From NCBI RefSeq assembly GCF_050320075.1, contig NZ_CP190018.1: a stretch of 64,000 nucleotides of DNA, one strand, 5' to 3'. The position numbers and the translations under genes were made by a program. Origin of the DNA: Escherichia coli. Lineage in GTDB: Bacteria > Pseudomonadota > Gammaproteobacteria > Enterobacterales > Enterobacteriaceae. How positions within the stretch are numbered: the first letter of the stretch is position 1; each line of letters begins with the position of its first letter. Shown here one piece after another: positions 1 through 64,000 of this stretch. The notes under the pieces were generated by a model. The model was not told the origin of the DNA and searched no databases. It worked only from the letters and a program-made list of their open reading frames with translations.

Positions 1-21222: not shown

Positions 21223-21485
21223 GCGTCGTACCCCCGTTTGCGTCCGGCAATGCGCCCGGCCATCCATGCGGTGACTTCAGAGTGCAGCCAGGCCACATTT
21301 TTACCGCCAAGACTCACCTGCGGCGGAAATTCCCCTTTACGGATGAGTTCATAGATGGTCGAGCGTGACAGGCCGCACAGGTGCATCACTTCCGGCAGAC
21401 GTAAAAAACGCTCCTGCGTGATGTCCGGCAGCGGCATCAGTGGCGTCACAGGGGCGGGAGACGGGGAAGAAAAAACAGCTTGCAT
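21219..21485 (-). CDS. AlpA/Vis-family small DNA-binding regulator (excision/integration control)
   Basis: 88-aa ORF; HTH signature [48 protein letters not shown]; true start could be an internal Met. Confidence 0.75.
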
Positions 21486-21764
21486 CGGGCTACCTCGTTA
21501 ATGTCCATACAGCACCGGATAAGTCCGTCCGGCTTCGGGTAGCGCTTTATTTTGTGAATATTTTCAGCAGACGCAACAGGGGGGATTTGTTCCGGCAGTC
21601 TTACAATGGCTGTGTATTTTTTGTTCATCTCCACTTAAAGTCATTTAAAGCCACTTAAAGCAATTCGTAATTTTTATAGTGAAATACAAATCGTTTTTTC
21701 TTATTCATTCCCGGCGAATTAATAAAAACAAACAGTAATAAACAGCACAAAAAGCCCATCAACG

Positions 21765-21868
21765 GGTGAACAGTGGTGAACAGACGGTGAACAGTCATTA
21801 CTGCGATTGTTCACCCTTTAACTTACTGTATTACTTATCTTTTTTATTAAGGTGAACAGAGGTGAACA
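21765..21868. promoter_or_regulatory. cluster of six P4 type-I iterons, crr- or ori-like
   Basis: GGTGAACA at 21765, 21775, 21786, 21851 and 21861 (10-11 bp phasing) plus inverted TGTTCACC at 21808-21815; between the vis-like gene and sid. Confidence 0.65.
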
Positions 21869-22038
21869 GTAAAATATAAAAAAAACAAACAGTAAGCCGG
21901 TTTTTCCTGCGACCTTTTCCTGGCTTGCCGGTCTGAGGATGAGTCTCCTGTGTCAGGGCTGGCACATCTGCAATGCGTCGTGTTGTTGTCCGGTGTACGT
22001 CACAATTTTCTTAACCTGAAGTGACGAGGAGCCGGAAA

Positions 22039-22773
22039 ATGTCTGACAACACCATCCCTGAATATCTGCAACCCGCGCTGGCACAACTGGAAAAGGCCAG
22101 AGCCGCCCATCTTGAGAACGCCCGCCTGATGGATGAGACCGTCACGGCCATTGAACGGGCAGAACAGGAAAAAAATGCGCTGGCGCAGGCCGACGGAAAC
22201 GACGCTGACGACTGGCGCACGGCCTTTCGTGCAGCCGGTGGTGTCCTGAGCGACGAGCTGAAACAGCGCCACATTGAGCGCGTGGCACGCCGGGAGCTGG
22301 TACAGGAATATGACAATCTGGCCGTGGTGCTGAATTTTGAACGTGAACGCCTGAAAGGGGCGTGTGACAGCACGGCCACCGCCTACCGGAAGGCACATCA
22401 TCACCTGCTGAGTCTGTATGCAGAGCATGAGCTGGAACACGCCCTGAATGAAACCTGTGAGGCGCTTGTCCGGGCAATGCATCTGAGCATCCAGGTACAG
22501 GAAAATCCGCTCGCCAACACCACCGGCCATCAGGGCTACGTCGCGCCGGAAAAGGCTGTCATGCAGCAGGTGAAATCATCGCTGGAGCAGAAAATTAAAC
22601 AGATGCAAATCAGCCTCACCGGCGAGCCGGTTCTCCGGCTGACCGGACTGTCAGCGGCAACACTCCCGCACATGGATTATGAGGTGGCAGGCACACCGGC
22701 ACAGCGCAAGGTGTGGCAGGACAAAATAGACCAGCAGGGAGCAGAGCTTAAGGCCAGAGGACTGCTGTCATGA
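22039..22773 (+). CDS. sid: P4 Sid-like capsid size determination (external scaffold) protein
   Basis: 244 aa from ATG 22039 (MSDNTIPEYLQPALAQLEKARAAH...), SD GAGGAG 7 nt upstream; ORF track has a GTG start at 22021. Confidence 0.85.
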   Translation: MSDNTIPEYLQPALAQLEKARAAHLENARLMDETVTAIERAEQEKNALAQADGNDADDWRTAFRAAGGVLSDELKQRHIERVARRELVQEYDNLAVVLNFERERLKGACDSTATAYRKAHHHLLSLYAEHELEHALNETCEALVRAMHLSIQVQENPLANTTGHQGYVAPEKAVMQQVKSSLEQKIKQMQISLTGEPVLRLTGLSAATLPHMDYEVAGTPAQRKVWQDKIDQQGAELKARGLLS

Positions 22774-23270
22774 TTTACTGCCCGTCGTGTGGACATGTTG
22801 CTCACACCCGTCGCGCACATTTCATGGACGATGGCACCAAGATAATGATTGCACAGTGCCGGAATATTTATTGCTCTGCGACATTTGAAGCGAGTGAAAG
22901 CTTTTTCTCTGACAGTAAAGATTCAGGAATGGAATACATTTCAGGCAAACAGAGATACCGCGATTCACTGACGTCGGCCTCCGGCAGTATGAAACGCCCG
23001 AAAAGAATGCTTGTTACCGGATATTGTTGTCGGAGATGTAAAGGCCTTGCGCTGTCAAGAACATCGCGGCGTCTGTCTCAGGAAGTCACCGAGCGTTTTT
23101 ATGTGTGCACGGATCCGGGCTGTGGTCTGGTGTTTAAAACGCTTCAGACCATCACCCGCTTCATTGTCCGCCCGGTCACGCCGGACGAACTGGCAGAAAA
23201 CCTGCATGAAAAACAGGAACTGCCGCCAGTACGGTTAAAAACACAATCATATTCGCTGCGTCTGGAATGA
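22770..23270 (+). CDS. delta: P4 Delta-like late transcription activator (tandem Ogr-type zinc fingers)
   Basis: 166 aa; two Cys4 motifs CPSCGHVAH...CRNIYCSATFEASESF and CRRCKG...CTDPGCGLVF; start overlaps sid stop (ATGA). Confidence 0.85.
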   Translation: MIYCPSCGHVAHTRRAHFMDDGTKIMIAQCRNIYCSATFEASESFFSDSKDSGMEYISGKQRYRDSLTSASGSMKRPKRMLVTGYCCRRCKGLALSRTSRRLSQEVTERFYVCTDPGCGLVFKTLQTITRFIVRPVTPDELAENLHEKQELPPVRLKTQSYSLRLE

Positions 23271-23343
23271 GGGCTGCCGGTTAACACCGGCCGTCGCCAC
23301 ACACCGTATTTTTATTCTTCAGCATGATGAGAAAGAGATAACG

Positions 23344-23916
23344 ATGGAAAGCACAGCCTTACAGCAGGCCTTTGACACCTGTCAGAATAACAAAGCAGCA
23401 TGGCTGCAACGCAAAAATGAGCTGACTGCGGCCGAACAGGAATATCTGCGGCTTCTGTCAGGAGAAGGCAGAAACGTCAGTCACCTGGACGAATTACGCA
23501 ATATTATCGAAGTCAGAAAATGGCAGGTGAATCAGGCCGCCGGTCGTTATATTCGTTCGCATGAAGCCGTTCAGCACATCAGCATCCGCGACCGGCTGAA
23601 TGATTTTATGCAGCAGCACGGCACAGTACTGGCGGCCGCACTGGCACCGGAGCTGATGGGCTACAGTGAGCTGACGGCCATTGCCCGAAACTGTGCCATA
23701 CAGCGTGCCACAGATGCCCTGCGTGAAGCCCTTCTGTCCTGGCTTGCGAAGGGTGAAAAAATTAATTATTCCGTACAGGATAGCGACATTTTAACGACCA
23801 TCGGATTCAGGCCTGACGCGGCTTCGGTGGATGACAGCCGTGAAAAATTCACCCCTGCGCAGAACATGATTTTTTCGCGCAAAAGTGCGCAACTGGCATC
23901 ACATCAGTCTGTGTAA
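23344..23916 (+). CDS. psu: P4 Psu-like polarity suppression protein
   Basis: 190-aa ORF following delta, just upstream of cos; length and order as in P4. Confidence 0.85.
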   Translation: MESTALQQAFDTCQNNKAAWLQRKNELTAAEQEYLRLLSGEGRNVSHLDELRNIIEVRKWQVNQAAGRYIRSHEAVQHISIRDRLNDFMQQHGTVLAAALAPELMGYSELTAIARNCAIQRATDALREALLSWLAKGEKINYSVQDSDILTTIGFRPDAASVDDSREKFTPAQNMIFSRKSAQLASHQSV

Positions 23917-23952
23917 AACTCCCCGAAAATCCGCCCGTTTTTACTGAAAAAA

Positions 23953-23980
23953 GCCATGCATCGATAAGGTGCATGGCTTT
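23953..23980 (+). terminator. hairpin after psu (possible terminator)
   Basis: GCCATGCA tcgataagg TGCATGGC stem-loop followed by TTT. Confidence 0.4.
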
Positions 23981-24080
23981 GCATGCGTTTTCCTGCCTCA
24001 TTTTCTGCAAACCGTGCCATTCCCGGCGCGGTCTGAGCGTGTCAGTACAACTGCATTAAAACCGCCCCGCAAAGCGGGCG

Positions 24081-24099
24081 GGCGAGGCGGGGAAAGCAC
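24081..24099. other. cos site: 19-nt P2/P4-type cohesive-end sequence
   Basis: GGCGAGGCGGGGAAAGCAC matches the P2/186/P4 cohesive-end sequence as I recall it; lies just downstream of psu. Confidence 0.7.
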
Positions 24100-24349
24100 C
24101 GCGCGCTAAACCTGATGAATAAGGAATATTTTAAAAACATTTGTGGATATGAATATTTGGGTTGTAAATGAGTGTTTTTATCTGTTTTTATGTGCTGTGA
24201 AGCAATGTTTGAGTCGATATTTTTATAAAGCTCAATAAAAATTACATTATCATTGATAAGAATGGTTGTCGGATTAACACGTTTTTAAGCTATTTATATA
24301 TAATTAAACCTCGGCAAGGTTGCTGAGGTTTAATCGATTGGTTAATTAT

Positions 24350-27076
24350 TTAGTTGATTAGGTGTGACTCAGTTGCAGAGTGACCTTTTTTTGTCCTAAC
24401 AAACTTGATAGCAAGTGTTTTTCCTCTAATGTAATTAGACCAGTTATATTTTTCTTCACCAAGGCAACTGTCCCTATGAATTAATATTTCTTTTCCATCA
24501 GAATCTCTGGCAAAAACAAATCCTTTTCCTAATGTAAGATCTGAATATATTTCTGCTATAGAATATCCATTATTTTTCCATGTGATTTGTTCGAATTCGG
24601 CAATTGTTTTAGATGAGCTAAAAGCACTCCATTTGGGGGAGGTGAATGGGTTGTTTGGTATTTTTGTTGCTCTCATTGTTGAAATGATATTAACTACTTC
24701 TTTACTTGATATCTTAAAATCTTTAGAGAACTTTGTAATGTCGGCAAGATTGCTTTCAGCAAAATCAATTACTTTTATAATGAATTGTTGAGATAGTTTA
24801 TCAATGTTGTTTTTGATCGTGTCACAAAAAAGATTTAAAGATTTAATAGCTTCGTCAGAAAGTCGATCGCTGATGTTTTCTTTTTCAAATATAAATTCCA
24901 ATATGTCGATAACTTCAGATATGTTTTTTTCTACAGACTCAGGGTTAATGTCGAAGTTATTTTCACAAGAACGCTTTAATGCGGCGACTCTAAAGTAAGC
25001 TTGCTCTTGAGGTGAATGTGAATCTTTCCATTTTTCAGTGTATTCAAGAATGTCTGGGTATTCTTTACCATAAAGATGAACACCTAAATACTCTCGCATT
25101 ATTATAGAAGACAGTACTTCGCCTGAATGCTCAACTCTGTCGAATCCAGAATCAATCAATTCCTGAGATACTTTTTGAGCCTCTATAAAATCACCAATAT
25201 CTTTATAGATATACATCAGAGTTAAGTTGTTTAGTGGATTTTCAGACTCTATGCCTATTGCTGACTTTATACAAGAAATAGCACCTAAATTATCACCCTG
25301 CTTATGTAGTATTCTGGCATATGTTCGCATAAATAGAGGATTTTTTTGATATATTTGAGCGAGTGTTTTAAAATCCTCATAAATAACATTTAATTTATCT
25401 TTGTTAACGCTTTTGTAGCCTAAAATTTTATTTGCTCTGTTAACAGCTATTTGCAAGGAGTCAGGGCTATTATTAGGGATGAATCGATAATCAAACCGAT
25501 CTATTTCTTTATCTTGTTGGAATTTTTGTAAGTGCAATATTTCAGTTCGTTGTTTTCTTGCTTTTTCAGCAATAATGTTTCTGACGGTGTTATTTCTTGG
25601 TGATGTGATTAATAGTTCTTTGATTGATTCACTTAAAGAAAACTCTTCTTCTCCCGTATTAGATGTTTTCCGGGATACTAAAGATGTGTTCAATATTTCT
25701 TTAATCGCTTTTGCTATTGAGTCGGGATCTGAATCTAAGAAATGAGTTAAAAATGATCTTGATGATGCTCCGGTGACAAACAAGCATTCAAGAATAGATA
25801 TTGCATCGTTACTTAAAACATCTAATAGATTATTAAATGAAAATGCAGCGATATCTTTTTTGGATTTTTCTATTGAGTCAGGTAAAGCCATTCCATTATA
25901 AATGGAATCTATTGTAAGCCTTATTGCTAAGGGGTTAAAATGAGTCACTTCAGTAATTCTCGTGAGTTCTTCTGGGGTTAAGTTTATTATCCCTCGTTTA
26001 TCTGAATATGATTTGGCTAGATGGAAAGCCACACCAGATTGCAATTCCTTAAGTGAAATTGGGTAAGCTCCGTCAACCATTATTCGACTAGTGACTACCA
26101 CTTTAAAATTCGAAGGAAGAGTATACTGGAAACGAATGAACTCATCAGGACCATCTCTTAATAAAGTTTCGAGATTATCGATACATAGGAGAGTGCTTTC
26201 TATATCTTGGTCGTTTATAATTTCTGAATATAGATCATCATAGTTTTCTATCTCTTCATCAGGATTAAAAAACTCCACTATTTCTTTTTTTATTTCAGAA
26301 ATGGTGTCAATGTTTTTTAACTCAGAAATACCATCAGCAGTGAGATGATGTTTCTTTAATGTTAAATAGCAAATGTTTTTGAATTTCTCATTGGCTTTTG
26401 GTGAGATGCTCAATTCTTTTAAGAAATCTAAAATTAAAGCGGTTTTTCCTACGCCTCCAGGAGCTACAACCGCAATGAATGGAGTTCGATCGTTATTTAT
26501 TGCTGATAATAACTCTTTCTTTTCACCTTTACGGCCTATAAGGCTGGTAATGTCGTGATCAAATTTATCAGGCAGGTTGTTATTAATTTCCCAGCTAATA
26601 GTAGAAAACCATTCTTCTGGAGGTGCTTTTAATTGACCAGTAGATGCGGAATAATAAGCATCCTTCACACTTTTTAAACCAAGTACTTCTATATATGGAT
26701 GTGAGGCTATAGCTGCAGCGCAATGCCAGTAATGCTCATGGAATGGTCGGGTTGGATGACTAATTTGATTTCTTATAAAAAATAAATCAACAGCTGTACA
26801 GAACTCTTTCAGTTCTGACAGTTTATCATAGTCAGATGTACCCTTAGCTAATTGCAGGGCATAATTGAAAATTTCACCGATATAACTTGCTTGGATAAGA
26901 GTTTGCGTATTGAAAACGGGACCTCTCCCACGCTCCAGTTCTAGTTTAGAACGAGGTTCGAAATGTTCGCTTAACCTACTTTTACCTCCTGCATCCTCAC
27001 TAACAACATACGCCGCCAATGCTTTTTCTAAGGCATAAACTATCATACTAGTTTTCGTATCAAGATATTCAGACAT
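24350..27076 (-). CDS. STAND/NB-ARC-type P-loop NTPase with N-terminal Rx4H domain, helical repeats and C-terminal cold-shock-like OB-fold segment; candidate anti-phage defence cargo
   Basis: 908-aa ORF with AAGGA SD 6 nt upstream; Walker A IAVVAPGGVGKT (nt 26441-26458), Walker B TLLCIDNLE, sensor-I-like KVVVTSR, GLPL-like HFNPLAI; AT-rich; sits between cos/psu and int. Confidence 0.85.
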   Translation of the reverse strand: MSEYLDTKTSMIVYALEKALAAYVVSEDAGGKSRLSEHFEPRSKLELERGRGPVFNTQTLIQASYIGEIFNYALQLAKGTSDYDKLSELKEFCTAVDLFFIRNQISHPTRPFHEHYWHCAAAIASHPYIEVLGLKSVKDAYYSASTGQLKAPPEEWFSTISWEINNNLPDKFDHDITSLIGRKGEKKELLSAINNDRTPFIAVVAPGGVGKTALILDFLKELSISPKANEKFKNICYLTLKKHHLTADGISELKNIDTISEIKKEIVEFFNPDEEIENYDDLYSEIINDQDIESTLLCIDNLETLLRDGPDEFIRFQYTLPSNFKVVVTSRIMVDGAYPISLKELQSGVAFHLAKSYSDKRGIINLTPEELTRITEVTHFNPLAIRLTIDSIYNGMALPDSIEKSKKDIAAFSFNNLLDVLSNDAISILECLFVTGASSRSFLTHFLDSDPDSIAKAIKEILNTSLVSRKTSNTGEEEFSLSESIKELLITSPRNNTVRNIIAEKARKQRTEILHLQKFQQDKEIDRFDYRFIPNNSPDSLQIAVNRANKILGYKSVNKDKLNVIYEDFKTLAQIYQKNPLFMRTYARILHKQGDNLGAISCIKSAIGIESENPLNNLTLMYIYKDIGDFIEAQKVSQELIDSGFDRVEHSGEVLSSIIMREYLGVHLYGKEYPDILEYTEKWKDSHSPQEQAYFRVAALKRSCENNFDINPESVEKNISEVIDILEFIFEKENISDRLSDEAIKSLNLFCDTIKNNIDKLSQQFIIKVIDFAESNLADITKFSKDFKISSKEVVNIISTMRATKIPNNPFTSPKWSAFSSSKTIAEFEQITWKNNGYSIAEIYSDLTLGKGFVFARDSDGKEILIHRDSCLGEEKYNWSNYIRGKTLAIKFVRTKKGHSATESHLIN

Positions 27077-27094
27077 ATATGATCCTTGTTCAAA

Positions 27095-28282
27095 TTAAAG
27101 AGTGGTTTGCAATCCCCACCAATTCATTAACTCTATACGTTGTTCTAAATAGGTACTTCTATTGTAAGCTTTTCGAACCTCATTCCTCTCGGAATGCGCC
27201 AATGCTGCTTCAATAACATCAGGATTAAATTCTGCTTCGTTCATTGCCGTACTGGCAATTGATCTTAGTCCATGGGCCACTAACTTACCGCCATAACCTA
27301 TTCTCTTCAAGGCAGCGTTTGCCGTCTGACTGTTCATCGGCTGTTTTGGATCGTTTCTGCTCGGGAAAATATGTTCACGGTGACCACTGATAGGCTTCAT
27401 TACTTCCAAAATACCTAAAGCCTGAGGTGACAAAGGGACAATGTGTTCACGTTTAGCCTTCATTCGTTCGGCGGGAATCGTCCAGAGTTTGGCCTCGAGA
27501 TCGATCTCGACCCACCGAGCACCAGAAGCCTCAGAAGGGCGCACTAGGGTCAGGAGCTGCCACTCGATAAGACAGCGAGTCGGAACAGACAGATTCGACA
27601 TTACCAGAGAACGCATCAGCTTAGGTAATTCTTCGGGTCGTAGCGTGGGCATATTCTGCTTTTTGGGTTTCTCAAATGCCATTCCAACACCTGATGCTGG
27701 ATTTGCATCAATTAGACCAGTGTTTACGGCATAAATCATTATCTCGTTAATGCGCTGTACCAGACGACGTACCGTCTCTAGCGCGCCACGTGCTTTGATT
27801 GGTTCGAGGGTTTCAACAAGTGTTCGGGCTTTGATTTGCTGAACAGGGAGCTCACCGATGGCAGGTAATACATCTTTTTCCAGGGAACGCCAAATGTCTT
27901 TCGCGTAATCAGGGGTAACGCTTTTGCTTTTTATCTGGAACCAGTTGGTCGCAACAGTCGAAAAAATACTGTCTAGAGCTATCTGTTGTTGTTCTTCGAT
28001 AAATTCAGCTTGAACTTGTGGGTCTATACCATTAGCCAACAAAGCAAGGTAATCCGCTCTTAACCGTCGAGCATCAGCAAGTGAAAGGGCGGGGAAAGCA
28101 CCAAGCCCCATCATTGTCCGCTGTTTTGTTGCTGGACGTTGATAACGGAAACGCCACAACTTCTTACCGTTCGTTTTAACGAGCAGAAAAAGGCCATCGC
28201 CATCATGTAACGTTAGATCCTTTTCTAACGCTTTAGCGCGCAGAACTTCGGTGTTGGTCAGGGGGCGTGTTGTTCTTGCCAC
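27095..28282 (-). CDS. int: tyrosine site-specific integrase (P4/CP4-57 IntA type), ssrA-specific
   Basis: 395-aa ORF with GTG start; catalytic motifs AHGLRSIA and KAYNRSTYLE; next to the ssrA 3' end. Confidence 0.9.
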   Translation of the reverse strand: MARTTRPLTNTEVLRAKALEKDLTLHDGDGLFLLVKTNGKKLWRFRYQRPATKQRTMMGLGAFPALSLADARRLRADYLALLANGIDPQVQAEFIEEQQQIALDSIFSTVATNWFQIKSKSVTPDYAKDIWRSLEKDVLPAIGELPVQQIKARTLVETLEPIKARGALETVRRLVQRINEIMIYAVNTGLIDANPASGVGMAFEKPKKQNMPTLRPEELPKLMRSLVMSNLSVPTRCLIEWQLLTLVRPSEASGARWVEIDLEAKLWTIPAERMKAKREHIVPLSPQALGILEVMKPISGHREHIFPSRNDPKQPMNSQTANAALKRIGYGGKLVAHGLRSIASTAMNEAEFNPDVIEAALAHSERNEVRKAYNRSTYLEQRIELMNWWGLQTTL

Positions 28283-28304
28283 TGTGGCCGCTCCTTCATG
28301 AATT

Positions 28305-28352
28305 GGTATACGTGTTTAGGTATACATCCTACCGTATACCTAAACGTATACC
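28305..28352. promoter_or_regulatory. four GTATACC/GGTATAC repeats in an imperfect inverted arrangement upstream of int (candidate arm-type sites / int promoter region)
   Basis: GGTATAC at 28305 and 28319, GTATACC at 28334 and 28346. Confidence 0.45.
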
Positions 28353-28466
28353 AATAATCACTGGATTTAGCTGGATATCCTCGGACAATGGTAGACACAA
28401 AAAAGCCCGCAGAGCTTGTGCCATGCGGGCTTTCAGGATTTCTCCGGACGTATCCGGAAGAGCAAG

Positions 28467-28481
28467 TGGTGGAGCTGGCGG
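28467..28481. repeat. attL-side direct repeat (ssrA 3' terminus)
   Basis: TGGTGGAGCTGGCGG, identical to 16764-16778. Confidence 0.75.
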
Positions 28482-28829
28482 GAGTTGAACCCGCGTCCGA
28501 AATTCCTACGTCCTCGGTACTACATGCTTAGTCAGTCTTTACATTCGCTTGCCAGCTGCGGACGGACACGCCACTAACAAACTAGCCTGATTAAGTTTTA
28601 ACGCTTCAACCCCAGGCAGGGCTTCCACGCGATCTCTTTTGGGTTTGACCTCTCTTGATCCCCGTCCTAAGAGCGGAGGCTAGGGAGAGAGGGCTCTAAG
28701 CAGGTTATTAAGCTGCTAAAGCGTAGTTTTCGTCGTTTGCGACTATTTTTTGCGGCTTTTTACGAGGCCAACCGCCCCTCGGCATGCACCTTGGGTTTCG
28801 CAAATCCCGTCGAATCCAGAATCAGCCCC
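28467..28829 (-). ncRNA. ssrA: tmRNA (SsrA), 363 nt
   Basis: Reverse complement reads GGGGCTGATTCTGGATTCGACGGGATTTGCGAAACCCAAGGTGCATGCC...GGTTCAACTCCCGCCAGCTCCACCA. Confidence 0.95.
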
Positions 28830-29043
28830 AATGTGTAACGGCAAGTATACCAGATTTATGAGCGCCATGACCAGCCTCAATGGCGTTATCGTTAAAGATT
28901 TAGCACCCATGTAGCCTGATTTTTATTCGATTAAGCAATGGGATGGCAACATTTGTGTCGGATGTGATAGCCAATAAGATGTTCATTCGCGCCGCCGGAG
29001 AGGGAGGCGCGGTGAGGAACTGGTCAATAATTGGAGTGCAGGT

Positions 29044-29526
29044 TTAACGGTGGGCGTTTTTCATGATACGCGCTTTATCCACCTGCCATTCGCGCTCTTT
29101 GATATCTGAACGTTTATCGTGCTGTTTCTTACCTTTGGCGACGCCGATTTTCACTTTGCACCAGGCATTTTTCCAGTACAGGGAGAGCGCCACTACGGTA
29201 TAGCCTTCTCGATTGACGCGACCGTACAATGAGTCCAGTTCGCGCTGGTTGAGAAGTAACTTGCGGGTACGGGTAGGATCGCACACCACATGCGTGGAGG
29301 CCACAGCCATTGGCGTGATGTTAGCGCCAAACAGAAATGCTTCTCCATCACGTAGAAGGACGTAGCTGTCGCTGATATTGGCTTTTCCTGCGCGCAGGGA
29401 TTTAACCTCCCAGCCTTGCAGGGCAAGTCCCGCTTCGAACTCTTCTTCGATAAAGTATTCGTGCCGGGCGCGCTTGTTAAGCGCGATGGTCGCTGAACCA
29501 GGTTTATGTGCTTTTTTCTTCGTCAT
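29044..29526 (-). CDS. smpB: SsrA-binding protein
   Basis: 160 aa, [29 protein letters not shown]... Confidence 0.95.
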
Positions 29527-29657
29527 AAGCGTCGTGAATCATCGGTAATCTGAAATCGAAAACACCCCATATCAATCCTGCGGGGGACAAGGCTCTATCT
29601 TAGCATGAACCCGATGTTACCCAGCGCCGGGATAGCGTTTTTTTTACAGCAGGATAA

Positions 29658-30134
29658 ATGATATTATTTGTTGGATTTTTGTTGATGGAAATTGTTATGC
29701 CTCAGATTAGCCGGACCGCACTGGTACCCTACAGCGCGGAGCAAATGTATCAGTTAGTGAATGACGTTCAGTCTTATCCTCAGTTTTTGCCGGGTTGTAC
29801 CGGAAGTCGGATTCTGGAGTCCACTCCTGGGCAGATGACTGCGGCGGTAGATGTCTCTAAGGCCGGGATCAGCAAAACGTTTACTACCCGCAACCAGTTG
29901 ACCAATAACCAAAGTATTCTTATGAATCTGGTGGATGGGCCGTTCAAGAAATTGATCGGTGGCTGGAAGTTTACGCCGCTGAGCCAGGAGGCGTGTCGTA
30001 TCGAGTTTCATCTCGACTTTGAGTTTACCAATAAGTTGATTGAACTCGCCTTTGGTCGCGTGTTTAAAGAGCTGGCGGCTAATATGGTCCAGGCTTTTAC
30101 GGTTCGGGCGAAAGAGGTTTACAGTGCCAGGTAA
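29658..30134 (+). CDS. ratA: ribosome association toxin RatA (polyketide cyclase/SRPBCC family)
   Basis: 158-aa ORF divergent from smpB. Confidence 0.85.
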
Positions 30135-30414
30135 AATTGCCGTTGAGGTGGCTTATGCGCTACCTGAGAAGCAGTACCTGCAGCGCGTGACGCTGCAGGA
30201 GGGCGCGACGGTTGAAGAAGCTATTCGCGCCAGTGGCTTGCTGGAATTGCGTACCGATATCGATTTAACTAAAAACAAAGTCGGCATTTACAGCCGTCCG
30301 GCAAAACTCAGCGATACCGTGCATGATGGCGATCGGGTGGAGATTTATCGTCCTCTCATTGCCGATCCGAAAGAGCTGCGCAGGCAACGAGCAGAAAAAT
30401 CAGCGAATAAATAA
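30124..30414 (+). CDS. ratB: RatB (YfjF) small protein
   Basis: 96 aa from GTG 30124 ([22 protein letters not shown]...), overlapping the ratA 3' end; ORF track gives a longer upstream start. Confidence 0.8.
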
Positions 30415-30427
30415 CAGACAGAAAAAA

Positions 30428-30450
30428 GGTGCTCATTGAGCACCTTTTTT
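30428..30450. terminator. bidirectional rho-independent terminator between ratB and bamE
   Basis: GGTGCTCA tt TGAGCACC stem with A6 upstream and T6 downstream. Confidence 0.6.
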
Positions 30451-30475
30451 AACGTCTTTGAGGGCAACTTTATGA

Positions 30476-30817
30476 TTAGTTACCACTCAGCGCGGGTTTG
30501 TTATCAATGTTGGTCAACACTCCGCTACTGTTAAAGGTCAGCGTCAGCGTTTGCTGCGTTACACCTTCATGACCTGGTTGCTGGCGGAAGACATAGAACC
30601 AGGTATTCGTACCAAATGGATCGGACATCAGCGGTGTACCCAATGCGTACGCAACTTGTTGTTGCGTCATGCCAACACGTATTTTGGATACGTCGTTAGC
30701 GGTCAGATAGTTCCCCTGGTTGATGTCAGGACGGTAAACCACTCGCTCCAGAGTGGAACAGCCTGCGGTCAACATCAATAGTACTGCTGCTGCAGCAGTC
30801 AGCGTTTTACAGCGCAT
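30476..30817 (-). CDS. bamE: outer membrane protein assembly factor BamE (lipoprotein)
   Basis: 113 aa with lipobox LTAGC. Confidence 0.9.
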
Positions 30818-30965
30818 AGTGATTTGATTCCTTTTCGGGCCCGAGCAGTACGTGGCTCATCTGTAATATGCCGATGATAATAGACCTTTCATCACTTTAA
30901 AACCTTTTGCTTTCCGGTCTTACGGCGTTTTGCTGTTTACTCTGACCGTGAAGCAGGAAAAAAGT

Positions 30966-32627
30966 TTACGCCGCAAGCAGTTCTTTCGCATTCGCCAGTG
31001 TGTTACGTGTGACTTCACTGCCACCAAGCAGGCGCGCCAGCTCTTGTAACCGCGCTTTTTTATCCAGGGATTGCATATGCGTTTCTGTCATCGCACCATC
31101 GGTTTCTTTGCTGACAAAATAGTGTTGATGACCACATCCCGCGACTTGTGGCAGGTGGGTAACACACATCACCTGAGTTGATTCGCCGAGTTGACGCAGC
31201 AGTTTGCCAACAACTGCCGCTGTTGGGCCGCTAATCCCTACATCCACTTCATCAAAAATCAGTGCCGGGGTTTCCATTTTACGCGCCGTGATGACCTGAA
31301 TTGCCAATGCGATGCGGGACAATTCACCACCGGATGCAACTTTGGCAATAGGCTGCATTGGCTGACCTGGGTTGGTGGTTACCCGAAACTCAATACGATC
31401 GGCACCGTCAGCGCCCAGGTGATGCTCGTCAAATTTAACATCAATCGTAAACTGCCCATGTGGCATAGAGAGTGCATGCATACTGTCGGTGATCAGCTGT
31501 GCAAGTTCTTCTGCATAGTGCTGGCGTTGCTGGTGTAACGCGCGCGCCGTTTCCAGTGCCTGCTGATGATGTTTCGTTACCGCCAGCGCGAGCGTTTCTT
31601 GTGAGTCGGCCTGATCGTCCAGTTGCTGCTGTTCTTCCAGTAGCGACTGGTAATACTGTGGCAATGCCTCAGGGCTGACGTGATGTTTACGTGCCAGCGA
31701 AATCTGTTTTGAGATGCGCTGTTCAAGTTCAAACAGTCGGTTAGGATCGAGGTCCAGACGATCGCAGTAGTGGCGCAGTTCATCGCTGGCTTCAGCAATC
31801 TGGATGGTAGCTTCTTCCAGCATATCAAGTACGCCGGACAGTTTGCTGTCCATGCCAATCAATTCGCTCACCAGTTGTTTAGCCGTGTAAAGCTGACTTT
31901 GCAGGTTTGCGTCTTCACCGTCGGCCATTACTGCCAATGCATTCTGGCTGGTAGTCAGCAATTGACCGCTGTTCGCCAGACGTTTGTACTCTTCGTCGAT
32001 TTGCTCAAACTCTCCGGGCTGCGGATTAAATTCGTTAAGTTCTTTTAATTGGTATTGCAGCAGTTCTGCACGGGCGGCGCGTTCCTGACTTAACTGTTGA
32101 TGATGCGCGAGGTCACGGCAGCTTTGATGCCACAACTGATAACGTGCGGTCATTTCCTGGAGTAGAGAGGTTTCATTGGCATAGCCATCAAGCAGGAATT
32201 TTTGGTGCTCGGGTTTGGTGAGTAACTGATGAGCGTGCTGACCATGGATCTGAATCAGCAACTGACCCAGTTCGCGCAGTTGTGAAAGAGGAACCGCTGT
32301 ACCGTTGATAAAACCACGGGAGCGACCATCGCTGCTGATTACGCGACGAAGCAAACATTCATGCCCGTCTTCAAGCTGGTTTTCTTCCAGCCAGCGCAGG
32401 GCCGCTGGCGTATCTTTCAGAGAAAAACGGGCGCACAGGTCGGCACGAGCAGCGCCGGTACGCACCATGTCGGCTTCAGCGCGACCACCGAGACAAAGGC
32501 CGAGGGCATCTATTGCAATAGATTTACCCGCGCCGGTCTCGCCAGTTATTACGGTCATGCCGCTATGAAAATCAATCTCAAGCTCACGAACGATAGCAAA
32601 GTTGCTGATGGTCAGTTGTGCCAACAT
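30966..32627 (-). CDS. recN: DNA repair protein RecN
   Basis: 553 aa, N-terminal Walker [12 protein letters not shown]-like coiled coil. Confidence 0.95.
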
Positions 32628-32712
32628 AGTTGTTTTCCTGTATGAAAAACCATTACTGTTATTGTGTACAGTATAAACTGGTTTTATATACAGTAAAGAG
32701 GCTGGCGTAAAA

Positions 32713-33591
32713 TTAGAATAATTTTTTTGACCAGCCGAGCTTGGTGCTTAATGTATTGAAATAACTGTAATCTTTCGGATGAATCAGATTCAGATGGTAA
32801 TCACAGCGACGAATCAGGACATCTTCACCTTCCTGAATCGGCAGTGCTATCTGGCTGTCGCAACTGATTTCCAGGTCGTTACGGCGATGCGAAAAACGCA
32901 GACGGATCGTGCTGCTGCTGTTTATCACCAGCGGTCGCGCTGACAACGTATGCGGGAACATGGGCACCAGGGTAATTGCATCCAGAGAGGGTGTCAGAAT
33001 AGGACCGCCCGCAGAGAGGGAATAGGCGGTGGAGCCTGTTGGCGTCGAAATAATCAGGCCATCAGAACGCTGAGAAAACGCAAAGATCTCGTCGATATAC
33101 ACTTCGAACTCAATCATATGCGCCACTTTGCCAGGATGAAGTACCACTTCGTTAATCGCCGTGCTGATGCGTTTCTGGCAATCTTGCTGACAAACTTGCG
33201 CTTCCAGCAAAAAACGTTTCTCGCTGATGTAGTGGCCTTCCAGCACATCGGCTAATTGTTGCTGGGCGTTATCGGGGTCAAGGTCAGTCAGGAAACCCAG
33301 GTTGCCACGGTTGATTCCAATAACTTTAATATCGTAACGGGCGAGTGTGCGCGCCGCGCCCAGCATATTACCGTCGCCACCAACGACTACCGCGAGATCA
33401 GCCAGTTGCCCAATCTCCGCGAGCGTGCCAGTTTTCACATTCTTCAGTTGCAGTTCGTGAGCGATTTGCTGCTCAACGATGACCTCGTAACCTTTTGTGC
33501 ACAGCCAGCGGTAGAGCATTTCATGTGTTGTCAGTGCAGTGGGGTGCCGTGGGTGTCCCACAATGCCAATACACTTGAAATGATTATTCAT
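32713..33591 (-). CDS. nadK: NAD kinase
   Basis: 292 aa with GGDGN motif. Confidence 0.95.
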
Positions 33592-33680
33592 TTTTCCGAG
33601 GTCCTTGTTGCGAAGATTGATGACAATGTGAGTGCTTCCCTTGAAACCCTGAAACTGATCCCCATAATAAGCGAAGTTAG

Positions 33681-34307
<627 letters not shown>

Positions 34308-34329
34308 TTTCTGTTTTCGTAATAAATAA

Positions 34330-34362
34330 CGGCCCAGCATGCGAATGCCGGGCCGTTTTTTT
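34330..34362. terminator. rho-independent terminator after grpE (convergent with yfjD)
   Basis: CGGCCC...GGGCCG stem followed by T7. Confidence 0.7.
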
Positions 34363-35623
34363 ACTCCGCCACACTCTCGCGCAGCGGTTTTACAGGAAAA
34401 ACTTTTACCTGCTTAATCATATTGTCCTGTACGTCGAGAATATCGATATCGTACTCGCCAATACGCACGCGGGTGCCTGCGACAGGGATCTCTTCCAGTG
34501 CCTCAAGAATGACGCCATTAACCGTGCGGGCATCATCTTCCGGTAGATGCCAGTTAAAGGCTTTGTTGATTTCCCGCACGTTGGCGGTGCCATCGATAAT
34601 CACCGAACCGTCGTTTTGCGGAGTGACTTCTTCGGCAAGTGTTGGCGACATCGACGTGGTGAAATCACCAACTATCTCTTCCAGAATATCTTCAACCGTC
34701 ACCAGCCCTTGAATGTCTCCATACTCGTTGACGACCAGGCCGACTTTCTTTTTGTTGCGCTGAAACTTCACCAACTGCGTGCTGAGGGGCGTACCTTCCG
34801 GGACAAAATAGATCTCGTCCGCGGCGCGCAGCATGGTTTCTTTGGTGAACTCTTTTTTCTCCGACATCAACCGCCAGGCTTCACGTACTCGCAGCATACT
34901 GATGGCGTCGTCCAGCGAATCACGGTAGAGCACGATGCGCCCGTGAGGTGAGTGGGATAGTTGGCGCAGAATCGATTTCCAGTCATCGTTGATATCAATA
35001 CCGATAATTTCACTGCGCGGCACCATGATGTCATCAACGGTCATCTTTTCCAGATCGAGCACCGACAGCAGCATATCCTGATTGCGACGGGAAATTTGTG
35101 AGCGCGATTCGTGCACGATAGTGCGCAACTCTTCTTTGCTCAAAGAGCCGCTAACCACGATATCGGTTTTGATACCCATCATGCGCATCAGCATACGGGT
35201 GATAGCATTCAGCAACCAGACCAGCGGCATCATCAAAATTTGCAGCGGAGCCAGCAGAAAACTACTCGGATAAGCGACTTTTTCCGGGTACAGCGCGGCA
35301 ATGGTTTTCGGCAATACCTCAGCAAAAACCAGTACGACAAAAGTCAGCACACCAGTCGCAATTGCCACGCCCGCATCGCCGTACAAACGCATCCCAACAA
35401 TAGTGCCGAGCGCGGAGGCAAGAATATTGACCAGGTTATTGCCGATTAACACCAGGCTAATCAGGCGGTCTGGCTTACGCAGCAATTTTTCGACGCGTTT
35501 GGCCGAGCGATTACCCTGTTTCGCCATATGTCGCAGACGATAGCGGTTGAGGGTCATCATTCCGGTTTCGGACCCGGAAAAATAGGCTGAAATGACCACC
35601 ATGATGATCAGAATAATGATCAA
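34361..35623 (-). CDS. yfjD: CorC/HlyC-family inner membrane protein with CBS domains (UPF0053)
   Basis: 420-aa ORF; the annotated start may lie upstream. Confidence 0.85.
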   Translation of the reverse strand: MIIILIIMVVISAYFSGSETGMMTLNRYRLRHMAKQGNRSAKRVEKLLRKPDRLISLVLIGNNLVNILASALGTIVGMRLYGDAGVAIATGVLTFVVLVFAEVLPKTIAALYPEKVAYPSSFLLAPLQILMMPLVWLLNAITRMLMRMMGIKTDIVVSGSLSKEELRTIVHESRSQISRRNQDMLLSVLDLEKMTVDDIMVPRSEIIGIDINDDWKSILRQLSHSPHGRIVLYRDSLDDAISMLRVREAWRLMSEKKEFTKETMLRAADEIYFVPEGTPLSTQLVKFQRNKKKVGLVVNEYGDIQGLVTVEDILEEIVGDFTTSMSPTLAEEVTPQNDGSVIIDGTANVREINKAFNWHLPEDDARTVNGVILEALEEIPVAGTRVRIGEYDIDILDVQDNMIKQVKVFPVKPLRESVAE

Positions 35624-35667
35624 CGTAGTAGTAGAAATGTGTTCCAGGGGAAACTCCTTTTCTGGGT

Positions 35668-36459
35668 TTAGCTGATTAACTGCTGGACAATTCGACTGCC
35701 GAAGTAGGCCAGTGTCAGAATGACTGCACCCGCAACGTTAAACCAGACGACGCGGCGTCCACGCCATCCTTCATGATAATGTCCCCACAGCAGCACAATA
35801 TAGACAAACCACGCCACGATAGAGAGCACAGCCTTGTCGATATTTTCCATGCTAAATAAGTTGTGCATGTAGAACAGGCCAGTGCAAAGCGTGAGCGTTA
35901 GCAGCACCACGCCAATCTGCGTGATGTGGAACATTTTACGCTCGATACTCATCAATGGCGGCATTTCCTGGTTAAACGCCAGTTTCTTGTTCTTCAGTTG
36001 GTAATCAATCCACGCCAGTTGCAGCGCGTACAGGGCGGCGATAATTAGCGTGGCATAGGAAAAGAGCGATAAGCCAATGTGCACCAGCATCCCAGGCGTT
36101 GCTTCCAGATGGGTGATGTATTCATTGGGCATGAAGGTCGCCAGCGCCAGGTTGATAAGCGCAAAGGCATAGACAATGGGTAGCAGCAACCAGCCACGAT
36201 TGCGAGAAGCCACAATGGTCATTACCGTACAGATCATCAAACTGACCAATGAACCAACGTTCAGCAGGCTGAGGTTTTGTCCGCTATCACCGTCGGGCAG
36301 GATGCGGGCTTCCAGAGCGATTGCGTGGCAGACCAGCGCAATGACCGCAGAAATAATAGCCATGCGCCGCCAGCCGCCGTTTTTTTGCAGCAGACCGGGA
36401 ACAATCAGCGCAAGACTGACGGAGTAGGCGACAAGCGCGAGCAGAGCAAAAACGGGCAT
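35668..36459 (-). CDS. ypjD: inner membrane protein YpjD (cytochrome c assembly-like family)
   Basis: ORF-track ORF 35668..36534; recalled 263-aa K-12 protein starts MPVFALLALVAYS at internal ATG. Confidence 0.8.
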   Translation of the reverse strand: MPVFALLALVAYSVSLALIVPGLLQKNGGWRRMAIISAVIALVCHAIALEARILPDGDSGQNLSLLNVGSLVSLMICTVMTIVASRNRGWLLLPIVYAFALINLALATFMPNEYITHLEATPGMLVHIGLSLFSYATLIIAALYALQLAWIDYQLKNKKLAFNQEMPPLMSIERKMFHITQIGVVLLTLTLCTGLFYMHNLFSMENIDKAVLSIVAWFVYIVLLWGHYHEGWRGRRVVWFNVAGAVILTLAYFGSRIVQQLIS

Positions 36460-36625
36460 AGTAATGTCGACAGTTTGAGCAATAAGAAAGAGAAGCAGTA
36501 TAGCGTCAGGTGAACGCTGCTCCAACCGTTGCATAACAACAAAGACGCCTTCATGTTATACTGCGGCAAAATACTGATGATGTGTCGCGATTGCGGCCAA
36601 CCGTTTCCACCCCAGGCGAGAGACA

Positions 36626-37987
36626 ATGTTTGATAATTTAACCGATCGTTTGTCGCGCACGCTGCGCAATATCAGTGGCCGTGGACGCCTCACTGAAGAC
36701 AACGTAAAAGATACGCTGCGCGAAGTGCGCATGGCGCTGCTGGAGGCGGACGTCGCTCTGCCGGTAGTGCGTGAGTTTATCAATCGCGTAAAAGAGAAAG
36801 CGGTTGGTCATGAAGTTAATAAGAGCCTGACGCCGGGGCAGGAGTTCGTCAAAATCGTCCGTAACGAACTGGTTGCGGCGATGGGCGAAGAGAACCAGAC
36901 CCTGAACCTGGCTGCGCAACCGCCTGCGGTCGTGCTGATGGCAGGCCTGCAAGGTGCCGGTAAAACAACCAGCGTTGGTAAACTCGGTAAGTTCCTGCGC
37001 GAGAAGCACAAGAAGAAAGTGCTGGTGGTTTCCGCCGACGTTTATCGCCCGGCGGCAATCAAACAGCTTGAGACGCTGGCAGAGCAGGTGGGCGTTGATT
37101 TCTTCCCTTCTGATGTTGGTCAGAAGCCGGTTGATATTGTTAACGCGGCGCTGAAAGAAGCCAAACTGAAATTCTACGACGTGCTGCTGGTGGATACCGC
37201 TGGTCGTCTGCACGTTGACGAAGCGATGATGGACGAGATCAAACAAGTCCATGCGTCGATTAATCCGGTTGAAACCCTGTTTGTGGTTGACGCCATGACC
37301 GGTCAGGATGCGGCCAATACGGCAAAAGCATTTAATGAAGCGTTACCGCTTACCGGCGTAGTGTTGACCAAAGTGGACGGCGATGCCCGCGGTGGTGCGG
37401 CGCTCTCTATTCGTTACATCACTGGCAAACCGATCAAGTTCCTCGGTGTTGGCGAGAAAACTGAGGCGCTGGAGCCGTTCCATCCGGACCGCATCGCGTC
37501 GCGTATTCTCGGCATGGGCGACGTACTGTCACTGATCGAAGATATTGAAAGCAAAGTTGACCGCGCGCAGGCAGAGAAATTAGCCAGCAAGCTGAAAAAA
37601 GGCGACGGCTTCGATCTCAACGACTTTCTTGAGCAGCTGCGCCAGATGAAAAATATGGGCGGCATGGCTAGCCTGATGGGCAAGCTGCCGGGCATGGGGC
37701 AGATCCCGGATAACGTCAAGTCGCAGATGGACGATAAAGTGCTGGTGCGTATGGAAGCCATCATCAACTCGATGACGATGAAAGAGCGCGCTAAGCCAGA
37801 AATCATCAAAGGTTCGCGTAAGCGTCGTATCGCCGCCGGTTGCGGGATGCAGGTACAGGACGTTAACCGCCTTCTGAAGCAGTTCGACGACATGCAGCGC
37901 ATGATGAAGAAAATGAAGAAGGGCGGAATGGCGAAGATGATGAGAAGCATGAAGGGGATGATGCCGCCGGGATTTCCTGGTCGCTAA
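36626..37987 (+). CDS. ffh: signal recognition particle protein Ffh
   Basis: 453 aa; GTPase motif GLQGAGKTT; Met-rich C-terminal M domain. Confidence 0.95.
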   Translation: MFDNLTDRLSRTLRNISGRGRLTEDNVKDTLREVRMALLEADVALPVVREFINRVKEKAVGHEVNKSLTPGQEFVKIVRNELVAAMGEENQTLNLAAQPPAVVLMAGLQGAGKTTSVGKLGKFLREKHKKKVLVVSADVYRPAAIKQLETLAEQVGVDFFPSDVGQKPVDIVNAALKEAKLKFYDVLLVDTAGRLHVDEAMMDEIKQVHASINPVETLFVVDAMTGQDAANTAKAFNEALPLTGVVLTKVDGDARGGAALSIRYITGKPIKFLGVGEKTEALEPFHPDRIASRILGMGDVLSLIEDIESKVDRAQAEKLASKLKKGDGFDLNDFLEQLRQMKNMGGMASLMGKLPGMGQIPDNVKSQMDDKVLVRMEAIINSMTMKERAKPEIIKGSRKRRIAAGCGMQVQDVNRLLKQFDDMQRMMKKMKKGGMAKMMRSMKGMMPPGFPGR

Positions 37988-38157
37988 TCGGCCTGGCTTG
38001 TTTGTCATTTTGGCACCGGGGTGTGCTCGTCATCCTCACGTACTGCGTGTACGCTCCGGTGACTGCGCGCACTCCGGCACCAAACTGGCTGCACCGCCGA
38101 CGGCCTTTTACAGCAGAGTTAGCAACTGTTGATTGCAATTTCCGCAAAAATGAGTAA

Positions 38158-38484
<327 letters not shown>

Positions 38485-38502
38485 TCTGTCACGGTGGTCA
38501 TG

Positions 38503-39051
38503 ATGAGCAAACAACTCACCGCGCAAGCACCTGTTGATCCCATCGTTTTGGGAAAAATGGGTTCGTCTTACGGTATTCGTGGGTGGCTCAGAGTGTTTTC
38601 TTCCACCGAAGACGCCGAAAGCATTTTTGACTATCAGCCCTGGTTTATCCAGAAGGCGGGTCAGTGGCAGCAAGTCCAGCTGGAAAGCTGGAAGCACCAC
38701 AATCAGGACATGATCATCAAGCTGAAAGGCGTTGACGATCGTGATGCGGCGAACCTGCTGACGAATTGTGAAATTGTCGTGGATTCATCGCAGCTGCCTC
38801 AGCTTGAAGAGGGGGACTACTACTGGAAAGACCTGATGGGCTGCCAGGTAGTAACCACTGAAGGCTACGATCTCGGTAAAGTCGTCGATATGATGGAAAC
38901 CGGATCTAATGACGTTCTCGTCATTAAGGCAAACCTGAAAGATGCGTTTGGTATCAAGGAACGTCTCGTACCGTTCCTCGATGGGCAGGTTATCAAGAAA
39001 GTCGATCTCACTACTCGTTCAATCGAAGTAGATTGGGATCCTGGTTTTTAA
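38503..39051 (+). CDS. rimM: ribosome maturation factor RimM
   Basis: 182 aa from ATG 38503 ([28 protein letters not shown]...). Confidence 0.9.
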
Positions 39052-39081
39052 ACCACCGGATAAACGGTAAAAGACGGCGCT

Positions 39082-39849
39082 ATGTGGATTGGCATAATTA
39101 GCCTGTTTCCTGAAATGTTCCGCGCAATTACCGATTACGGGGTAACTGGCCGGGCAGTTAAAAATGGCCTGCTGAGCATCCAGAGCTGGAGTCCTCGCGA
39201 CTTCACGCATGACCGGCACCGTACCGTGGACGATCGTCCTTACGGCGGCGGACCGGGGATGTTAATGATGGTGCAACCTTTGCGGGACGCCATTCATGCA
39301 GCAAAAGCCGCGGCGGGTGAAGGCGCAAAGGTGATTTATCTTTCACCACAGGGGCGCAAGCTTGATCAAGCGGGCGTCAGCGAACTGGCAACGAATCAAA
39401 AATTGATTCTGGTGTGCGGTCGCTACGAAGGTATAGATGAGCGCGTGATCCAAACCGAAATTGACGAAGAATGGTCAATCGGCGATTACGTTCTCAGTGG
39501 TGGTGAGTTACCAGCAATGACGCTGATTGACTCCGTTTCCCGGTTTATTCCGGGAGTACTGGGACATGAAGCCTCAGCAACGGAAGATTCCTTTGCTGAA
39601 GGATTGCTGGATTGCCCGCACTATACGCGGCCTGAGGTGTTAGAAGGGATGGAAGTTCCGCCAGTGTTACTGTCGGGCAACCATGCCGAGATACGTCGCT
39701 GGCGTTTGAAACAGTCGCTGGGCCGTACCTGGCTTAGAAGACCTGAACTTCTGGAAAACCTGGCTCTGACTGAAGAGCAAGCAAGGTTGCTGGCGGAGTT
39801 CAAAAAGGAACACGCACAACAGCAACATAAACATGATGGGATGGCGTAA
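39082..39849 (+). CDS. trmD: tRNA (guanine37-N1)-methyltransferase
   Basis: 255 aa, [29 protein letters not shown]... Confidence 0.95.
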
Positions 39850-39887
39850 GCCCCCGAGATATCAGTTTACCCAGGATAAGAGATTAA

Positions 39888-40238
<351 letters not shown>

Positions 40239-40267
40239 GGTTTCGCTTAAGCGACATCCTGTTAAGA

Positions 40268-40297
40268 AGGGCTGGCCAATTGGCTGGCCCTTTTTTT
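40268..40297 (+). terminator. rho-independent terminator of the rpsP operon
   Basis: AGGGCTGGCCAATTGGCTGGCCCT hairpin followed by T7. Confidence 0.6.
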
Positions 40298-40314
40298 ATC
40301 TGTTTGCTCGTGTT

Positions 40315-40797
40315 TTAAGGGGTAGTAATCACCACTGCGACGCGGCGGTTCTCGGCGCGGCCCTGGGCGGTCTTGTTACTGGCTATGGGATATTTTTTTC
40401 CTAAACCCTGTGTGGTGAGATTGCTGCGCGGAATTTGTCCACCCATAGCCCATGCATCGGCCACGACATTCGCCCGTTTCAATGATAAGCCTTCGTTGTA
40501 ACTATCTTCACCATAGTTATCGGTGTGTCCATCCATACGGGCATGTGTTAGCCCTGTCGAGGCCAATTTGGCTGCCATGGTTTGGATCTGTTGCTGGCTT
40601 TCCGGGAGCAATTTGTAGTCATTTTTTGCGAACAGAATGGCATCTGATAAGCCCAGCGACCAGTCGCCGGCGGATTCAGTAAATCCATAAGATTGCATAG
40701 CGGCGACTTGCTCAGGAGTAAACTTTCCCTGAGGGGACTGGCAGCCAGTCAGTATTAGTGAGGTGAAAATCAGGGGTGCTACCAGGTGCTTTATCAT
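40315..40797 (-). CDS. yfiB: OmpA-family outer membrane lipoprotein YfiB
   Basis: 160 aa with lipobox LTGC and OmpA-like C-terminus. Confidence 0.9.
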   Translation of the reverse strand: MIKHLVAPLIFTSLILTGCQSPQGKFTPEQVAAMQSYGFTESAGDWSLGLSDAILFAKNDYKLLPESQQQIQTMAAKLASTGLTHARMDGHTDNYGEDSYNEGLSLKRANVVADAWAMGGQIPRSNLTTQGLGKKYPIASNKTAQGRAENRRVAVVITTP

Positions 40798-40812
40798 ATC
40801 GATATATCCTTG

Positions 40813-42039
40813 TTATCTCACCAGCTTTTCGGCACGCTGGTGTTTGGCCTGATACATATTGTGATCGGCAAGCTCTTGTAATTTTTCCGCAGAGGCGTGC
40901 TCAATGGTCATCGCGTAACCAATGCTTAATGTCATGGTGGTCTGATGGCCATTATGAAGATCAAACGGGAGATTAAAGATTTGTGTCAGTGCTGAGCATA
41001 TCTGCTGCACTTCAGATTCCGACTGTACATCATAGAGCACCATCGCGAATTCATCGCCGCCCAGGCGGTATGCTTTATGTCGCAGCCCGCCAAATTCAGC
41101 TAACCGTTTTGCTACCTCAATCAAGACACGATCGCCCGTCGCATGACCCCAGGTATCATTGATATATTTGAAATTATCGCCATCAAGAAATAGTAACGCC
41201 GACGTTTTTCGGGCATCGGAATTGTTCATCAACGTATTGATACCGCTACGAAACGCTGCGCGGTTAGCCAGCCCGGTTAATGGGTCATGTAGCGCGGTAC
41301 GCAGAAGCTGCGCATTTTTGGCCTGTAAACGAAGCTGCCACTCTTCCATTTCATCCAGCAGACTGTTGAAGTCGAGAGCGAAGCGGTGAAACTCTGCGAT
41401 ACGTTCTTCCGAAACTCGTCGGGAAAAATTGCGGTTGGAACGCACATCATGTACGACATCGGTGATGTTTTTTAACGCTTCAACCAGACCATTGTGCAAA
41501 TGGCGGGTGAGGGTAATTGCGATGCCTGATGCCAGCAGAATGCAGGCGGTCAGGACAGCGAGCGAAAACCAGATGAAATGGCTGATTGAACTGTCGCGAG
41601 CGGTTAAGCGAACTTCGCCAATGGTTTCACCATTGTGACGAATCGGCTGAACGATGGGGGCAGGGAAGAGCCAGTGGCTTATGAAATTACTGAAAGTATC
41701 GCCTGGATCCTTACGGGTGTAATGCCAGGATGCCAGAATATTTTGCTGCTTATCACGCACTTCTGCAGTTGAAAATTGGCCTTGCTGCCCCAGCGCTGCC
41801 AGTGTTTCAGTTGCTGCAGAGCCATCGGCAAAAACGACCGCTGCTTCCAGACTGTAAGTCATTGTTGCTGCTGTCAGTGCCAGGTTTTTTTGCGCGTACT
41901 GTTTCAGGGTCAGCACCGAGGTCACGGAAAGCAGCAACCAGATCAGCATCATAGTGATAAATATGCTGGTCATACTGATGTTGCGTAATGCTCTTTTAAA
42001 CGTGGGGCGCTTATTAAGAGAATTATCGTTATCCATCAT
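40813..42039 (-). CDS. dgcN: diguanylate cyclase DgcN (YfiN), membrane-bound GGDEF protein
   Basis: 408 aa, HAMP-like region then GGDEF (RLGGDEF). Confidence 0.9.
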
Positions 42040-42547
42040 TTTTCTTCCGTGCGAGCATCAAGACATCCGGGTTGACCTTTACACCGCTACGCGATAAGGC
42101 ATCCAGGTTTACGGCAAATCTGACGTCATTATTGTGGATGATCAGACAAAAGGCGCTACCAATAATGCACTCGGTATTTTGTTCGGCAATTAATAATAAC
42201 GCCTTTGACGGATATTGTTCGGTTAATTCCATCTGGAATGTCGGTGACTCGTTGCCAAAATAAAAACCATTGCAGCCTGAAATCATCGCCTCTTGTTGAG
42301 TGTGAATGATGACAGGCAGATAAGGCAAAGATGTCGTACCATTCTCTTGTAGGGCGTTACTAAAATGTGAAGATGAAAAGATACATAACTTTGGTGGCCC
42401 TGATAGCGCAGGCCAGCGGGTGTAACTGACAATACCTGAAACCATCATACGCACGTTTTTCGCAACGTCAGAAGGTTCCTGAGCGAGTATTGGTGCTCCC
42501 GTCAGCAGGAGAATCAGCAGTAAGAACAGTCGGTGAGAAAAACGCAT
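42029..42547 (-). CDS. yfiR: periplasmic repressor of DgcN, YfiR
   Basis: 172 aa with signal peptide [22 protein letters not shown]; overlaps dgcN start. Confidence 0.9.
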
Positions 42548-42696
42548 TCAGGGATCCTCACCATCTTCGCTCGAAATGCATCGATATTTTTTCAGAATGC
42601 TCATTAAAATATCATTCTTTCATGCGGTCGTCATCAATGTGAGAAATAAAACACAATGAGTAGAATCTCATGTTTAATTTATTTGTGGGGGGTTAA

Positions 42697-43062
42697 TTAA
42701 TTTAATCGTATTGTGCTGGCATTTTCATCAGCCCCTTTTTGCCATACTTCATGCAGTTGACTGGCATTTTCAACATTGTTGCAGCTGGCAGGAAAGCTTT
42801 TACCGGAAAGGCCCCGGGCATAAGTAAAATCGGTCTGGCAAGTTTTCTTTTGTCCTTCGGCATATCCTTTAAGGTATAGACCGCGATCCGCCTGTGAATC
42901 GCTAAATGCATCGTCATCTTTTATGGCGCTGGCCGATATCGCATCTTCCATACCGACATCATACCAGTCGGTGCTGGTCAAGGTTGGCGCGTGAGTATAA
43001 GGATCAATCTGACATCCGCTAACCAGTAAAGCCAACAAGGGGGCGATAAACTTTTTCATCAT
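42697..43062 (-). CDS. yfiL: lipoprotein YfiL
   Basis: ORF-track ORF 42697..43080 starts at TTG; ATG at 43062 preceded by GGAG gives MMKKFIAPLLALLVSGC lipobox. Confidence 0.8.
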   Translation of the reverse strand: MMKKFIAPLLALLVSGCQIDPYTHAPTLTSTDWYDVGMEDAISASAIKDDDAFSDSQADRGLYLKGYAEGQKKTCQTDFTYARGLSGKSFPASCNNVENASQLHEVWQKGADENASTIRLN

Positions 43063-43107
43063 TTCTTTCTCCTTTTTCAAAGCATAGCGGATTGTTTTTA
43101 AAGGAGG

Positions 43108-43198
43108 TGTAAATTTATTTGTACGAAATAAGCATCAAAAGCGCGAGTAAATTGTTTCTGTAAAGAAAAATGTACGAAATATGGATTGAAAACTTTAC
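43108..43198. promoter_or_regulatory. three TyrR boxes upstream of aroF
   Basis: TGTAAATTTATTTGTAC (43108-43124), TGTAAAGAAAAATGTAC (43159-43175), TGGATTGAAAACTTTAC (43182-43198) fit TGTAAA-N6-TTTACA. Confidence 0.65.
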
Positions 43199-43270
43199 TT
43201 TATGTGTTATCGTTACGTCATCCTCGCTGAGGATCAACTATCGCAAACGAGCATAAACAGGATCGCCATC

Positions 43271-44341
43271 ATGCAAAAAGACGCGCTGAATAACGTACAT
43301 ATTACCGACGAACAGGTTTTAATGACTCCGGAACAACTGAAGGCCGCTTTTCTATTGAGCCTGCAACAAGAAGCCCAGATTGCTGACTCGCGTAAAACCA
43401 TTTCAGATATTATCGCCGGGCGCGATCCTCGTCTGTTGGTAGTATGTGGTCCTTGTTCCATTCATGATCCGGAAACTGCTCTGGAATATGCTCGTCGATT
43501 TAAAGCCCTTGCCGCAGAGGTCAGCGATAGCCTCTATCTGGTAATGCGCGTCTATTTTGAAAAACCCCGTACCACTGTCGGCTGGAAAGGGTTAATTAAC
43601 GATCCCCATATGGATGGCTCTTTTGATGTAGAAGCCGGGCTGCAGATCGCGCGTAAATTGCTGCTTGAGCTGGTGAATATGGGACTGCCACTGGCGACGG
43701 AAGCGTTAGATCCAAATAGCCCGCAATACCTGGGCGATCTGTTTAGCTGGTCAGCAATTGGTGCTCGTACAACGGAATCGCAAACTCACCGTGAAATGGC
43801 CTCCGGGCTTTCCATGCCGGTTGGTTTTAAAAACGGCACCGACGGCAGTCTGGCAACAGCAATTAACGCTATGCGCGCCGCCGCCCAGCCGCACCGTTTT
43901 GTTGGCATTAACCAGGCAGGGCAGGTGGCGTTGCTACAAACTCAGGGGAATCCGGACGGGCATGTGATCCTGCGCGGTGGTAAAGCGCCGAACTATAGCC
44001 CTGCGGATGTTGCGCAATGTGAAAAAGAGATGGAACAGGCGGGACTGCGCCCGTCTCTGATGGTAGATTGCAGCCACGGTAATTCCAATAAAGATTATCG
44101 CCGTCAGCCTGCGGTGGCAGAGTCCGTGGTTGCTCAGATCAAAGATGGCAATCGCTCGATTATTGGTCTGATGATCGAAAGTAATATCCACGAGGGCAAT
44201 CAGTCTTCCGAGCAACCGCGCAGTGAAATGAAATACGGTGTATCCGTAACCGATGCCTGCATTAGTTGGGAAATGACCGATGCCTTGCTGCGTGAAATTC
44301 ATCAGGATCTGAACGGGCAGCTGACGGCTCGCGTGGCTTAA
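43271..44341 (+). CDS. aroF: DAHP synthase, Tyr-sensitive
   Basis: 356 aa from ATG 43271 ([27 protein letters not shown]...). Confidence 0.95.
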
Positions 44342-44351
44342 GAGGTTTATT

Positions 44352-45473
44352 ATGGTTGCTGAGTTGACCGCATTACGCGATCAAATTGATGAAGTCGATA
44401 AAGCGCTGCTGAATTTATTAGCGAAGCGTCTGGAACTGGTTGCTGAAGTGGGCGAGGTGAAAAGCCGCTTTGGACTGCCTATTTATGTTCCGGAGCGCGA
44501 GGCATCTATGTTGGCCTCGCGTCGTGCAGAGGCGGAAGCTCTGGGTGTACCGCCAGATCTGATTGAGGATGTTTTGCGTCGGGTGATGCGTGAATCTTAC
44601 TCCAGTGAAAACGACAAAGGATTTAAAACACTTTGTCCGTCACTGCGTCCAGTGGTTATCGTCGGCGGTGGCGGTCAGATGGGACGCCTGTTCGAGAAGA
44701 TGCTGACACTATCGGGTTATCAGGTGCGGATTCTGGAGCAACATGACTGGGATCGAGCGGCTGATATTGTTGCCGATGCCGGAATGGTGATTGTTAGTGT
44801 GCCAATCCACGTTACTGAGCAAGTTATCGGCAAATTACCGCCTTTACCGAAAGATTGTATTCTGGTTGATCTGGCATCGGTGAAAAATGGACCATTACAG
44901 GCCATGCTGGCGGCGCACGATGGCCCGGTACTGGGTCTACACCCAATGTTCGGTCCGGACAGCGGTAGCCTGGCAAAGCAAGTTGTGGTCTGGTGTGATG
45001 GACGTAAGCCGGAAGCATACCAATGGTTTCTGGAGCAAATTCAGGTCTGGGGCGCTCGGTTGCATCGTATTAGCGCCGTCGAGCACGATCAGAATATGGC
45101 GTTTATTCAGGCACTGCGCCACTTTGCTACTTTTGCTTACGGGCTGCACCTGGCAGAAGAAAATGTTCAGCTTGAGCAACTTCTGGCGCTCTCTTCGCCG
45201 ATTTACCGCCTTGAGCTGGCGATGGTCGGGCGACTGTTCGCTCAGGATCCGCAGCTTTATGCCGACATTATTATGTCGTCAGAGCGTAATCTGGCGTTAA
45301 TCAAACGTTACTATAAGCGTTTCGGCGAGGCGATTGAGTTGCTGGAGCAGGGCGATAAGCAGGCGTTTATTGACAGTTTCCGCAAGGTGGAGCACTGGTT
45401 CGGCGATTACGCACAGCGTTTTCAGAGTGAAAGCCGCGTGTTATTGCGTCAGGCGAATGACAATCGCCAGTAA
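44352..45473 (+). CDS. tyrA: chorismate mutase / prephenate dehydrogenase (T-protein)
   Basis: 373 aa, [30 protein letters not shown]... Confidence 0.95.
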
Positions 45474-45482
45474 TAATCCAGC

Positions 45483-45506
45483 GCCGGATGATTCACATCA
45501 TCCGGC
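45483..45506. terminator. bidirectional terminator between convergent tyrA and pheA
   Basis: Palindrome GCCGGATGA ttcaca TCATCCGGC. Confidence 0.55.
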
Positions 45507-45515
45507 ACCTTTTCA

Positions 45516-46676
45516 TCAGGTTGGATCAACAGGCACTACGTTCTCACTTGGGTAACAGCCCAATACCTTCATTGAACGGGTGATTTCCCCTAACTCTTTC
45601 AATGCTTTTTGCATTTCCGCTGATTCAAGATTGGCCTGAATATCCAGATAAAACATCTCTTCCCACGGATTACCGTGAATCGGGCGTGACTCCAGACGGG
45701 TCATAATCAGATTGTGGTTGCGCAGTACCAGCAACGCTTCAACCAGCGCACCAGCTTGTTGCCCGGTCGCCATTAACAACGTCGTTTTCGCTGGAACCTG
45801 GTCAGACACGTTAATGGCTTTACGTGCCAACACCACAAATCGGGTGAAGTTTTGTCGCTGATTCGCTTCAATACGCTCCAGTACCTGCAAACCGTACAAA
45901 GTGCCGCCAGCTTCGCTTCCCAACGCAGCAACATGCGGTGATTTTGCCTGTGCAACCTTTTCCATTGCCGCAGACGTACTTTCGGTATATTCAATCTTCC
46001 AGTGCGGATAACGATTAAGGAATTTGCTGCATTGCTGGAATGGCTGCGGATGGCTGTAGACCGTATTGATGGTGGATAAATCAGTAGTGCCGGAGACCAA
46101 CAAACAATGGTCGATAGTTAACGTCATCTCGCCAACAATCGACAAACTGGTATGTTGCAGCAGATCGTAAACGTCATTTATGGCACCGGAGCTGGTATTT
46201 TCAATCGGTACGACGGCATAGTCGGCCTGGCCGGTTTCCACCTGATTAAAAATATCGGCAAATTTGGCGCAGCCACTTTCAATGAATTGCTCAAAGTGAC
46301 GGGCAGCATACTGGCGCGCCGCAAGATGGGAATAAGAACCTTTGGGGCCGAGAAAAGCGATGCGTGCTGAGTGCGGATTAATTTTATTGAGATGTTGCTG
46401 GAGCAACGCCTGCTGAGTTAATACGGAATCTTCAATAATGAGCTGGAACAGGCGAGTAATGTAATGGGCGTCCAGATGGTGCGCTTTACCGAGCGTAATT
46501 AATCTTTCCAGTAAATCGCGTTCACGATCAATATCACGTACCGGGCGATGCGAGAGCAATTTGGCTTTTCCCACCTCGACGGCCAGTTCGCGCCGCTCTG
46601 CCAGTAATGCTAATAATTTTTCATCCAGCGCGCTGATTTTCTCTCGCAGCGCCAGTAATGGATTTTCCGATGTCAT
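45516..46676 (-). CDS. pheA: chorismate mutase / prephenate dehydratase (P-protein)
   Basis: 386 aa, [39 protein letters not shown]... Confidence 0.95.
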
Positions 46677-46699
46677 AGTGTTGCCTTTTTGTTATCAAT

Positions 46700-46727
46700 A
46701 AAAAAGGCCCCCCGATTTGGGAGGCCT
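46700..46727 (-). terminator. pheA attenuator terminator hairpin
   Basis: On the minus strand AGGCCTCCC aaatc GGGGGGCCT followed by T6, between pheL and pheA. Confidence 0.7.
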
Positions 46728-46774
46728 TATTGTTCGTCTTCGCATTCTGTTTCACACGACGAAACGCCTCCCAT

Positions 46775-46822
46775 TCAGGGGAAGGTAAAAAAGAATGCGA
46801 AGAAAAACGGTGTGTGTTTCAT
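46775..46822 (-). CDS. pheL: pheA leader peptide (Phe-rich, 15 aa)
   Basis: Reverse strand ATGAAACACACACCGTTTTTCTTCGCATTCTTTTTTACCTTCCCCTGA = MKHTPFFFAFFFTFP*. Confidence 0.85.
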   Translation of the reverse strand: MKHTPFFFAFFFTFP

Positions 46823-46878
46823 GTTTGTTTCCTTAAGTGACTTCAGTACAGTACCCGTACTGTTTTCACGCTGTCAAC

Positions 46879-46902
46879 AAAAAACGCGCCCGAAGGCGCG
46901 TT
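46879..46902 (-). terminator. rho-independent terminator of raiA
   Basis: Minus strand AACGCGCC ttcg GGCGCGTT followed by a U-run. Confidence 0.65.
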
Positions 46903-46925
46903 GGCGATACACTCAATATAAAGGA

Positions 46926-47321
<396 letters not shown>

Positions 47322-47497
47322 TCAAAATGTGTGATGGAAATCTCATAATTTTGTCACTTTTTGTCAACGAATCTTTTTTGTGAGAAATCGCAGGAAGAGG
47401 TGTTTTTTTACTTGAGGAATATCTCAAAGCGAGCCATATTTGATGAGATCGATAGTGACTAAATCGCTTCAGTTTCACAACTAACAGAATAAAAAAA

Positions 47498-47517
47498 CGG
47501 CAGCTCAAGGGCTGCCG
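47498..47517 (-). terminator. terminator hairpin after bamD
   Basis: CGGCAGC tcaagg GCTGCCG flanked by A7 and T4. Confidence 0.55.
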
Positions 47518-47537
47518 TTTTGTGTTTCAGGTTTTTG

Positions 47538-48275
47538 TTATGTATTGCTGCTGTTTGCAGCGATGATTTTCGCTACTTTTTCAGCTTGCGCATTCATCTG
47601 CATCTGACGGTATGCATTTTCCATCAGCGGCAGCGCATCACGCGTAGCCTGGGTATCCGGGTAGTCGCGCAACATGCCTTCTACGCGGTTAACGACGGCA
47701 ACCCATGCACCACGTTCTGTATAATACTCGGCAACGGAGTATTCATATTTCGCCAGACGATCTTTCAGGAATACCAGACGTTTGGTGGCATCGGTGGTGT
47801 ACTGACTGTTCGGATAGCCGCGCACCAGTTTGGAAAAGTCACTAAACGCAGCTCGTGCATGTTGAGGATCGCGATCGCTACGATCGACGCCAAAGAACCC
47901 TTGCAGCGCACTGTCATCCAGCGCCATATTGGTCAGGCCACGCATGTACATGACATAATCGATATTCGGATGGGTCGGGTTAAGGCGAATAAAACGATCG
48001 ATGGCAGCCTGTGCTAACGGCAAATCGGCGTTTTTATAGTAGGCATAGATGAGATCCAGCTGCACCTGCTGCGAATACGGACCAAACGGATAGCGATTAT
48101 CTAACGCTTCCAGTTGCGTTATTGCCTGTCTCCAGTTACCGTCCTGCAGCTTTTGTTGTGCAGTCGCGTAAATTTCATTTGGCGGATTATCAGGTACTTC
48201 TTCCTTTGACCCCGAGCAACCCGCCAAAAACAGGCTTAGTGTGGCGGCTGCCACCAGATATTTCATGCGCGTCAT
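47538..48275 (-). CDS. bamD: outer membrane protein assembly factor BamD (TPR lipoprotein)
   Basis: 245 aa with lipobox LAGC. Confidence 0.95.
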
Positions 48276-48409
48276 GACGTTTTGACTTTCCTCAAAATGT
48301 AATACGGGAGATTCTCTGTTCCTGCTCCCGGTTAAGACCAGCTACAATAGCACACTATATTAAACGGCAAAGCCGTAAAACCCCAACGATAAACGAAGAA
48401 GCAGTATAT

Positions 48410-49390
48410 ATGGCACAACGAGTACAGCTCACTGCAACGGTGTCCGAAAACCAACTCGGTCAACGCTTAGATCAGGCTTTGGCCGAAATGTTCCCGGATT
48501 ATTCACGTTCGCGGATAAAAGAATGGATCCTCGACCAGCGCGTGCTGGTTAACGGCAAAGTTTGTGATAAGCCGAAAGAAAAAGTATTGGGTGGCGAGCA
48601 GGTGGCCATCAACGCTGAGATTGAAGAAGAAGCGCGTTTTGAACCGCAGGATATCCCGCTGGATATCGTCTATGAAGATGAAGATATCATCGTCATTAAT
48701 AAACCACGCGACCTGGTGGTACATCCTGGCGCGGGTAACCCGGATGGTACGGTACTGAATGCGTTACTTCATTACTATCCGCCCATTGCCGATGTACCGC
48801 GTGCGGGCATCGTCCATCGTCTGGATAAAGACACCACCGGCCTGATGGTTGTGGCAAAAACCGTTCCGGCTCAGACGCGTTTAGTCGAATCTTTGCAACG
48901 GCGTGAAATTACTCGTGAGTATGAAGCGGTGGCAATTGGTCATATGACCGCTGGCGGTACAGTAGATGAACCAATCAGCCGCCACCCGACCAAACGTACT
49001 CACATGGCGGTGCATCCCATGGGCAAACCGGCGGTCACTCACTATCGCATCATGGAACACTTCCGTGTGCACACGCGTCTGCGGTTGCGTCTGGAAACTG
49101 GACGTACGCACCAGATCCGCGTGCATATGGCCCATATCACTCATCCGCTGGTGGGCGATCCGGTTTATGGTGGCCGTCCGCGTCCGCCAAAAGGTGCTTC
49201 GGAAGCGTTTATCTCCACGCTGCGTAAGTTTGACCGCCAGGCGCTTCATGCAACCATGCTGCGTCTTTATCACCCAATCTCCGGCATCGAAATGGAATGG
49301 CATGCGCCTATTCCACAAGATATGGTGGAGCTGATTGAGGTGATGCGCGCCGATTTCGAAGAGCATAAAGATGAAGTGGACTGGTTATGA
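48410..49390 (+). CDS. rluD: 23S rRNA pseudouridine synthase D
   Basis: 326 aa with S4 domain and RluA-family catalytic HRLDKDTTG motif. Confidence 0.95.
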   Translation: MAQRVQLTATVSENQLGQRLDQALAEMFPDYSRSRIKEWILDQRVLVNGKVCDKPKEKVLGGEQVAINAEIEEEARFEPQDIPLDIVYEDEDIIVINKPRDLVVHPGAGNPDGTVLNALLHYYPPIADVPRAGIVHRLDKDTTGLMVVAKTVPAQTRLVESLQRREITREYEAVAIGHMTAGGTVDEPISRHPTKRTHMAVHPMGKPAVTHYRIMEHFRVHTRLRLRLETGRTHQIRVHMAHITHPLVGDPVYGGRPRPPKGASEAFISTLRKFDRQALHATMLRLYHPISGIEMEWHAPIPQDMVELIEVMRADFEEHKDEVDWL

Positions 49391-50118
49391 GTAAGCTGAT
49401 TGTCCCGCAGTGGCCCCTGCCAAAAGGTGTTGCGGCCTGTAGCTCTACTCGTATCGGCGGCGTGAGCTTGCCCCCGTATGACTCGCTCAACCTCGGTGCT
49501 CATTGTGGCGATAACCCGGATCACGTTGAGGAGAATCGCAAGCGACTTTTTGCTGCGGGCAATTTGCCTTCAAAACCGGTCTGGCTTGAGCAGGTACACG
49601 GCAGAGATGTGCTTAAGCTTACTGGCGAACCTTATGCCTCAAAACGAGCAGATGCCTCTTATAGCAACACGCCGGGCACGGTTTGCGCAGTGATGACTGC
49701 CGACTGCCTCCCCGTGCTGTTTTGCAATCGAGCGGGAACGGAAGTCGCCGCCGCTCATGCTGGCTGGCGTGGACTGTGCGCTGGCGTGTTGGAGGAGACG
49801 GTTTCCTGTTTTGCTGATAATCCGGAAAATATTCTCGCCTGGTTAGGGCCGGCAATTGGTCCACGCGCGTTTGAAGTGGGGGCGGAGGTTCGCGAGGCGT
49901 TTATGGCAGTAGACGCCAAAGCGAGTACAGCTTTCATTCAGCATGGTGATAAGTATCTGGCGGATATTTCTCTCCTTGCCCGGCAGCGTCTGGCGAACGT
50001 CGGTGTCGAACAAATTTTCGGCGGCAACCGTTGTACATATACGGAAAATGAGACTTTCTTCTCTTATCGTCGCGACAAGACCACCGGTCGTATGGCAAGT
50101 TTCATTTGGCTGATATAA
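49387..50118 (+). CDS. yfiH: YfiH/PgeF (purine nucleoside phosphorylase / laccase-domain protein)
   Basis: 243 aa; overlaps rluD stop (ATGA). Confidence 0.9.
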   Translation: MSKLIVPQWPLPKGVAACSSTRIGGVSLPPYDSLNLGAHCGDNPDHVEENRKRLFAAGNLPSKPVWLEQVHGRDVLKLTGEPYASKRADASYSNTPGTVCAVMTADCLPVLFCNRAGTEVAAAHAGWRGLCAGVLEETVSCFADNPENILAWLGPAIGPRAFEVGAEVREAFMAVDAKASTAFIQHGDKYLADISLLARQRLANVGVEQIFGGNRCTYTENETFFSYRRDKTTGRMASFIWLI

Positions 50119-50247
50119 CCTAAAGAATCAAGACGATCCGGTACGCGTGATTTTCTTTTCACATTAATCTGGTCAATAACCTTGAATAATTGAGGGATGA
50201 CCTCATTTAATCTCCAGTAGCAACTTTGATCCGTTATGGGAGGAGTT

Positions 50248-52821
50248 ATGCGTCTGGATCGTCTTACTAATAAATTCCAGCTTGCTCTTGCCGATGCCCA
50301 ATCACTTGCACTCGGGCACGACAACCAATTCATCGAACCACTTCATTTAATGAGCGCCCTGCTGAATCAGGAAGGGGGTTCGGTTAGTCCTTTATTAACA
50401 TCCGCTGGCATAAATGCTGGCCAGTTGCGCACAGATATCAATCAGGCATTAAATCGTTTACCGCAGGTTGAAGGTACTGGTGGTGATGTCCAGCCATCAC
50501 AAGATCTGGTGCGCGTTCTTAATCTTTGCGACAAGCTGGCGCAAAAACGTGGTGATAACTTTATCTCGTCAGAACTGTTCGTTCTGGCGGCACTTGAGTC
50601 TCGCGGCACGCTGGCCGACATCCTGAAAGCAGCAGGGGCGACCACCGCCAACATTACTCAAGCGATTGAACAAATGCGTGGAGGTGAAAGCGTGAACGAT
50701 CAAGGTGCTGAAGACCAACGTCAGGCTTTGAAAAAATATACCATCGACCTTACCGAACGAGCCGAACAGGGCAAACTCGATCCGGTGATTGGTCGTGATG
50801 AAGAAATTCGCCGTACCATTCAGGTGCTGCAACGTCGTACTAAAAATAACCCAGTACTGATTGGTGAACCCGGCGTCGGTAAAACTGCCATCGTTGAAGG
50901 TCTGGCGCAGCGTATTATCAACGGCGAAGTGCCGGAAGGGTTGAAAGGCCGCCGCGTACTGGCGCTGGATATGGGCGCGCTGGTGGCTGGGGCGAAATAT
51001 CGCGGTGAGTTTGAAGAACGTTTAAAAGGCGTACTTAACGATCTTGCTAAACAGGAAGGCAACGTCATCCTGTTTATCGACGAATTACATACCATGGTCG
51101 GCGCGGGTAAAGCCGATGGCGCAATGGACGCCGGAAACATGCTGAAACCGGCGCTGGCGCGTGGTGAATTGCACTGCGTAGGTGCCACGACGCTTGACGA
51201 ATATCGCCAGTACATCGAAAAAGATGCTGCGCTGGAACGTCGTTTCCAGAAAGTGTTTGTTGCCGAGCCTTCTGTTGAAGATACCATTGCGATTCTGCGT
51301 GGCCTGAAAGAACGTTACGAATTGCACCACCATGTGCAAATTACTGACCCGGCAATTGTTGCAGCGGCGACGTTGTCTCATCGCTACATTGCTGACCGTC
51401 AGCTGCCTGATAAAGCCATCGACCTGATCGATGAAGCAGCATCCAGCATTCGTATGCAGATTGACTCAAAACCAGAAGAACTCGACCGACTCGATCGTCG
51501 TATCATCCAGCTCAAACTGGAACAACAGGCGTTAATGAAAGAGTCTGATGAAGCCAGTAAAAAACGCCTGGATATGCTCAACGAAGAACTGAGCGACAAA
51601 GAACGTCAGTACTCCGAGTTAGAAGAAGAGTGGAAAGCAGAGAAAGCATCGCTTTCTGGTACGCAGACCATTAAAGCGGAACTGGAACAGGCGAAAATCG
51701 CTATTGAACAGGCTCGCCGTGTGGGTGACCTGGCGCGGATGTCTGAACTGCAATACGGCAAAATCCCGGAACTGGAAAAGCAACTGGAAGCCGCAACGCA
51801 GCTCGAAGGCAAAACTATGCGTCTGTTGCGTAATAAAGTGACCGATGCCGAAATTGCTGAAGTGCTGGCGCGTTGGACGGGGATTCCGGTTTCTCGCATG
51901 ATGGAAAGCGAGCGCGAAAAACTGCTGCGTATGGAGCAAGAACTGCACCATCGCGTTATTGGTCAGAACGAAGCGGTTGATGCGGTATCTAACGCTATTC
52001 GTCGTAGCCGTGCGGGGCTGGCGGATCCAAATCGCCCGATTGGTTCATTCCTGTTCCTCGGCCCAACGGGTGTGGGGAAAACTGAGCTTTGTAAGGCGCT
52101 GGCGAACTTTATGTTTGATAGCGACGAGGCGATGGTCCGTATCGATATGTCCGAGTTTATGGAGAAACATTCGGTGTCTCGTCTGGTTGGTGCGCCTCCG
52201 GGATATGTTGGTTATGAAGAAGGTGGCTACCTGACCGAAGCTGTGCGTCGTCGTCCGTATTCCGTTATCCTGCTGGATGAAGTGGAAAAAGCGCATCCGG
52301 ATGTCTTCAACATTCTGTTGCAGGTACTGGATGATGGGCGTCTGACTGACGGGCAGGGGAGAACGGTCGACTTCCGTAATACGGTCGTCATTATGACCTC
52401 TAACCTCGGTTCCGATCTGATTCAGGAACGCTTCGGTGAACTGGATTATGCGCACATGAAAGAGCTGGTGCTCGGTGTGGTTAGCCATAACTTCCGTCCG
52501 GAATTCATTAACCGTATCGATGAAGTGGTGGTCTTCCATCCGCTGGGTGAACAGCACATTGCGTCGATTGCGCAGATTCAGTTGAAACGTCTGTATAAAC
52601 GTCTGGAAGAACGTGGTTATGAAATCCACATTTCTGACGAGGCGCTGAAACTGCTGAGCGAGAACGGTTACGATCCGGTCTATGGCGCACGTCCTCTGAA
52701 ACGTGCAATTCAGCAGCAGATTGAAAACCCGCTGGCACAGCAAATACTGTCTGGTGAATTGGTTCCGGGTAAAGTGATTCGCCTGGAAGTTAATGAAGAC
52801 CGGATTGTCGCCGTCCAGTAA
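50248..52821 (+). CDS. clpB: chaperone disaggregase ClpB
   Basis: 857 aa from ATG 50248 ([18 protein letters not shown]...); two AAA+ modules ([16 protein letters not shown]). Confidence 0.95.
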
Positions 52822-52830
52822 ATGATAAAA

Positions 52831-52853
52831 CGAGCCCTTCGGGGCTCGTTTTT
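52831..52853 (+). terminator. rho-independent terminator of clpB
   Basis: CGAGCCC ttcg GGGCTCG followed by T5. Confidence 0.65.
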
Positions 52854-52936
52854 GTCTATAAGTTAGACGGAAAAGACTATATTTAAGATGTTTTGCCTGA
52901 AAAATGAGCGAACGATAAAGTTTTTATATTTTTCGC

Positions 52937-52964
52937 TTGTCAGGCCGGAATAACTCCCTATAAT
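52937..52964 (+). promoter_or_regulatory. rRNA operon promoter P1 (-35 TTGTCA, -10 TATAAT)
   Basis: TTGTCA 52937-52942, 16-bp spacer, TATAAT 52959-52964; AT-rich UP-like sequence upstream. Confidence 0.7.
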
Positions 52965-53053
52965 GCGCCACCACTGACACGGAACAACGGCAAGCACGCC
53001 GCCGGGTAAGCGAGGTTCTCCTGAGAATCTCAACAGAGAAAAGCAAAAAATGC

Positions 53054-53081
53054 TTGACTCTGTAGCGGGGAAGCGTATTAT
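53054..53081 (+). promoter_or_regulatory. rRNA operon promoter P2 (-35 TTGACT, -10 TATTAT)
   Basis: TTGACT 53054-53059, 16-bp spacer, TATTAT 53076-53081. Confidence 0.7.
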
Positions 53082-53262
53082 GCACACCCCGCGCCGCTGA
53101 GAAAAAGCGAAGCGGCACTGCTCTTTAACAATTTATCAGACAATCTGTGTGGGCACTCGAAGATACGGATTCTTAACGTCGCAAGACGAAAAATGAATAC
53201 CAAGTCTCAAGAGTGAACACGTAATTCATTACGAAGTTTAATTCTTTGAGCATCAAACTTTT

Positions 53263-54804
<1,542 letters not shown>

Positions 54805-54889
54805 CCTTAAAGAACTGTGCTTTGCAGTGCTCACACAGATTGTCTGATAGAAAGTGAAAAGCAAGGCGTCTTGCGAAGCAGACTGATAC

Positions 54890-54965
54890 GTCCCCTTCGT
54901 CTAGAGGCCCAGGACACCGCCCTTTCACGGCGGTAACAGGGGTTCGAATCCCCTAGGGGACGCCA
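54890..54965 (+). tRNA. gltW: tRNA-Glu (UUC) in the 16S-23S spacer
   Basis: GTCCCCTTCGTCTAGAGGCCCAGGACACCGCCCTTTCACGGCGGTAACAGGGGTTCGAATCCCCTAGGGGACGCCA. Confidence 0.95.
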
Positions 54966-55158
54966 CTTGCTGGTTTGTGAGTGAAAGTCACCTGCCTTGA
55001 TATCTCAAAACTCATCTTCGGGTGATGTTTGAGATATTTGCTCTTTAAAAATCTGGATCAAGCTGAAAATTGAAACACTGAACAACGAAAGTTGTTCGTG
55101 AGTCTCTCAAATTTTCGCAACACGATGATGAATCGAAAGAAACATCTTCGGGTTGTGA

Positions 55159-58062
<2,904 letters not shown>

Positions 58063-58155
58063 ACAACGCCGAAGGTGTTTTGGCGGATTGAGAGAAAATT
58101 TTCAGCCTGATACAGATTAAATCAGAACGCAGAAGCGGTCTGATGAAACAGAATT

Positions 58156-58275
58156 TGCCTGGCGGCCTTAGCGCGGTGGTCCCACCTGATCCCATGCCGA
58201 ACTCAGAAGTGAAACGCCGTAGCGCCGATGGTAGTGTGGGGTCTCCCCATGCGAGAGTAGGGAACTGCCAGGCAT
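58156..58275 (+). rRNA. rrfG: 5S ribosomal RNA
   Basis: TGCCTGGCGGCCTTAGCGCGGTGGTCCCACCTGA...GGGAACTGCCAGGCAT, 120 nt. Confidence 0.95.
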
Positions 58276-58289
58276 CAAATTAAGCGAAA

Positions 58290-58314
58290 GGCCATCCGTC
58301 AGGATGGCCTTTTT
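58290..58314 (+). terminator. rRNA operon terminator
   Basis: GGCCATCC gtca GGATGGCC followed by T5. Confidence 0.65.
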
Positions 58315-58879
58315 GCGTTGGTGAAAAAAATGCCGGATGCGACGCTGGCTGAACTGCACCCCAAATGTTGGACATAATCTGACATCTGAAGGTGCAGTTT
58401 ATGAAACATTCATTTGAAGTAAAACTTGCCGCTGTAAATCATTACCTGGCTGGTCATGCAGGCATCATTTCTACGGCAAAACTCTTTCAACTTTCTCACA
58501 CCAGCCTCTCACACTGGATTAATCTTTTTCTTCTTCACGGTCCTCGGGCACTGGATTGCAGACACAGGCGTAGCTATTCTCCTGAAGATAAACTTTGCGT
58601 GGTTCTTTATGCTCTCGGGCATTCTGAGTCTCTACCCCGGGTAGCTGCCCGGTTTAACATTCCCAGCCACAACACGGTTAAAAACTGGATAAAAGGCTAC
58701 CGCAAATCTGGTAATGAGGCCTTTATCAGGCGCAGGAAGGAGAAAAGCATGACCCGTTCTGATGATACCCATGAAAACGAGGCAAACATGACGCCGGAAG
58801 AGATGAAGAATGAGCTACGTTATCTTCGCGCAGAAAATGCATATCTGAAAGCCATGCAGGAGCATCTCCTGGAAAAAAA

Positions 58880-59782
<903 letters not shown>

Positions 59783-60057
59783 GGCGCGTCTTATCCAGCT
59801 TACGCAGGCACGATAGGGGGCAGCTTATTCCTCCACATACGCCAGCGAATACGGCTTCCCCAACTTGCCCACCTCCATACGTGTCCTCCTTACCAGAAAT
59901 TTATCCTTAAGCTCCTCAATAACCATTTTCCTGCTAACTAAATTCGTGGTTAAGGTTGCATGATGATATGCAACAAATGTATAACATTTTCTTTACCAAA
60001 AGAAATAAACAAAAGCGACCGACAAAAGCATCGGATTACGGCAGGAGACATAATGGC

Positions 60058-64000: not shown

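What the first reader, a model, noticed from the sequence alone, without database searches (positions are those of the whole stretch)
21765..21868. Helically phased TGTTCACC-type iterons between the vis-like gene and sid (crr- or ori-like)
Five direct GGTGAACA octamers at 10-11 bp centre-to-centre spacing plus one inverted TGTTCACC occur within ~100 bp. TGTTCACC is the type-I iteron bound by P4 alpha protein at ori and crr, as I recall. A second cluster lies ~4.8 kb away beyond the primase gene.
Basis: partly seen in the sequence, partly recalled or inferred. Interest (0 to 1): 0.5.

Follow-up and report, generated by a model that had tools for sequence, protein, structure and literature searches.

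The report
Replication origin of a P4 satellite prophage
The repeated octamers are the well-known replication origin (ori) of a satellite-phage-P4-type prophage sitting in the E. coli tmRNA gene. The finding is real but ordinary.

Summary
GGTGAACA occurs at 21765, 21775, 21786, 21851 and 21861 (+), and inverted at 21808. There are 12 copies in the window against 1.9 expected, and six of them lie within 104 bp.

The region is the annotated origin of DNA replication of satellite phage P4. Window 21400-22100 is 98.4% identical to X51522 8945-9644. The iteron block is base-for-base identical to P4's six "ori type 1 repeats". So it is ori, not crr.

The second cluster (16949-17040) is crr. It has only one of P4's two 120-bp repeats, owing to a clean 180-bp deletion.

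The cognate initiator alpha (17091-19424, minus strand) is 771/777 identical to P4 alpha and includes the origin-binding domain solved as PDB 1KA8. Cnr is 100% identical.

The element is an 11.7-kb P4-like prophage in ssrA. The same ori occurs in 1066 of 5426 complete E. coli genomes. Its 3+1/AT-rich/2 layout is kept across many Enterobacterales genera while the spacers diverge.

Interest is low.

The parts
21765..21868 (+). Core of ori (ori1) of a P4-like satellite prophage: six type-1 iterons arranged 3 direct + 1 inverted, then an AT-rich stretch, then 2 direct
   Evidence: Identical to P4 X51522 9310-9413, annotated as six 'ori type 1 repeat' inside 'origin of DNA replication'. Motif enrichment shown.
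21765..21772 (+). Type-1 iteron 1 (GGTGAACA)
21775..21782 (+). Type-1 iteron 2 (GGTGAACA)
21786..21793 (+). Type-1 iteron 3 (GGTGAACA). It forms an inverted repeat with iteron 4.
21808..21815 (-). Type-1 iteron 4, inverted (TGTTCACC on the + strand)
   Evidence: Conserved at 0.97 in 49 Enterobacterales origins although it was not part of the search pattern.
21816..21850 (.). 35-bp AT-rich stretch (83% A+T) between iterons 4 and 5. Inferred to be the DNA-unwinding region.
   Evidence: Composition and conservation (0.81). The core CTGTATTACTTATCTTTTT is nearly invariant across genera.
21851..21858 (+). Type-1 iteron 5 (GGTGAACA)
   Evidence: conservation 0.92.
21861..21868 (+). Type-1 iteron 6 (GGTGAACA)
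   Evidence: conservation 0.83, often GGTGAATA in relatives.
21631..21660 (+). Three 10-bp 'ori type 2 repeats' (YCAYTTAAAG x3). They are annotated in P4 but are not conserved in other P4-like elements.
   Evidence: Maps to X51522 9176-9205. Other repeat sets stand in this place in relatives.
16926..17045 (+). crr (cis replication region): a single 120-bp unit with five type-1 iterons at 16949, 16958, 17001, 17019 and 17033
   Evidence: Aligns to the P4 crr repeats. It is 180 bp shorter than in P4 and in the 99.8%-identical E. coli Ec-U3 element.
17091..19424 (-). alpha gene: primase / SF3 helicase / origin-binding initiator
   Evidence: 771/777 identical to P4 alpha. Residues 671-770 match PDB 1KA8, E=1e-63.
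19439..19759 (-). cnr (ORF106), the copy-number regulator of the oriI replicon
   Evidence: 106/106 identical to P4 ORF106.
21219..21485 (-). vis (ORF88), left neighbour of ori
22039..22773 (+). sid, right neighbour of ori
16764..16786 (+). Distal att core: a partial copy of the ssrA 3' end that marks the end of the prophage
   Evidence: Direct repeat D10 with 28467-28489, spacing 11,703 bp.
28467..28829 (-). ssrA (tmRNA), the integration target. Its 3' end carries the proximal att core.
27095..28282 (-). Integrase of the element. It is not the P4 integrase type that targets leuX.
   Evidence: NF007246, E=8.5e-175. The P4 DNA match stops at crr and at cos.

Best explanation
The site is ori (ori1 of the oriI replicon) of an 11.7-kb P4-type satellite prophage integrated in the E. 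coli ssrA gene.

Shown here:
- The sequence is the P4 origin, with six type-1 iterons and an AT-rich core identical to P4.
- It sits between vis and sid.
- It is accompanied by a near-identical alpha initiator, an identical Cnr, and a crr unit 3' of alpha.

Inferred from P4 biochemistry and genetics, and not tested here:
- When the prophage is derepressed or excised, alpha binds the GGTGAACA octamers at ori and at crr through its C-terminal winged-helix domain.
- The phased sites place several alpha molecules on one face of the helix. Ori and crr are brought together.
- The 35-bp AT-rich segment between iterons 4 and 5 melts. Alpha's SF3 helicase and DnaG-type primase domains then unwind and prime bidirectional theta replication, independently of host DnaA and DnaG.
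- Cnr limits copy number by acting on alpha.
- In the integrated, immune state alpha is not made and the origin is silent.
For: - Identity with P4: 98.4% over 701 bp to P4 X51522 8945-9644, and 100% across the iteron block. GenBank annotates this stretch as 'origin of DNA replication' with 6 type-1 and 3 type-2 repeats.
- Alpha is 771/777 identical to P4 alpha, and its DNA-binding domain matches PDB 1KA8. Cnr is identical.
- A crr unit carrying the same octamers lies 3' of alpha.
- The prophage limits and the P4 gene order (alpha, cnr, the C4-family immunity RNA, vis, sid, delta, psu, cos, cargo gene, int) are all present.
- Phylogenetic footprint, similarity-found set: two divergent E. coli elements found by similarity (79-83% identity) keep five octamers exactly and the sixth with one change (GTGAATA). 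They also keep the spacing, while the flanks are rewritten.
- Phylogenetic footprint, pattern-found set: in 49 distinct Enterobacterales origins, the three iterons that were not in the search pattern are conserved at 0.97, 0.92 and 0.83. Short spacers score 0.43-0.49 and flanks 0.32-0.54.
- The ori / alpha / crr-like-cluster layout recurs in at least 15 loci from other genera.
- Literature held in the library: P4 alpha binds the origin repeats with a winged-helix domain, then unwinds and primes (PMC4234260). P4 autonomous replication depends on alpha and its cognate site (PMC6092414).
Against: - Nothing contradicts the identification.
- Function in this particular element is untested.
- crr has lost one of the two 120-bp repeats that 1192 of 1269 E. 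coli copies appear to retain. That could in principle lower origin efficiency.
- Iterons 1-3 in the cross-genus set were fixed by the search pattern, so their conservation there is not independent evidence.
- The primary P4 replication papers were not available in the library. Details of the mechanism rest on my recollection of them: Ziegelin et al. 1993 EMBO J; Flensburg & Calendar 1987 J Mol Biol; Tocchetti et al. 1999 J Virol.
Confidence: 0.95

Rival explanations
1. The origin is a silent relic. The element is a cryptic P4-like prophage that can no longer replicate autonomously, and the iterons persist only because the insertion is recent.
For: - One crr repeat has been deleted relative to the closest relatives.
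- P4-like remnants are common at ssrA. For example, E. coli ZH49 (L002) lacks alpha yet keeps the iterons.
- No functional test was possible.
Against: - Every known replicon part is intact: iteron block 100% identical, alpha full length at 99%, Cnr 100%, and one complete crr unit.
- int, vis, sid, delta and psu, and both att cores, are intact, and the element has P4's unit length of 11.7 kb.
- Most P4-like elements in other genera have only one crr-like unit directly after alpha. From memory, one repeat suffices in P4 (Flensburg & Calendar 1987).
Confidence: 0.1
2. The octamers act mainly as operator sites for transcriptional control of the divergent late promoters (PLL for vis, Psid for sid), rather than as an origin.
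For: - They lie in the vis-sid intergenic region.
- No sigma-70-like promoters are predicted there, in keeping with activator-dependent promoters.
- A TGT-N12-ACA dyad of the P2/P4 late-promoter type lies about 85 bp to the right, at 21949-21966, read directly from the sequence.
Against: - The same octamers recur only at crr, which lies downstream of alpha where there is no promoter to regulate.
- The site is annotated as the P4 origin.
- The iterons travel with alpha homologues across genera, while the neighbouring regulatory repeats change.
- A regulatory side-effect of alpha binding is not excluded, but it would be secondary.
Confidence: 0.03
3. The site is crr rather than ori.
For: It has the same octamer and a broadly similar layout of four iterons, an AT-rich stretch and two iterons.
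Against: - It aligns end-to-end with P4 ori, not with crr.
- It lies between vis and sid.
- crr is separately identified at 16926-17045, 3' of alpha.
Confidence: 0.01

Closest known systems
Satellite phage P4 ori (ori1), GenBank X51522 9086-9809, type-1 repeats at 9310-9413
   Same: - Identical six octamers, spacers and AT-rich core.
- Same flanking genes (vis/ORF88 and sid).
- Same initiator alpha (99%) and Cnr (100%).
   Different: - There are 8 differences in the 506 aligned columns, 7 substitutions and one extra A, all outside the iteron block.
- The host element integrates in ssrA with a different integrase.
- It carries a different cargo gene in place of P4 gop/beta/cII.
P4 crr (X51522 4291-4590)
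   Same: It has the same type-1 octamers. The window's own crr at 16926-17045 is homologous to it.
   Different: - The finding's site is not crr.
- The window's crr has one 120-bp unit instead of two. Its left end matches P4 repeat 1 and the rest matches repeat 2, as expected from recombination or slippage between the direct repeats.
Iteron origins of Gram-negative PICIs and theta plasmids (two iteron sets flanking an AT-rich region)
   Same: The general logic is shared: phased initiator-binding repeats flank an AT-rich melting region (PMC6092414).
   Different: - PICI Pri-Rep proteins differ in sequence from P4 alpha (PMC6092414).
- P4-type origins are bipartite (ori plus a distant crr), and the initiator also carries the primase and the helicase.

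Membership tests
P4 ori1 (origin of the oriI replicon) | Sequence homology to the mapped P4 origin | tested here: met
   98.4% over 701 bp. The iteron block is 100% identical to X51522 9310-9413.
P4 ori1 (origin of the oriI replicon) | Six type-1 iterons (TGTTCACC / GGTGAACA) spaced close to the helical repeat | tested here: met
   Starts at 21765, 21775, 21786, 21808 (inverted), 21851 and 21861. The phase spread is 70 degrees or less at 10.5 bp per turn.
P4 ori1 (origin of the oriI replicon) | An AT-rich segment of about 35 bp within the iteron array | tested here: met
   21816-21850 is 83% A+T, against 51% for the window.
P4 ori1 (origin of the oriI replicon) | Location between vis (ORF88) and sid | tested here: met
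P4 ori1 (origin of the oriI replicon) | Cognate alpha initiator with primase, SF3 helicase and a C-terminal winged-helix origin-binding domain, encoded in cis | tested here: met
   771/777 identity to P4 alpha. Residues 671-770 match PDB 1KA8.
P4 ori1 (origin of the oriI replicon) | A second cis site, crr, with type-1 iterons 3' of alpha, about 4.5-5 kb from ori | tested here: met
   Five iterons at 16949-17040, 4.7 kb from ori. Only one 120-bp unit is present.
P4 ori1 (origin of the oriI replicon) | cnr gene present | tested here: met
   106/106 identity.
P4 ori1 (origin of the oriI replicon) | Alpha binds the iterons, and replication starts here in an alpha-dependent way | not testable with these tools
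   Known for P4 itself (secondary citation PMC4234260). This element needs EMSA or footprinting and a replication assay.
P4 crr | Homology to the 120-bp crr repeat and a position directly 3' of alpha | tested here: not met
   The finding's site aligns to ori and lies between vis and sid. crr is the separate site at 16926-17045.
P4-like satellite prophage | Core gene set (alpha, cnr, immunity RNA, vis, sid, delta, psu, cos, int) within about 11-12 kb bounded by att repeats at a tRNA or tmRNA gene | tested here: met
   - P4 4291-11624 matches at 98.4%.
- The C4-family RNA is at 20875-20962.
- The att cores are 11,703 bp apart.
- tmRNA is present.
- The RefSeq annotation of the 99.8% twin gives the same gene set.

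The most novel reading that the evidence does not exclude
The only departure from textbook P4 is that crr has collapsed to a single 120-bp unit by a clean 180-bp deletion between the direct repeats. About 94% of E. coli copies appear to keep two units. The most novel reading left open is that the number of crr units is a natural, reversible dial on alpha titration and on copy number or plasmid-state stability of P4-like satellites. A second open point concerns the 'type 2' repeats next to ori, which vary between lineages. They might be a separate specificity determinant that co-evolves with a regulator such as Vis.
Probability: 0.1. Interest if true: 0.3.

Novelty: already known. Interest (0 to 1): 0.08.

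Why it matters
It matters little as a discovery. This is the origin of replication of a very well-studied satellite phage, in one of about a thousand near-identical copies in sequenced E. coli.

It has some practical value:
- RefSeq leaves the site unannotated ('none' under every hit), so the identification fills an annotation gap.
- Intact ori, crr, alpha and cnr mark this ssrA island as a probably replication-competent, mobilisable P4-like satellite that carries a STAND-like NTPase cargo gene.
- The cross-genus comparison gives a clean footprint of which origin positions are constrained: the six octamers, their spacing, and the CTGTATTACTTATCTTTTT core.

Tried and rejected
- Primary P4 replication papers could not be read. 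Ziegelin 1993, Tocchetti 1999 and the Lindqvist 1993 review are not held.
- Full-text searches returned only secondary mentions. One search failed because a search term was too short.
- NCBIfam gave no names for vis, sid, cnr, ORF151 or the cargo gene. PADLOC gave only a weak hit for the cargo gene.
- The consensus promoter scan found no sigma-70-type promoter in the vis-sid spacer. I therefore placed PLL and Psid only approximately, from P4 knowledge.
- The old X02534 annotation, which runs a '5' untranslated region' through the iterons, was judged outdated and was not used.
- A cluster of four one-mismatch octamers inside int (27331-27452) has irregular spacing and was set aside as probable chance.
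- The crr reading of the site was rejected by alignment.
- In the cross-genus set, conservation of iterons 1-3 is circular because the search pattern fixed them. I did not count it. Only iterons 4-6 and the two similarity-found divergent elements were used as evidence.
- The three small ORFs between duplicated crr-like units in L058 had no family match.

Full report
**Observation.** The region reads GGTGAACAGT GGTGAACAGAC GGTGAACAG tcattactgcgat TGTTCACC, then a 35-bp AT-rich stretch, then GGTGAACAGA GGTGAACAG. An exact search finds the octamer at 21765, 21775, 21786, 21851 and 21861 on the + strand and at 21808 on the - strand. The 64-kb window holds 12 copies, against 1.89 +/- 1.40 in shuffles, and none of 100 shuffles reaches 12. 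With about 0.003 copies expected per 104 bp, six copies there are not chance. The direct copies form a group of three and a group of two rather than one even run. All six centres still lie within about 70 degrees of one helical face. The stretch between iterons 4 and 5 (21816-21850) is 83% A+T, against 51% for the window.

**Identity.** Window 21400-22100 matches satellite phage P4 (X51522 / NC_001609) positions 8945-9644 at 98.4% over its full length. The GenBank record annotates that stretch as 'origin of DNA replication', with six 'ori type 1 repeat' features at 9310-9413 and three 'ori type 2 repeat' features at 9176-9205. In a pairwise alignment the whole iteron block, spacers and AT-rich core included, is identical to P4. 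The 506 aligned columns differ at 8 positions, 7 substitutions and one extra A, and all of these lie outside the block. The site is therefore P4 ori (ori1), not crr. The type-2 repeats map to window 21631-21660.

**The rest of the replicon.**
- Window 16926-24081 is collinear with P4 4291-11624 at 98.4%.
- Alpha (17091-19424, - strand) is 771/777 identical to P4 alpha. Residues 671-770 match PDB 1KA8, the solved origin-binding winged-helix domain, at E=1e-63. The six substitutions lie outside residues 671-770.
- Cnr/ORF106 (19439-19759, - strand) is 106/106 identical.
It has five type-1 iterons at 16949, 16958, 17001, 17019 and 17033, three exact and two with one mismatch. It lies immediately 3' of alpha and its terminator.
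- P4 has two 120-bp crr repeats separated by 60 bp. The window has one. Its left end matches P4 repeat 1 and the remainder matches repeat 2.
- Against a 99.8%-identical element in E. coli Ec-U3, the only structural difference is a clean 180-bp deletion whose junction lies in the shared TGTTCACACTGTTCACCTTTC. This is the expected product of recombination or slippage between the direct repeats.

**The element.**
- ARAGORN and Rfam place ssrA (tmRNA) at 28467-28829 on the - strand.
- A 23-bp copy of its 3' end recurs at 16764-16786, 11,703 bp away. Arm-type repeats (CGTATACCTAAnCGTATACCAAT) lie inside both ends.
- Between the att cores the order is crr, alpha, cnr, ORF151, epsilon, the immunity region, vis, ori, sid, delta, psu, cos, a 908-aa cargo gene, and a tyrosine integrase. 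The immunity region gives C4-family and isrK-type Rfam hits at 20875-21160.
- This is a unit-length P4-like satellite prophage. It uses ssrA rather than P4's leuX site, and it has a different integrase and cargo gene.
- The surrounding genes (ypjA, smpB, clpB, an rRNA operon) and the BLAST results place the window in an E. coli chromosome.

**Comparative evidence of constraint.**
- The 301-bp ori segment is present in 1066 of 5426 complete E. coli genomes (1269 places). It is always chromosomal, and no feature is annotated under it.
- Two divergent copies found by similarity alone (79-83% identity; L002, L003) keep five octamers exactly and the sixth with one change (GTGAATA). They also keep the spacing and the CTGTATTACTTATCTTTTT core. 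The left flank, including the type-2 repeats, is replaced.
- A pattern scan of one genome per species with iterons 1-3 returned 61 loci. Most come from Enterobacterales genera such as Klebsiella, Enterobacter, Citrobacter, Raoultella, Pantoea, Erwinia, Kosakonia, Buttiauxella, Edwardsiella and Mangrovibacter.
- In 49 distinct origins from that scan, the three iterons that were not in the pattern are conserved at 0.97, 0.92 and 0.83, and the AT-rich core at 0.81. The short spacers score 0.43-0.49 and the flanks 0.32-0.54. Iterons 1-3 are fixed by the pattern and were not counted.
- Where the flanks allow, the same loci hold an alpha homologue (58-85% identity), a sid homologue beside ori, and a crr-like cluster of about 90 bp just 3' of alpha. 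The internal layout of that cluster is conserved across genera.

**One crr unit or two.** In E. coli the P4 inter-repeat spacer is found at 1192 places, against 1269 for ori. About 94% of copies therefore appear to have two units, and the window's state is the minority. In other genera a single unit directly after alpha is usual. From memory, Flensburg & Calendar (1987) showed that one repeat suffices in P4. The comparative pattern agrees with that, but I could not read the paper.

**Mechanism.** The sequence identity and the complete set of replicon parts are shown. The mechanism is inferred from P4. [quoted passage not shown] Another states that P4 autonomous replication depends on alpha and its cognate site (PMC6092414). 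From my own knowledge of the P4 literature:
- Alpha binds type-1 iterons at both ori and crr (Ziegelin et al. 1993).
- Replication is bidirectional theta-type and does not need host DnaA or DnaG.
- The minimal ori1 is about 123 bp, comprising the six iterons plus the 35-bp AT-rich region. Deleting iterons, or inserting 6 or 10 bp, inactivates it (Tocchetti et al. 1999).
- Cnr restrains copy number through alpha.

The window's DNA-binding domain and iterons are identical to P4's, so the same specificity is expected. In the prophage state alpha is not expressed and the origin is silent.

**Rivals.**
- A relic origin in a cryptic element is possible but unlikely, because every part is intact and only one crr unit is missing.
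- A purely transcriptional role does not explain the same octamers at crr or their association with alpha.
- The crr reading is excluded by alignment.
- Chance is excluded by the counts.

**Verdict.** The feature is already known. The only local peculiarity is the single-unit crr.

Noticed in passing
window 16926-17045: crr has one 120-bp unit instead of P4's two. It is a clean 180-bp deletion relative to a 99.8%-identical element in E. coli Ec-U3. This is the minority state in E. coli (about 6% of copies) but the usual state in other genera.
   Followed up: yes
window 21631-21660; loci L002-L064 at about -130 to -60 from iteron 1: P4's three 'type 2' repeats (YCAYTTAAAG) are replaced in other P4-like elements by different repeats phased at 10-11 bp. 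Examples are TGGCAAAC x3-6, TTGGCC-type and CAATATCC-type. The type-1 iterons stay unchanged. This looks like a lineage-specific binding array, perhaps for Vis or another regulator near PLL.
   Followed up: partly
window 24350-27076 (-): A 908-aa cargo gene lies in the P4 variable hotspot between cos and int. It has weak AAA_16 / nSTAND1 Pfam matches and a weak PADLOC PDC-S27 hit, and RefSeq calls it a 'P-loop NTPase family protein'. It is a candidate STAND-type anti-phage gene.
   Followed up: partly
window 21720-21738 and 21877-21895: A 19-bp direct repeat, TAAWAAAAACAAACAGTAA, brackets the iteron block 157 bp apart. The right-hand copy is conserved in divergent elements and the left-hand copy is not.
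   Followed up: partly
window 16840-16862 and 28333-28355: Repeats of CGTATACCTAAnCGTATACCAAT lie just inside both prophage ends. They are probably integrase arm-type sites of this ssrA-specific element.
   Followed up: no
window 20875-21160 (-): Rfam hits to C4 antisense RNA, its a1/b1 targets and isrK. Together they correspond to the P4 CI-RNA immunity region.
   Followed up: no
window 11900-16603 (+): A 1567-aa ORF ends just outside the distal att core. The 99.8% twin element in E. coli Ec-U3 has the ypjA/ehaD adhesin-like autotransporter at this position. The P4-like element therefore sits between ssrA and the ypjA island.
   Followed up: partly
L004 844-930; L011 9184-9274 (Haemophilus spp.): Arrays of 3 + 2 GGTGAACA octamers surround an AT-rich core. 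In L011 the array lies next to HK97-type capsid, protease and portal genes, and no alpha homologue is found in the fetched DNA. The iteron word and layout match P4's, but the mobile element is a different one.
   Followed up: partly
L010 7821-8050, L012 2515-2735, L063 1078-1298 (Erwinia psidii, Tatumella, Rahnella): Distant alpha homologues (38-50% identity) have 9-12 GTGAACA-type iterons over about 220 bp immediately 3' of the primase gene. This suggests a single-site origin rather than the split ori/crr layout.
   Followed up: no
L038, L055, L057, L058 (Raoultella, Phytobacter, Enterobacter): Two crr-like units lie 2-2.6 kb apart. In L058 they bracket three small ORFs that have no NCBIfam or PADLOC match. 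This may be a second cargo slot framed by crr repeats.
   Followed up: partly
L015, L018, L059 (archaeal MAGs); L028, L033, L034, L039, L052 (Prevotellaceae/Bacteroidales): Unrelated contigs carry dense arrays of TGTGAACA (archaea) or a conserved TGTGAACATTTGTGAACACATTGTGAACAG (Bacteroidales). They are presumably other iteron or operator systems that share the word by convergence.
   Followed up: no
window 27331-27452: Four one-mismatch copies of the octamer lie inside the integrase gene at irregular spacing. They are probably chance.
   Followed up: partly

What the first reader, a model, noticed from the sequence alone, without database searches (positions are those of the whole stretch)
24081..24099. 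P2/P4-type cos sequence immediately next to the cargo gene
GGCGAGGCGGGGAAAGCAC matches, from memory, the 19-nt cohesive end of P2/186/P4. Its presence implies the element, including the candidate defence gene, can be packaged and transduced by a P2-like helper.
Basis: partly seen in the sequence, partly recalled or inferred. Interest (0 to 1): 0.5.

Follow-up and report, generated by a model that had tools for sequence, protein, structure and literature searches.

The report
P4 satellite packaging site, already known
The 19 bases are the genuine DNA-packaging (cos) site of an intact P4-type phage satellite inserted next to the E. coli ssrA gene, and a variable "cargo" gene sitting directly beside that site is a published feature of this satellite family, so the finding is correct but ordinary.

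Summary
Confirmed and already known. GGCGAGGCGGGGAAAGCAC lies at 24081-24099, is unique in the window, and is 19/19 identical to the cohesive end of P4 and P2. Phage 186 differs at 2 bases. It sits in the full 55-bp core shared by P2 and P4 (24052-24106), which is 55/55 identical to P4.

The site belongs to an 11,703-bp P4-like satellite (attL 16764, attR 28467 in the 3' end of ssrA). Its crr-alpha-epsilon-CI RNA-vis-sid-delta-psu-cos part is 98.5% identical to P4, with every core ORF intact. P4's gop/beta/cII/int are replaced by one 908-aa gene and an IntA-type integrase.

In six P4-like elements the sequence is conserved up to 7 nt past the 19-mer and then diverges completely. This is the cos-adjacent defence hotspot of Rousset et al. 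2022, whose Table S1A already lists this cargo protein (WP_089620504) as "hypothetical".

Packaging by a P2-like helper is therefore very plausible: cos, hijacking genes, att sites and size are all right. The same cargo+integrase module is near-identical in divergent strains. Transduction itself remains untested. The cargo is a predicted HEPN-like/NB-ARC/TPR STAND NTPase that no known defence-system model recognises.

The parts
16764..16786 (.). attL: a copy of the 3' end of ssrA (core TGGTGGAGCTGGCGG), at the ypjA-side end of the element
   Evidence: Direct repeat D3 pairs it with 28467-28489 at a spacing of 11,703 bp. The junction next to ypjA is the same as the distal att of CP4-57 in K-12.
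16840..16859 (+). Two CGTATACC repeats, probable integrase arm-type sites on the attL side
   Evidence: All 5 copies in the 64-kb window lie at the two ends of the element, against 0.96 expected by chance.
16926..17045 (+). Single 120-bp crr repeat (cis replication region); P4 has two
   Evidence: It aligns to both P4 crr repeats, 4291-4410 and 4471-4590. YZLc1-3, Ec-U3, 11PC and EC100 carry two copies; CFSAN061771 carries one.
17091..19424 (-). alpha primase-helicase, 777 aa
   Evidence: 772/778 identical to P4 alpha with no internal stop; matches TIGR01613 P4-family primase.
19439..19759 (-). P4 orf106
   Evidence: 107/107 identical to P4.
19895..20350 (-). P4 orf151
   Evidence: 148/152 identical to P4.
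20343..20630 (-). epsilon, derepressor of the helper prophage
   Evidence: 95/96 identical to P4.
20875..20962 (-). CI immunity RNA (Rfam C4 antisense RNA)
   Evidence: RF01695, 74.9 bits. isrK (21070-21147) and the c4-a1b1 targets (21108-21160) lie nearby.
21219..21485 (-). vis (orf88), AlpA-type excision/regulatory protein
   Evidence: 88/89 identical to P4.
22039..22773 (+). sid, capsid size determination
   Evidence: 243/245 identical to P4.
22770..23270 (+). delta, activator of helper late genes
   Evidence: 163/167 identical to P4; matches the Ogr/Delta family.
23344..23916 (+). psu, capsid decoration / polarity suppression
   Evidence: 185/191 identical to P4.
24052..24106 (+). 55-bp cos core shared by P2 and P4: 29 nt left, the 19-nt cohesive end, 7 nt right
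   Evidence: 55/55 identical to P4. It is the only P2-window DNA similarity (P2 33546-33593 plus 1-27). P2-like hits across E. coli genomes cover just this stretch. PMC2231350 speaks of 'the 55-bp cos sequence'.
24062..24081 (.). G+C-rich dyad CCGCCCCGC-AAA-GCGGGCGG abutting the top-strand nick position
   Evidence: Predicted hairpin. On the minus strand it scores as terminator-like. The G-C pair at 24069/24075 is A-T in phage 186.
24081..24099 (+). 19-nt cohesive-end sequence (the finding). Inferred nicks lie between 24080/24081 on the top strand and 24099/24100 on the bottom strand.
   Evidence: 19/19 identical to P4 and P2. The nick positions are inferred from the ends of the linear P4 and P2 records.
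24107..27094 (.). Variable (hotspot) segment that replaces P4 gop/beta/cII
   Evidence: Six P4-like elements diverge completely from +8 after the 19-mer. Homology to other ssrA elements resumes at 27111-27114. G+C is 0.28-0.34, against 0.56 in the P4 core.
24350..27076 (-). Cargo gene, 908 aa: HEPN-like N-terminal domain, NB-ARC STAND NTPase, TPR array, C-terminal beta-rich domain (WP_089620504)
27095..28282 (-). Tyrosine integrase of the IntA (CP4-57) type, ssrA-specific
   Evidence: NCBIfam PRK09692, 581 bits. 62% identical to K-12 IntA and 37% to P4 Int.
28305..28352 (.). Three CGTATACC repeats, probable arm-type sites on the attR side
28467..28489 (.). attR, inside the 3' end of ssrA
   Evidence: Chromosomal-level divergence between carrier strains resumes at 28510.
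28467..28829 (-). ssrA (tmRNA), the integration target
   Evidence: ARAGORN; Rfam RF00023, 292.8 bits.

Best explanation
Window 24081-24099 is the cohesive-end sequence inside the cos site of an intact, probably mobilisable P4-like phage satellite. The satellite is 11.7 kb and is integrated at the 3' end of ssrA in E. coli.

The following steps are inferred from P4 biology, not shown here:
- When a P2-like helper infects or is induced, Vis and Int excise the element as an 11,703-bp circle.
- Alpha replicates it from ori/crr.
- Epsilon and Delta switch on the helper's late genes.
- Sid and Psu redirect the helper capsid protein into small capsids.
- The helper terminase recognises the 55-bp cos core (24052-24106) on circular monomers.
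- It makes nicks staggered by 19 nt, top strand at 24080/24081 and bottom strand at 24099/24100.

The packaged linear DNA would then begin with the cos end, followed directly by the cargo gene and the integrase. After injection the ends anneal, and Int inserts the circle at ssrA.

The segment just beyond the cos core (24107-27094) is the family's known variable hotspot. Here it holds one gene for a predicted HEPN-like/NB-ARC/TPR STAND NTPase, a candidate abortive-infection defence protein.
For: Shown by sequence:
- The 19-mer is 19/19 identical to P4 and P2.
- The 55-bp core is 55/55 identical to P4. Only 3 mismatches to P4 occur in the 164 nt between psu and cos.
- P4 4469-11624 aligns at 98.5% to window 16922-24080, with all nine ORFs intact. 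CI RNA, isrK and the C4 targets are found by Rfam.
- attL and attR are 11,703 bp apart, and CGTATACC arm-type repeats occur only at the two ends. The size is 1.007 times that of P4.
- There are no P2 structural genes in the window, so this is a satellite and not a helper remnant.

Population evidence:
- Matches to the cos region occur in 2440 of 5426 complete E. coli genomes and stop at window ~24104-24116.
- Six P4-like elements with five different cargos diverge exactly 7 nt after the 19-mer.
- The same element sits at ssrA in 7 genomes with four different distal flanks.
- Between carriers, 24016-28509 differs by about 5 substitutions plus one indel. The P4 core and the chromosome differ by about 2%. 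This indicates recent horizontal spread.

Literature:
- This cargo accession is in that paper's Table S1A.
- P4 cos cosmids of 5-11.6 kb are packaged with a P2 helper (PMC2231350, PMC9942202).
Against: - Nothing here demonstrates cleavage, packaging or transfer.
- The window has one crr repeat where P4 has two. From memory, one repeat suffices for P4 replication, but I could not check this.
- Sequence to the right of +7 differs from P4. I could not read the paper that defines the minimal functional cos (Ziermann & Calendar 1990). The same divergence occurs in every P4-like element examined, which argues that this stretch is not needed.
- The integrase and attP arms are of the IntA type, while Vis is P4's. 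Their compatibility is assumed.
- The two most similar complete genomes differ from the window by a crr copy and a few SNPs. One of them (YZLc1-3) has no P2-type portal/terminase match on its chromosome.
Confidence: 0.85

Rival explanations
1. The cos is a fossil. The element is a domesticated or cryptic island, like CP4-57 at the same site. It keeps the cos sequence but can no longer be excised, replicated or packaged.
For: The same attB is used by the cryptic prophage CP4-57 in K-12. Only one crr repeat is present. No helper is detected in the closest genome. No experimental data exist.
Against: Every P4 core ORF is intact at 97-100% identity and the regulatory RNAs are present. Both att ends and the arm repeats are intact. 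The length is P4-like. The 55-bp core carries no change. The cargo+int module is near-identical across divergent chromosomes with different distal flanks, which needs recent transfer.
Confidence: 0.1
2. The site's position matters mainly for evolution. The cos end acts as a fixed recombination point, and the second crossover falls within int. Cargo+int-3' modules are thereby swapped between P4 cores. This complements the packaging role rather than excluding it.
For: The left boundary is sharp. Identity of about 98% runs up to 24106-24109 and then drops to nothing in four elements with other cargos. On the other side, identity climbs gradually from 69-74% at the int 3' end to 99% at its 5' end. 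Between carriers of the same cargo, the low-divergence block starts between 24016 and 24240 and so spans cos. Rousset et al. proposed this idea as speculation (PMC9122126).
Against: Only 4-5 comparisons were made, and several share ancestry. A sharp edge is also expected if selection simply forbids changes inside cos. No breakpoint statistics were computed.
Confidence: 0.35
3. The 19-mer is a chance match or belongs to a remnant of a P2-like helper prophage.
For: None beyond the short length of the motif.
Against: About 5e-7 exact matches are expected by chance. 7.2 kb of flanking sequence is 98.5% identical to P4. The only P2-window DNA similarity is the cos core.
Confidence: 0.01

Closest known systems
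Satellite phage P4 (NC_001609), cos site and left half of the genome
   Same: The 19-nt cohesive end and the 55-bp core are identical. crr-alpha-orf106-orf151-epsilon-CI-vis-sid-delta-psu are in the same order at 98.5% nucleotide identity. The size is nearly the same (11,703 vs 11,624 bp).
   Different: P4's gop, beta, cII and int are absent, replaced by one 908-aa gene and an integrase only 37% identical to P4 Int. The element is integrated at ssrA, not at the tRNA gene that P4 uses (the latter is from memory). It has one crr repeat instead of two.
cos-adjacent defence hotspot of P4-like satellites (Rousset et al. 2022, PMC9122126; also PMC8628076 and bioRxiv 10.64898/2026.02.27.708500)
   Same: The variable cargo lies between psu/cos and int and starts right after the conserved cos core. 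This exact cargo protein, WP_089620504, appears in their Table S1A.
   Different: That table lists the cargo only as 'hypothetical'. No defence test of it appears in the parts of the supplementary tables I read. The STAND/NLR-like hotspot proteins they describe carry TIR, SIR2 or nuclease effectors.
Phage P2 cos (NC_001895)
   Same: The 19-mer is identical, and 52 of the 55 core positions are shared.
   Different: Everything outside 24052-24107 is unrelated. No P2 structural or terminase genes are in the window.
Cryptic prophage CP4-57 of E. coli K-12
   Same: Same attachment site (3' end of ssrA) and the same distal junction next to ypjA. Its integrase IntA is 62% identical.
   Different: The K-12 annotation of CP4-57 (22 kb) lists no sid, delta, psu or P4-type primase gene. 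I did not search it for cos.
Retronphage phiR73 (recalled from memory; cited in PMC9122126 as Inouye et al. 1991)
   Same: A P4-like satellite with a different cargo (a retron) in the equivalent position. It is reported to be packaged with a P2 helper, so it is a precedent for a hotspot variant being mobilised.
   Different: Its cargo and integration site differ. It was not compared by sequence here.

Membership tests
P2/P4-type cos site | 19-nt cohesive-end sequence GGCGAGGCGGGGAAAGCAC | tested here: met
   19/19 identical to the P4 and P2 records. Phage 186 is 17/19.
P2/P4-type cos site | Conserved ~55-bp core around the cohesive end, shared by helper and satellite | tested here: met
   Window 24052-24106 is 55/55 identical to P4 and 52/55 to P2. 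P2-like hits in E. coli genomes cover exactly this stretch.
P2/P4-type cos site | Cut by P2-family terminase on circular monomers to give 5' 19-nt overhangs; supports packaging | not testable with these tools
   Needs an in vivo transduction or in vitro cleavage assay. The paper on minimal functional length (Ziermann & Calendar 1990) is not held in the library.
P4-like satellite (core set int, alpha, epsilon, alpA/vis, sid, delta, psu) | All seven core components present, intact and in the canonical order | tested here: met
   The order is alpha-epsilon-vis-sid-delta-psu-cos-cargo-int.
P4-like satellite | Discrete element bounded by att repeats, of a size that fits the small capsid (~10-12 kb) | tested here: met
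   The att repeats are 11,703 bp apart. Arm-type repeats occur only at the ends. The same unit is found with four different distal flanks.
P4-like satellite | Helper-dependent excision, replication and transduction | not testable with these tools
   Only indirect evidence is available: the cargo+int module is near-identical across divergent strains.
P4 cos-adjacent defence hotspot | Unrelated cargos at the same position between the cos core and int in otherwise similar elements | tested here: met
   The window, P4 and four ssrA elements (SIR2 and three hypothetical cargos) diverge from +8 after the 19-mer. Only 7 of 5426 genomes share this cargo.
P4 cos-adjacent defence hotspot | The cargo provides anti-phage defence | not tested
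   Prediction only: STAND NTPase with an HEPN-like N-terminus. No PADLOC system matches beyond a weak P-loop hit.
Avs/AVAST-type STAND defence proteins (considered for the cargo) | Match to a described Avs/AVAST family model | tested here: not met
   PADLOC gives only PDC-S27, E = 2.6e-4, over 44 residues. An AVAST5 structure ranks 23rd in Foldseek, behind Apaf-1/CED-4/NRC2. The cargo may work like an Avs protein but is not filed as a member.

The most novel reading that the evidence does not exclude
The cos core may be more than a packaging signal. It may be the fixed left breakpoint at which cargo+integrase-3' modules are exchanged between P4 cores. On this reading the abrupt edge at +7 and the graded divergence inside int are the footprint of cos-end-initiated recombination. 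The module carried here would then encode a so far uncharacterised HEPN-like/NB-ARC/TPR anti-phage protein, spread by P2-mediated transduction.
Probability: 0.3. Interest if true: 0.4.

Novelty: already known. Interest (0 to 1): 0.15.

Why it matters
It places the neighbouring 908-aa gene inside a mobile, helper-packaged satellite at the position where this family is known to carry anti-phage genes. That is useful context for judging the gene as a defence candidate, but it adds no new biology. The cos site, its sharing between P2 and P4, and the cos-adjacent hotspot are all published, and this cargo accession is already in the published hotspot table. The items that could be worth a bench test are the uncharacterised STAND protein and the asymmetric boundary pattern around cos.

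Tried and rejected
- Chance match: rejected.
- P2 prophage remnant: rejected. BLAST of P2 against the window finds only the cos core, plus an ogr/delta protein-level similarity.
- Window is identical to a listed genome: no. YZLc1-3 and Ec-U3 have 100%-identical flanks or cargo, but each carries a second crr repeat and 7-14 SNPs in the element.
- Second cos: a 15-nt copy of part of the cohesive end lies in int (28088-28102). It lacks the first bases and both flanks (4 of its first 5 positions mismatch). It encodes G-A-F-P-A on the minus strand and is conserved in 3 of 4 related integrases. I treat it as a coding coincidence.
- Cargo as one of the hotspot proteins tested by Rousset et al. (HEPN-TPR, NOD-1): their sequences are different proteins.
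- Cargo as a known defence family: PADLOC and NCBIfam give nothing useful. A profile search of PDB sequences finds only TPR proteins.
- Ziermann & Calendar 1990, and literature on crr: not held or not found in the library.
- Resident helper: a chimeric query (cargo plus P2 portal/terminase) showed extra matches in 5 of the 7 carrier genomes, but none in YZLc1-3 or EC13. The extra places were not inspected individually.

Full report
**Observation**

The sequence GGCGAGGCGGGGAAAGCAC is at window 24081-24099 on the + strand. It is the only match in the window even with three mismatches allowed. An exact 19-mer is expected about 5e-7 times in 2 x 64 kb. The P4 reference record NC_001609 begins with exactly these 19 bases. 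The P2 reference NC_001895 annotates the same 19 bases as cosL and cosR.

**Context**

BLAST of P4 against the window aligns P4 4469-11624 to window 16922-24080 at 98.5% identity over 7.16 kb. P4 1-31 aligns to 24081-24112. The right end of the linear P4 genome is therefore joined to its left end at 24080/24081, as expected for a circularised and then integrated P4 genome.

All nine P4 ORFs in the shared part have the same length as in P4, no internal stops, and 97-100% amino-acid identity. They are alpha, orf106, orf151, epsilon, the 'cI' ORF, vis/orf88, sid, delta and psu. Rfam finds the C4-type antisense RNA (the P4 CI immunity RNA family), isrK and the C4 target sites at 20875-21160.

To the right of cos, P4's gop, beta, cII and int are missing. 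In their place are a 908-aa ORF (24350-27076, minus strand) and a 395-aa tyrosine integrase (27095-28282, minus strand). The tmRNA gene ssrA follows at 28467-28829 on the minus strand.

The last 23 nt of ssrA are repeated at 16764-16786, with a 15-nt exact core TGGTGGAGCTGGCGG. The two copies are 11,703 bp apart. The octamer CGTATACC occurs five times in the 64-kb window, against 0.96 expected. All five copies lie just inside the two att copies, like integrase arm-type sites.

The integrase is 62% identical to IntA of the K-12 cryptic prophage CP4-57 and 37% identical to P4 Int. The distal junction next to ypjA is the same as that of CP4-57 in K-12. The window is E. coli. Its chromosomal flanks are 100% identical to strain YZLc1-3.

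**Anatomy of the cos site**

I lined up the joined ends of P4 and P2 with the window. The shared block is TGCATTAAAACCGCCCCG(CA/TG)AAGCGGGCG + the 19-mer + (C/T)GCGCGC. That is 29 + 19 + 7 = 55 bp, at window 24052-24106.

- The window is 55/55 identical to P4 and 52/55 to P2.
- This block is the only DNA similarity between P2 and the window.
- Its length matches 'the 55-bp cos sequence' cited from Ziermann & Calendar in PMC2231350.
- A G+C-rich dyad (24062-24081) abuts the inferred top-strand nick.

**The edge of the variable region**

A search of 5,426 complete E. coli genomes with 23917-24349 found matches in 2,440 genomes.

- P4-like matches start at the psu end and stop at window ~24104-24116.
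- P2-like matches cover only ~24048-24107.
- Only 7 genomes continue to the right.

An explicit alignment included the window, P4 and four other ssrA-integrated P4-like elements. Their cargos are a SIR2 protein and three different hypothetical proteins. It shows identity through the 19-mer plus (C/T)GCGCGC and then complete divergence. G+C drops from 0.56 in the P4 core to 0.28-0.34 in the segment beyond.

This is the arrangement described by Rousset et al. 2022 (PMC9122126). [quoted passage not shown] Their Table S1A already lists the cargo protein of this window, WP_089620504, as 'hypothetical'. Later work treats the same hotspot at larger scale (PMC8628076; bioRxiv 10.64898/2026.02.27.708500).

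**Is packaging plausible?**

The 19-mer by itself would not show it. The context does.

- The complete cos core is unchanged.
- Every gene P4 uses to exploit its helper is intact.
- Both att ends are intact.
- The excised circle would be 11,703 bp against 11,624 bp for P4.
- P4-cos cosmids of 5-11.6 kb are packaged with a P2 helper (PMC2231350 and PMC9942202).

There is also indirect evidence of mobility. The same unit is present at ssrA in 7 genomes from chicken, human, mink and cheese isolates. Beyond attL it is followed by ypjA, by two different other islands, or directly by glaH.

Against the carriers 11PC and EC100, the P4 core differs by about 2%, with the last difference at 24015. From 24016 to 28509 there are only about five substitutions and one 5-nt indel, and none at all in int. 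Chromosomal-level divergence resumes at 28510, just past the att core. So the cargo+integrase module has spread recently relative to the divergence of the strains.

Points that remain open:

- The window has one crr repeat where P4 and four of the carriers have two.
- Vis is P4's, while Int and the att arms are of the IntA type.
- The stretch right of +7 differs from P4, and I could not read the paper that defines the minimal functional cos.
- A chimeric-query search indicates that 5 of the 7 carrier genomes have further matches, most likely P2-type portal/terminase genes. YZLc1-3 and EC13 do not.

**The cargo**

The 908-aa protein has only weak Pfam hits (AAA_16, nSTAND1) and no PADLOC or NCBIfam family. 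It belongs to a large family of full-length homologues of 895-930 aa, at 33-36% identity, in Gammaproteobacteria, Bacteroidota and others. Relatives at 59-60% identity occur in Pantoea and Yersinia. NB-ARC is detected in 20 of 32 members.

Invariant residues include R102-N103-x3-H107 (an R-x4-H motif of the HEPN type), the Walker A motif G207-T212, and D300. The AlphaFold model has mean pLDDT 84. Its best matches among solved structures are Apaf-1, the NRC2 resistosome and CED-4, with an AVAST5 filament further down the list. A profile search of PDB sequences matched only TPR proteins, over profile positions roughly 520-700.

My reading is a STAND NTPase with an HEPN-like RNase effector and TPR sensor that works like Avs/NLR-type abortive-infection proteins. 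That is inference. Membership in a described Avs family was tested and not met.

**A pattern worth noting**

The boundary on the cos side is abrupt. On the other side, identity to the four elements with other cargos rises gradually, from 69-74% at the 3' end of int to 99% at its 5' end. Together with the SNP profile, this fits the speculation of Rousset et al. that a cohesive end provides one fixed recombination point and homologous recombination provides the other. The sample is small and partly non-independent. Purifying selection on cos would also produce a sharp edge.

**Verdict**

The feature is the well-known P4 cos site, in the published cos-adjacent hotspot arrangement. Novelty: already known. 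Interest is low. The residual interest lies in the uncharacterised cargo protein and the asymmetric boundary pattern.

Noticed in passing
window 24350-27076 (minus strand): The cargo is a 908-aa predicted HEPN-like / NB-ARC / TPR / C-terminal beta-domain STAND NTPase. It belongs to a widespread family of ~900-925-aa proteins that no PADLOC or NCBIfam model recognises. RNxxxH, Walker A and D300 are invariant. The published P4 hotspot table lists it only as 'hypothetical'.
   Followed up: partly
window 24016-28509 compared with L006-L008; 27111-28282 compared with L009-L012: Divergence around the hotspot is asymmetric. There is an abrupt edge 7 nt after the cohesive end, but a gradient inside int, from 69-74% identity at its 3' end to 99% at its 5' end. 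Between carriers of the same cargo, the near-identical block runs from cos to attR, while the P4 core and the chromosome differ by about 2%.
   Followed up: partly
window 16926-17045: There is only one 120-bp crr repeat, whereas P4 and four carrier genomes (YZLc1-3, Ec-U3, 11PC, EC100) have two, 180 bp apart. CFSAN061771 also has one. This is either a real deletion between direct repeats or an assembly collapse. The effect on replication was not checked.
   Followed up: partly
window 28088-28102: An exact 15-nt copy of part of the cohesive end plus one base (GGCGGGGAAAGCACC) lies inside the integrase gene. On the coding strand it encodes G-A-F-P-A. It is conserved in 3 of 4 related ssrA integrases and is absent from P4 int. 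It is probably a coding coincidence, but it is improbable a priori.
   Followed up: partly
window 24062-24081: Read on the minus strand, the conserved dyad next to the nick site is followed by TTTTAATG and scores as an intrinsic-terminator-like site. It could stop transcription running from the hotspot into psu. The G-C pair at 24069/24075 is A-T in phage 186.
   Followed up: no
window 16840-16859 and 28305-28352: All five CGTATACC octamers in the window sit just inside attL and attR. They are likely arm-type binding sites of the IntA-type integrase.
   Followed up: yes
window 11900-16603 and 16604-16786; L014: The element occupies the same ssrA-ypjA slot as the 22-kb cryptic prophage CP4-57 of K-12. 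In other carriers it lies in tandem with further integrase-bearing islands that carry defence-like genes (SIR2, a three-component ABC system, ParB/recombinase).
   Followed up: partly
carrier genomes (H133-H139): A chimeric query (cargo plus P2 portal/terminase) gave extra matching places in 5 of the 7 carrier genomes, probably resident P2-like helpers, but none in YZLc1-3 or EC13. YZLc1-3 nevertheless has three cos-like places.
   Followed up: partly
window 27076-27097: The cargo start codon lies only 18 nt downstream of the integrase stop on the same strand. In two other ssrA elements the cargo overlaps int by 4 nt. No strong promoter-like site was found between them, so the cargo may be co-transcribed with int or driven from inside it.
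   Followed up: no

What the first reader, a model, noticed from the sequence alone, without database searches (positions are those of the whole stretch)
24100..27094. Compositional discontinuity: AT-rich cargo inside a GC-rich P4 core
By eye the 908-aa gene and its 3' flank are markedly AT-rich (runs of A/T, AAA/AAT/ATT-rich codons), while the flanking int, psu/delta/sid and primase are GC-rich. This suggests the cargo was acquired separately from the satellite backbone, as expected for hotspot exchange. I did not compute GC percentages.
Basis: seen in the sequence. Interest (0 to 1): 0.4.

Follow-up and report, generated by a model that had tools for sequence, protein, structure and literature searches.

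The report
AT-rich defence cargo in P4 satellite
The AT-rich block is real and fills the known swappable slot between the packaging site and the integrase of a P4-type phage satellite in E. coli; it holds one uncharacterised NLR-like gene, probably an RNA-cutting anti-phage sensor, so it is an ordinary example of a known phenomenon carrying an untested gene.

Summary
Observation confirmed. The 908-aa ORF (24350-27076, minus strand) has GC 0.339 and GC3 0.256. The P4 core has GC 0.56 and the primase GC3 is 0.71. Synonymous codon usage differs strongly (chi2 526, 41 df). GC steps down within about 100 bp at 24100.

The window is E. coli, with a P4-like satellite (att repeats at 16764-16778 and 28467-28481) integrated at ssrA. 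Its core (16922-24080) is 98.5% identical to phage P4 and 98% identical to sister elements. Homology stops 26 nt past the cos cut (24080/24081) and resumes at about 27113. Sister elements and P4 itself carry different, equally AT-rich genes in this slot. This is the cos-adjacent psu-int defence hotspot of Rousset et al. 2022, whose Table S1A already lists this exact protein as 'hypothetical'.

- int is not GC-rich (0.469). It is mosaic, and this int allele occurs only in the seven genomes that carry this cargo.
- AT-richness does not show recent import. Homologues in five hosts all keep GC 0.32-0.38, and orthologues in Yersinia and Pantoea occupy the same slot.

The cargo has four parts: a HEPN-like domain (invariant RNxxxH), an Apaf-1/NB-ARC-type STAND NTPase, a TPR-like solenoid and an OB-like domain. 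It is probably an Avs-like abortive-infection RNase, but this is untested.

The parts
16764..16778 (.). Left att repeat (TGGTGGAGCTGGCGG), a duplicate of the ssrA 3' end. It marks the left boundary of the satellite.
   Evidence: A 15-bp exact direct repeat with 28467-28481.
16922..24080 (.). Conserved P4 core. It contains crr, the alpha primase-helicase, DUF5375/cnr, epsilon, the CI/C4 RNA region, sid, delta and psu, up to the cos cut.
   Evidence: 98.5% identical to P4 NC_001609 positions 4469-11624 and 98.0-98.3% identical to L002 and L003. Pfam hits are and the RefSeq annotation.
17091..19424 (-). Alpha primase-helicase (777 aa), GC 0.611 and GC3 0.711. It is the GC-rich reference for the comparison.
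   Evidence: Pfam Zn_Ribbon_Prim, Toprim_3, D5_N and Pox_D5; composition.
22039..23916 (+). The sid (22039-22773), delta (22770-23270) and psu (23344-23916) operon.
   Evidence: Pfam Ogr_Delta and Psu (E = 1.7e-87); annotation.
24081..24106 (+). cos. The 19-nt cohesive end GGCGAGGCGGGGAAAGCAC is at 24081-24099. The next 7 nt are still shared with P4, and the conserved sequence ends at 24106.
   Evidence: P4 record bases 1-26 are identical to window 24081-24106, and the last P4 base (11624) corresponds to window 24080.
24107..27112 (.). Variable, AT-rich hotspot slot (GC about 0.35). It holds a single cargo gene, its 3' flank and the last 6 codons of int.
   Evidence: Homology to L002, L003, L004 and P4 is lost between 24106/7 and 27113-27115. 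GC profile.
24306..24331 (-). Terminator-like hairpin (AAACCTCAGCAACCTTGCCGAGGTTT, followed by an A/T-rich tail) 18 nt downstream of the cargo stop codon.
   Evidence: Read directly from the sequence. The consensus scan did not call it because it lacks a clean T-run, and it is not conserved in Yersinia or Pantoea.
24350..27076 (-). Cargo gene: a 908-aa protein (RefSeq WP_089620504) with HEPN-like, STAND NTPase, TPR-like and OB-like parts.
   Evidence: ORF and translation. Family alignment. AF2 model with pLDDT 83.6. Listed in Rousset et al. Table S1A.
26597..27076 (-). N-terminal helical domain (aa 1-160) with invariant R102-N103-x3-H107. Predicted to be a HEPN-type RNase effector.
25607..26545 (-). 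STAND NTPase module (aa 178-490). It has Walker A APGGVGKT (205-212), Walker B CIDNLE (298-303), TSR (329-331), NPLAIRL (381-387) and a winged helix.
   Evidence: Invariant columns. Foldseek matches to Apaf-1, CED-4, NRC4, Roq1, Cdc6/Orc1 and Avs5 at E = 1e-6 to 5e-4. Sub-threshold Pfam hits to AAA_16 and nSTAND1.
24572..25591 (-). Alpha-helical, TPR-like solenoid (aa 496-835). Predicted to be the sensor region.
   Evidence: AF2 secondary structure with pLDDT 85-95. Pfam TPR families are recorded for homologues. Foldseek finds TPR proteins.
24356..24562 (-). C-terminal small beta domain (aa 839-907) with a b1-b2-b3-helix-b4-b5 order, which is OB-like (cold-shock/S1-like).
   Evidence: AF2 secondary structure. 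No significant sequence match. hhalign against CspA is in register but gives only 6% probability. The 2013 HEPN survey describes S1/cold-shock OB domains in this architecture.
27083..27087 (-). Shine-Dalgarno AAGGA, 6 nt upstream of the cargo ATG, within the 18-nt int-cargo spacer (27077-27094). No terminator lies between int and the cargo.
   Evidence: Read from the sequence. No terminator was called there.
27095..28282 (-). Tyrosine integrase (395 aa), GC 0.469. It is mosaic, and this allele is found only with this cargo.
   Evidence: Pfam Phage_integrase, Phage_int_M and Arm-DNA-bind_3. Linkage to the cargo. Identity gradient.
28467..28829 (-). ssrA (tmRNA). Its 3' end (28467-28481) is the right att core.
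   Evidence: ARAGORN, Rfam RF00023 at 292.8 bits and the repeat.

Best explanation
The AT-rich block is the cargo of the known defence hotspot of P4-like phage satellites, which lies between cos/psu and int. Here it sits in a satellite integrated at E. coli ssrA.

Shown:
- The core is almost identical to P4.
- The slot is replaced wholesale between otherwise 98%-identical elements.
- One junction is fixed 26 nt from the cos cut. The other lies at or inside the 3' part of int.

Inferred: the exchange follows the model of Rousset et al. 2022. One recombination event occurs at the cos end and a second, homologous crossover occurs in int or att. The result is that an int-cargo arm moves between satellite backbones.

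AT-richness is a stable property of hotspot cargo in general, and of this gene family in every host examined. It is not a trace of a recent AT-rich donor.

The cargo is one 908-aa NLR-like (STAND) protein. Its parts are an N-terminal HEPN-like domain with an invariant RNxxxH motif, an Apaf-1/NB-ARC-type NTPase with intact Walker A, Walker B and sensor motifs, a TPR-like solenoid and a C-terminal OB-like barrel.

Inferred mechanism, by analogy with Avs proteins and other bacterial NLRs:
1. The solenoid and OB region bind a phage-derived ligand.
2. Nucleotide-dependent oligomerisation brings the HEPN domains together, and HEPN RNases need dimerisation to be active.
3. RNA cleavage arrests the infected cell or blocks phage gene expression. 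This protects the host population and the resident satellite.
For: Hotspot and exchange:
- GC and codon statistics.
- 98.5% identity to P4 up to the cos cut, with 26 nt shared after it.
- 98% identical backbones carrying different cargo in L002 and L003, and different cargo again in L004 and P4.
- The cargo is in 7 of 5426 genomes and the psu-side flank in 2237.
- The int allele is linked to the cargo and int is mosaic.
- Among the 7 carriers the arm is 99.6-100% identical, while whole-element identity falls to 98.3%.
- The hotspot, its position next to cos and the recombination model are published. This protein is listed there as a hotspot occupant.

Persistent AT-richness:
- All four slots and P4's own slot have GC 0.34-0.375.
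- Homologues have GC 0.316-0.384 against flanks of 0.47-0.57 in four other genera.

Protein:
- Invariant catalytic and NTPase motifs across 35 members that are only about 35% identical.
- AF2 model with pLDDT 83.6.
- Foldseek matches to Apaf-1, CED-4, NRC4, Roq1 and the Avs5 filament.
- The only Pfam families outside the NTPases that recur in weak hits are HEPN families.
- The architecture HEPN + STAND + TPR + S1/cold-shock OB was described computationally in the Swt1-like HEPN clade.
- The Klebsiella homologue lies next to McrBC and a type I R-M system.
- TIR-, SIR2- and nuclease-STAND-TPR proteins from this same hotspot were shown or proposed to defend against phage.
Against: - No experiment on this protein or its family was found.
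- PADLOC v2 gives only a weak P-loop hit to candidate PDC-S27, and PHROGs and NCBIfam give nothing useful. The protein is therefore not a recognised Avs type.
- The OB assignment rests on topology only.
- The N-domain occurs almost only in this one architecture. It therefore lacks the shuffling among contexts that usually marks effector modules.
- The trigger and the RNA target are unknown.
- The crossover inside int is inferred from an identity gradient. No parental sequence was identified.
Confidence: 0.72

Rival explanations
1. The AT-rich gene is a recent import from a low-GC donor, for example Bacteroidota or another AT-rich lineage. It has not yet drifted toward E. coli/P4 composition, so its composition records its origin.
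For: The GC3 gap is large (0.256 against 0.711). Many family members come from Bacteroidota and marine Gammaproteobacteria. The gene is rare in E. coli, in 7 of 5426 genomes.
Against: - The closest relatives (60% aa identity) are in Pantoea and Yersinia, in the same int-to-cos slot of ssrA-integrated P4-like satellites. Bacteroidota relatives are only about 35% identical.
- At 60% aa identity synonymous sites are saturated. Even so, all orthologues keep GC3 of 0.23-0.29 beside primases with GC3 of 0.62-0.72.
- Klebsiella and Alcanivorax copies are also AT-rich in flanks of 56-57% GC.
- Unrelated cargo in the same slot, including P4's own gop/beta/cII, has the same GC.
Confidence: 0.1
2. The cargo is a STAND-type regulator or addiction module that serves the satellite itself, for example by controlling helper exploitation, excluding competing satellites or stabilising the element. 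It is not an anti-phage immune sensor, and its N-domain is a non-catalytic helical adaptor.
For: - Many STAND clades are not defence-related (Lee et al. 2026).
- The gene is 18 nt downstream of int with no terminator between them, so it may be co-expressed with int.
- Fold evidence for HEPN is modest.
- The N-domain is specific to this family.
Against: - R102, N103 and H107 are invariant across members that are only about 30-35% identical. This fits a catalytic motif as defined for HEPN RNases and is not expected of an adaptor.
- The family also occurs outside satellites. The Klebsiella copy is in an McrBC/type I R-M island and the Alcanivorax copy is next to NERD/UvrD/DUF2726 genes. Its function therefore does not depend on P4.
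- 6 of 8 randomly chosen unknown occupants of P4 slots protected against phage.
Confidence: 0.12
3. The compositional dip mainly reflects the amino-acid composition of a Lys/Asn/Ile/Phe-rich repeat protein. It is not a distinct nucleotide-level history or a nucleotide-level constraint.
For: F, Y, M, I, N and K make up 34% of residues, against 20% in primase. GC1 and GC2 are also low, at 0.43 and 0.34.
Against: - GC3 is the most depressed position (0.256), and synonymous choices alone differ at chi2 = 526.
- The non-coding 3' flank 24107-24349 is even more AT-rich, at 0.25-0.32.
- The step coincides with a homology breakpoint.
Confidence: 0.04

Closest known systems
P4-like satellite defence hotspot between psu/cos and int (Rousset et al. 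2022, Cell Host Microbe, PMC9122126; Moura de Sousa & Rocha 2022, PMC8628076; 2026 preprint 10.64898/2026.02.27.708500)
   Same: - The same element type, with a core 98.5% identical to P4.
- The same slot, directly next to cos and bounded by int.
- A single-gene cargo replaced between near-identical backbones.
- The exact protein WP_089620504 is in their Table S1A.
   Different: Nothing about the locus differs in kind. I add base-level junctions (24106/7 and about 27113), the exclusive linkage of this int allele with this cargo, and composition data. Those papers do not discuss GC. The protein was listed as 'hypothetical' and was not among the tested systems.
Avs / bacterial NLR-like antiviral STAND NTPases (Gao et al. 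2020 and 2022, recalled from my own knowledge and not read here; Lee et al. 2026, PMC12803255; the TIR-STAND-TPR protein from the P4 hotspot in Rousset et al. 2022)
   Same: A three-part layout of N-terminal effector, central STAND NTPase and C-terminal TPR-like sensor. It is a single-gene system on mobile elements. Structural matches include the Avs5 filament and the Apaf-1/NLR cores.
   Different: - It is not detected by the AVAST/Avs models in PADLOC v2.
- It is much shorter, at 908 aa.
- The predicted effector is a HEPN RNase, not a DNase, SIR2 or TIR domain.
- It has an extra C-terminal OB-like barrel.
- Neither a trigger nor a defence phenotype has been shown.
Swt1-like HEPN fused to 'STAND-ATPase, TPR, S1' (Anantharaman et al. 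2013, Biol Direct 8:15, Table 1; examples Npun_F6454, MED222_16016, Desac_1927)
   Same: The same domain order and content as found here. The weak Pfam hits are to HEPN_Swt1 specifically, and Vibrio members are abundant in this family.
   Different: That description is purely computational. I could not fetch the named examples to confirm that they are homologous to this family, so the match is by architecture only.
AbiF/AbiD (Abi_2) HEPN abortive-infection proteins (PbAbiF-ncRNA structure, PDB 8vz6)
   Different: AbiF is a stand-alone protein about 300 aa long that is controlled by a cognate ncRNA. Here no structured RNA was found in the slot, and control is presumably by the fused STAND and sensor modules. 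There is no sequence-level similarity.

Membership tests
P4-like satellite (psu-int / cos-adjacent defence hotspot) | The P4 core gene set in P4 order: int, psu, delta, sid, the immunity region with CI RNA, epsilon and the alpha primase. | tested here: met
   Pfam hits for Psu, Ogr_Delta, the derepression protein, Ash, DUF5375 and the primase-helicase. C4/CI RNA found by Rfam. 98.5% DNA identity to P4 over 7.2 kb.
P4-like satellite (psu-int / cos-adjacent defence hotspot) | A P2/P4 cos site next to the variable region. | tested here: met
   P4 bases 1-26 are identical to window 24081-24106, and variability starts at 24107.
P4-like satellite (psu-int / cos-adjacent defence hotspot) | The slot content differs between elements whose backbones are otherwise near-identical. 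| tested here: met
   L002 and L003 have 98% identical backbones with unrelated genes in the slot, and so do L004 and P4. Other sister elements carry SIR2 or NACHT genes there.
P4-like satellite (psu-int / cos-adjacent defence hotspot) | Site-specific integration flanked by att direct repeats. | tested here: met
   A 15-bp repeat at 16764-16778 and 28467-28481, the latter being the 3' end of ssrA.
STAND NTPase (Apaf-1/NB-ARC-like clade) | P-loop NTPase core with Walker A, Walker B and a sensor-1 arginine. | tested here: met
   GGxGKT at 207-212, D300/E303 and T329-S330-R331 are invariant in 35 sequences.
STAND NTPase (Apaf-1/NB-ARC-like clade) | NBD, helical domain and winged-helix arrangement, with a GxP-like motif in the helical domain. 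| tested here: met
   NPLAIRL (381-387) is invariant. The AF2 model matches Apaf-1, CED-4, NRC4 and Roq1 over 350-600 columns at E = 1e-6 to 4e-5.
STAND NTPase (Apaf-1/NB-ARC-like clade) | A match to a curated family HMM above its threshold. | tested here: not met
   AAA_16 scores 22.9 bits against a cut-off of 32.6. nSTAND1 scores 19.9 bits against 27.1. Some homologues do carry precomputed ATPase_2, AAA_16 or NB-ARC hits.
Avs (antiviral STAND) systems | Recognised by the published AVAST/Avs type I-V profile models. | tested here: not met
   PADLOC-DB v2 returns only a weak hit to PDC-S27 (E = 2.6e-4) over residues 178-221, just upstream of and into the P-loop region.
Avs (antiviral STAND) systems | The layout effector - STAND - C-terminal repeat sensor. 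| tested here: met
   Domain map from the AF2 model and the alignment.
Avs (antiviral STAND) systems | Anti-phage activity, and activation by a specific phage protein. | not testable with these tools
   No experimental record was found. Membership in Avs7-24 or in the 198 defence clades of Lee et al. could not be checked because no supplementary files are held.
HEPN RNase superfamily (Swt1/Abi2-like) | A conserved Rx4-6H motif with a polar residue immediately after the R. | tested here: met
   R102-N103-x3-H107 is invariant in three alignments. The motif definition is from Anantharaman et al. 2013.
HEPN RNase superfamily (Swt1/Abi2-like) | An all-alpha HEPN fold. | tested here: inconclusive
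HEPN RNase superfamily (Swt1/Abi2-like) | A significant profile match to a HEPN family. | tested here: not met
   Only sub-threshold hits were found. HEPN_Swt1 was hit by 4 of 40 members (best E = 0.097) and HEPN_MAE_28990 by 1 of 40 (E = 0.01). The profile found no PDB match.
HEPN RNase superfamily (Swt1/Abi2-like) | Metal-independent RNase activity. | not testable with these tools
   This needs biochemistry.
Cold-shock/S1-like OB fold (C-terminal domain) | A five-stranded barrel in the order b1-b2-b3-helix-b4-b5. | tested here: met
   In the AF2 model the strands are 839-845, 853-858, 863-867, 887-895 and 898-907, and the helix is 873-876. pLDDT is 82-90.
Cold-shock/S1-like OB fold (C-terminal domain) | Sequence or profile similarity to CSD/S1, including the RNP motifs. 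| tested here: inconclusive
   hhalign against CspA (sequence recalled from memory) aligns in register but gives 5.9% probability. BLASTP finds an 18-residue match at E = 0.004 for a single comparison. Pfam and PDB give no hit. The KGFVF motif of the E. coli copy is not conserved in the family.

The most novel reading that the evidence does not exclude
The cargo may define an uncharacterised family of compact bacterial NLR-like immune sensors. The family is small, about 240 clusters at 50% identity, and its architecture is fixed. The effector would be a HEPN RNase. The C-terminal OB-like barrel, working with the TPR solenoid, would let the protein sense a nucleic acid (phage RNA or ssDNA). The Avs proteins characterised so far sense folded phage proteins. 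A further point is that its extreme AT-richness, which holds in every host, may be selected for, for example to allow H-NS-type silencing of a toxic gene. In that case it would not be a relic of transfer.
Probability: 0.2. Interest if true: 0.65.

Novelty: new member of a known kind. Interest (0 to 1): 0.3.

Why it matters
For the scan, this finding closes cleanly. The compositional discontinuity is real. It maps to the base onto the published cos-adjacent P4 hotspot, and the locus, including this protein accession, is already catalogued.

What remains useful:
1. There is a concrete, untested single-gene defence candidate. Its motifs (R102/H107, K211, D300/E303) can be mutated directly. It belongs to a family that PADLOC v2 does not detect, and it could add an RNase-armed member to the bacterial NLR/Avs repertoire.
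2. There is a caution for genome scanning. In satellite hotspots, AT-richness marks the class 'mobile defence cargo'. It does not mark recency of transfer or the donor lineage.
3. There is base-level evidence for the recombination model proposed for these hotspots. One exchange junction lies 26 nt from the cos cut and the other probably lies inside int.

Tried and rejected
- Sequence-only annotation of the cargo gave nothing above threshold in Pfam, NCBIfam, PHROGs, PADLOC and PDB searches.
- Profile searches with the N- and C-domain alignments gave nothing significant against PDB or Pfam. The PDB 'hits' for the C-domain were antibody framework segments, which are chance matches.
- Foldseek with the N-domain model returned only generic helical bundles. 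The afdb50 library was unavailable.
- I checked whether the tested 'HEPN-TPR' system (pFR83) of Rousset et al. is this protein. It is not: the sequence is different and has no STAND module.
- I checked whether the 2026 preprint's new systems (Reve, Toga and others) include this protein. Neither the accession nor the sequence was found.
- I checked for the protein in the supplements of Lee et al. 2026, but no files are held.
- I tested whether the cargo-proximal part of int is specifically closer to the Pantoea and Yersinia ints, which would show co-transfer from that lineage. It is about equally distant from all ints. This supports mosaicism but identifies no donor.
- I looked for an AbiF-like partner ncRNA or any Rfam family in the slot and found none.
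- The E. coli 3' flank is not conserved in the orthologous loci, apart from the cos box.
- I rejected amino-acid composition alone as the cause of the GC dip, because of the synonymous-site test.
-, which compared two alignments of the same domain, added nothing.

Full report
**1. The observation**

A sliding GC profile and direct counts confirm a deep AT-rich trough.
- The 908-aa ORF at 24350-27076 (minus strand) has GC 0.339, with GC1/2/3 of 0.426/0.336/0.256.
- The rest of the element has GC 0.54. Primase is 0.611 (GC3 0.711), sid 0.584, psu 0.522 and delta 0.495.
- It is the lowest 2727-bp window in the 64 kb, at 0.330. Windows that do not overlap it have a mean of 0.498 and sd of 0.053.

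Codon usage gives the same answer.
- Pooled over amino acids, synonymous codon usage differs from the backbone genes with chi2 = 526 on 41 df.
- A/T-ending codons make up 74% of the cargo and 35% of the backbone.
- In 100-bp windows GC drops from 0.50-0.61 to 0.25-0.32 at about 24100. The int side is a ramp.

- int is not GC-rich. Its GC is 0.469, below the window mean.
- A second AT-rich block exists at about 5.5-12 kb.

**2. What the locus is**

- The window is E. coli chromosome. The 3.2-kb cargo region tested is 100% identical to strains YZLc1-3 and Ec-U3.
- ARAGORN and Rfam place ssrA at 28467-28829.
- A 15-bp direct repeat (TGGTGGAGCTGGCGG) at 16764-16778 and 28467-28481 bounds the element.
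- Pfam and the RefSeq annotation give the full P4 gene set.
- The core 16922-24080 is 98.5% identical to phage P4 itself.
- The linear P4 record ends at window 24080 and starts at 24081 with the 19-nt cohesive end GGCGAGGCGGGGAAAGCAC. The sequence stays identical for 26 nt and then diverges completely.

**3. Is it a swapped slot?**

I fetched three other ssrA-integrated P4-like elements.
- L002 and L003 share 98.0-98.3% identity with the window from 16922 to 24106/7. They have no detectable similarity across 24107-27112, and similarity resumes at 27113-27115.
- In that slot L002 has two hypothetical genes, L003 has a 2.7-kb 'restriction endonuclease' and L004 has three genes including a STAS-like one. 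P4 has gop/beta/cII.
- Further sister elements carry SIR2 or NACHT genes there.
- Only 7 of 5426 complete E. coli genomes have this cargo, while 2237 have the psu-side flank.

This is the hotspot described by Rousset et al. 2022.
- They note that it lies directly next to cos.
- They propose exchange by recombination at cos ends plus a second homologous crossover.
- Their Table S1A lists this exact protein (WP_089620504) as a single 'hypothetical' occupant of a P4 hotspot.
- It was not among their tested systems. The tested 'HEPN-TPR' is a different protein.
- It does not appear in the supplements of the 2026 follow-up preprint.

**4. Refinements to the interpretation**

*(a) int belongs to the variable arm.*
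- The int allele occurs at 99.9-100% identity only in the same seven genomes. The next closest allele is 87% identical.
- DNA identity to L002 and L003 is 0.67-0.79 next to the cargo and rises to at least 0.94 near att.
- At the protein level the arm-binding N-terminus is 97-98% identical to the sister ints. The C-terminal third is 78-88% identical to all ints compared, including those of other genera.
- This fits a crossover inside int.
- Among the seven carriers the arm is 99.6-100% identical, while whole-element identity falls to 98.3%. The backbones therefore differ more than the arm does.

*(b) AT-richness does not date or source the transfer.*
- All slots examined are AT-rich (0.342, 0.367, 0.375, 0.348, and 0.359 for P4). 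Their cores are at 0.56 and their ints at 0.45-0.47.
- Orthologues of the cargo (59-62% aa identity) lie immediately downstream of int in ssrA-integrated P4-like satellites of Yersinia canariae and Pantoea agglomerans. A cos-like box follows the gene in both.
- Those orthologues keep GC 0.316 and 0.347 (GC3 0.229 and 0.288), beside primases with GC3 of 0.62 and 0.72.
- Cargo and primase are diverged to the same degree between genera, about 59-60% aa identity. This fits long co-residence, but two different proteins need not evolve at the same rate.
- The more distant Klebsiella and Alcanivorax homologues are also AT-rich (0.348 and 0.384) in flanks of 0.56-0.57.

The composition is therefore a stable property of the gene family, and of hotspot cargo in general. 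I did not determine its cause. Candidates are selection for silencing, an AT bias on mobile elements, and continual circulation within an AT-rich pool.

**5. The cargo protein**

Library HMMs give only sub-threshold AAA_16 and nSTAND1 hits, plus a weak PADLOC PDC-S27 hit over residues 178-221. PHROGs and NCBIfam give nothing useful.

Homologues are full-length proteins of about 890-930 aa. They are about 35% identical and come from Bacteroidota, Vibrio, Shewanella, Acinetobacter, Klebsiella and others. In a 35-sequence alignment the following are invariant:
- R102, N103 and H107
- the Walker A motif (205-212)
- D300 and E303
- T329-S330-R331
- NPLAIRL (381-387)

An AF2 model with mean pLDDT 83.6 shows five parts:
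- a helical N-domain (1-160)
- an alpha/beta NTPase
- helical and winged-helix modules
- a long alpha-solenoid (496-835)
- a five-stranded C-terminal barrel with a helix between b3 and b4 (839-907)

Foldseek matches Apaf-1, NRC4, CED-4, Roq1, Cdc6/Orc1 and the Avs5 filament. The core is therefore an NB-ARC-type STAND NTPase.

The N-domain was modelled alone at pLDDT 88.
- Foldseek finds nothing significant.
- Across 40 N-domain sequences, the only weak Pfam hits outside the NTPase families that recur are HEPN_Swt1 (4 sequences) and HEPN_MAE_28990 (1 sequence).
- The invariant motif fits the published definition of the HEPN active site, Rx4-6H with a polar residue after the R.
- The same survey lists, within the Swt1-like clade, fusions to 'STAND-ATPase, TPR, S1', and mentions N-terminal HEPN + STAND + C-terminal cold-shock-like OB proteins. 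That is the architecture found here.

I therefore treat the HEPN assignment as likely but not proven. I treat the OB assignment as resting on topology only.

A profile of the N-domain finds only 242 representative clusters among 1.84 billion proteins. Nearly all of them have the full-length architecture. The family is small, its architecture is fixed, and the domain is not shuffled among other contexts.

The genomic context supports a defence role.
- The gene sits in the P4 hotspot.
- The Klebsiella copy lies beside McrBC and a type I R-M system.
- The Alcanivorax copy lies beside NERD/UvrD/DUF2726 genes.

**6. Mechanism**

Shown: the domain layout, the intact catalytic and NTPase motifs, and the hotspot and defence-island locations.

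Inferred by analogy with Avs/NLR systems and with HEPN biology:
- A ligand binds the solenoid and OB region.
- This triggers nucleotide-dependent oligomerisation.
- Oligomerisation brings the HEPN domains together and activates RNA cleavage.
- The result is abortive infection or growth arrest.

The gene has its own Shine-Dalgarno sequence (AAGGA, 27083-27087). It lies 18 nt after the int stop codon with no terminator between them, and a hairpin follows its own stop codon. Co-transcription with int is possible but untested.

**7. Verdict**

The phenomenon is already published and this very protein is catalogued, so the finding is ordinary for a specialist. The remaining interest is the cargo itself. 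It is an experimentally untouched HEPN-STAND-TPR-OB protein that PADLOC v2 does not detect, and I class it as a new member of a known kind. There is a modest chance that it senses nucleic acid instead of protein. Interest score: 0.3.

Noticed in passing
window 5500-12000: A second AT-rich block (GC 0.33-0.41) lies upstream of ypjA. By transfer of the RefSeq annotation it holds an 'alpha amylase C-terminal domain' protein (about 5996-8248, minus strand), a tRNA at 8808-8883, YpjCB-family genes (about 9640-11094) and a recombinase pseudogene fragment (about 11476-11622). It looks like a degraded island at a tRNA gene.
   Followed up: partly
window 8808-8883 (+): ARAGORN calls this tRNA-Met (anticodon CAT), but RefSeq annotates the same gene as tRNA-Ile. 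It is presumably the lysidine-modified ileX/ileY type.
   Followed up: no
window 16925-17045: The satellite in the window has only one copy of the 120-bp crr repeat, the cis-required replication region. P4 and the otherwise near-identical element in strain YZLc1-3 have two. This accounts for a length difference of about 180 bp. It could be a repeat-mediated deletion or an assembly collapse, and it might affect plasmid-mode replication.
   Followed up: partly
window 27095-28282 (-): The integrase is a mosaic. aa 1-60 are 97-98% identical to other E. coli ssrA-type ints but about 70-75% identical to the L004, Yersinia and Pantoea ints. aa 150-210 are 97-100% identical to the L004 and Pantoea ints. 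The C-terminal tail after the conserved 'WWG' differs in length and sequence in every element.
   Followed up: partly
window 20875-21160 (-): The standard P4 immunity RNAs are present: C4/CI antisense RNA (20875-20962), an isrK-like RNA (21070-21147) and the a1/b1 target (21108-21160). The immunity region therefore appears intact.
   Followed up: no
L005 11731-12013 and L007 11731-12105: The Yersinia and Pantoea satellites that carry the orthologous cargo have no annotated psu (delta follows directly). Their cos-like boxes differ from the P4 sequence, for example a GGCGTGGCGGGGATAGCAT-like box in Pantoea that resembles my recollection of the phage 186 cos. This suggests they use different helper phages.
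   Followed up: no
window 24062-24081 (-): A GC-rich hairpin (CCGCCCGCTTTGCGGGGCGG followed by a T-run) lies immediately on the psu side of the cos cut and was called terminator-like on the minus strand. It would terminate transcription coming from the cargo side before it enters psu, or it may be part of the cos recognition region.
   Followed up: no
L010 13907-20760: In Klebsiella pneumoniae the 35%-identical homologue sits about 2 kb from McrBC and a type I R-M system. About 2 kb of unannotated DNA with intermediate GC (0.476) lies upstream of the gene, and I did not examine it.
   Followed up: no

What the first reader, a model, noticed from the sequence alone, without database searches (positions are those of the whole stretch)
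24350..27076. Single large STAND/NB-ARC NTPase gene in the variable psu/cos-int slot of a P4-like satellite: candidate anti-phage defence system
Seen in sequence: a 908-aa minus-strand ORF with a good SD fills the whole space between the cos site and int. It carries an ordered NB-ARC-like motif set: Walker A IAVVAPGGVGKT (aa 201-212), Walker B TLLCIDNLE (aa ~295-303), sensor-I-like KVVVTSR (aa 325-331) and GLPL-like HFNPLAI (aa 379-385), then ~450 aa of helical repeat-like sequence. The first ~190 aa form a separate domain. Established knowledge: P4-like satellites carry highly variable anti-phage cargo between psu and int, and NTPase-plus-effector-plus-repeat sensor proteins (Avs/NLR-like) are a known defence architecture. 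Inference: this is a single-gene defence system. I cannot place it in a named family without a profile search.
Basis: partly seen in the sequence, partly recalled or inferred. Interest (0 to 1): 0.9.

Follow-up and report, generated by a model that had tools for sequence, protein, structure and literature searches.

The report
HEPN–STAND–TPR candidate defence gene in P4 satellite
A phage satellite inserted next to the E. coli ssrA gene carries one large, foreign-looking gene for an NLR-like ATPase fused to a predicted RNA-cutting (HEPN) domain. It is very probably an untested single-gene anti-phage system of an already recognised kind.

Summary
A 908-aa ORF (24350-27076, minus strand) lies between the cos site and int of an 11.7-kb P4-like satellite integrated at ssrA.

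My additions:
- The family is a fixed ~900-aa architecture: 243 clusters at 50% identity, in Enterobacterales, Vibrio, Acinetobacter and Bacteroidota.
- Homologues recur in the same P4 slot in Pantoea and Yersinia, in a P2-like prophage, beside McrBC/type I R-M and other nucleases, and on small plasmids.

No PADLOC, NCBIfam or Pfam model claims the family.

It is not new in kind. The HEPN+STAND+TPR+S1/cold-shock-like architecture was catalogued in 2013. This exact protein (WP_089620504) is listed as "hypothetical" P4-hotspot cargo in Rousset et al. 2022. I found no experimental test.

Verdict: a well-supported, unvalidated member of the Avs/NLR-like class, of moderate interest.

The parts
24350..27076 (-). 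Whole gene, 908 aa: HEPN - NB-ARC-like NOD - TPR - beta-barrel. Identical to RefSeq WP_089620504.1.
26552..27076 (-). N-terminal HEPN-fold domain (aa 1-175), the predicted RNase effector
26756..26773 (-). R102-N103-Q-I-S106-H107, a HEPN Rx4H catalytic motif
   Evidence: R102, N103 and H107 are invariant and S106 is at least 90% conserved in 50 sequences
25577..26551 (-). NOD module (aa 176-500): P-loop NTPase domain, helical domain and winged helix
26441..26464 (-). Walker A, A205-PGGVGKT212
   Evidence: invariant; aligned to the NB-ARC P-loop
26168..26191 (-). Walker B, L296-LCIDNLE303
   Evidence: C298, D300, N301, L302 and E303 are invariant;
26084..26092 (-). T329-S-R331, the sensor-I / RNBS-B-like motif
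   Evidence: invariant; aligned to the 'TSR' of At5g66900
25916..25936 (-). N381-PLAIRL387, the GLPL-like motif of the helical domain
   Evidence: invariant;
24602..25576 (-). Helical/TPR region (aa 501-825), the presumed sensor and the most divergent part of the protein
   Evidence: TPR hits in the PDB profile search and in Pfam on family members. Mean pairwise identity is 31%, against 51-55% for HEPN and NOD.
24353..24601 (-). C-terminal five-stranded beta-barrel (aa 826-908), with OB / cold-shock-like topology
   Evidence: DSSP of the model. Only faint sequence similarity to cold-shock domains. No Pfam hit. The same position is called S1 / cold-shock-like OB in PMC3710099.
27083..27087 (-). 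Shine-Dalgarno AAGGA, 6 nt before the ATG and 8 nt after the int stop codon
24302..24335 (-). Stable hairpin 15 nt after the stop codon; a possible terminator, but with no T run
   Evidence: dG -16.6 kcal/mol, z -5.9. Not called by the terminator scan.
24081..24099 (+). cos core GGCGAGGCGGGGAAAGCAC of the satellite
   Evidence: The same string follows psu in the P4 clones, and appears reverse-complemented in the P2 clones, of Rousset 2022 Table S2. Conserved in the Pantoea and Yersinia loci.
27095..28282 (-). P4-type integrase, directly upstream on the same strand
23344..23916 (+). psu, the other border of the hotspot
   Evidence: phrog_6366, E = 5.8e-99;
16764..28489 (.). Whole P4-like satellite (~11.7 kb), bounded by a 23-nt att repeat. 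The right copy is the 3' end of ssrA.

Best explanation
The gene encodes a single-protein, NLR-like (Avs-type) anti-phage sensor-effector. It is carried as exchangeable cargo in the psu/cos-int defence hotspot of a P4-like satellite.

Proposed mechanism (inferred):
1. In the resting state the NB-ARC-like NTPase holds the protein as an inactive monomer.
2. During infection the variable C-terminal part recognises a phage-derived ligand. That part is the TPR solenoid together with the terminal OB/cold-shock-like barrel.
3. Nucleotide-dependent oligomerisation of the NOD brings the N-terminal HEPN domains together. The R102/H107 motifs of neighbouring protomers then form composite RNase sites, as in other HEPN nucleases.
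4. Cleavage of cellular and/or phage RNA (tRNA, rRNA or mRNA) halts translation and aborts the infection.

What is shown and what is inferred:
- Shown: the domain architecture, the invariant motifs, the genomic slot, and the association with mobile elements and defence islands.
- Inferred: RNase activity, the trigger, oligomerisation and the phage-resistance phenotype.
For: Architecture
- The HEPN fold comes with an invariant R-N-x-x-S-H motif.
- The NOD is NB-ARC-like, with all four nucleotide-binding motifs invariant.
- The nearest solved folds are NLR, Apaf-1, CED-4, SAMD9 and Avs5.
- TPR repeats are present, followed by a terminal beta-barrel.

Sensor-like divergence
- The TPR region and the barrel show 31-36% mean pairwise identity. 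The HEPN and NOD parts show 51-55%.

Location
- The gene sits exactly in the P4 hotspot.
- Its G+C is 0.31-0.39, against 0.51-0.63 for the satellite backbone.
- It occurs in only 7 of 5426 complete E. coli genomes, all at least 99.8% identical.

Homologue contexts
- 60% homologues occupy the same int-X-delta slot at smpB/ssrA in Pantoea and Yersinia.
- 33-35% homologues lie:
  - next to McrBC and type I HsdR in Klebsiella;
  - near a SinI R-M system in Acinetobacter;
  - inside a P2-like prophage in Vibrio fluvialis;
  - next to Mrr_cat and a WYL protein in Vibrio cyclitrophicus;
  - next to DUF2726 and UvrD in Alcanivorax;
  - on an 8-kb Acinetobacter plasmid.
- No conserved partner gene appears in any of these contexts.

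Precedent
- Rousset 2022 showed that this hotspot holds defence systems, including a TIR-STAND-TPR protein. It lists this very protein as unannotated cargo.
- 6 of 8 randomly chosen unknown P4 cargos defended against phages in a 2026 preprint.
- Anantharaman 2013 predicted HEPN+STAND+TPR+S1/CSD proteins to be conflict systems.
Against: - No phenotype is known for any member of the family.
- No PADLOC model matches beyond 44 residues around the P-loop (PDC-S27, E = 2.6e-4). There is no NCBIfam hit.
- No Pfam HEPN model reaches significance; the best is 1 of 22 members at E = 0.013. The HEPN call therefore rests on fold and motif.
- The C-terminal barrel could not be assigned to any family by sequence.
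- Three homologue contexts (Shewanella, Chitinophaga, Sphingobacterium) show no obvious defence genes.
- No promoter above chance level was found upstream, so expression is unproven.
- No homologue was found in 50,697 deposited phage genomes.
Confidence: 0.65

Rival explanations
1. It is a defence protein, but the HEPN domain is not the killing effector. Instead it binds or senses RNA together with the C-terminal barrel. Protection would then come from sequestering a phage component, or from a host partner recruited on oligomerisation.
For: - Some Swt1-like HEPN domains are described as inactive RNA binders (PMC3710099).
- No Pfam HEPN model matches.
- The protein has two putative nucleic-acid-binding ends.
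Against: - R102, N103 and H107 are invariant in every one of the 50 aligned sequences. That is the pattern of catalytically active HEPN families.
- No other effector-like domain is present.
- No conserved partner gene is found in 11 contexts.
Confidence: 0.1
2. It is an addiction or stabilisation module: a self-controlled toxin that keeps the satellite, prophage or small plasmid in the cell. On this reading it is not a phage sensor.
For: - HEPN domains are common toxins of toxin-antitoxin systems; the HepT toxin is among the fold neighbours.
- A homologue makes up one third of an 8-kb Acinetobacter plasmid, next to a RelE/ParE pair.
- The gene always rides on mobile DNA.
Against: - No antitoxin partner or conserved adjacent small gene or RNA is found.
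- A ~330-aa fast-evolving TPR sensor and a STAND switch are unnecessary for plain addiction.
- Several homologues sit in chromosomal defence islands.
Confidence: 0.08
3. It is a non-immune STAND signalling or regulatory protein, like MalT or AfsR-type regulators, that happens to lie in the satellite.
For: - Many STAND clades are not defence-associated: 391 of 589 clades in the 2026 survey.
- Some automatic annotations call homologues 'MarR family regulator'.
- Three contexts lack defence genes.
Against: - The model shows no DNA-binding output domain; the 'MarR' label fits the winged helix of the NOD.
- The N-terminal domain is a HEPN fold with a catalytic motif.
- The gene recurs in P4 and P2 hotspots and next to restriction systems.
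Confidence: 0.05
4. It is a decaying or inert passenger gene.
For: - It is rare in E. coli (7 of 5426 genomes).
- No promoter stands out.
- Truncated copies exist in databases.
Against: - The 2.7-kb frame is intact in AT-rich DNA.
- Every family-invariant residue is retained.
- Seven genomes carry it at 99.8-100% identity.
- It has a strong SD.
- Pseudogenes of defence systems are reported to be rare in P4 hotspots.
Confidence: 0.03

Closest known systems
HEPN(Swt1/Abi2-like)+STAND ATPase+TPR+S1 proteins, and 'N-terminal HEPN + STAND + C-terminal cold-shock-like OB' proteins, catalogued by Anantharaman et al. 2013 (Biol Direct 8:15; examples Npun_F6454, MED222_16016, Desac_1927)
   Same: - The order of four domains is the same.
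- The HEPN motif is described as 'mostly active'.
- One listed example is from a Vibrio, a genus rich in members of this family.
   Different: - I could not fetch those sequences, so identity of the families is likely but not shown.
- The 2013 work is purely computational. It makes no link to P4 satellites and reports no phenotype.
- The C-terminal barrel here does not reach significance against S1 or CSD models.
Avs (antiviral STAND) proteins Avs1-5 and Avs7-24 (Gao 2020/2022; Lee et al. 2026 preprint)
   Same: - A single polypeptide with an N-terminal effector, a central STAND NTPase and a C-terminal TPR-like sensor.
- Carried on mobile elements and in defence islands.
- The sensor half evolves faster than the effector and NOD.
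   Different: - No PADLOC Avs model matches.
- The effector is a HEPN domain rather than Cap4/Mrr nuclease, SIR2, TIR or PNP.
- There is an extra terminal beta-barrel.
- The N-terminal domain occurs only in this one architecture (243 clusters, nearly all ~900 aa). Avs families, by contrast, swap effectors freely.
- The trigger is unknown.
TIR-NLR (Rst_TIR-NLR) of the P4 hotspot (Rousset et al. 2022)
   Same: - The same genomic slot in P4-like satellites.
- The same effector-STAND-TPR layout with NB-ARC similarity.
   Different: - The effector is TIR (NADase) rather than HEPN.
- It is a different protein family.
- TIR-NLR has a demonstrated phenotype; this gene was only listed as 'hypothetical'.
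SAMD9/SAMD9L and the SAMD9-like bacterial Avs5/Avs6/Avs9
   Same: - The order STAND, then TPR, then a terminal OB-type barrel.
- Human SAMD9 is the best Foldseek hit in the PDB (E = 7e-9), and the Avs5 filament is also among the hits.
- SAMD9 also kills through an RNase (tRNA-Phe cleavage, PMC12680541).
   Different: - The TM-score is only 0.15.
- By sequence the NOD is closest to NB-ARC.
- There is no SIR2 or AlbA_2 domain.
- No Avs5 model hit was found in PADLOC.
Stand-alone HEPN abortive-infection and toxin proteins (AbiF/AbiD, HepT, Csm6, RNase L)
   Same: The same fold and Rx4H motif. Activity generally requires two HEPN domains to come together.
   Different: Here activation would be controlled by a fused STAND switch. 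Those proteins are controlled by an antitoxin, an ncRNA or a cyclic oligonucleotide. No conserved ncRNA lies next to this gene.

Membership tests
STAND NTPases, NB-ARC/AP-ATPase-like | Walker A P-loop GxxGxGK[ST] | tested here: met
   A205-PGGVGKT212 is invariant and aligns to the NB-ARC P-loop
STAND NTPases, NB-ARC/AP-ATPase-like | Walker B, sensor-I arginine (hhhTxR) and GxP/GLPL motif in the helical domain | tested here: met
   LLCIDNLE, VTSR331 and NPLAIRL are invariant. They align to the corresponding motifs of At5g66900.
STAND NTPases, NB-ARC/AP-ATPase-like | Significant match to a curated STAND profile | tested here: met
   At family level, NB-ARC matches 31 of 50 members at E <= 1e-3 (best 4.6e-7). 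The query alone is marginal: nSTAND1 at 1.2e-3 and AAA_16 at 4e-4.
STAND NTPases, NB-ARC/AP-ATPase-like | NBD-HD-WHD fold resembling Apaf-1 and plant NLRs | tested here: met
   Foldseek probability 1.00 to the NRC2 resistosome, Apaf-1 and CED-4. A winged-helix hairpin is seen at aa 467-481 of the model.
STAND NTPases, NB-ARC/AP-ATPase-like | Conserved histidine of the WHD ('MHD' / Apaf-1 LHD) that contacts ADP | tested here: inconclusive
   There is no invariant His in aa 440-500. By my own motif comparison, L481-S482-x-S484 occupies that place. No structural superposition was made.
Avs (antiviral STAND) families | Match to an existing Avs/AVAST or bNACHT defence HMM | tested here: not met
   PADLOC-DB 2.0.0 gives only PDC-S27 (E = 2.6e-4 over aa 178-221) and mad8 (E = 0.012). 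Families named after 2023 could not be tested.
Avs (antiviral STAND) families | Tripartite layout of effector, STAND and repeat sensor in one protein | tested here: met
Avs (antiviral STAND) families | Protection against phage, and activation by a specific phage protein | not testable with these tools
   I found no experimental report. The gene is listed only as 'hypothetical' cargo. It matches none of the tested systems whose descriptions I could read. The list of clones in Lee et al. 2026 could not be searched.
HEPN superfamily | Rx4-6H motif with a polar residue after the R | tested here: met
   In R102-N103-Q-I-S-H107, the residues R, N and H are invariant in 50 of 50 sequences
HEPN superfamily | All-alpha HEPN fold | tested here: met
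HEPN superfamily | Significant match to a Pfam HEPN family profile | tested here: not met
   There is no hit for the query. One of 22 members reaches E = 0.013 to HEPN_MAE_28990. There is no PDB sequence hit.
HEPN superfamily | Metal-independent RNase activity | not testable with these tools
   requires biochemistry
Cold-shock / S1 OB-fold domains | Five-stranded beta-barrel with a beta1-3 / short helix / beta4-5 topology | tested here: met
   Strands at 839-843, 853-858, 863-867, 887-895 and 898-907, with a helix at 873-876. pLDDT is 78-90 over the strand-bearing part, aa 831-908.
Cold-shock / S1 OB-fold domains | Sequence-profile match to CSD or S1 | tested here: not met
   hhalign against CspA gives probability 8.8%. 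The best CSD in the PDB has E = 1.7. There is no Pfam hit in 20 members.
SAMD9-like Avs (Avs5/6/9) | Global structural similarity of the STAND-TPR-OB body, plus a SIR2, PNP or AlbA_2 effector | tested here: inconclusive
   SAMD9 is the top Foldseek hit (E = 7e-9) but with TM 0.15. No SIR2, PNP or AlbA_2 domain is present. There is no Avs5 HMM hit.
Cargo of the P4 psu-int defence hotspot (Rousset 2022) | Lies between psu/cos and int of a P4-like satellite, and is variable between satellites | tested here: met
   The gene is present in only 7 of 5426 E. coli genomes. This accession is listed in Table S1A of the paper.

The most novel reading that the evidence does not exclude
The terminal OB/cold-shock-like barrel may be the sensing element, or a licensing element, that binds phage single-stranded RNA or DNA. 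That would make this an NLR-like receptor triggered by nucleic acid rather than by a conserved phage protein, with a HEPN RNase as output. On that reading it would be a bacterial functional analogue of the SAMD9 or RNase L logic.
Probability: 0.2. Interest if true: 0.75.

Novelty: new member of a known kind. Interest (0 to 1): 0.45.

Why it matters
If validated, this would add an RNA-targeting, HEPN-armed family to the experimentally characterised bacterial NLR-like receptors. Most characterised ones use DNases, NADases or ATP-degrading effectors.

It would also give a function to a protein family found in many Enterobacterales, Vibrio, Acinetobacter and Bacteroidota that current defence finders miss.

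The fixed four-domain architecture, with its terminal OB-like barrel, gives a concrete test of whether some STAND sensors read nucleic acids.

For genome annotation, the gene is one more case showing that unannotated cargo in the P4 hotspot can be assigned a plausible defence role from fold and context.

Tried and rejected
- PADLOC, NCBIfam and PHROGs scans of the whole protein gave nothing usable.
- Pfam on the N-domain and C-domain alignments gave no family.
- PDB sequence searches with the N- and C-domain profiles gave nothing for N and only chance-level hits for C.
- My initial reading of the C-terminus as a cold-shock domain could not be confirmed by sequence. I keep it only as 'OB/CSD-like topology'.
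- A type III toxin-antitoxin-like arrangement with an adjacent ncRNA was suggested by the AbiF-ncRNA structure being the top PDB neighbour. I rejected it because:
  - only 18 nt lie upstream of the gene;
  - the 250-nt downstream spacer is not conserved in Pantoea or Yersinia;
  - Rfam finds nothing there.
- Membership in the SAMD9-like Avs group is left open. The Foldseek E-value is good, but the TM-score is 0.15 and by sequence the NOD is NB-ARC-like.
- I looked for this protein among the tested systems of Rousset 2022, the 2026 P4/P2 preprint, DefensePredictor, Domainator and Lee et al. 2026. It was not found. The supplementary tables of Lee et al. are truncated in the held copy, so its absence there is not established.
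- The promoter scan found no more sites than chance would give.
- There is no homologue in deposited phage genomes.
Full report
**1. Observation**

The ORF 24350..27076 on the minus strand encodes 908 aa and starts with ATG. An AAGGA Shine-Dalgarno lies 6 nt before the start codon, and the gap to the stop codon of the upstream integrase gene is only 18 nt. The gene has 31-39% G+C, whereas the surrounding element has 51-63%. An open frame of 2.7 kb in such AT-rich DNA is not a chance event. The protein has 319 database relatives, most of them full length.

In a 50-sequence alignment they are invariant or nearly so: A205-PGGxGKT212, C298-IDNLE303, T329-S-R331 and N381-PLAIRL387.

**2. The element**

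The gene sits in an 11.7-kb P4-like satellite bounded by a 23-nt repeat, at 16764-16786 and 28467-28489. The right copy is the 3' end of ssrA.

The backbone consists of the following:

| Feature | Coordinates |
|---|---|
| alpha primase | 17091-19424 |
| Sid-like | 22021-22773 |
| Delta | 22770-23270 |
| Psu | 23344-23916 |
| integrase | 27095-28282 |

A C4/CI-type antisense RNA immunity region is also present. The cos core GGCGAGGCGGGGAAAGCAC lies at 24081-24099. The same string follows psu in the published P4 clones.

The gene therefore occupies the psu/cos-int slot. About 250 nt of AT-rich spacer remain between its stop codon and cos. That spacer contains a stable hairpin (dG -16.6 kcal/mol, z -5.9). 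The spacer is not conserved in related satellites.

**3. Anatomy of the protein**

A full-length AlphaFold2 model has a mean pLDDT of 84. It shows four parts.

(a) *aa 1-175, a helical domain.* Modelled alone it has pLDDT 86.6.
- The annotated top hits are dominated by HEPN families: Swt1-like, DUF4145, Apea-like, DZIP3-like, DUF86, RiboL-PSP, AbiU2 and Abi-like.
- The family carries an invariant R102-N103-x-x-S106-H107 motif, which is the Rx4H signature of catalytically active HEPN RNases.
- No Pfam HEPN model detects it.

(b) *aa 176-500, a NOD.*
- Pfam NB-ARC matches 31 of 50 members.
- The profile of this region aligns across the P-loop, Walker B, TSR and GLPL-like motifs to the Arabidopsis NB-ARC protein At5g66900.
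- The closest solved folds are the NRC2 resistosome, Apaf-1, CED-4, SAMD9 and an Avs5 filament.

(c) *aa ~500-825, TPR-like helices*.

(d) *aa ~838-907, a five-stranded beta-barrel with an OB/cold-shock-like topology*. I could not assign it to a family by sequence:
- hhalign against CspA gives a probability of 8.8%;
- the best cold-shock domain in the PDB has E = 1.7;
- there is no Pfam hit.

**4. The family**

A profile of the N-terminal domain, searched against 1.84 billion representative proteins, finds only 243 clusters. Nearly all are 885-940 aa long. This HEPN variant is therefore tied to one fixed architecture and is not shuffled among proteins.

Members occur in E. coli, Enterobacter, Citrobacter, Klebsiella, Serratia, Pantoea, Yersinia, Vibrio, Shewanella, Acinetobacter, Alcanivorax and many Bacteroidota.

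Within the family the effector and NOD are conserved, at 51-55% mean pairwise identity. The TPR region and the barrel diverge faster, at 31-36%. This is the pattern expected of a sensor under diversifying pressure.

**5. Context of relatives**

| Organism (identity to query) | Context |
|---|---|
| Pantoea agglomerans, Yersinia canariae (60%) | Same int-X-delta slot of P4-like satellites beside smpB/ssrA |
| Vibrio fluvialis (33-35% band) | Inside a P2-like prophage, between the replication gene/ogr and the capsid genes |
| Klebsiella (35%) | Adjacent to McrBC and a type I HsdR |
| Acinetobacter | Near a SinI R-M pair |
| Acinetobacter (33%) | On an 8-kb plasmid, next to RelE/ParE |
| Vibrio cyclitrophicus | Next to an Mrr-type nuclease and a WYL protein |
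| Alcanivorax | Next to DUF2726 and UvrD-type genes |
| Shewanella, Chitinophaga, Sphingobacterium | Nothing telling |

No neighbouring gene is shared between these contexts, so the protein acts alone.

In E. coli the gene is rare. It is present in 7 of 5426 complete genomes, all at least 99.8% identical.

**6. Mechanism**

The best-supported reading is an Avs/NLR-like abortive-infection protein. A phage-derived ligand is recognised by the TPR and barrel region. This releases the NOD for nucleotide-dependent oligomerisation. The N-terminal HEPN domains then come together into composite RNase sites, and RNA cleavage stops translation.

The anatomy, the motifs and the genomic associations are shown. 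The trigger, the oligomerisation, the RNase activity and the phenotype are inferred. I put this explanation at 0.65.

Rival readings, with their evidence, are given in the Rival explanations section:
- HEPN acts as an RNA binder rather than as the effector;
- the gene is an addiction module;
- it is a non-immune STAND regulator;
- it is an inert passenger.

**7. Comparison with what is known**

Rousset et al. 2022 established the psu-int region of P4-like satellites as a defence hotspot. They validated a TIR-STAND-TPR protein there and noted STAND proteins with SIR2 or nuclease heads. Their Table S1A lists 'NZ_NLKH01000031 hypothetical WP_089620504'. That is the accession annotated on the 100%-identical gene in strain YZLc1-3. 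The gene was therefore seen but neither annotated nor tested. Their tested 'HEPN-TPR' and 'NOD-1' clones are different proteins.

A 2026 preprint found that 6 of 8 randomly chosen unknown P4 cargos defend against phages. None of the systems it names matches this one.

Anantharaman et al. [quoted passage not shown] They also mention bacterial proteins with an N-terminal HEPN, a STAND module and a C-terminal cold-shock-like OB fold. This is the architecture I reached independently. I could not verify that it is the same family.

Lee et al. 2026 define 589 STAND clades and Avs7-24. The held supplement is truncated, so I could not place this protein among them. No PADLOC 2.0.0 model matches.

Human SAMD9 is the best Foldseek hit and shares the order STAND, TPR, OB. 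The TM-score is only 0.15, however, and by sequence the NOD is NB-ARC-like. That link remains a lead.

**8. Verdict**

New here are:
- the identification of the effector as a HEPN domain with an invariant catalytic motif;
- the terminal beta-barrel;
- the size and rigidity of the family;
- the recurrent association with P4 and P2 hotspots and with defence islands.

The kind of system is known. The architecture was predicted in 2013, and the gene was catalogued in 2022. It is therefore a new, unvalidated member of a known kind, of moderate interest (0.45).

The most novel reading not excluded is that the OB-like barrel makes it a nucleic-acid-sensing NLR-like receptor (probability about 0.2).

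Noticed in passing
window 20875-21160 (-): Rfam finds a C4 antisense RNA (20875-20962), isrK (21070-21147) and the c4-a1b1 target (21108-21160). Together these form the P4-type RNA immunity region of the satellite.
   Followed up: no
window 24086-24100 and 28088-28102: A 15-nt exact copy of part of the cos core (GGCGGGGAAAGCACC) also occurs inside the integrase gene. It may be chance.
   Followed up: no
proteins P0122, P0125, P0126: ORFs of 200-250 aa consist of little more than the HEPN-like N-domain. They occur in Photobacterium, Klebsiella (35 member sequences) and Rosenbergiella. They may be truncated genes or stand-alone versions of the domain.
   Followed up: no
L015 (A. baumannii plasmid pABLAC1) 4646-7318: A full-length 33% homologue makes up a third of an 8-kb non-mobilizable plasmid, directly after a RelE/ParE toxin-antitoxin pair. 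The same gene is on five other Acinetobacter plasmids.
   Followed up: partly
L011 (Vibrio fluvialis) 5135-16547: The homologue sits in a P2-like prophage, flanked by three short Ogr/Delta-type genes, between gpA and the capsid/portal genes. This position resembles the P2 defence hotspot.
   Followed up: partly
window 25610-25636 (aa 481-489): In the winged-helix domain the conserved motif L-S-x-S-I-[RK]-[DE]-L-L lies where AP-ATPases have (M/L)HD. The nucleotide-contacting histidine appears to be replaced by serine. This is my own motif comparison, not a superposition.
   Followed up: no
window 24100-24349: The 250-nt AT-rich spacer between the gene and cos is absent or different in the Pantoea and Yersinia satellites, where the gene ends much closer to cos. 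It contains the hairpin at 24302-24335.
   Followed up: partly
model mb79d8b7a449f (whole protein): Human SAMD9 (9zjs_B) is the top Foldseek hit in the PDB (E = 7e-9, 1100 aligned columns, TM 0.15), ahead of plant NLR and Apaf-1. The shared STAND-TPR-OB order may or may not reflect common descent.
   Followed up: partly

What the first reader, a model, noticed from the sequence alone, without database searches (positions are those of the whole stretch)
27077..27094. Cargo gene starts 18 bp after the integrase stop in the same orientation
The int stop (TAA at 27095-27097) and the cargo ATG (27074-27076) are separated by only 18 bp containing AAGGA. There is no room for an independent promoter in the gap, so expression probably comes from read-through from int or from a promoter inside the int 3' end.
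Basis: inference. Interest (0 to 1): 0.3.

Follow-up and report, generated by a model that had tools for sequence, protein, structure and literature searches.

The report
Promoterless defence gene behind satellite integrase
A large, uncharacterised immune-type gene sits 18 bases after the integrase gene of a P4-like phage satellite in E. coli and is most likely transcribed together with it, an ordinary operon layout that recurs in about half of the cargo families surveyed in related satellites.

Summary
On the minus strand, int (27095-28282) ends in TAA at 27095-27097. Eighteen bases follow (tttgaacAAGGAtcatat), then the ATG (27074-27076) of a 908-aa ORF.

The element is an 11.7-kb P4-like satellite prophage in the 3' end of ssrA. 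The "cargo" fills the known psu-int defence hotspot. It is a predicted HEPN / NB-ARC STAND NTPase / TPR / beta-barrel protein, an untested Avs-like candidate.

Across 85 related loci (48 first-cargo families), int homology stops at ...NWWG, five codons before the stop here, so the variable cassette starts inside int.
- 24 families are co-oriented with int. 18 of them have junctions of -20 to +46 bp, and none has a hairpin after the int stop.
- 24 families are convergent, and 10 of these have a strong hairpin there (Fisher p=0.0006).

Orthologues at 59-60% identity in Pantoea and Yersinia keep the same junction (-16 and +20 bp).

No promoter-like site in the int 3' end exceeds chance. A conserved candidate Pint lies upstream of int, embedded in inverted repeats.

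The best explanation is an int-cargo operon. It is inferred, not shown: no transcript data exist. This is an ordinary arrangement in a known hotspot, with one practical consequence for cloning such genes with "native promoters".

The parts
28467..28829 (-). ssrA (tmRNA) gene. Its last 23 nt (28467-28489) form the attL core.
   Evidence: ARAGORN. Rfam RF00023, 292.8 bits. Imperfect direct repeat with 16764-16786.
28402..28433 (-). Intrinsic-terminator hairpin after ssrA (AAAGCCCGCA...TGCGGGCTTT followed by a T run). It lies inside the element, between ssrA and int.
   Evidence: Terminator scan. Inverted repeat I5, 10-bp perfect arms. Conserved in 63 unique upstream sequences.
28302..28355 (-). 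Nested inverted repeats carrying four GGTATAC motifs. Inferred to be Int arm-type sites. They overlap the candidate int promoter TTGGTA-17-TAGGAT (-35 at 28354-28349, -10 at 28331-28326, 43 nt before the GTG).
   Evidence: Repeats I3, I4 and I6. PWM score 8.3, the best site upstream of int. Most columns are at least 90% conserved across 63 sequences. The layout parallels the attP arm repeats next to the P4 int start.
27095..28282 (-). int, a P4-type tyrosine integrase of 395 aa. The family-conserved part ends at G390 (codon 27115-27113). The tail LQTTL (27112-27098) belongs to the variable region.
   Evidence: Pfam. NCBIfam match covers residues 1-390 only. tblastn matches in 80 loci end at residues 389-395, and the C-terminal tails are unrelated. 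Alignment A1.
27077..27094 (-). The 18-bp int-cargo spacer. It contains the Shine-Dalgarno AAGGA (27087-27083). It has no room for a promoter and holds no hairpin.
   Evidence: Sequence. Fold of the 70 nt after the int stop: MFE -7.9, z +0.44.
24350..27076 (-). Cargo gene of 908 aa. N-terminal HEPN-like domain (1-170; R102, N103 and H107 invariant). NB-ARC/STAND NTPase (about 180-500; Walker A GGVGKT, Walker B D300). TPR-like helical repeats (about 540-835). C-terminal five-stranded beta domain (839-907).
24302..24335 (-). Strong hairpin 14 nt after the cargo stop. Proposed end of the int-cargo transcription unit.
   Evidence: RNA fold MFE -16.6 kcal/mol, z -6.1, 0 of 200 shuffles as stable.
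24081..24099 (+). P2/P4 cos site, an exact 19-mer, marking the other edge of the hotspot cassette (about 24107-27112).
   Evidence: Exact match; 0.02 matches expected. Rousset 2022 states the hotspot is adjacent to cos.
22021..23916 (+). sid-like (22021-22773), delta (22770-23270) and psu (23344-23916): the P4 late operon, convergent with the cargo.
   Evidence: ORFs. RefSeq annotation of the identical genome and of relatives. Same order as in P4 NC_001609.
20875..21160 (-). P4 immunity RNA region: C4 antisense RNA (20875-20962), isrK (21070-21147) and c4-a1b1 (21108-21160).
   Evidence: Rfam gathering-level matches.
16764..16786 (+). attR, an imperfect copy of the ssrA 3' end. The element spans 16764-28489 (11.7 kb).
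   Evidence: Direct repeat D3, 87% identical. P4 is 11,624 bp.

Best explanation
The 18-bp spacer is the intercistronic junction of a two-gene operon, int-cargo, in an 11.7-kb P4-like satellite prophage integrated in ssrA. The cargo is a promoterless, single-gene candidate anti-phage cassette (HEPN-STAND-TPR, Avs-like) occupying the known psu-int hotspot. The variable cassette begins inside int, just after the conserved ...LMNWWG codons, so it brings its own int tail, stop codon, ribosome-binding site and gene, but no promoter. Transcription starts upstream of int. The most likely source is a sigma-70 promoter embedded in inverted repeats that would be Int arm-type sites, and which is therefore probably autorepressed as in P4. 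A minor contribution from read-through of the ssrA terminator is possible. Transcription then runs through int and the cargo without interruption and ends at the hairpin after the cargo stop. The cargo is translated from its own AAGGA site, possibly helped by ribosomes finishing int 18 nt upstream. Shown here: the anatomy, the position of the cassette boundary, the absence of a terminator, and the conservation of the junction. Inferred: the promoter identity, co-transcription itself, and the defence function.
For: (1) Anatomy: same strand, 18-bp gap, Shine-Dalgarno site six bases before the ATG. (2) The element is a P4-like satellite with int, cos, psu, delta, sid, C4 RNA, alpha primase and att repeats, and the cargo lies in the psu-int hotspot described by Rousset 2022. 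This very protein, WP_089620504, is listed there as an untested 'hypothetical'. (3) Int homology ends at residue 390 in 80 IMG/VR loci, in four of the five annotated E. coli relatives and in NCBIfam PRK09692, and the tails after it are unrelated. (4) Of 48 first-cargo families, 24 are co-oriented, and 18 of those have junctions of -20 to +46 bp, including ATGA-type overlaps. (5) None of the 24 co-oriented families has a strong hairpin in the 70 nt after the int stop, against 10 of 24 convergent families (Fisher p=0.0006; Mann-Whitney p=0.003). (6) Orthologous cargo in Pantoea (16-bp overlap) and Yersinia (20-bp gap) keeps the junction, although the cargo is 59-60% and int 75-80% identical. The junction sequence itself is not conserved apart from the Shine-Dalgarno site. 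(7) The candidate Pint plus inverted repeats are at least 90% conserved in most columns over 63 sequences. P4 Pint is repressed by Int and Vis according to Piazzolla 2006, as cited in PMC2951348 and PMC7286903. (8) A strong hairpin follows the cargo. (9) Circumstantial: in Rousset 2022 Table S2, co-oriented systems were cloned with only about 95-230 nt upstream. SIR2, NOD-1 and NOD-2 gave no activity. PARIS-1 was inactive natively but active from Ptet.
Against: No RNA data were available, so co-transcription is inferred. If Pint is tightly autorepressed, as in P4 and in the PAI I536 int-yfp operon, it might give too little expression, or too uneven an expression, for a constitutive defence gene. 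One co-oriented system, Hydrolase+3TM, was active with only about 95 nt of int 3' end plus its own gap of roughly 60 nt, so promoters close to the junction can exist. The int 3' end and the cargo are AT-rich (37-44% and about 32% GC), a composition in which weak or cryptic promoters are common and which consensus scans detect poorly. The negative phage assays in Rousset's Table S2 may simply reflect the phage panel used.
Confidence: 0.6

Rival explanations
1. The cargo is driven mainly by a promoter inside the 3' coding part of int. Int and cargo would then be separate but overlapping transcription units.
For: Promoter-like sites exist in the window: TTGCCA-18-CAGAAT (27258-27229, score 8.0) and TTGGTG-17-TTTAAT (-35 in the WWG codons, -10 over the int stop, score 7.6). 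A recurrent ATAAAA-17-TAYAAT site sits 66-90 nt before the int stop in many relatives. Hydrolase+3TM was active with only about 95 nt of int sequence upstream. An autorepressed Pint may be too weak.
Against: 25% of random 368-nt windows of this sequence contain a site as good as the best one here. Scores do not differ between co-oriented and convergent loci (Mann-Whitney p=0.20). The recurrent TAYAAT is explained by the Tyr-Asn codons of the conserved AYNR motif, whose Tyr I take to be the catalytic tyrosine of the recombinase (from general knowledge of tyrosine recombinases; not tested here). In this window its -35 is poor (score 3.4). The TTGGTG/TTTAAT site would give a leader of about 10 nt that truncates the Shine-Dalgarno site, and it is absent in Pantoea and Yersinia. 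SIR2, NOD-1 and NOD-2, cloned with about 95-130 nt of int, were inactive, and PARIS-1 needed Ptet.
Confidence: 0.27
2. In the integrated state, transcription comes mainly from the very strong ssrA promoter reading through the ssrA terminator into int and the cargo. This would resemble ICEKp1, which uses the adjacent tRNA promoter.
For: ssrA, int and the cargo are all co-oriented, and only 184 bp separate ssrA from int. State-dependent use of a flanking tRNA promoter for int is documented for ICEKp1, ICEclc and ICEEc1.
Against: A 10-bp GC-rich hairpin with a T run lies between ssrA and int, and it is conserved in 63 sequences. That looks like insulation rather than terminator displacement.
Confidence: 0.08
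3. The cargo is essentially silent (for example xenogeneically silenced or decaying), and the tight junction is only a by-product of packaging-size pressure on an 11.7-kb satellite.
For: Convergent cassettes also abut int: in 19 of 24 families the 3' end lies within 75 bp of the int stop, so compaction is general. The cargo is about 32% GC.
Against: The ORF is intact at 908 aa, with invariant catalytic and Walker residues. Full-length orthologues are kept at 60% identity in the same position in other genera. A good Shine-Dalgarno site is retained in all three genera.
Confidence: 0.04
4. Int and the cargo are joined into a fusion protein by read-through of the TAA stop. The 18-nt gap is in frame and has no stop codon (FEQGSY).
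For: The gap is six sense codons in the int frame.
Against: The Pantoea (-16) and Yersinia (+20) junctions are out of frame. Junction lengths in other cassettes take all phases. TAA is an efficient stop codon (general knowledge). An in-frame, stop-free six-codon gap is expected in about a quarter of cases by chance.
Confidence: 0.01

Closest known systems
P4 satellite psu-int defence hotspot (Rousset et al. 2022, PMC9122126); canonical P4 int-cII-beta-gop
   Same: Same element type and same locus, between int and cos/psu. Variable single- or multi-gene anti-phage cargo occurs in either orientation. In P4 itself, cII follows int on the same strand and ends at a rho-independent terminator. This cargo protein is in their Table S1.
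   Different: In P4 the int-cII gap is 66 bp and contains a perfect TATAAT, so an own promoter is possible. Here the gap is 18 bp. The papers read here do not describe the cassette boundary inside the int codons, or any dependence on int transcription.
Avs / bacterial NLR-like STAND defence proteins, including the SAMD9-like Avs5/6/9 group (Gao 2022; Legrand 2025, PMC12680541)
   Same: Single polypeptide with an N-terminal effector domain, a central STAND NTPase and C-terminal helical repeats. The best PDB fold match is human SAMD9 (E 3e-8), and the AVAST5 filament is also hit. A homologue lies next to McrBC.
   Different: There is no convincing PADLOC match. The effector is HEPN-like, not SIR2, PNP or AlbA_2. 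Sequence identity to solved STAND proteins is about 10%. Defence activity is untested.
Integron cassette expression from Pc inside intI
   Same: Swappable, mostly promoterless cassettes placed next to a tyrosine-recombinase gene and expressed from a fixed promoter belonging to the platform.
   Different: From general knowledge: integron Pc is divergent from intI, cassettes carry attC sites, and IntI inserts them. Here there is no attC. The cargo is downstream of and co-oriented with a P4-type int. Exchange is presumably by homologous recombination in the flanking int and cos/psu sequences.
State-dependent int transcription in ICEKp1 (PMC13023037) and autorepressed P4-type int promoters (P4 Pint; PAI I536 intI, PMC7286903)
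   Same: A P4-type integrase lies immediately downstream of a co-oriented tRNA or tmRNA gene. Repeats that would be Int-binding sites overlap the candidate promoter.
   Different: Here a conserved strong terminator separates ssrA from int. No experiment has been done on this promoter.
Prophage 'morons' (autonomous promoter-gene-terminator units)
   Same: AT-rich accessory gene inserted between conserved phage genes and followed by a hairpin.
   Different: A moron carries its own promoter (general knowledge). This cargo has no room for one.

Membership tests
Operon (co-transcribed gene pair) | Same strand and a short intergenic distance | tested here: met
   Both genes on the minus strand, 18-bp gap.
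Operon (co-transcribed gene pair) | No terminator and no promoter between the genes | tested here: met
   No hairpin after the int stop (z +0.44). No terminator-like site between the genes. Eighteen base pairs cannot hold a -35/-10 promoter.
Operon (co-transcribed gene pair) | Adjacency conserved across divergent genomes | tested here: met
   E. coli +18, Yersinia +20, Pantoea -16 bp, with the cargo at 59-60% identity.
Operon (co-transcribed gene pair) | A single mRNA spans both genes | not testable with these tools
   No transcriptome data available.
P4-like phage satellite | Core genes int, psu, delta, sid and alpha primase-helicase, in P4 order | tested here: met
   RefSeq annotation of the identical locus compared with NC_001609.
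P4-like phage satellite | P2/P4 cos site, C4/cI immunity RNA, size of about 11-12 kb between att repeats | tested here: met
   Exact cos 19-mer. Rfam C4, isrK and c4-a1b1. attL/attR 11.7 kb apart.
P4-like phage satellite | Mobilisation by a P2-like helper | not testable with these tools
   Needs an induction or transduction experiment.
P4 psu-int defence hotspot cargo | Located between int and cos/psu, and replaced by unrelated genes in sister elements | tested here: met
   SIR2 and various hypothetical genes occupy the same slot. 48 first-gene families in 85 loci. Listed in Rousset Table S1.
P4 psu-int defence hotspot cargo | Confers phage resistance | not testable with these tools
   Not found among the systems tested in Rousset Table S2 (parts 1-3 of 4 read).
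Avs (antiviral STAND) / NLR-like | Central STAND NTPase with Walker A and Walker B motifs | tested here: met
   NB-ARC in 31 of 38 homologues and AAA_16 in 36 of 38. Invariant G207, G208, G210, K211, T212 and D300. Fold matches to Apaf-1 and CED-4. The window protein itself is below the Pfam cut-offs.
Avs (antiviral STAND) / NLR-like | N-terminal effector domain | tested here: inconclusive
Avs (antiviral STAND) / NLR-like | C-terminal repeat sensor | tested here: met
   TPR families in up to 13 of 38 homologues. Helical repeats at 540-835 in the model.
Avs (antiviral STAND) / NLR-like | Match to a named Avs model, or a demonstrated phage trigger | tested here: not met
   PADLOC gives only weak P-loop hits (PDC-S27 E 2.6e-4, mad8). 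No trigger is known.
Integron | IntI-type integrase, attI/attC sites, Pc promoter | tested here: not met
   The integrase is P4-type. No attC-like repeats were reported near the cassette in the direct-repeat scan. This is an analogy only.

The most novel reading that the evidence does not exclude
In P4-like satellites the integrase gene may serve as a fixed expression platform for swappable, promoterless defence cassettes. The recombination boundary sits in the last codons of int, so about half of the cassette families plug in as the second cistron of an Int-autoregulated operon. Defence-gene dosage would then be tied to integrase regulation and to the integrated or excised state of the satellite. 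A practical corollary follows: several hotspot genes scored inactive when cloned with a 'native promoter' (SIR2, NOD-1, NOD-2 in Rousset 2022) could be false negatives.
Probability: 0.35. Interest if true: 0.5.

Novelty: new member of a known kind. Interest (0 to 1): 0.33.

Why it matters
The junction is an ordinary operon-type spacing in an already described defence hotspot, so the finding as written is not surprising. Two things give it modest value.

First, the survey shows a general rule for this integrase family. The variable region starts inside int. Co-oriented cargo lacks both a promoter and an upstream terminator. Convergent cargo ends at a hairpin shared with int. Anyone cloning or testing such cargo therefore needs to supply a promoter or include int and its upstream region. 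Some published negative results may stem from this.

Second, the cargo itself is an uncharacterised, widely distributed family: more than 300 full-length homologues across Gammaproteobacteria and Bacteroidota. Its HEPN-STAND-TPR-beta-barrel architecture has human SAMD9 as its best PDB fold match, which makes it a reasonable candidate for a new Avs-type anti-phage sensor.

Tried and rejected
**Promoter in the gap or in the int 3' end.**
- The consensus scan and a PWM scan found nothing above background; 25% of random windows score as well.
- Comparing co-oriented with convergent loci showed no enrichment (p=0.20).
- The recurrent TAYAAT is explained by the Tyr-Asn codons of the conserved AYNR motif.

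**Conserved WWG codons (TTGGTG) as a shared -35 for cassette-borne -10 boxes.** This fits the window (TTGGTG-17-TTTAAT) but not SIR2, Pantoea or Yersinia. Rejected as a general mechanism.

**Low GC at the int 3' end as a sign that the cassette reaches deep into int.** Rejected. All family members have 37-44% GC in the last 300 nt, whatever the cargo, and homology continues to WWG.

**Int-cargo fusion by stop read-through.** The in-frame gap is not conserved.

**Identifying the cargo by sequence.**
- The Pfam, NCBIfam and PADLOC matches, all to the NTPase region, are weak or below cut-off.
- The terminal domains scanned alone give no Pfam hit.
- PDB sequence searches gave nothing for the whole protein or for the N-terminal profile.

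**Ghisotti 1990 on P4 cII transcription.** The paper could not be retrieved. Whether P4 cII has its own promoter is known to me only from memory of the abstract.

**The 16-nt exact repeat between the cargo (25139-25154) and ssrA (28809-28824).** I took this to be a chance match and did not pursue it.

Full report
**1. The observation**

Read on the minus strand, the sequence is ...AAT TGG TGG GGA TTG CAA ACC ACT CTT TAA (stop at 27097-27095), then tttgaacAAGGAtcatat (27094-27077), then ATG TCT GAA... (ATG at 27076-27074).

The ORF list gives int as 27095..28282 (395 aa, GTG start) and the downstream ORF as 24350..27076 (908 aa). RefSeq annotates the same two CDS in E. coli YZLc1-3, which is 100% identical over 24000-29000. 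AAGGA ends six bases before the ATG.

The start codon is corroborated by homologues of 59-60% identity that begin at the same residue. The finding's coordinates and description are therefore exact.

**2. What the locus is**

- A tmRNA gene (ssrA, 28467-28829, minus strand) lies 184 bp upstream of int on the same strand.
- A 23-nt imperfect copy of the ssrA 3' end recurs at 16764-16786, delimiting an 11.7-kb element.
- Between these repeats the identical RefSeq locus carries int, the 908-aa gene, psu, an ogr/Delta-like gene, a sid-like gene, an HTH regulator, an Icd-like gene, a DUF5375 gene and a primase-helicase. Apart from the variable slot next to int, this is the order found in satellite phage P4.
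- An exact P2/P4 cos 19-mer sits at 24081-24099.
- Rfam finds the C4 antisense RNA, isrK and c4-a1b1 at 20875-21160.

This is a P4-like satellite prophage. The "cargo" occupies the psu-int hotspot, which Rousset et al. [quoted passage not shown] The cargo protein, WP_089620504, appears in their Table S1 as "hypothetical". I did not find it among the tested systems in the parts of Table S2 that I read (three of four). It is rare: 7 of 5,426 complete E. coli genomes carry the full region.

**3. Where the variable cassette begins**

Aligning the int 3' ends of this locus and four E. coli relatives with different cargo shows continuous homology up to ATGAATTGGTGGGG (...M N W W G). After that point the sequences are unrelated.

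In 80 IMG/VR loci encoding the same integrase family (84-95% identity), tblastn matches stop at residues 389-395. The remaining C-terminal tails are 2-19 residues long and mostly unrelated. The NCBIfam model PRK09692 likewise matches residues 1-390 only.

The exchangeable cassette therefore starts inside int, five codons before its stop in this window (27112), and runs to about 24107 next to cos. It supplies the int tail, the stop codon, the spacer and the cargo. No cassette-borne promoter can lie upstream of a co-oriented cargo gene with such a junction.

**4. How general the tight junction is**

I took the first substantial ORF after int in 85 loci and clustered these ORFs into 48 families.

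| Class | Families | Junction |
|---|---|---|
| Co-oriented with int | 24 | 18 lie at -20 to +46 bp; six have no gap (five overlaps, one at 0 bp); most have an AAGGA-like Shine-Dalgarno site |
| Convergent with int | 24 | 19 have their 3' end within 75 bp of the int stop |

RefSeq annotation of four E. coli relatives shows the same picture: SIR2 at +27 bp, two hypothetical genes overlapping int by 4 bp, and one opposite-strand gene. The 18-bp gap is therefore typical, and tight packing is a property of the hotspot.

**5. Test for a terminator between int and the cargo**

I folded the 70 nt that start at the int stop codon in one representative per family.

| Class | Families with a strong hairpin (z <= -2.5) | Mean MFE (kcal/mol) |
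|---|---|---|
| Convergent | 10 of 24, many with perfect 10-14-bp stems | -11.35 |
| Co-oriented | 0 of 24 (minimum z -0.96) | -6.7 |

The difference is significant (Fisher p=0.0006; Mann-Whitney p=0.003).

In the window, the first strong hairpin on the minus strand after int comes after the cargo stop, at 24302-24335 (MFE -16.6, z -6.1). When the cargo is co-oriented, int transcripts have nothing to stop them before the end of the cargo.

**6. Conservation of the junction**

The closest homologues of the cargo are in Pantoea agglomerans and Yersinia canariae (59-60% identity, full length). Both lie in P4-like satellites next to smpB-ssrA, directly after a co-oriented int.

- Int is 80% and 75% identical to the window's int.
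- The junctions are -16 bp in Pantoea and +20 bp in Yersinia.
- In the alignment, only the Shine-Dalgarno site and the ATG are shared between WWG and the cargo.

The arrangement has persisted through substantial divergence without any conserved promoter-like motif in the junction.

**7. Promoter candidates**

*In the int 3' end.* The consensus scan finds one promoter-like site on the cargo strand in the last 350 nt of int: TTGCCA-18-CAGAAT at 27258-27229. The total number of sites in the region equals the shuffled expectation (14 against 13.2). A PWM scan gives 8.0 for that site and 7.6 for TTGGTG-17-TTTAAT, whose -10 overlaps the int stop. A quarter of random 368-nt windows contain an equal or better site.

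*Across families.* The best score in the last 300 nt of int does not differ between co-oriented and convergent classes (8.6 against 8.2, p=0.20). The recurrent ATAAAA-17-TAYAAT site coincides with the Tyr-Asn codons of the conserved AYNR motif and occurs in both classes. I take that Tyr to be the catalytic tyrosine, on general knowledge of tyrosine recombinases. An internal promoter is not supported, but it cannot be excluded.

*Upstream of int.*
- The ssrA gene is followed by a conserved terminator hairpin at 28402-28433.
- Next come nested inverted repeats carrying four GGTATAC motifs at 28302-28355.
- These overlap the best promoter-like site in the interval, TTGGTA-17-TAGGAT, 43 nt before the GTG.
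- This non-coding stretch is at least 90% conserved in most columns over 63 distinct sequences.
- The layout resembles P4, where attP arm repeats abut the int start.
- In P4, Int and Vis repress Pint (Piazzolla 2006, as cited).

**8. Circumstantial experimental evidence**

Rousset et al. cloned hotspot systems "with their native promoters". Their Table S2 shows how much upstream sequence the co-oriented systems received, and the primer tails indicate that these inserts faced away from Ptet.

| System | Cloned upstream sequence | Result |
|---|---|---|
| SIR2 (same cassette as L002, 27-nt gap) | about 95 nt of int 3' end | no activity |
| NOD-1 | about 125 nt of int 3' end | no activity |
| NOD-2 (same cassette as L008, 3-nt gap) | about 105 nt of int 3' end | no activity |
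| PARIS-1 | about 230 nt upstream of its start | inactive natively, active from Ptet |
| Hydrolase+3TM | about 95 nt of int 3' end plus its own gap of roughly 60 nt | active |

This pattern fits dependence on transcription from further upstream. The sample is small, and the negatives could equally reflect the phage panel.

**9. The cargo protein**

- *Sequence families.* Pfam gives sub-threshold AAA_16 and nSTAND1 hits for the window protein. Across 38 homologues, NB-ARC (31), AAA_16 (36) and TPR families are detected.
- *Distribution.* More than 300 full-length homologues of about 900-925 aa occur in Gammaproteobacteria, Bacteroidota and metagenomes.
- *Invariant residues.* Walker A G207, G208, G210, K211 and T212; D300; and R102, N103 and H107 in the N-terminal domain. 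The last three form an R-N-x3-H motif, which is the HEPN RNase signature (general knowledge).
- *Full-length model.* The AF2 model has pLDDT 84.5. It shows an all-helical N-terminal domain, an alpha/beta NTPase, long helical repeats and a C-terminal five-stranded beta domain.
- *Context.* SAMD9-like architecture in bacterial Avs5/6/9 has been described. A Klebsiella homologue lies beside McrBC.

I read the cargo as an Avs-like sensor with a HEPN RNase effector that would act by abortive infection after oligomerisation. This is inference. PADLOC has no model for it.

**10. Explanation and alternatives**

| Reading | Probability |
|---|---|
| int and cargo form one transcription unit starting upstream of int and ending at the hairpin after the cargo; cargo translated from its own AAGGA site | about 0.6 |
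| Main promoter inside the int 3' coding region | about 0.27 |
| Dominant read-through from ssrA | about 0.08 |
| Silent gene | about 0.04 |
| Stop-codon read-through fusion (the in-frame gap is not conserved) | about 0.01 |

The comparative data favour the first.

**11. Verdict**

It describes a routine operon junction inside an already known defence hotspot.

The new elements are modest:
- the cassette boundary lies within the last codons of int;
- co-oriented and convergent cassettes split evenly, with a clear terminator contrast;
- the junction is conserved across three genera;
- cloning with "native promoters" may miss the real promoter of co-oriented cargo;
- the cargo is an uncharacterised HEPN-STAND-TPR family.

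Noticed in passing
L004:4250-4500 and L007 (alignment A1, columns 600-720): Loci with a convergent cassette and a 250-bp 'gap' after int keep the same int tail (EFVHNRHLLMQAI) as the SIR2 loci. They also keep about 110 nt homologous to the 5' end of the SIR2 cassette, with the SIR2 ATG mutated. This looks like a scar of an earlier co-oriented cassette and suggests replacement by recombination inside the cassette.
   Followed up: partly
window:24350-27076 (-): The cargo is a widespread family of about 910 aa (more than 300 homologues in Gammaproteobacteria and Bacteroidota). It has an invariant R-N-x3-H motif in a HEPN-like N-terminal domain, an NB-ARC NTPase, TPR repeats and a C-terminal beta-barrel. 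Its best PDB fold match is human SAMD9. It is not recognised by PADLOC and is listed as 'hypothetical' in Rousset 2022 Table S1.
   Followed up: partly
Rousset 2022 Table S2 (PMC9122126, supplement 3); cassettes equal to L002 and L008: Co-oriented hotspot systems (SIR2, NOD-1, NOD-2, PARIS-1) were cloned with only about 95-230 nt upstream and, judging by the primer tails, facing away from Ptet. Three were scored inactive, and PARIS-1 worked only from Ptet. These could be expression failures rather than true negatives.
   Followed up: partly
window:28302-28355: Nested perfect inverted repeats (ATTGGTATACGT/ACGTATACCAAT and GTTTAGGTATAC/GTATACCTAAAC) lie directly upstream of int, overlap the best promoter-like site, and are highly conserved across 63 sequences. 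They are probably Int arm-type sites or an autoregulatory operator.
   Followed up: partly
window:20875-21160 (-): Rfam finds the C4 antisense RNA, isrK and c4-a1b1 targets. This is the P4-type RNA immunity system of the satellite.
   Followed up: no
window:8808-8883 (+): ARAGORN calls this a tRNA-Met (CAT). The near-identical RefSeq genome annotates a tRNA-Ile about 180 nt away once the coordinates are transferred. I did not resolve this offset, so the correspondence is unconfirmed, but it may be an ileX/ileY-type tRNA-Ile2. The genes between it and attR (ypjA adhesin, YpjCB, a recombinase pseudogene) look like remnants of an older island.
   Followed up: no
window:25139-25154 and 28809-28824: An exact 16-nt direct repeat (GTCGAATCCAGAATCA) is shared by the cargo coding region and the 5' part of ssrA. 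It is probably a chance match.
   Followed up: no
L092:2884-5001 and L094: A Klebsiella homologue of the cargo (35% identity) lies next to McrBC with about 2 kb upstream in which no gene was called. In another contig it follows a 275-aa integrase fragment and a 72-aa ORF, with a 22-bp gap.
   Followed up: no

What the first reader, a model, noticed from the sequence alone, without database searches (positions are those of the whole stretch)
27095..28282. Integrase module is ssrA-targeting, unlike canonical P4 (mosaic satellite)
The core replication and late genes look P4-like, but the integrase sits at ssrA and is 395 aa with a GTG start. As I recall, P4 itself integrates at a tRNA-Leu gene with a longer integrase. 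The int-att module has probably been exchanged.
Basis: partly seen in the sequence, partly recalled or inferred. Interest (0 to 1): 0.3.

Follow-up and report, generated by a model that had tools for sequence, protein, structure and literature searches.

The report
P4-like satellite integrated at ssrA
A phage satellite almost identical to P4 carries a different integrase and attachment site that place it at the tmRNA gene instead of a leucine tRNA gene, and this kind of module swap is real here but already known to be common.

Summary
ORF 27095-28282 (- strand) is an intact 395-aa, GTG-start tyrosine integrase. It starts 185 bp downstream of the 3' end of ssrA (28467-28829). It is 36.6% identical to P4 Int (439 aa, leuX) and 61.5% to CP4-57 IntA.

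The interpretation also holds. Window 16922-24112 is 98.5% identical in DNA to P4 (alpha through psu and cos). The cargo gene, int and both att arms have no DNA similarity to P4. A 23-bp repeat of the ssrA 3' end (16764-16786 and 28467-28489, 11,703 bp apart) bounds a P4-sized element. GGTATACG arm sites sit next to both repeats.

It is not unusual. Of 72 P4-like loci that carry an integrase, 37 have this ssrA-type one and 12 the P4 type. Integrase and alpha distances are uncorrelated (Spearman 0.04). Published work already reports frequent integrase exchange in P4-like satellites and their presence at the tmRNA hotspot.

One side observation may be new. Phased TCC(R) arrays sit at base-identical offsets in the P' arm here and in P4, and similar arrays lie upstream of int in the other classes. 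They may be Vis (excisionase) boxes that let the cassettes be swapped.

Verdict: real, correctly read, already known, low interest.

The parts
28467..28829 (-). ssrA (tmRNA) gene; its 3' end is the integration target
   Evidence: ARAGORN; Rfam RF00023 at 292.8 bits
28467..28489 (-). attL core: the 3'-terminal 23 nt of ssrA, TTCAACTCCCGCCAGCTCCACCA. The 15 nt at 28467-28481 are identical to attR.
   Evidence: (D10). The 15-mer occurs only twice in 64 kb against 0 expected.
28435..28458 (-). Phased TCC array A (TCCGGATACGTCCGGAGAAATCCT). It starts 9 bp after the core, the same offset as P4 4046-4069. Inferred RDF (Vis) box.
   Evidence: Read; P4 counterpart; conserved in ssrA-type loci. The function is inferred.
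28395..28432 (-). Element-supplied hairpin plus T-run that replaces the native ssrA terminator, which is now at the attR side near 16625-16660
   Evidence: similarity to the native terminator region
28362..28385 (-). Phased TCCR array B (TCCGAGGATATCCAGCTAAATCCA), 82 bp from the core end as in P4 3973-3996. Inferred RDF (Vis) box.
   Evidence: Only exact match to TCCR-N6-TCCR-N6-TCCR in 64 kb (expected 0.07)
28305..28352 (.). P' arm-type integrase sites. Two direct GGTATACG copies at 28333-28340 and 28345-28352 (-), 12 bp apart. Two inverted copies at 28305-28312 and 28319-28325 (+).
   Evidence: All copies change together to GGTACACG in the most divergent relatives.
27095..28282 (-). Integrase: 395 aa, GTG start, IntA/PRK09692-type tyrosine recombinase
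24350..27076 (-). 908-aa cargo gene in the psu-int hotspot: a STAND-like P-loop NTPase of unknown function
   Evidence: Listed as 'hypothetical' WP_089620504 in Rousset 2022 Table S1.
24081..24112 (+). cos (GGCGAGGCGGGGAAAGCAC...) and the last 31 bp of P4 homology. The left mosaic junction is at 24112/24113.
22039..23916 (+). sid (22039-22773), delta (22770-23270) and psu (23344-23916): 99.2%, 97.6% and 96.8% aa identity to P4
21219..21485 (-). vis / orf88 (AlpA-family excisionase and regulator), 98.9% identical to P4 Vis
20875..21160 (-). P4 immunity RNA region (C4/CI RNA, isrK, c4-a1b1 targets)
   Evidence: Rfam
17091..20630 (-). epsilon (20343-20630), orf151 (19895-20350), orf106 (19439-19759) and alpha primase-helicase (17091-19424): 97-100% aa identity to P4
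16922..17045 (+). A single crr 120-bp repeat. P4 and the closest relatives have two, so 180 bp are missing here. The right mosaic junction with P4 is at 16921/16922.
16840..16859 (-). P arm-type integrase sites: two direct GGTATACG copies 12 bp apart, about 55-58 bp 5' of the core as in P4
   Evidence: (D9)
16764..16786 (-). attR core: TTCAAACTCCGCCAGCTCCACCA. It lies 161 bp from the end of ypjA, the same position as the psaA remnant at the end of CP4-57 in K-12.

Best explanation
This is an 11.7-kb P4-like phage satellite integrated at the 3' end of ssrA. Its replication, immunity and helper-hijacking genes are nearly identical to P4. The block between cos and crr is a different cassette: a 908-aa cargo gene, an IntA-type tyrosine integrase, and that integrase's own attP.

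The attP consists of the ssrA 3'-end core, GGTATACG arm sites, and two phased TCC arrays. The integrase recombines the attP core with the last ~15-23 nt of ssrA. This regenerates an intact ssrA at attL, followed by an element-borne terminator, and leaves a partial copy at attR next to ypjA.

Shown here: the gene content, the mosaic junctions, the att repeats, the arm-site repeats and the intact catalytic motifs.

Inferred: that Int is active, that GGTATACG is the site bound by its arm-binding domain, and that the core-encoded Vis drives excision through the TCC arrays.

The cassette is one of at least four interchangeable int-att cassettes (ssrA, leuX, selC, tRNA-Thr) that circulate among P4-like cores.
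For: Mosaic map. Window 16922-24112 is 98.5% identical in DNA to P4 4469-11624 plus 1-31. No similarity exists elsewhere in the element. The core proteins are 97-100% identical to P4.

Integrase identity. 36.6% to P4 Int and 61.5% to IntA. PRK09692 scores 581 against a cutoff of 434.

Domains and catalytic motifs are intact.

att sites. A 23-bp repeat (20 of 23 positions identical, 15 exact) lies at 16764-16786 and 28467-28489, 11,703 bp apart. P4 is 11,624 bp.

Arm sites. All five exact GGTATACG copies in 64 kb lie within 160 bp of the two cores (expected 1.0). They are 12 bp apart, and the first P' site is 115 bp from the core end, as in P4. In divergent relatives all copies co-vary to GGTACACG.

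Same attB as CP4-57 in K-12.

Population sample. In 80 P4-like loci, every ssrA-type locus with enough flank has the ssrA 15-mer core (28467-28481 in the window); wherever I compared the coordinates it lies 184-196 bp beyond the int start (185 bp in the window, and in nearly all of them), except in L040, where int is interrupted. Four integrase clusters are spread over two core lineages. The Spearman correlation of int distance against alpha distance is 0.043.

E. coli genomes. Three divergent ssrA-type integrases (76-82% DNA identity) all sit in P4-like satellites between ssrA and ypjA.

Literature. PMC8628076 reports that P4-like integrases are often exchanged (rho 0.01-0.16). PMC10121019 reports P4-like satellites in the tmRNA hotspot #9.
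Against: No experiment shows that this Int is active or that the element excises. One of the two crr repeats needed in cis for P4 replication is missing, which could impair replication. The attR copy differs from attL at 3 of 23 positions, so only 15 bp are available for strand exchange. The direction of the exchange (which lineage swapped) is not resolved. The locus sample from IMG/VR is not an unbiased census.
Confidence: 0.9

Rival explanations
1. Two separate elements lie side by side. The integrase and cargo belong to an independent ssrA island, and a P4-like element that lost its own integrase sits next to it. On this reading it is a tandem array, not a mosaic.
For: Tandem arrays at ssrA do occur. 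In W619 and ST70 a lambdoid prophage with its own integrase sits between ssrA and the P4-like element. Several IMG/VR loci have the ssrA core next to int but no full tmRNA there.
Against: Only two copies of the ssrA core exist in the window, and they bracket the whole 11.7 kb. The GGTATACG arm sites next to int recur beyond alpha, at the far end of the element. The total length matches P4's packaging size. There is no third att copy and no second integrase between psu and int. The same arrangement recurs in 37 loci.
Confidence: 0.03
2. Nothing was exchanged in this lineage. The ssrA-type cassette is the usual, long-standing partner of P4-like cores, and laboratory P4 is the lineage that acquired a minority leuX cassette.
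For: ssrA-type integrases were the most frequent class (37 of 72) and occur with both the P4-core and the divergent-core lineages. P4-type integrases were 12 of 72, and 11 of those 12 sit with the P4-core lineage.
Against: All four cassette classes are found with alpha that is 99% identical to P4. Swaps are therefore recent and recurrent in every direction, and polarity for this one pair cannot be inferred. The int gene here also shows an internal identity gradient, from 99% down to 65% against the common ssrA-type allele. That gradient shows recent recombination in this element too. This rival changes the direction of the exchange, not the fact of it.
Confidence: 0.3
3. The element is a decaying cryptic remnant. 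On this reading the integrase is a relic with no current function, as is often assumed for CP4-57-like islands.
For: One crr repeat is deleted. The exact int allele plus cargo is rare, found in 7 of 5,426 complete E. coli genomes.
Against: All seven P4 core components and int are full length with no frameshifts. The catalytic motifs are intact. cos and the att cores are intact. The element is 99.93% identical over 12 kb to the one in Ec-U3, an unrelated isolate, which suggests recent mobility.
Confidence: 0.08

Closest known systems
Satellite phage P4 (X51522)
   Same: 98.5% DNA identity over 7.2 kb, from crr and alpha through psu and cos. The gene order is the same, the size is 11.7 against 11.6 kb, and the C4/CI immunity RNA is shared. 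The P' arm architecture of attP matches to the base: array A at +9, array B at +82 and the first P' arm site at +115 from the core 3' end, with arm sites 12 bp apart.
   Different: Int is only 36.6% identical and shorter (395 against 439 aa). The core is the ssrA 3' end, not the leuX 3' end. The arm motif is GGTATAC, not GGGGGCA. gop, beta and cII are replaced by one 908-aa NTPase gene. There is one crr repeat instead of two.
CP4-57 cryptic prophage of E. coli K-12 (IntA/SlpA, AlpA)
   Same: The attB is the same: the ssrA 3' end, with the distal copy 161 bp from ypjA. Int is 61.5% identical over residues 1-390 without gaps, and both pass NCBIfam PRK09692. The RDF belongs to the AlpA/Vis family. 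The attR variants are similar (TTCA[A/G]ACTCCGCCAGC...).
   Different: CP4-57 is about 22 kb and has no sid, delta, psu, epsilon or P4-type alpha. Its arm motif is AGGCCCA/GGACCA rather than GGTATAC, and its first P' arm site is about 20 bp further from the core.
P4-like satellites at the tmRNA hotspot (hotspot #9 of Hochhauser et al. 2023; the P4-like family of Moura de Sousa and Rocha 2021)
   Same: This element is one of them. It has the full SatelliteFinder-type component set (int, psu, delta, sid, alpA, epsilon, alpha), the variable cargo sits between psu/cos and int, and the integrase phylogeny is uncoupled from the core (PMC8628076, PMC10121019, PMC9122126).
   Different: Nothing categorical. 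This particular int allele with the 908-aa cargo is rare (7 of 5,426 genomes), and the next closest int alleles are about 87% identical in DNA.

Membership tests
Tyrosine recombinase, P4-integrase architecture (Arm-DNA-bind_3 + Phage_int_M + Phage_integrase) | Three-domain architecture | tested here: met
   Pfam E-values of 3.8e-23, 1.3e-26 and 7.6e-31, all above the gathering scores. The N-terminal and central domains match solved CP4-like integrase domains.
Tyrosine recombinase, P4-integrase architecture (Arm-DNA-bind_3 + Phage_int_M + Phage_integrase) | Catalytic R...K...HxxR...H...Y residues | tested here: met
   LTLVR248, K275AK277REHIVPL, H337GLR340 and LAH363SERNEVRKAY373 align with the same motifs in P4 Int. 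The assignment is by motif, not by structure.
Tyrosine recombinase, P4-integrase architecture (Arm-DNA-bind_3 + Phage_int_M + Phage_integrase) | Site-specific recombination activity | not testable with these tools
   Needs excision or integration assays.
IntA / CP4-57-type integrase subgroup (NCBIfam PRK09692) | Score above the curated cutoff of the family model | tested here: met
   581.3 bits against a cutoff of 434. IntA itself scores 918 and P4 Int 274, which is below the cutoff.
IntA / CP4-57-type integrase subgroup (NCBIfam PRK09692) | Integration at the 3' end of ssrA, with the int gene adjacent | tested here: met
   Int starts 185 bp from the ssrA 3' end. The ssrA-end repeat lies at the far end of the element, and the attB flank is the same as in K-12.
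P4 Int orthologue (leuX-specific) | Close sequence relationship to P4 Int | tested here: not met
   36.6% identity. True P4-type integrases in satellites are 91-100% identical to P4 Int and form a separate cluster.
P4 Int orthologue (leuX-specific) | attP core equal to the tRNA-Leu (leuX) 3' end, and GGGGGCA arm repeats | tested here: not met
   The core is absent with up to 3 mismatches. The arm motif here is GGTATAC.
P4-like phage satellite (components as in SatelliteFinder / Moura de Sousa and Rocha) | Co-located int, psu, delta, sid, alpA/vis, epsilon and alpha, in P4 order | tested here: met
   All seven are present, full length and in P4 order.
P4-like phage satellite (components as in SatelliteFinder / Moura de Sousa and Rocha) | cos site, and a size compatible with the small P2-derived capsid | tested here: met
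   The cos region at 24081-24112 matches the first 31 nt of P4 at 96.9%. The att-to-att distance is 11,703 bp against 11,624 bp for P4.
P4-like phage satellite (components as in SatelliteFinder / Moura de Sousa and Rocha) | Mobilisation by a P2-like helper | not testable with these tools
   Needs helper infection or transduction experiments.

The most novel reading that the evidence does not exclude
Every int-att cassette used by P4-like satellites (ssrA, leuX, selC and tRNA-Thr types, and apparently CP4-57) carries phased TCC(R) arrays: three or four direct repeats one helical turn apart. They lie between the att core and int. In P4 and in this element the offsets from the core are identical to the base (+9 and +82), although the two share no detectable DNA similarity by blastn and use different integrase arm motifs.

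Vis is 98-100% identical across all cassette classes. The arrays would then be universal Vis/AlpA (excisionase) boxes. They would make the cassettes plug-and-play, so that one core-encoded RDF controls four or more unrelated integrases.
Probability: 0.35. Interest if true: 0.3.

Novelty: already known. Interest (0 to 1): 0.13.

Why it matters
It matters little as a discovery. That P4-like satellites swap integrases and occupy the tmRNA site is published, and this very cargo protein is already listed in a P4-hotspot catalogue.

It is useful as a clean worked example. The cassette boundaries are mapped to the base, at cos+31 on one side and the start of crr on the other. The attP architecture is superimposable on P4's even though the core and arm specificity differ.

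It also corrects a bias. Laboratory P4's leuX integrase is not the typical one. In this sample the ssrA type was three times as frequent.

If the phased TCC arrays prove to be Vis boxes, they would explain how a conserved excisionase stays compatible with interchangeable integrases.

Tried and rejected
1. cos-like 15-mer. GGCGGGGAAAGCACC occurs at cos (24086-24100) and again inside int (28088-28102) (D18). It lies close to a step in the int identity gradient. I considered a pseudo-cos that flanks the swapped block. I rejected it because the 15-mer encodes GAFPA and only 6 of about 36 related int alleles keep it exactly, with free synonymous variation in the rest. It is most likely chance.

2. 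Vis-type boxes at the P4 late promoters. No TCCR pair at 10-bp spacing exists anywhere in P4 outside the P' arm. The late-promoter binding of Vis therefore cannot be used to support the box assignment.

3. Cargo function. PADLOC gave only a P-loop-level hit (E = 2.6e-4). The PDB sequence search found nothing. Pfam gave only sub-threshold AAA_16 and nSTAND1 hits. The function stays unknown.

4. Literature not held. Williams 2003, 'Traffic at the tmRNA gene' (PMC142792), is not in the library. Cali et al. 2004 was not among the papers found by the library searches and I did not read it, so the footprinted Vis sites in P4 attP could not be compared with the arrays.

5. A non-satellite donor of the ssrA-type integrase in E. 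coli. Three sampled divergent alleles (76-82% DNA identity) were all inside P4-like satellites, so no donor was identified. The nearest phage-borne relatives are Klebsiella phages at about 60% aa identity.

6. Tools not used. I did not run structure prediction, the large protein searches or a metagenome scan. The question was settled without them.

Full report
**1. What is there**

It lies at 27095..28282 on the - strand, is 395 aa long and starts with GTG. An AAGGAG Shine-Dalgarno sequence lies 8 nt upstream. NCBI's pipeline calls the same 395-aa ORF in the near-identical element of E. coli Ec-U3.

Pfam finds the three domains of a P4-family tyrosine integrase: Arm-DNA-bind_3, Phage_int_M and Phage_integrase. 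The catalytic motifs are present and align with those of P4 Int: R248, K275/277, H337xxR340, H363 and Y373. The GTG start is not an oddity. At the homologous position, 28 of 35 related integrase genes start with GTG, and their lengths run from 395 to 408 aa.

ssrA (tmRNA) lies at 28467..28829 on the same strand, with smpB upstream. The integrase therefore starts 185 bp downstream of the ssrA 3' end.

**2. The mosaic, mapped**

I compared the element with the P4 genome (X51522) by blastn.

- Window 16922-24080 matches P4 4469-11624 at 98.5% identity, and 24081-24112 matches P4 1-31. This is one continuous block running through cos.
- The proteins in that block are 97-100% identical to P4. Alpha is 99.2%, orf106 100%, orf151 97.4%, epsilon 99%, Vis/orf88 98.9%, Sid 99.2%, Delta 97.6% and Psu 96.8%.
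- Rfam also finds the P4 immunity RNA (C4) and its targets.
- Window 24113-28466 and 16787-16921 have no DNA similarity to P4.

In the circular form, P4's gop-beta-cII-int-attP segment is therefore replaced. The replacement is a 908-aa NTPase gene, a different integrase and a different attP.

The integrase is 36.6% identical to P4 Int and 61.5% identical, without gaps over residues 1-390, to IntA of CP4-57. It passes the curated NCBIfam IntA model at 581 bits against a cutoff of 434, and P4 Int does not at 274 bits.

**3. Attachment sites**

The last 23 nt of ssrA (28467-28489) recur at 16764-16786. Twenty of 23 positions are identical, and the 3'-terminal 15 nt are exact. That 15-mer occurs nowhere else in the window.

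- The two copies are 11,703 bp apart, and P4 is 11,624 bp.
- The distal copy lies 161 bp from the end of ypjA. The psaA remnant that closes CP4-57 in K-12 lies at exactly that position, and the flank beyond it is the same sequence. This element and CP4-57 therefore use the same attB.
- The P4 leuX core is absent from the window even with three mismatches.
- All five exact copies of GGTATACG in 64 kb lie within 160 bp of the two cores, against about 1.0 expected. Two direct copies 12 bp apart lie on the alpha side. Two direct copies and two inverted copies (one of them inexact) lie next to int.
- P4's annotated arm repeats (motif GGGGGCA) have the same layout. The first P' site is 115 bp from the core end in both elements, and the P sites lie about 57 bp before the core. 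CP4-57 has a third motif, AGGCCCA.
- In 18 distinct ssrA-type attL sequences from other genomes the motif is conserved. In the two most divergent sequence types (L058 and L079) the four copies that remain recognisable have changed together to GGTACACG; the proximal inverted copy is not recognisable there. That is the pattern expected of recognition sites for the arm-binding domain of the cognate integrase.
- The element also supplies a hairpin plus T-run just after the regenerated ssrA 3' end.

**4. How it most likely works**

Int binds the GGTATACG arm sites and the core. It exchanges strands within the 15-bp identity between attP and the ssrA 3' end. Integration leaves an intact ssrA followed by an element-borne terminator at attL, and a partial copy at attR.

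The anatomy is shown by the sequence. Catalytic activity and arm-site binding are inferred. Excision presumably needs the core-encoded Vis, as in P4. That point comes from the literature (Cali et al. 2004, as cited in PMC2603039, PMC7286903 and PMC11963761) and was not tested here.

**5. Is it unusual? No**

I fetched 80 P4-like loci through Psu and classified their integrases.

| Integrase class | Loci (of 72 with an integrase) | Identity |
|---|---|---|
| ssrA type | 37 | 81-95% to the window Int |
| P4/leuX type | 12 | 91-100% to P4 Int |
| Other | 23 | 37-40% to all three references |

- The 'other' group includes a cluster next to tRNA-Sec (selC) and a cluster next to tRNA-Thr.
- In the ssrA-type loci with enough flank, the ssrA 15-mer core lies 184-196 bp beyond the int start wherever I compared the coordinates (185 bp here and in nearly all of them). 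L040, whose int is interrupted, is the exception.
- The ssrA type occurs with both core lineages: Psu about 97% with alpha 99%, and Psu about 61% with alpha about 85%.
- For 44 elements with complete int and alpha, the Spearman correlation between integrase and alpha distances is 0.043, with a Mantel p of about 0.14. The published values are 0.01-0.16 (PMC8628076).
- In 5,426 complete E. coli genomes, ssrA-type int DNA is found in 433 and P4-type int DNA in 719.
- Three divergent ssrA-type alleles that I opened all lie in P4-like satellites between ssrA and ypjA. Two of them sit in tandem with a lambdoid prophage.
- Hochhauser et al. state outright that the tmRNA hotspot holds P4-like satellites (PMC10121019).

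**6. Finer structure of the swap**

The exact int allele is rare. Seven genomes have it at 99% identity or more, and the next best is 87.5%. Seven is also the number of genomes that carry the 908-aa cargo.

Against the common ssrA-type alleles, identity falls along the gene. It is 99% at the attL arm and the 5' end of int, and 65-70% at the 3' end next to the cargo. At least one recombination breakpoint therefore lies inside int. The cargo and the 3' part of int travelled together, which fits the published picture of a cos-adjacent hotspot (PMC9122126, and bioRxiv 10.64898/2026.02.27.708500).

The cargo protein WP_089620504 is already listed as 'hypothetical' in Rousset et al., Table S1. It has no PADLOC or PDB match.

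**7. A side observation that may be new**

The pattern TCCR-N6-TCCR-N6-TCCR occurs once in the 64-kb window, at 28362-28385 in the P' arm, against 0.07 expected. A looser copy lies at 28435-28458. P4 has two exact copies, both between the attP core and int, and no TCCR pair at this spacing anywhere else.

- The offsets from the core end are identical in P4 and here: +9, +82, and then +115 for the first arm site.
- In 35 P4-like loci with sequence upstream of int there are 31 exact arrays. All lie within 200 nt upstream of int on the int strand, and none lies in the remaining roughly 1 Mb. They occur in the ssrA, selC and Thr classes.
- Vis is 98-100% identical across all integrase classes of the P4-core lineage.
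- Direct repeats one helical turn apart are typical of excisionase sites (PMC7498355 abstract).

I therefore propose that the arrays are Vis/AlpA boxes carried by every cassette. This is an inference. I could not read the 2004 footprinting paper, and the arrays could bind another factor.

**8. Verdict**

The thing itself is a well-documented kind of element: a P4-like satellite with an IntA-type cassette at the tmRNA hotspot. Novelty is 'already known' and interest is low.

Noticed in passing
window 28362-28385 and 28435-28458 (-); P4 (L001) 3973-3996 and 4046-4069: Phased TCC(R) triplet arrays at 10-bp spacing lie between the att core and int. The offsets from the core are base-identical in P4 and here (+9 and +82). 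In about 1 Mb of P4-like loci, all 31 exact arrays lie within 200 nt upstream of int, across the ssrA, selC and tRNA-Thr classes. They are possibly Vis/AlpA excisionase boxes.
   Followed up: partly
window 24350-27076 (-): A 908-aa cargo gene sits in the psu-int hotspot. It has a STAND-like P-loop NTPase core at about residues 179-331, long unannotated N- and C-terminal regions, and no PADLOC or PDB match. It is present in only 7 of 5,426 complete E. coli genomes and is listed as 'hypothetical' in Rousset 2022 Table S1. It is a candidate uncharacterised anti-phage gene.
   Followed up: partly
window 16922-17045: Only one 120-bp crr repeat is present. P4 and the 99.9%-identical element in Ec-U3 have two repeats separated by 60 bp, so this copy has lost 180 bp. 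The cause is probably recombination between the repeats or an assembly collapse. The effect on replication is unknown.
   Followed up: partly
window 27095-28282 (-): There is an identity gradient inside int against the common ssrA-type alleles: 99% at the 5' end and attL arm, falling to 65-70% at the 3' end next to the cargo. This implies a recombination breakpoint inside the integrase gene.
   Followed up: partly
window 24086-24100 and 28088-28102 (+): An exact 15-mer of the cos core (GGCGGGGAAAGCACC) is repeated inside int, where it encodes GAFPA. It is not conserved at synonymous sites in related alleles, so it is probably chance.
   Followed up: yes
L072 and L081 (about 185-200 nt upstream of int): Two ssrA-type satellite loci carry CP4-57-like sequence immediately after the att core and then satellite-type sequence from the terminator onward. 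They are hybrids between the CP4-57 and satellite att regions.
   Followed up: no
L085 (W619) and L086 (ST70): These show tandem occupancy of ssrA. A lambdoid prophage with its own integrase lies between ssrA and the P4-like satellite. In W619 the satellite is decayed, with int, psu and alpha all pseudogenes.
   Followed up: no
window 8808-8883 (+): ARAGORN calls this tRNA Met (anticodon CAT), but the identical locus in relatives is annotated tRNA-Ile. It is probably an ileX/ileY-type lysidine-modified tRNA.
   Followed up: no
window 9640-11094 (+): Two adjacent ORFs (115 aa and 365 aa) correspond to the ypjCB family gene. That gene is annotated as a pseudogene with an internal stop in Ec-U3 and is intact in W619.
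   Followed up: no

What the first reader, a model, noticed from the sequence alone, without database searches (positions are those of the whole stretch)
58874..58880. Programmed -1 frameshift heptamer A_AAA_AAG in the IS transposase
orfA is in frame 0 and orfB in frame -1; they overlap from 58814 to 58922. The slippery heptamer A_AAA_AAG lies in that overlap, so the OrfAB transposase would be produced by -1 slippage here.
Basis: partly seen in the sequence, partly recalled or inferred. Interest (0 to 1): 0.25.

Follow-up and report, generated by a model that had tools for sequence, protein, structure and literature searches.

The report
Known IS1397 transposase frameshift site
The A_AAA_AAG heptamer is real and is the already catalogued programmed -1 frameshift site of the E. 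coli insertion sequence IS1397, so the finding is correct but ordinary.

Summary
AAAAAAG lies at 58874-58880, in phase (A_AAA_AAG) with orfA (58401-58922). It sits inside the 58814-58922 overlap with the -1 frame orfB (to 59749).

The element is an intact 1432-bp IS1397 (IS3 family, IS150 group) at 58350-59781. It has a 4-bp TGGC target duplication and sits in the centre of a REP sequence between the rrn 5S gene and kgtP.

RefSeq annotates this same CDS as [quoted passage not shown]. Sharma et al. 2014 (NAR) list IS1397 as a case where -1 frameshifting "can be safely inferred". Their listing gives an upstream SD-like sequence and a 38-nt hairpin with a 3-nt spacer, and I recover both. I found no published experiment.

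58 of 60 distinct relatives (49-57% OrfB identity) carry an in-phase A_AAA_AAG or A_AAA_AAA.

Two small additions:
- IS1397's site lies 9 codons downstream of the family-conserved YLKK position used by IS150. It sits in a short in-frame tandem duplication and has a different hairpin.
- RefSeq's join re-reads C58881. This gives Pro161, where tandem slippage predicts Ala161.

Verdict: supported, already known, low interest.

The parts
58350..59781 (+). Complete IS1397 copy (1432 bp; IS3 family, IS150 group), with ends TG...CA
   Evidence: It is 100% identical to RefSeq copies annotated as IS1397. The imperfect terminal inverted repeats match at 15 of the first 16 positions. An empty site is found as one contiguous piece in other E. 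coli.
58346..58349 (.). Left copy of the 4-bp target-site duplication TGGC. The right copy is at 59782-59785.
   Evidence: Read directly from the sequence. Removing the IS plus one TGGC gives a 300-nt query that matches other E. coli in one piece at 98.7% identity.
59782..59785 (.). Right copy of the target-site duplication TGGC
58332..58349 (.). Left half of the REP/palindromic unit split by the IS (GCCGGATGCGACGCTGGC). The right half is at 59782-59799 (TGGCGCGTCTTATCCAGC).
   Evidence: The inverted repeat I1 extends beyond the IS ends into the flanks. IS1397's REP targeting is reported in PMC1525189.
58401..58922 (+). orfA (173 aa, frame 0): two HTH regions followed by a heptad-rich C-terminus
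   Evidence: Pfam HTH_28 and HTH_Tnp_1. The start is the same as in the RefSeq CDS.
58814..59749 (+). orfB reading frame (-1 relative to orfA). It carries HTH_21 plus the rve integrase core (the DDE-type catalytic domain of IS3-family transposases) and has no start codon of its own before GTG 59027.
58874..58880 (+). Slippery heptamer A_AAA_AAG, in phase with orfA
   Evidence: The site is identical in all five other IS1397 copies sampled.
58858..58862 (+). SD-like AGGAG. [quoted passage not shown]
   Evidence: This lies within the 6-17 nt window used by Sharma et al. 2014, whose cluster A_AAA_AAG_5 has SD = 1.00.
58884..58921 (+). Predicted stimulatory hairpin of 38 nt with a 3-nt spacer: CAGG-AG-CUGGAGA / UC-A-UCCGG-AG-CCUG
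   Evidence: MFE -13.9 kcal/mol, z = -2.45, and 1 of 200 shuffles folds as well. The size, spacer and first stem match Table S8 of Sharma et al. 2014. The hairpin is kept in variant copies, including a U.G to U-A change.
58895..58901 (+). Second A-run, G_AAA_AAA, followed by CGA. It is a non-canonical candidate secondary slip site and lies in the hairpin loop.
   Evidence: It is a paralogue of the main site through the tandem duplication. One variant copy reads G_AAA_AAG here (L004).
58857..58904 (+). In-frame tandem duplication: CAGGAGCATCTCCTGGAAAAAAAGCGC / CAGGAGCTGGAGAAAAAACGA (QEHLLEKKR / QELEKKR)
   Evidence: 18 of 21 aligned bases are identical, with one 6-nt indel.
58847..58853 (+). 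The position homologous to the family-conserved slip site (YL-KK motif). Here it reads GAAAGCC, which is not slippery.
   Evidence: Protein alignment with 17 relatives. DNA windows of 59 relatives. IS150 itself.

Best explanation
This is the programmed -1 ribosomal frameshift signal of an intact IS1397.

Proposed mechanism:
1. Ribosomes translating orfA mostly terminate at 58920-58922. This yields the 173-aa OrfA (HTH DNA-binding protein, presumed regulator).
2. In a minority of ribosomes, the codons AAA-AAG (58875-58880) occupy the P and A sites. The two Lys-tRNAs then re-pair one base back, on AAA-AAA (58874-58879).
3. Decoding continues with GCG (58880-58882) in the orfB frame.
4. The result is the 449-aa OrfAB transposase (...LLEKK-APGAGEKTKVIRSLR...), which joins the OrfA HTH region to the integrase-core (rve) catalytic domain.
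5. Slippage is probably stimulated by the SD-like AGGAG 12 nt upstream pairing with 16S rRNA, and by the 38-nt hairpin that starts 3 nt downstream.

Shown here: the motif, its phase, the frames, the domains, conservation across relatives, the predicted stimulators, and agreement with RefSeq and the literature.

Inferred: that slippage actually occurs here. Its efficiency is unknown.
For: - Motif, phase and overlap.
- Domain split between the two frames, and a full-length NCBIfam IS3 transposase match for the fusion.
- RefSeq 'programmed frameshift' CDS on an identical copy. The exact fusion protein is present in NCBI on 47 contigs.
- Sharma et al. 2014, Tables S4 and S8: IS1397 is cluster A_AAA_AAG_5, marked [true] ('safely inferred'), SD 1.00, hairpin 1.00, 38 nt, spacer 3, first stem 4 bp. 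I reproduce these values independently.
- A_AAA_AAG is among the most efficient heptamers measured in E. coli.
- 60 distinct frameshift windows from relatives at 49-57% OrfB identity, across Bacillota, Bacteroidota and Pseudomonadota, all show the orfA/-1 orfB overlap. The in-phase heptamer is AAAAAAG in 48 and AAAAAAA in 10.
- Chance expectation is 0.007 to 0.013.
- Full-length copies (at least 80% of the query) occur in 1707 of 5426 complete E. coli genomes. The site sequence is identical in six sampled copies.
Against: - No experimental demonstration for IS1397 was found. Sharma et al. say 'safely inferred'.
- The hairpin spacer (3 nt) is shorter than the usual 5-9 nt, and the first stem is only 4 bp.
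- One variant copy (L004) breaks a pair in that outer stem.
- IS1397 copies are too similar to one another to test covariation.
- The A7 run also permits transcriptional slippage, which would give the same protein.
Confidence: 0.85

Rival explanations
1. OrfAB is produced mainly by transcriptional slippage. RNA polymerase adds one extra A on the A7 run (58873-58879). Standard translation of the A8 mRNA then reads through into orfB and gives the same ...EKKAPGAG... protein.
For: - The run is seven As.
- The IS1447 study reports an IS3-family element that uses transcriptional slippage and needs at least seven As (PMC6211511).
- The product would be indistinguishable at the protein level.
Against: - Relatives and IS150 mostly have only six As (T/C-AAAAAA-G) yet keep the exact in-phase X_XXZ_ZZN arrangement.
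- The terminal G (the shift-prone AAG codon), the SD-like sequence at stimulatory spacing and the downstream hairpin are all features of ribosomal signals.
- The IS1447 paper itself notes that earlier work set the usual minimum at about nine.
Confidence: 0.07
2. The effective slip site, or a substantial second one, is the paralogous A-run G_AAA_AAA followed by CGA at 58895-58904. It would give an OrfAB isoform ...EKKRQELEKKTKVIRSLR... of the same length.
For: - It lies inside the overlap.
- The A-site Lys-tRNA could re-pair perfectly.
- It is followed by CGA (from my own knowledge, a rare Arg codon in E. coli).
- It arose by tandem duplication of the main site.
- One variant copy has G_AAA_AAG here.
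- Some relatives carry two in-phase heptamers in their overlap (L042, L018).
Against: - It is not a canonical X_XXZ_ZZN motif, because the first base is G.
- The SD-like sequences are too close (0 to 6 nt).
- No hairpin begins within 4-10 nt downstream. The next predicted structure starts about 20 nt later, and the run itself sits in the loop of the 58884-58921 hairpin.
- RefSeq and Sharma et al. both place the shift at the first site.
Confidence: 0.05
3. There is no recoding. The split frames reflect a decayed IS copy or a homopolymer sequencing error, and the true gene is a contiguous orfAB.
For: Homopolymer runs are error-prone. Some copies in databases are annotated as 'frameshifted' pseudogenes (L006).
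Against: - The same A7G sequence and two-frame layout occur in independent complete genomes.
- The same layout occurs in every one of about 60 distant relatives and in IS150.
- Both frames are intact with full domains, and the IRs and target duplication are intact.
Confidence: 0.03

Closest known systems
IS1397 (E. coli; IS3 family, IS150 group), as annotated in RefSeq and listed as cluster A_AAA_AAG_5 in Sharma et al. 2014 (PMC4066793)
   Same: It is the same element. There is 100% nucleotide identity to RefSeq-annotated copies over 58330-59800. The CDS ends are the same and carry a 'programmed frameshift' note. The heptamer, SD-like sequence and 38-nt/3-nt-spacer hairpin are the same. It is inserted in a REP, as reported for IS1397.
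   Different: Nothing substantive. RefSeq's conceptual protein has Pro161 because the join re-reads C58881. Tandem slippage on the heptamer predicts Ala161.
IS150 frameshift window. From my own knowledge, this is the experimentally characterised member of the group (Vögele et al. 1991). The sequence was examined here as L088.
   Same: The -1 orfA/orfB layout is the same. The A_AAA_AAG is identical and in phase. A hairpin lies downstream (Table S8).
   Different: IS150 and 58 relatives slip inside the conserved (A/M)YL-KK motif. They have a 10-11 bp stem (GCCUUAGYUC/GARCUAAGGC) starting 6-7 nt downstream, and this stem covaries. IS1397 has lost that site (GAAAGCC at 58847-53). It slips 9 codons later, 6 codons closer to the OrfB (E/S)LR motif. 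It has an unrelated bipartite 38-nt hairpin and an SD-like element that IS150 lacks.
IS911 and the dnaX -1 frameshift signals
   Same: Both have A_AAA_AAG with an upstream SD-like stimulator and a downstream structure. IS911 is scored Y/Y in Table S4, like IS1397. My memory of dnaX is an SD about 10 nt upstream plus a hairpin; I did not check that here.
   Different: The downstream structures differ (IS911: 57 nt, spacer 6). The genes are unrelated in the case of dnaX. The IS911 and dnaX signals have been measured experimentally, and IS1397's has not.

Membership tests
IS3 family insertion sequence | Two consecutive ORFs, with orfB in the -1 frame and overlapping the end of orfA | tested here: met
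   The overlap is 58814-58922, with orfB in the -1 frame.
IS3 family insertion sequence | OrfA has an HTH. OrfB has the integrase-core (rve, DDE-type) catalytic domain. The fusion matches the family transposase model. | tested here: met
   Pfam HTH_28/HTH_Tnp_1 in OrfA, and HTH_21 plus rve, rve_2 and rve_3 in OrfB. NCBIfam NF033516 scores 384 bits against a cutoff of 160, covering profile positions 1-369 of 369. The individual DDE residues were not checked.
IS3 family insertion sequence | Imperfect terminal inverted repeats ending 5'-TG...CA-3', a short (3-4 bp) target duplication, and a length of about 1.2-1.5 kb | tested here: met
   The ends are TGAACTG...CAGTTCA, the duplication is TGGC (4 bp), and the length is 1432 bp. 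The empty site was confirmed.
IS1397 (the specific element) | Near-identity to the named element | tested here: met
   There is 100% identity to copies that RefSeq names 'IS3-like element IS1397 family transposase'. A direct comparison with the ISfinder or GenBank reference was not possible with these tools.
IS1397 (the specific element) | Insertion into the centre of a REP/palindromic unit | tested here: met
   The flanks GCCGGATGCGACGCTGGC and TGGCGCGTCTTATCCAGC form a palindrome interrupted by the IS. The targeting behaviour is reported in PMC1525189.
Programmed -1 ribosomal frameshift signal (criteria of Sharma et al. 2014) | An X_XXZ_ZZN heptamer in the 0-frame phase within the overlap | tested here: met
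   A_AAA_AAG at 58874-58880, in phase.
Programmed -1 ribosomal frameshift signal (criteria of Sharma et al. 2014) | [quoted passage not shown] | tested here: met
   GGAG at a spacing of 12 nt and AGGA at 13 nt. The criteria are quoted.
Programmed -1 ribosomal frameshift signal (criteria of Sharma et al. 2014) | A downstream hairpin of 17-140 nt, starting 4-10 nt after the motif, opening with a G-C/C-G pair followed by at least 3 further pairs | tested here: met
   The hairpin is 58884-58921 (38 nt). Its first base is the 4th nt after the motif, and it opens with C-G, A-U, G-C, G-C. This is borderline on spacing. The same values appear in their Table S8.
Programmed -1 ribosomal frameshift signal (criteria of Sharma et al. 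2014) | Demonstrated production of a trans-frame protein at the site | not testable with these tools
   A reporter assay or peptide sequencing is needed. The literature found says 'safely inferred' only.
IS150-type frameshift window (family consensus) | The slip site lies in the conserved YL-KK motif, with the GCCUUAGYUC/GARCUAAGGC stem 6-7 nt downstream | tested here: not met
   IS1397 reads CTG AAA GCC at that position and lacks the stem. Its own site is 27 nt further 3'.

The most novel reading that the evidence does not exclude
IS1397 may show slip-site turnover inside an orfA/orfB overlap. An in-frame tandem duplication (QEHLLEKKR/QELEKKR) would have created a new A_AAA_AAG with its own SD and hairpin 9 codons downstream of the ancestral YLKK site, which then decayed. 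The duplicated second A-run may still act as a minor alternative slip site. That would give two OrfAB isoforms differing in a 6-residue linker (APGAGE versus RQELEK). The displacement itself is well supported. The duplication origin and any second-site activity are conjecture, and the probability given here refers to those.
Probability: 0.15. Interest if true: 0.3.

Novelty: already known. Interest (0 to 1): 0.1.

Why it matters
The frameshift sets the OrfA to OrfAB ratio and so sets how often IS1397 transposes. IS1397 is of interest because it targets REP sequences. The signal is already annotated in RefSeq and tabulated in the recoding literature, so confirming it adds no new biology.

Two by-products have modest practical value:
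- RefSeq's conceptual IS1397 transposase (hundreds of entries) carries Pro at residue 161 as an artefact of where the join is drawn. The mechanistically expected residue is Ala.
- IS1397 shows that a programmed frameshift site and its stimulators can move within an overlap while the flanking protein motifs stay put. This is a caution for homology-based placement of frameshift joins.

Tried and rejected
- Original IS1397 and ISKpn1 papers: I tried to read them (PubMed ids and PMC94167, PMC95333, PMC169884) to learn whether frameshifting was tested. None is held.
- Text search for 'IS1397' plus 'frameshift': it returned only an irrelevant genome report.
- Rfam scan of the IS at a permissive threshold: no frameshift-element family, only chance-level hits.
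- Exact look-up of the mechanistically predicted fusion (Ala161) and of the second-site fusion: neither is in the protein collection. The Pro161 version is.
- Blind fetch of a K-12 region hoping to find IS150: the record has a different origin, so it missed. IS150 was then found by BLAST with a remembered sequence.
- Folding the 110 nt downstream as one piece: not distinguishable from shuffles (z = -0.94). Only the proximal 45 nt stands out.
- Hairpin CUCCUGG/CCAGGAG (58866-72/58883-89), which puts the heptamer in its loop: I considered it as a regulator. It competes with the two other pairings and would be unwound by the ribosome that decodes the site. One variant breaks it. I did not pursue it.
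- Covariation within IS1397 copies: there is too little divergence to be informative.

Full report
**1. The observation**

Positions 58874-58880 read AAAAAAG. The upstream ORF runs from ATG 58401 to TGA 58920-58922; the mechanical ORF list starts it at GTG 58392. Its codons begin at coordinates divisible by three. The local reading is therefore CTG GAA AAA AAG CGC, and the heptamer is in phase as A_AAA_AAG.

The -1 frame is open from 58814, after TGA 58811-58813, to the stop at 59747-59749. It has no ATG/GTG/TTG before GTG 59027. The stated overlap of 58814-58922 is therefore exact. This is the only in-phase X_XXZ_ZZN motif in the overlap.

From the window-wide frequency (26 copies on both strands), 0.007 in-phase copies are expected among the 34 in-phase positions. 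Mononucleotide shuffles of the A-rich overlap give one in 1.3% of trials. The A run is actually seven long (58873-58879).

**2. What the element is**

- OrfA carries HTH_28 and HTH_Tnp_1. The orfB frame carries HTH_21 and the rve integrase core.
- The conceptual fusion matches NCBIfam NF033516 'IS3 family transposase' over the whole profile (384 bits, cutoff 160).
- Megablast against complete E. coli genomes finds full-length copies in 1707 of 5426 genomes. Three are 100% identical, and they are annotated 'IS3-like element IS1397 family transposase'.
Its ends map to 58401 and 59749. The neighbours are 23S and 5S rRNA upstream and kgtP downstream.
- The element spans 58350-59781 (1432 bp). Its ends are TGAACTG...CAGTTCA, and 15 of the first 16 positions of the terminal repeats match. 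It is flanked by a TGGC duplication.
- Deleting the IS plus one TGGC gives a 300-nt sequence that matches other E. coli genomes in a single piece at 98.7%.
- The flanks form a REP palindrome split at its centre. This is the reported target of IS1397 (PMC1525189).

**3. Is this heptamer the frameshift site?**

*Database and literature.* The fusion protein made by joining at 58881 is present verbatim in NCBI under the IS1397 name, on 47 contigs.

Sharma et al. 2014 (PMC4066793) list IS1397 as cluster A_AAA_AAG_5. In Table S4 it is marked [true], with the footnote that -1 PRF 'can be safely inferred'. Table S8 gives an SD-like sequence in 100% of members and a hairpin in 100%, with hairpin size 38 nt, spacer 3 nt and first stem 4 bp.

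*My own analysis.* I recover the same features independently:
[quoted passage not shown] That is inside their 6-17 nt window.
- The 45 nt after the heptamer fold into CAGG-AG-CUGGAGA/UC-A-UCCGG-AG-CCUG at 58884-58921. The energy is -13.9 kcal/mol, z = -2.45, and 1 of 200 shuffles folds as well.
- The same paper shows A_AAA_AAG to be among the most efficient heptamers in E. coli.

*Relatives.* A scan of one genome per species returned 80 loci encoding OrfB relatives at 49-57% identity. They come from Bacillota, Bacteroidota and Pseudomonadota, including Klebsiella, Enterobacter, Kosakonia and Shimwellia. All intact ones have the orfA/-1 orfB overlap. Among 60 distinct windows (IS1397 included), the in-phase heptamer is AAAAAAG in 48, AAAAAAA in 10, AAAAAAT in 1 and AAAAAAC in 1.

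The step not shown by any data I could reach is slippage itself. The original IS1397 papers are not held.

**4. Comparison with characterised windows**

In the relatives the heptamer sits in a conserved ...ENAYL-KK-LNAL... motif. It is followed after 6-7 nt by a stem, GCCUUAGUUCA...UGAACUAAGGC, enclosing a ~45-nt loop. On the alignment of 58 windows, 4 of the 8 predicted pairs show double compensatory changes; one pair reads GC 30, AU 15, GU 13.

From my own knowledge, IS150 is the experimentally characterised member of the group (Vögele et al. 1991). It has exactly this arrangement: ATG TAT CTA AAA AAG CTG AAA GCC TTA GCT C...GAGCTAAGGC, with no SD. This agrees with Table S8 (48 nt, spacer 6, stem 10).

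IS1397 differs:
- Its LRYLRAENAYLK aligns residue for residue with the relatives' ...AENAYLKK. At the homologous place, however, it reads CTG AAA GCC (58845-58853), which is not slippery.
- It continues in frame 0 for nine more codons (AMQEHLLEKK) before the heptamer. The heptamer is in turn six codons closer to the conserved (E/S)LR of OrfB.
- The family stem is absent and is replaced by the unrelated 38-nt hairpin.
- The new site lies in an in-frame tandem duplication. The units are 58857-58883 (CAGGAGCATCTCCTGGAAAAAAAGCGC) and 58884-58904 (CAGGAGCTGGAGAAAAAACGA). Of 21 aligned bases, 18 are identical, with one 6-nt indel. The encoded repeats are QEHLLEKKR and QELEKKR.

So IS1397 works like IS150, with the same heptamer, direction and product architecture. 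Its frameshift cassette, however, is displaced and rebuilt. Whether this arose by site turnover within the overlap or by indels on either side cannot be decided from these data.

**5. Rival explanations**

- *Transcriptional slippage on the A7 run.* It would give the same protein. An IS3-family element (IS1447) is reported to use it and to need at least 7 As (PMC6211511). The in-phase heptamer ending in G, the SD spacing, the hairpin and the A6 runs of most relatives all favour the ribosomal route.
- *The duplicated run G_AAA_AAA-CGA (58895-58904) as a second site.* It is non-canonical and lacks well-spaced stimulators. It also sits in the loop of the hairpin.
- *A sequencing artefact or decayed copy.* This is excluded by identical sequence in independent genomes and by the same two-frame layout in all relatives.

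**6. An annotation detail**

Of 120 RefSeq IS1397 proteins, 108 read ...LLEKKPPGAGEK.... Yet the DNA at the site is AAAAAAGCGCCAGG in every copy examined. A Pro at 161 arises only if the join re-reads C58881 (C+CG). The look-up of that construct confirmed it. Tandem slippage on the heptamer predicts GCG, which is Ala161; that sequence is not in the collection.

**7. Verdict**

The feature is already known, being annotated in RefSeq and tabulated in the recoding literature, although it appears never to have been measured for this IS. Interest is low. The displaced site is a minor curiosity.

Noticed in passing
window 58880-58882 (join at 58881): RefSeq/PGAP draws the frameshift join by re-reading C58881. 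This puts an artificial CCG (Pro) at residue 161 in 108 of 120 IS1397 proteins. Tandem slippage on A_AAA_AAG predicts GCG (Ala).
   Followed up: yes
window 59717-59782; locus L089 1201-1266 (K-12 MG1655, between yhhI and yhhJ): About half of complete E. coli genomes, K-12 included, have no full IS1397. They do carry a 66-bp fragment that is 97% identical to its right end, lying just after the ISEc1-family transposase gene yhhI.
   Followed up: partly
window 58287-58349: The IS lies about 40 nt downstream of the rrn operon terminator hairpin (AAAGGCCATCC/GGATGGCCTTT followed by a T run), in the same orientation as the rRNA operon. Read-through from a very strong promoter could reach orfA. I did not test this.
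   Followed up: no
window 58857-58889: There are three mutually exclusive pairings around the slip site. CAGGAG/CUCCUG (58857-58871) would sequester the SD-like sequence. CUCCUGG/CCAGGAG (58866-72/58883-89; -12.4 kcal/mol, z = -2.4) would put the heptamer in a loop. Both compete with the downstream hairpin.
   Followed up: partly
L042 1483 and 1507; L018 1531 and 1561: Some relatives carry two in-phase slippery heptamers in their orfA/orfB overlap. Bacillus cytotoxicus has two A_AAA_AAG 24 nt apart. Klebsiella pneumoniae has A_AAA_AAG plus A_AAA_AAT 30 nt downstream.
   Followed up: no
L006 (E. coli SSGw1, laboratory evolution strain): This IS1397 copy has a small deletion shortly after the frameshift region (...GCAGGGCAGAAGCAC... 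in place of ...GCAGGGCTGGCCAGAAGCAC...). RefSeq annotates it as a 'frameshifted' pseudogene.
   Followed up: no
window 59704-59732: A 13-nt inverted repeat with one mismatch (ACTCAGCCCGGTA gaa TACCGGACTGAGT) lies inside the 3' end of orfB, just before the right inverted repeat.
   Followed up: no
window 20875-21160 (-) and 28467-28829 (-): C4 antisense RNA, its a1/b1 target and isrK lie about 7 kb from the tmRNA gene ssrA. This suggests a prophage-like island at the ssrA integration site. A pheL-type leader is at 46698-46823 (-).
   Followed up: no
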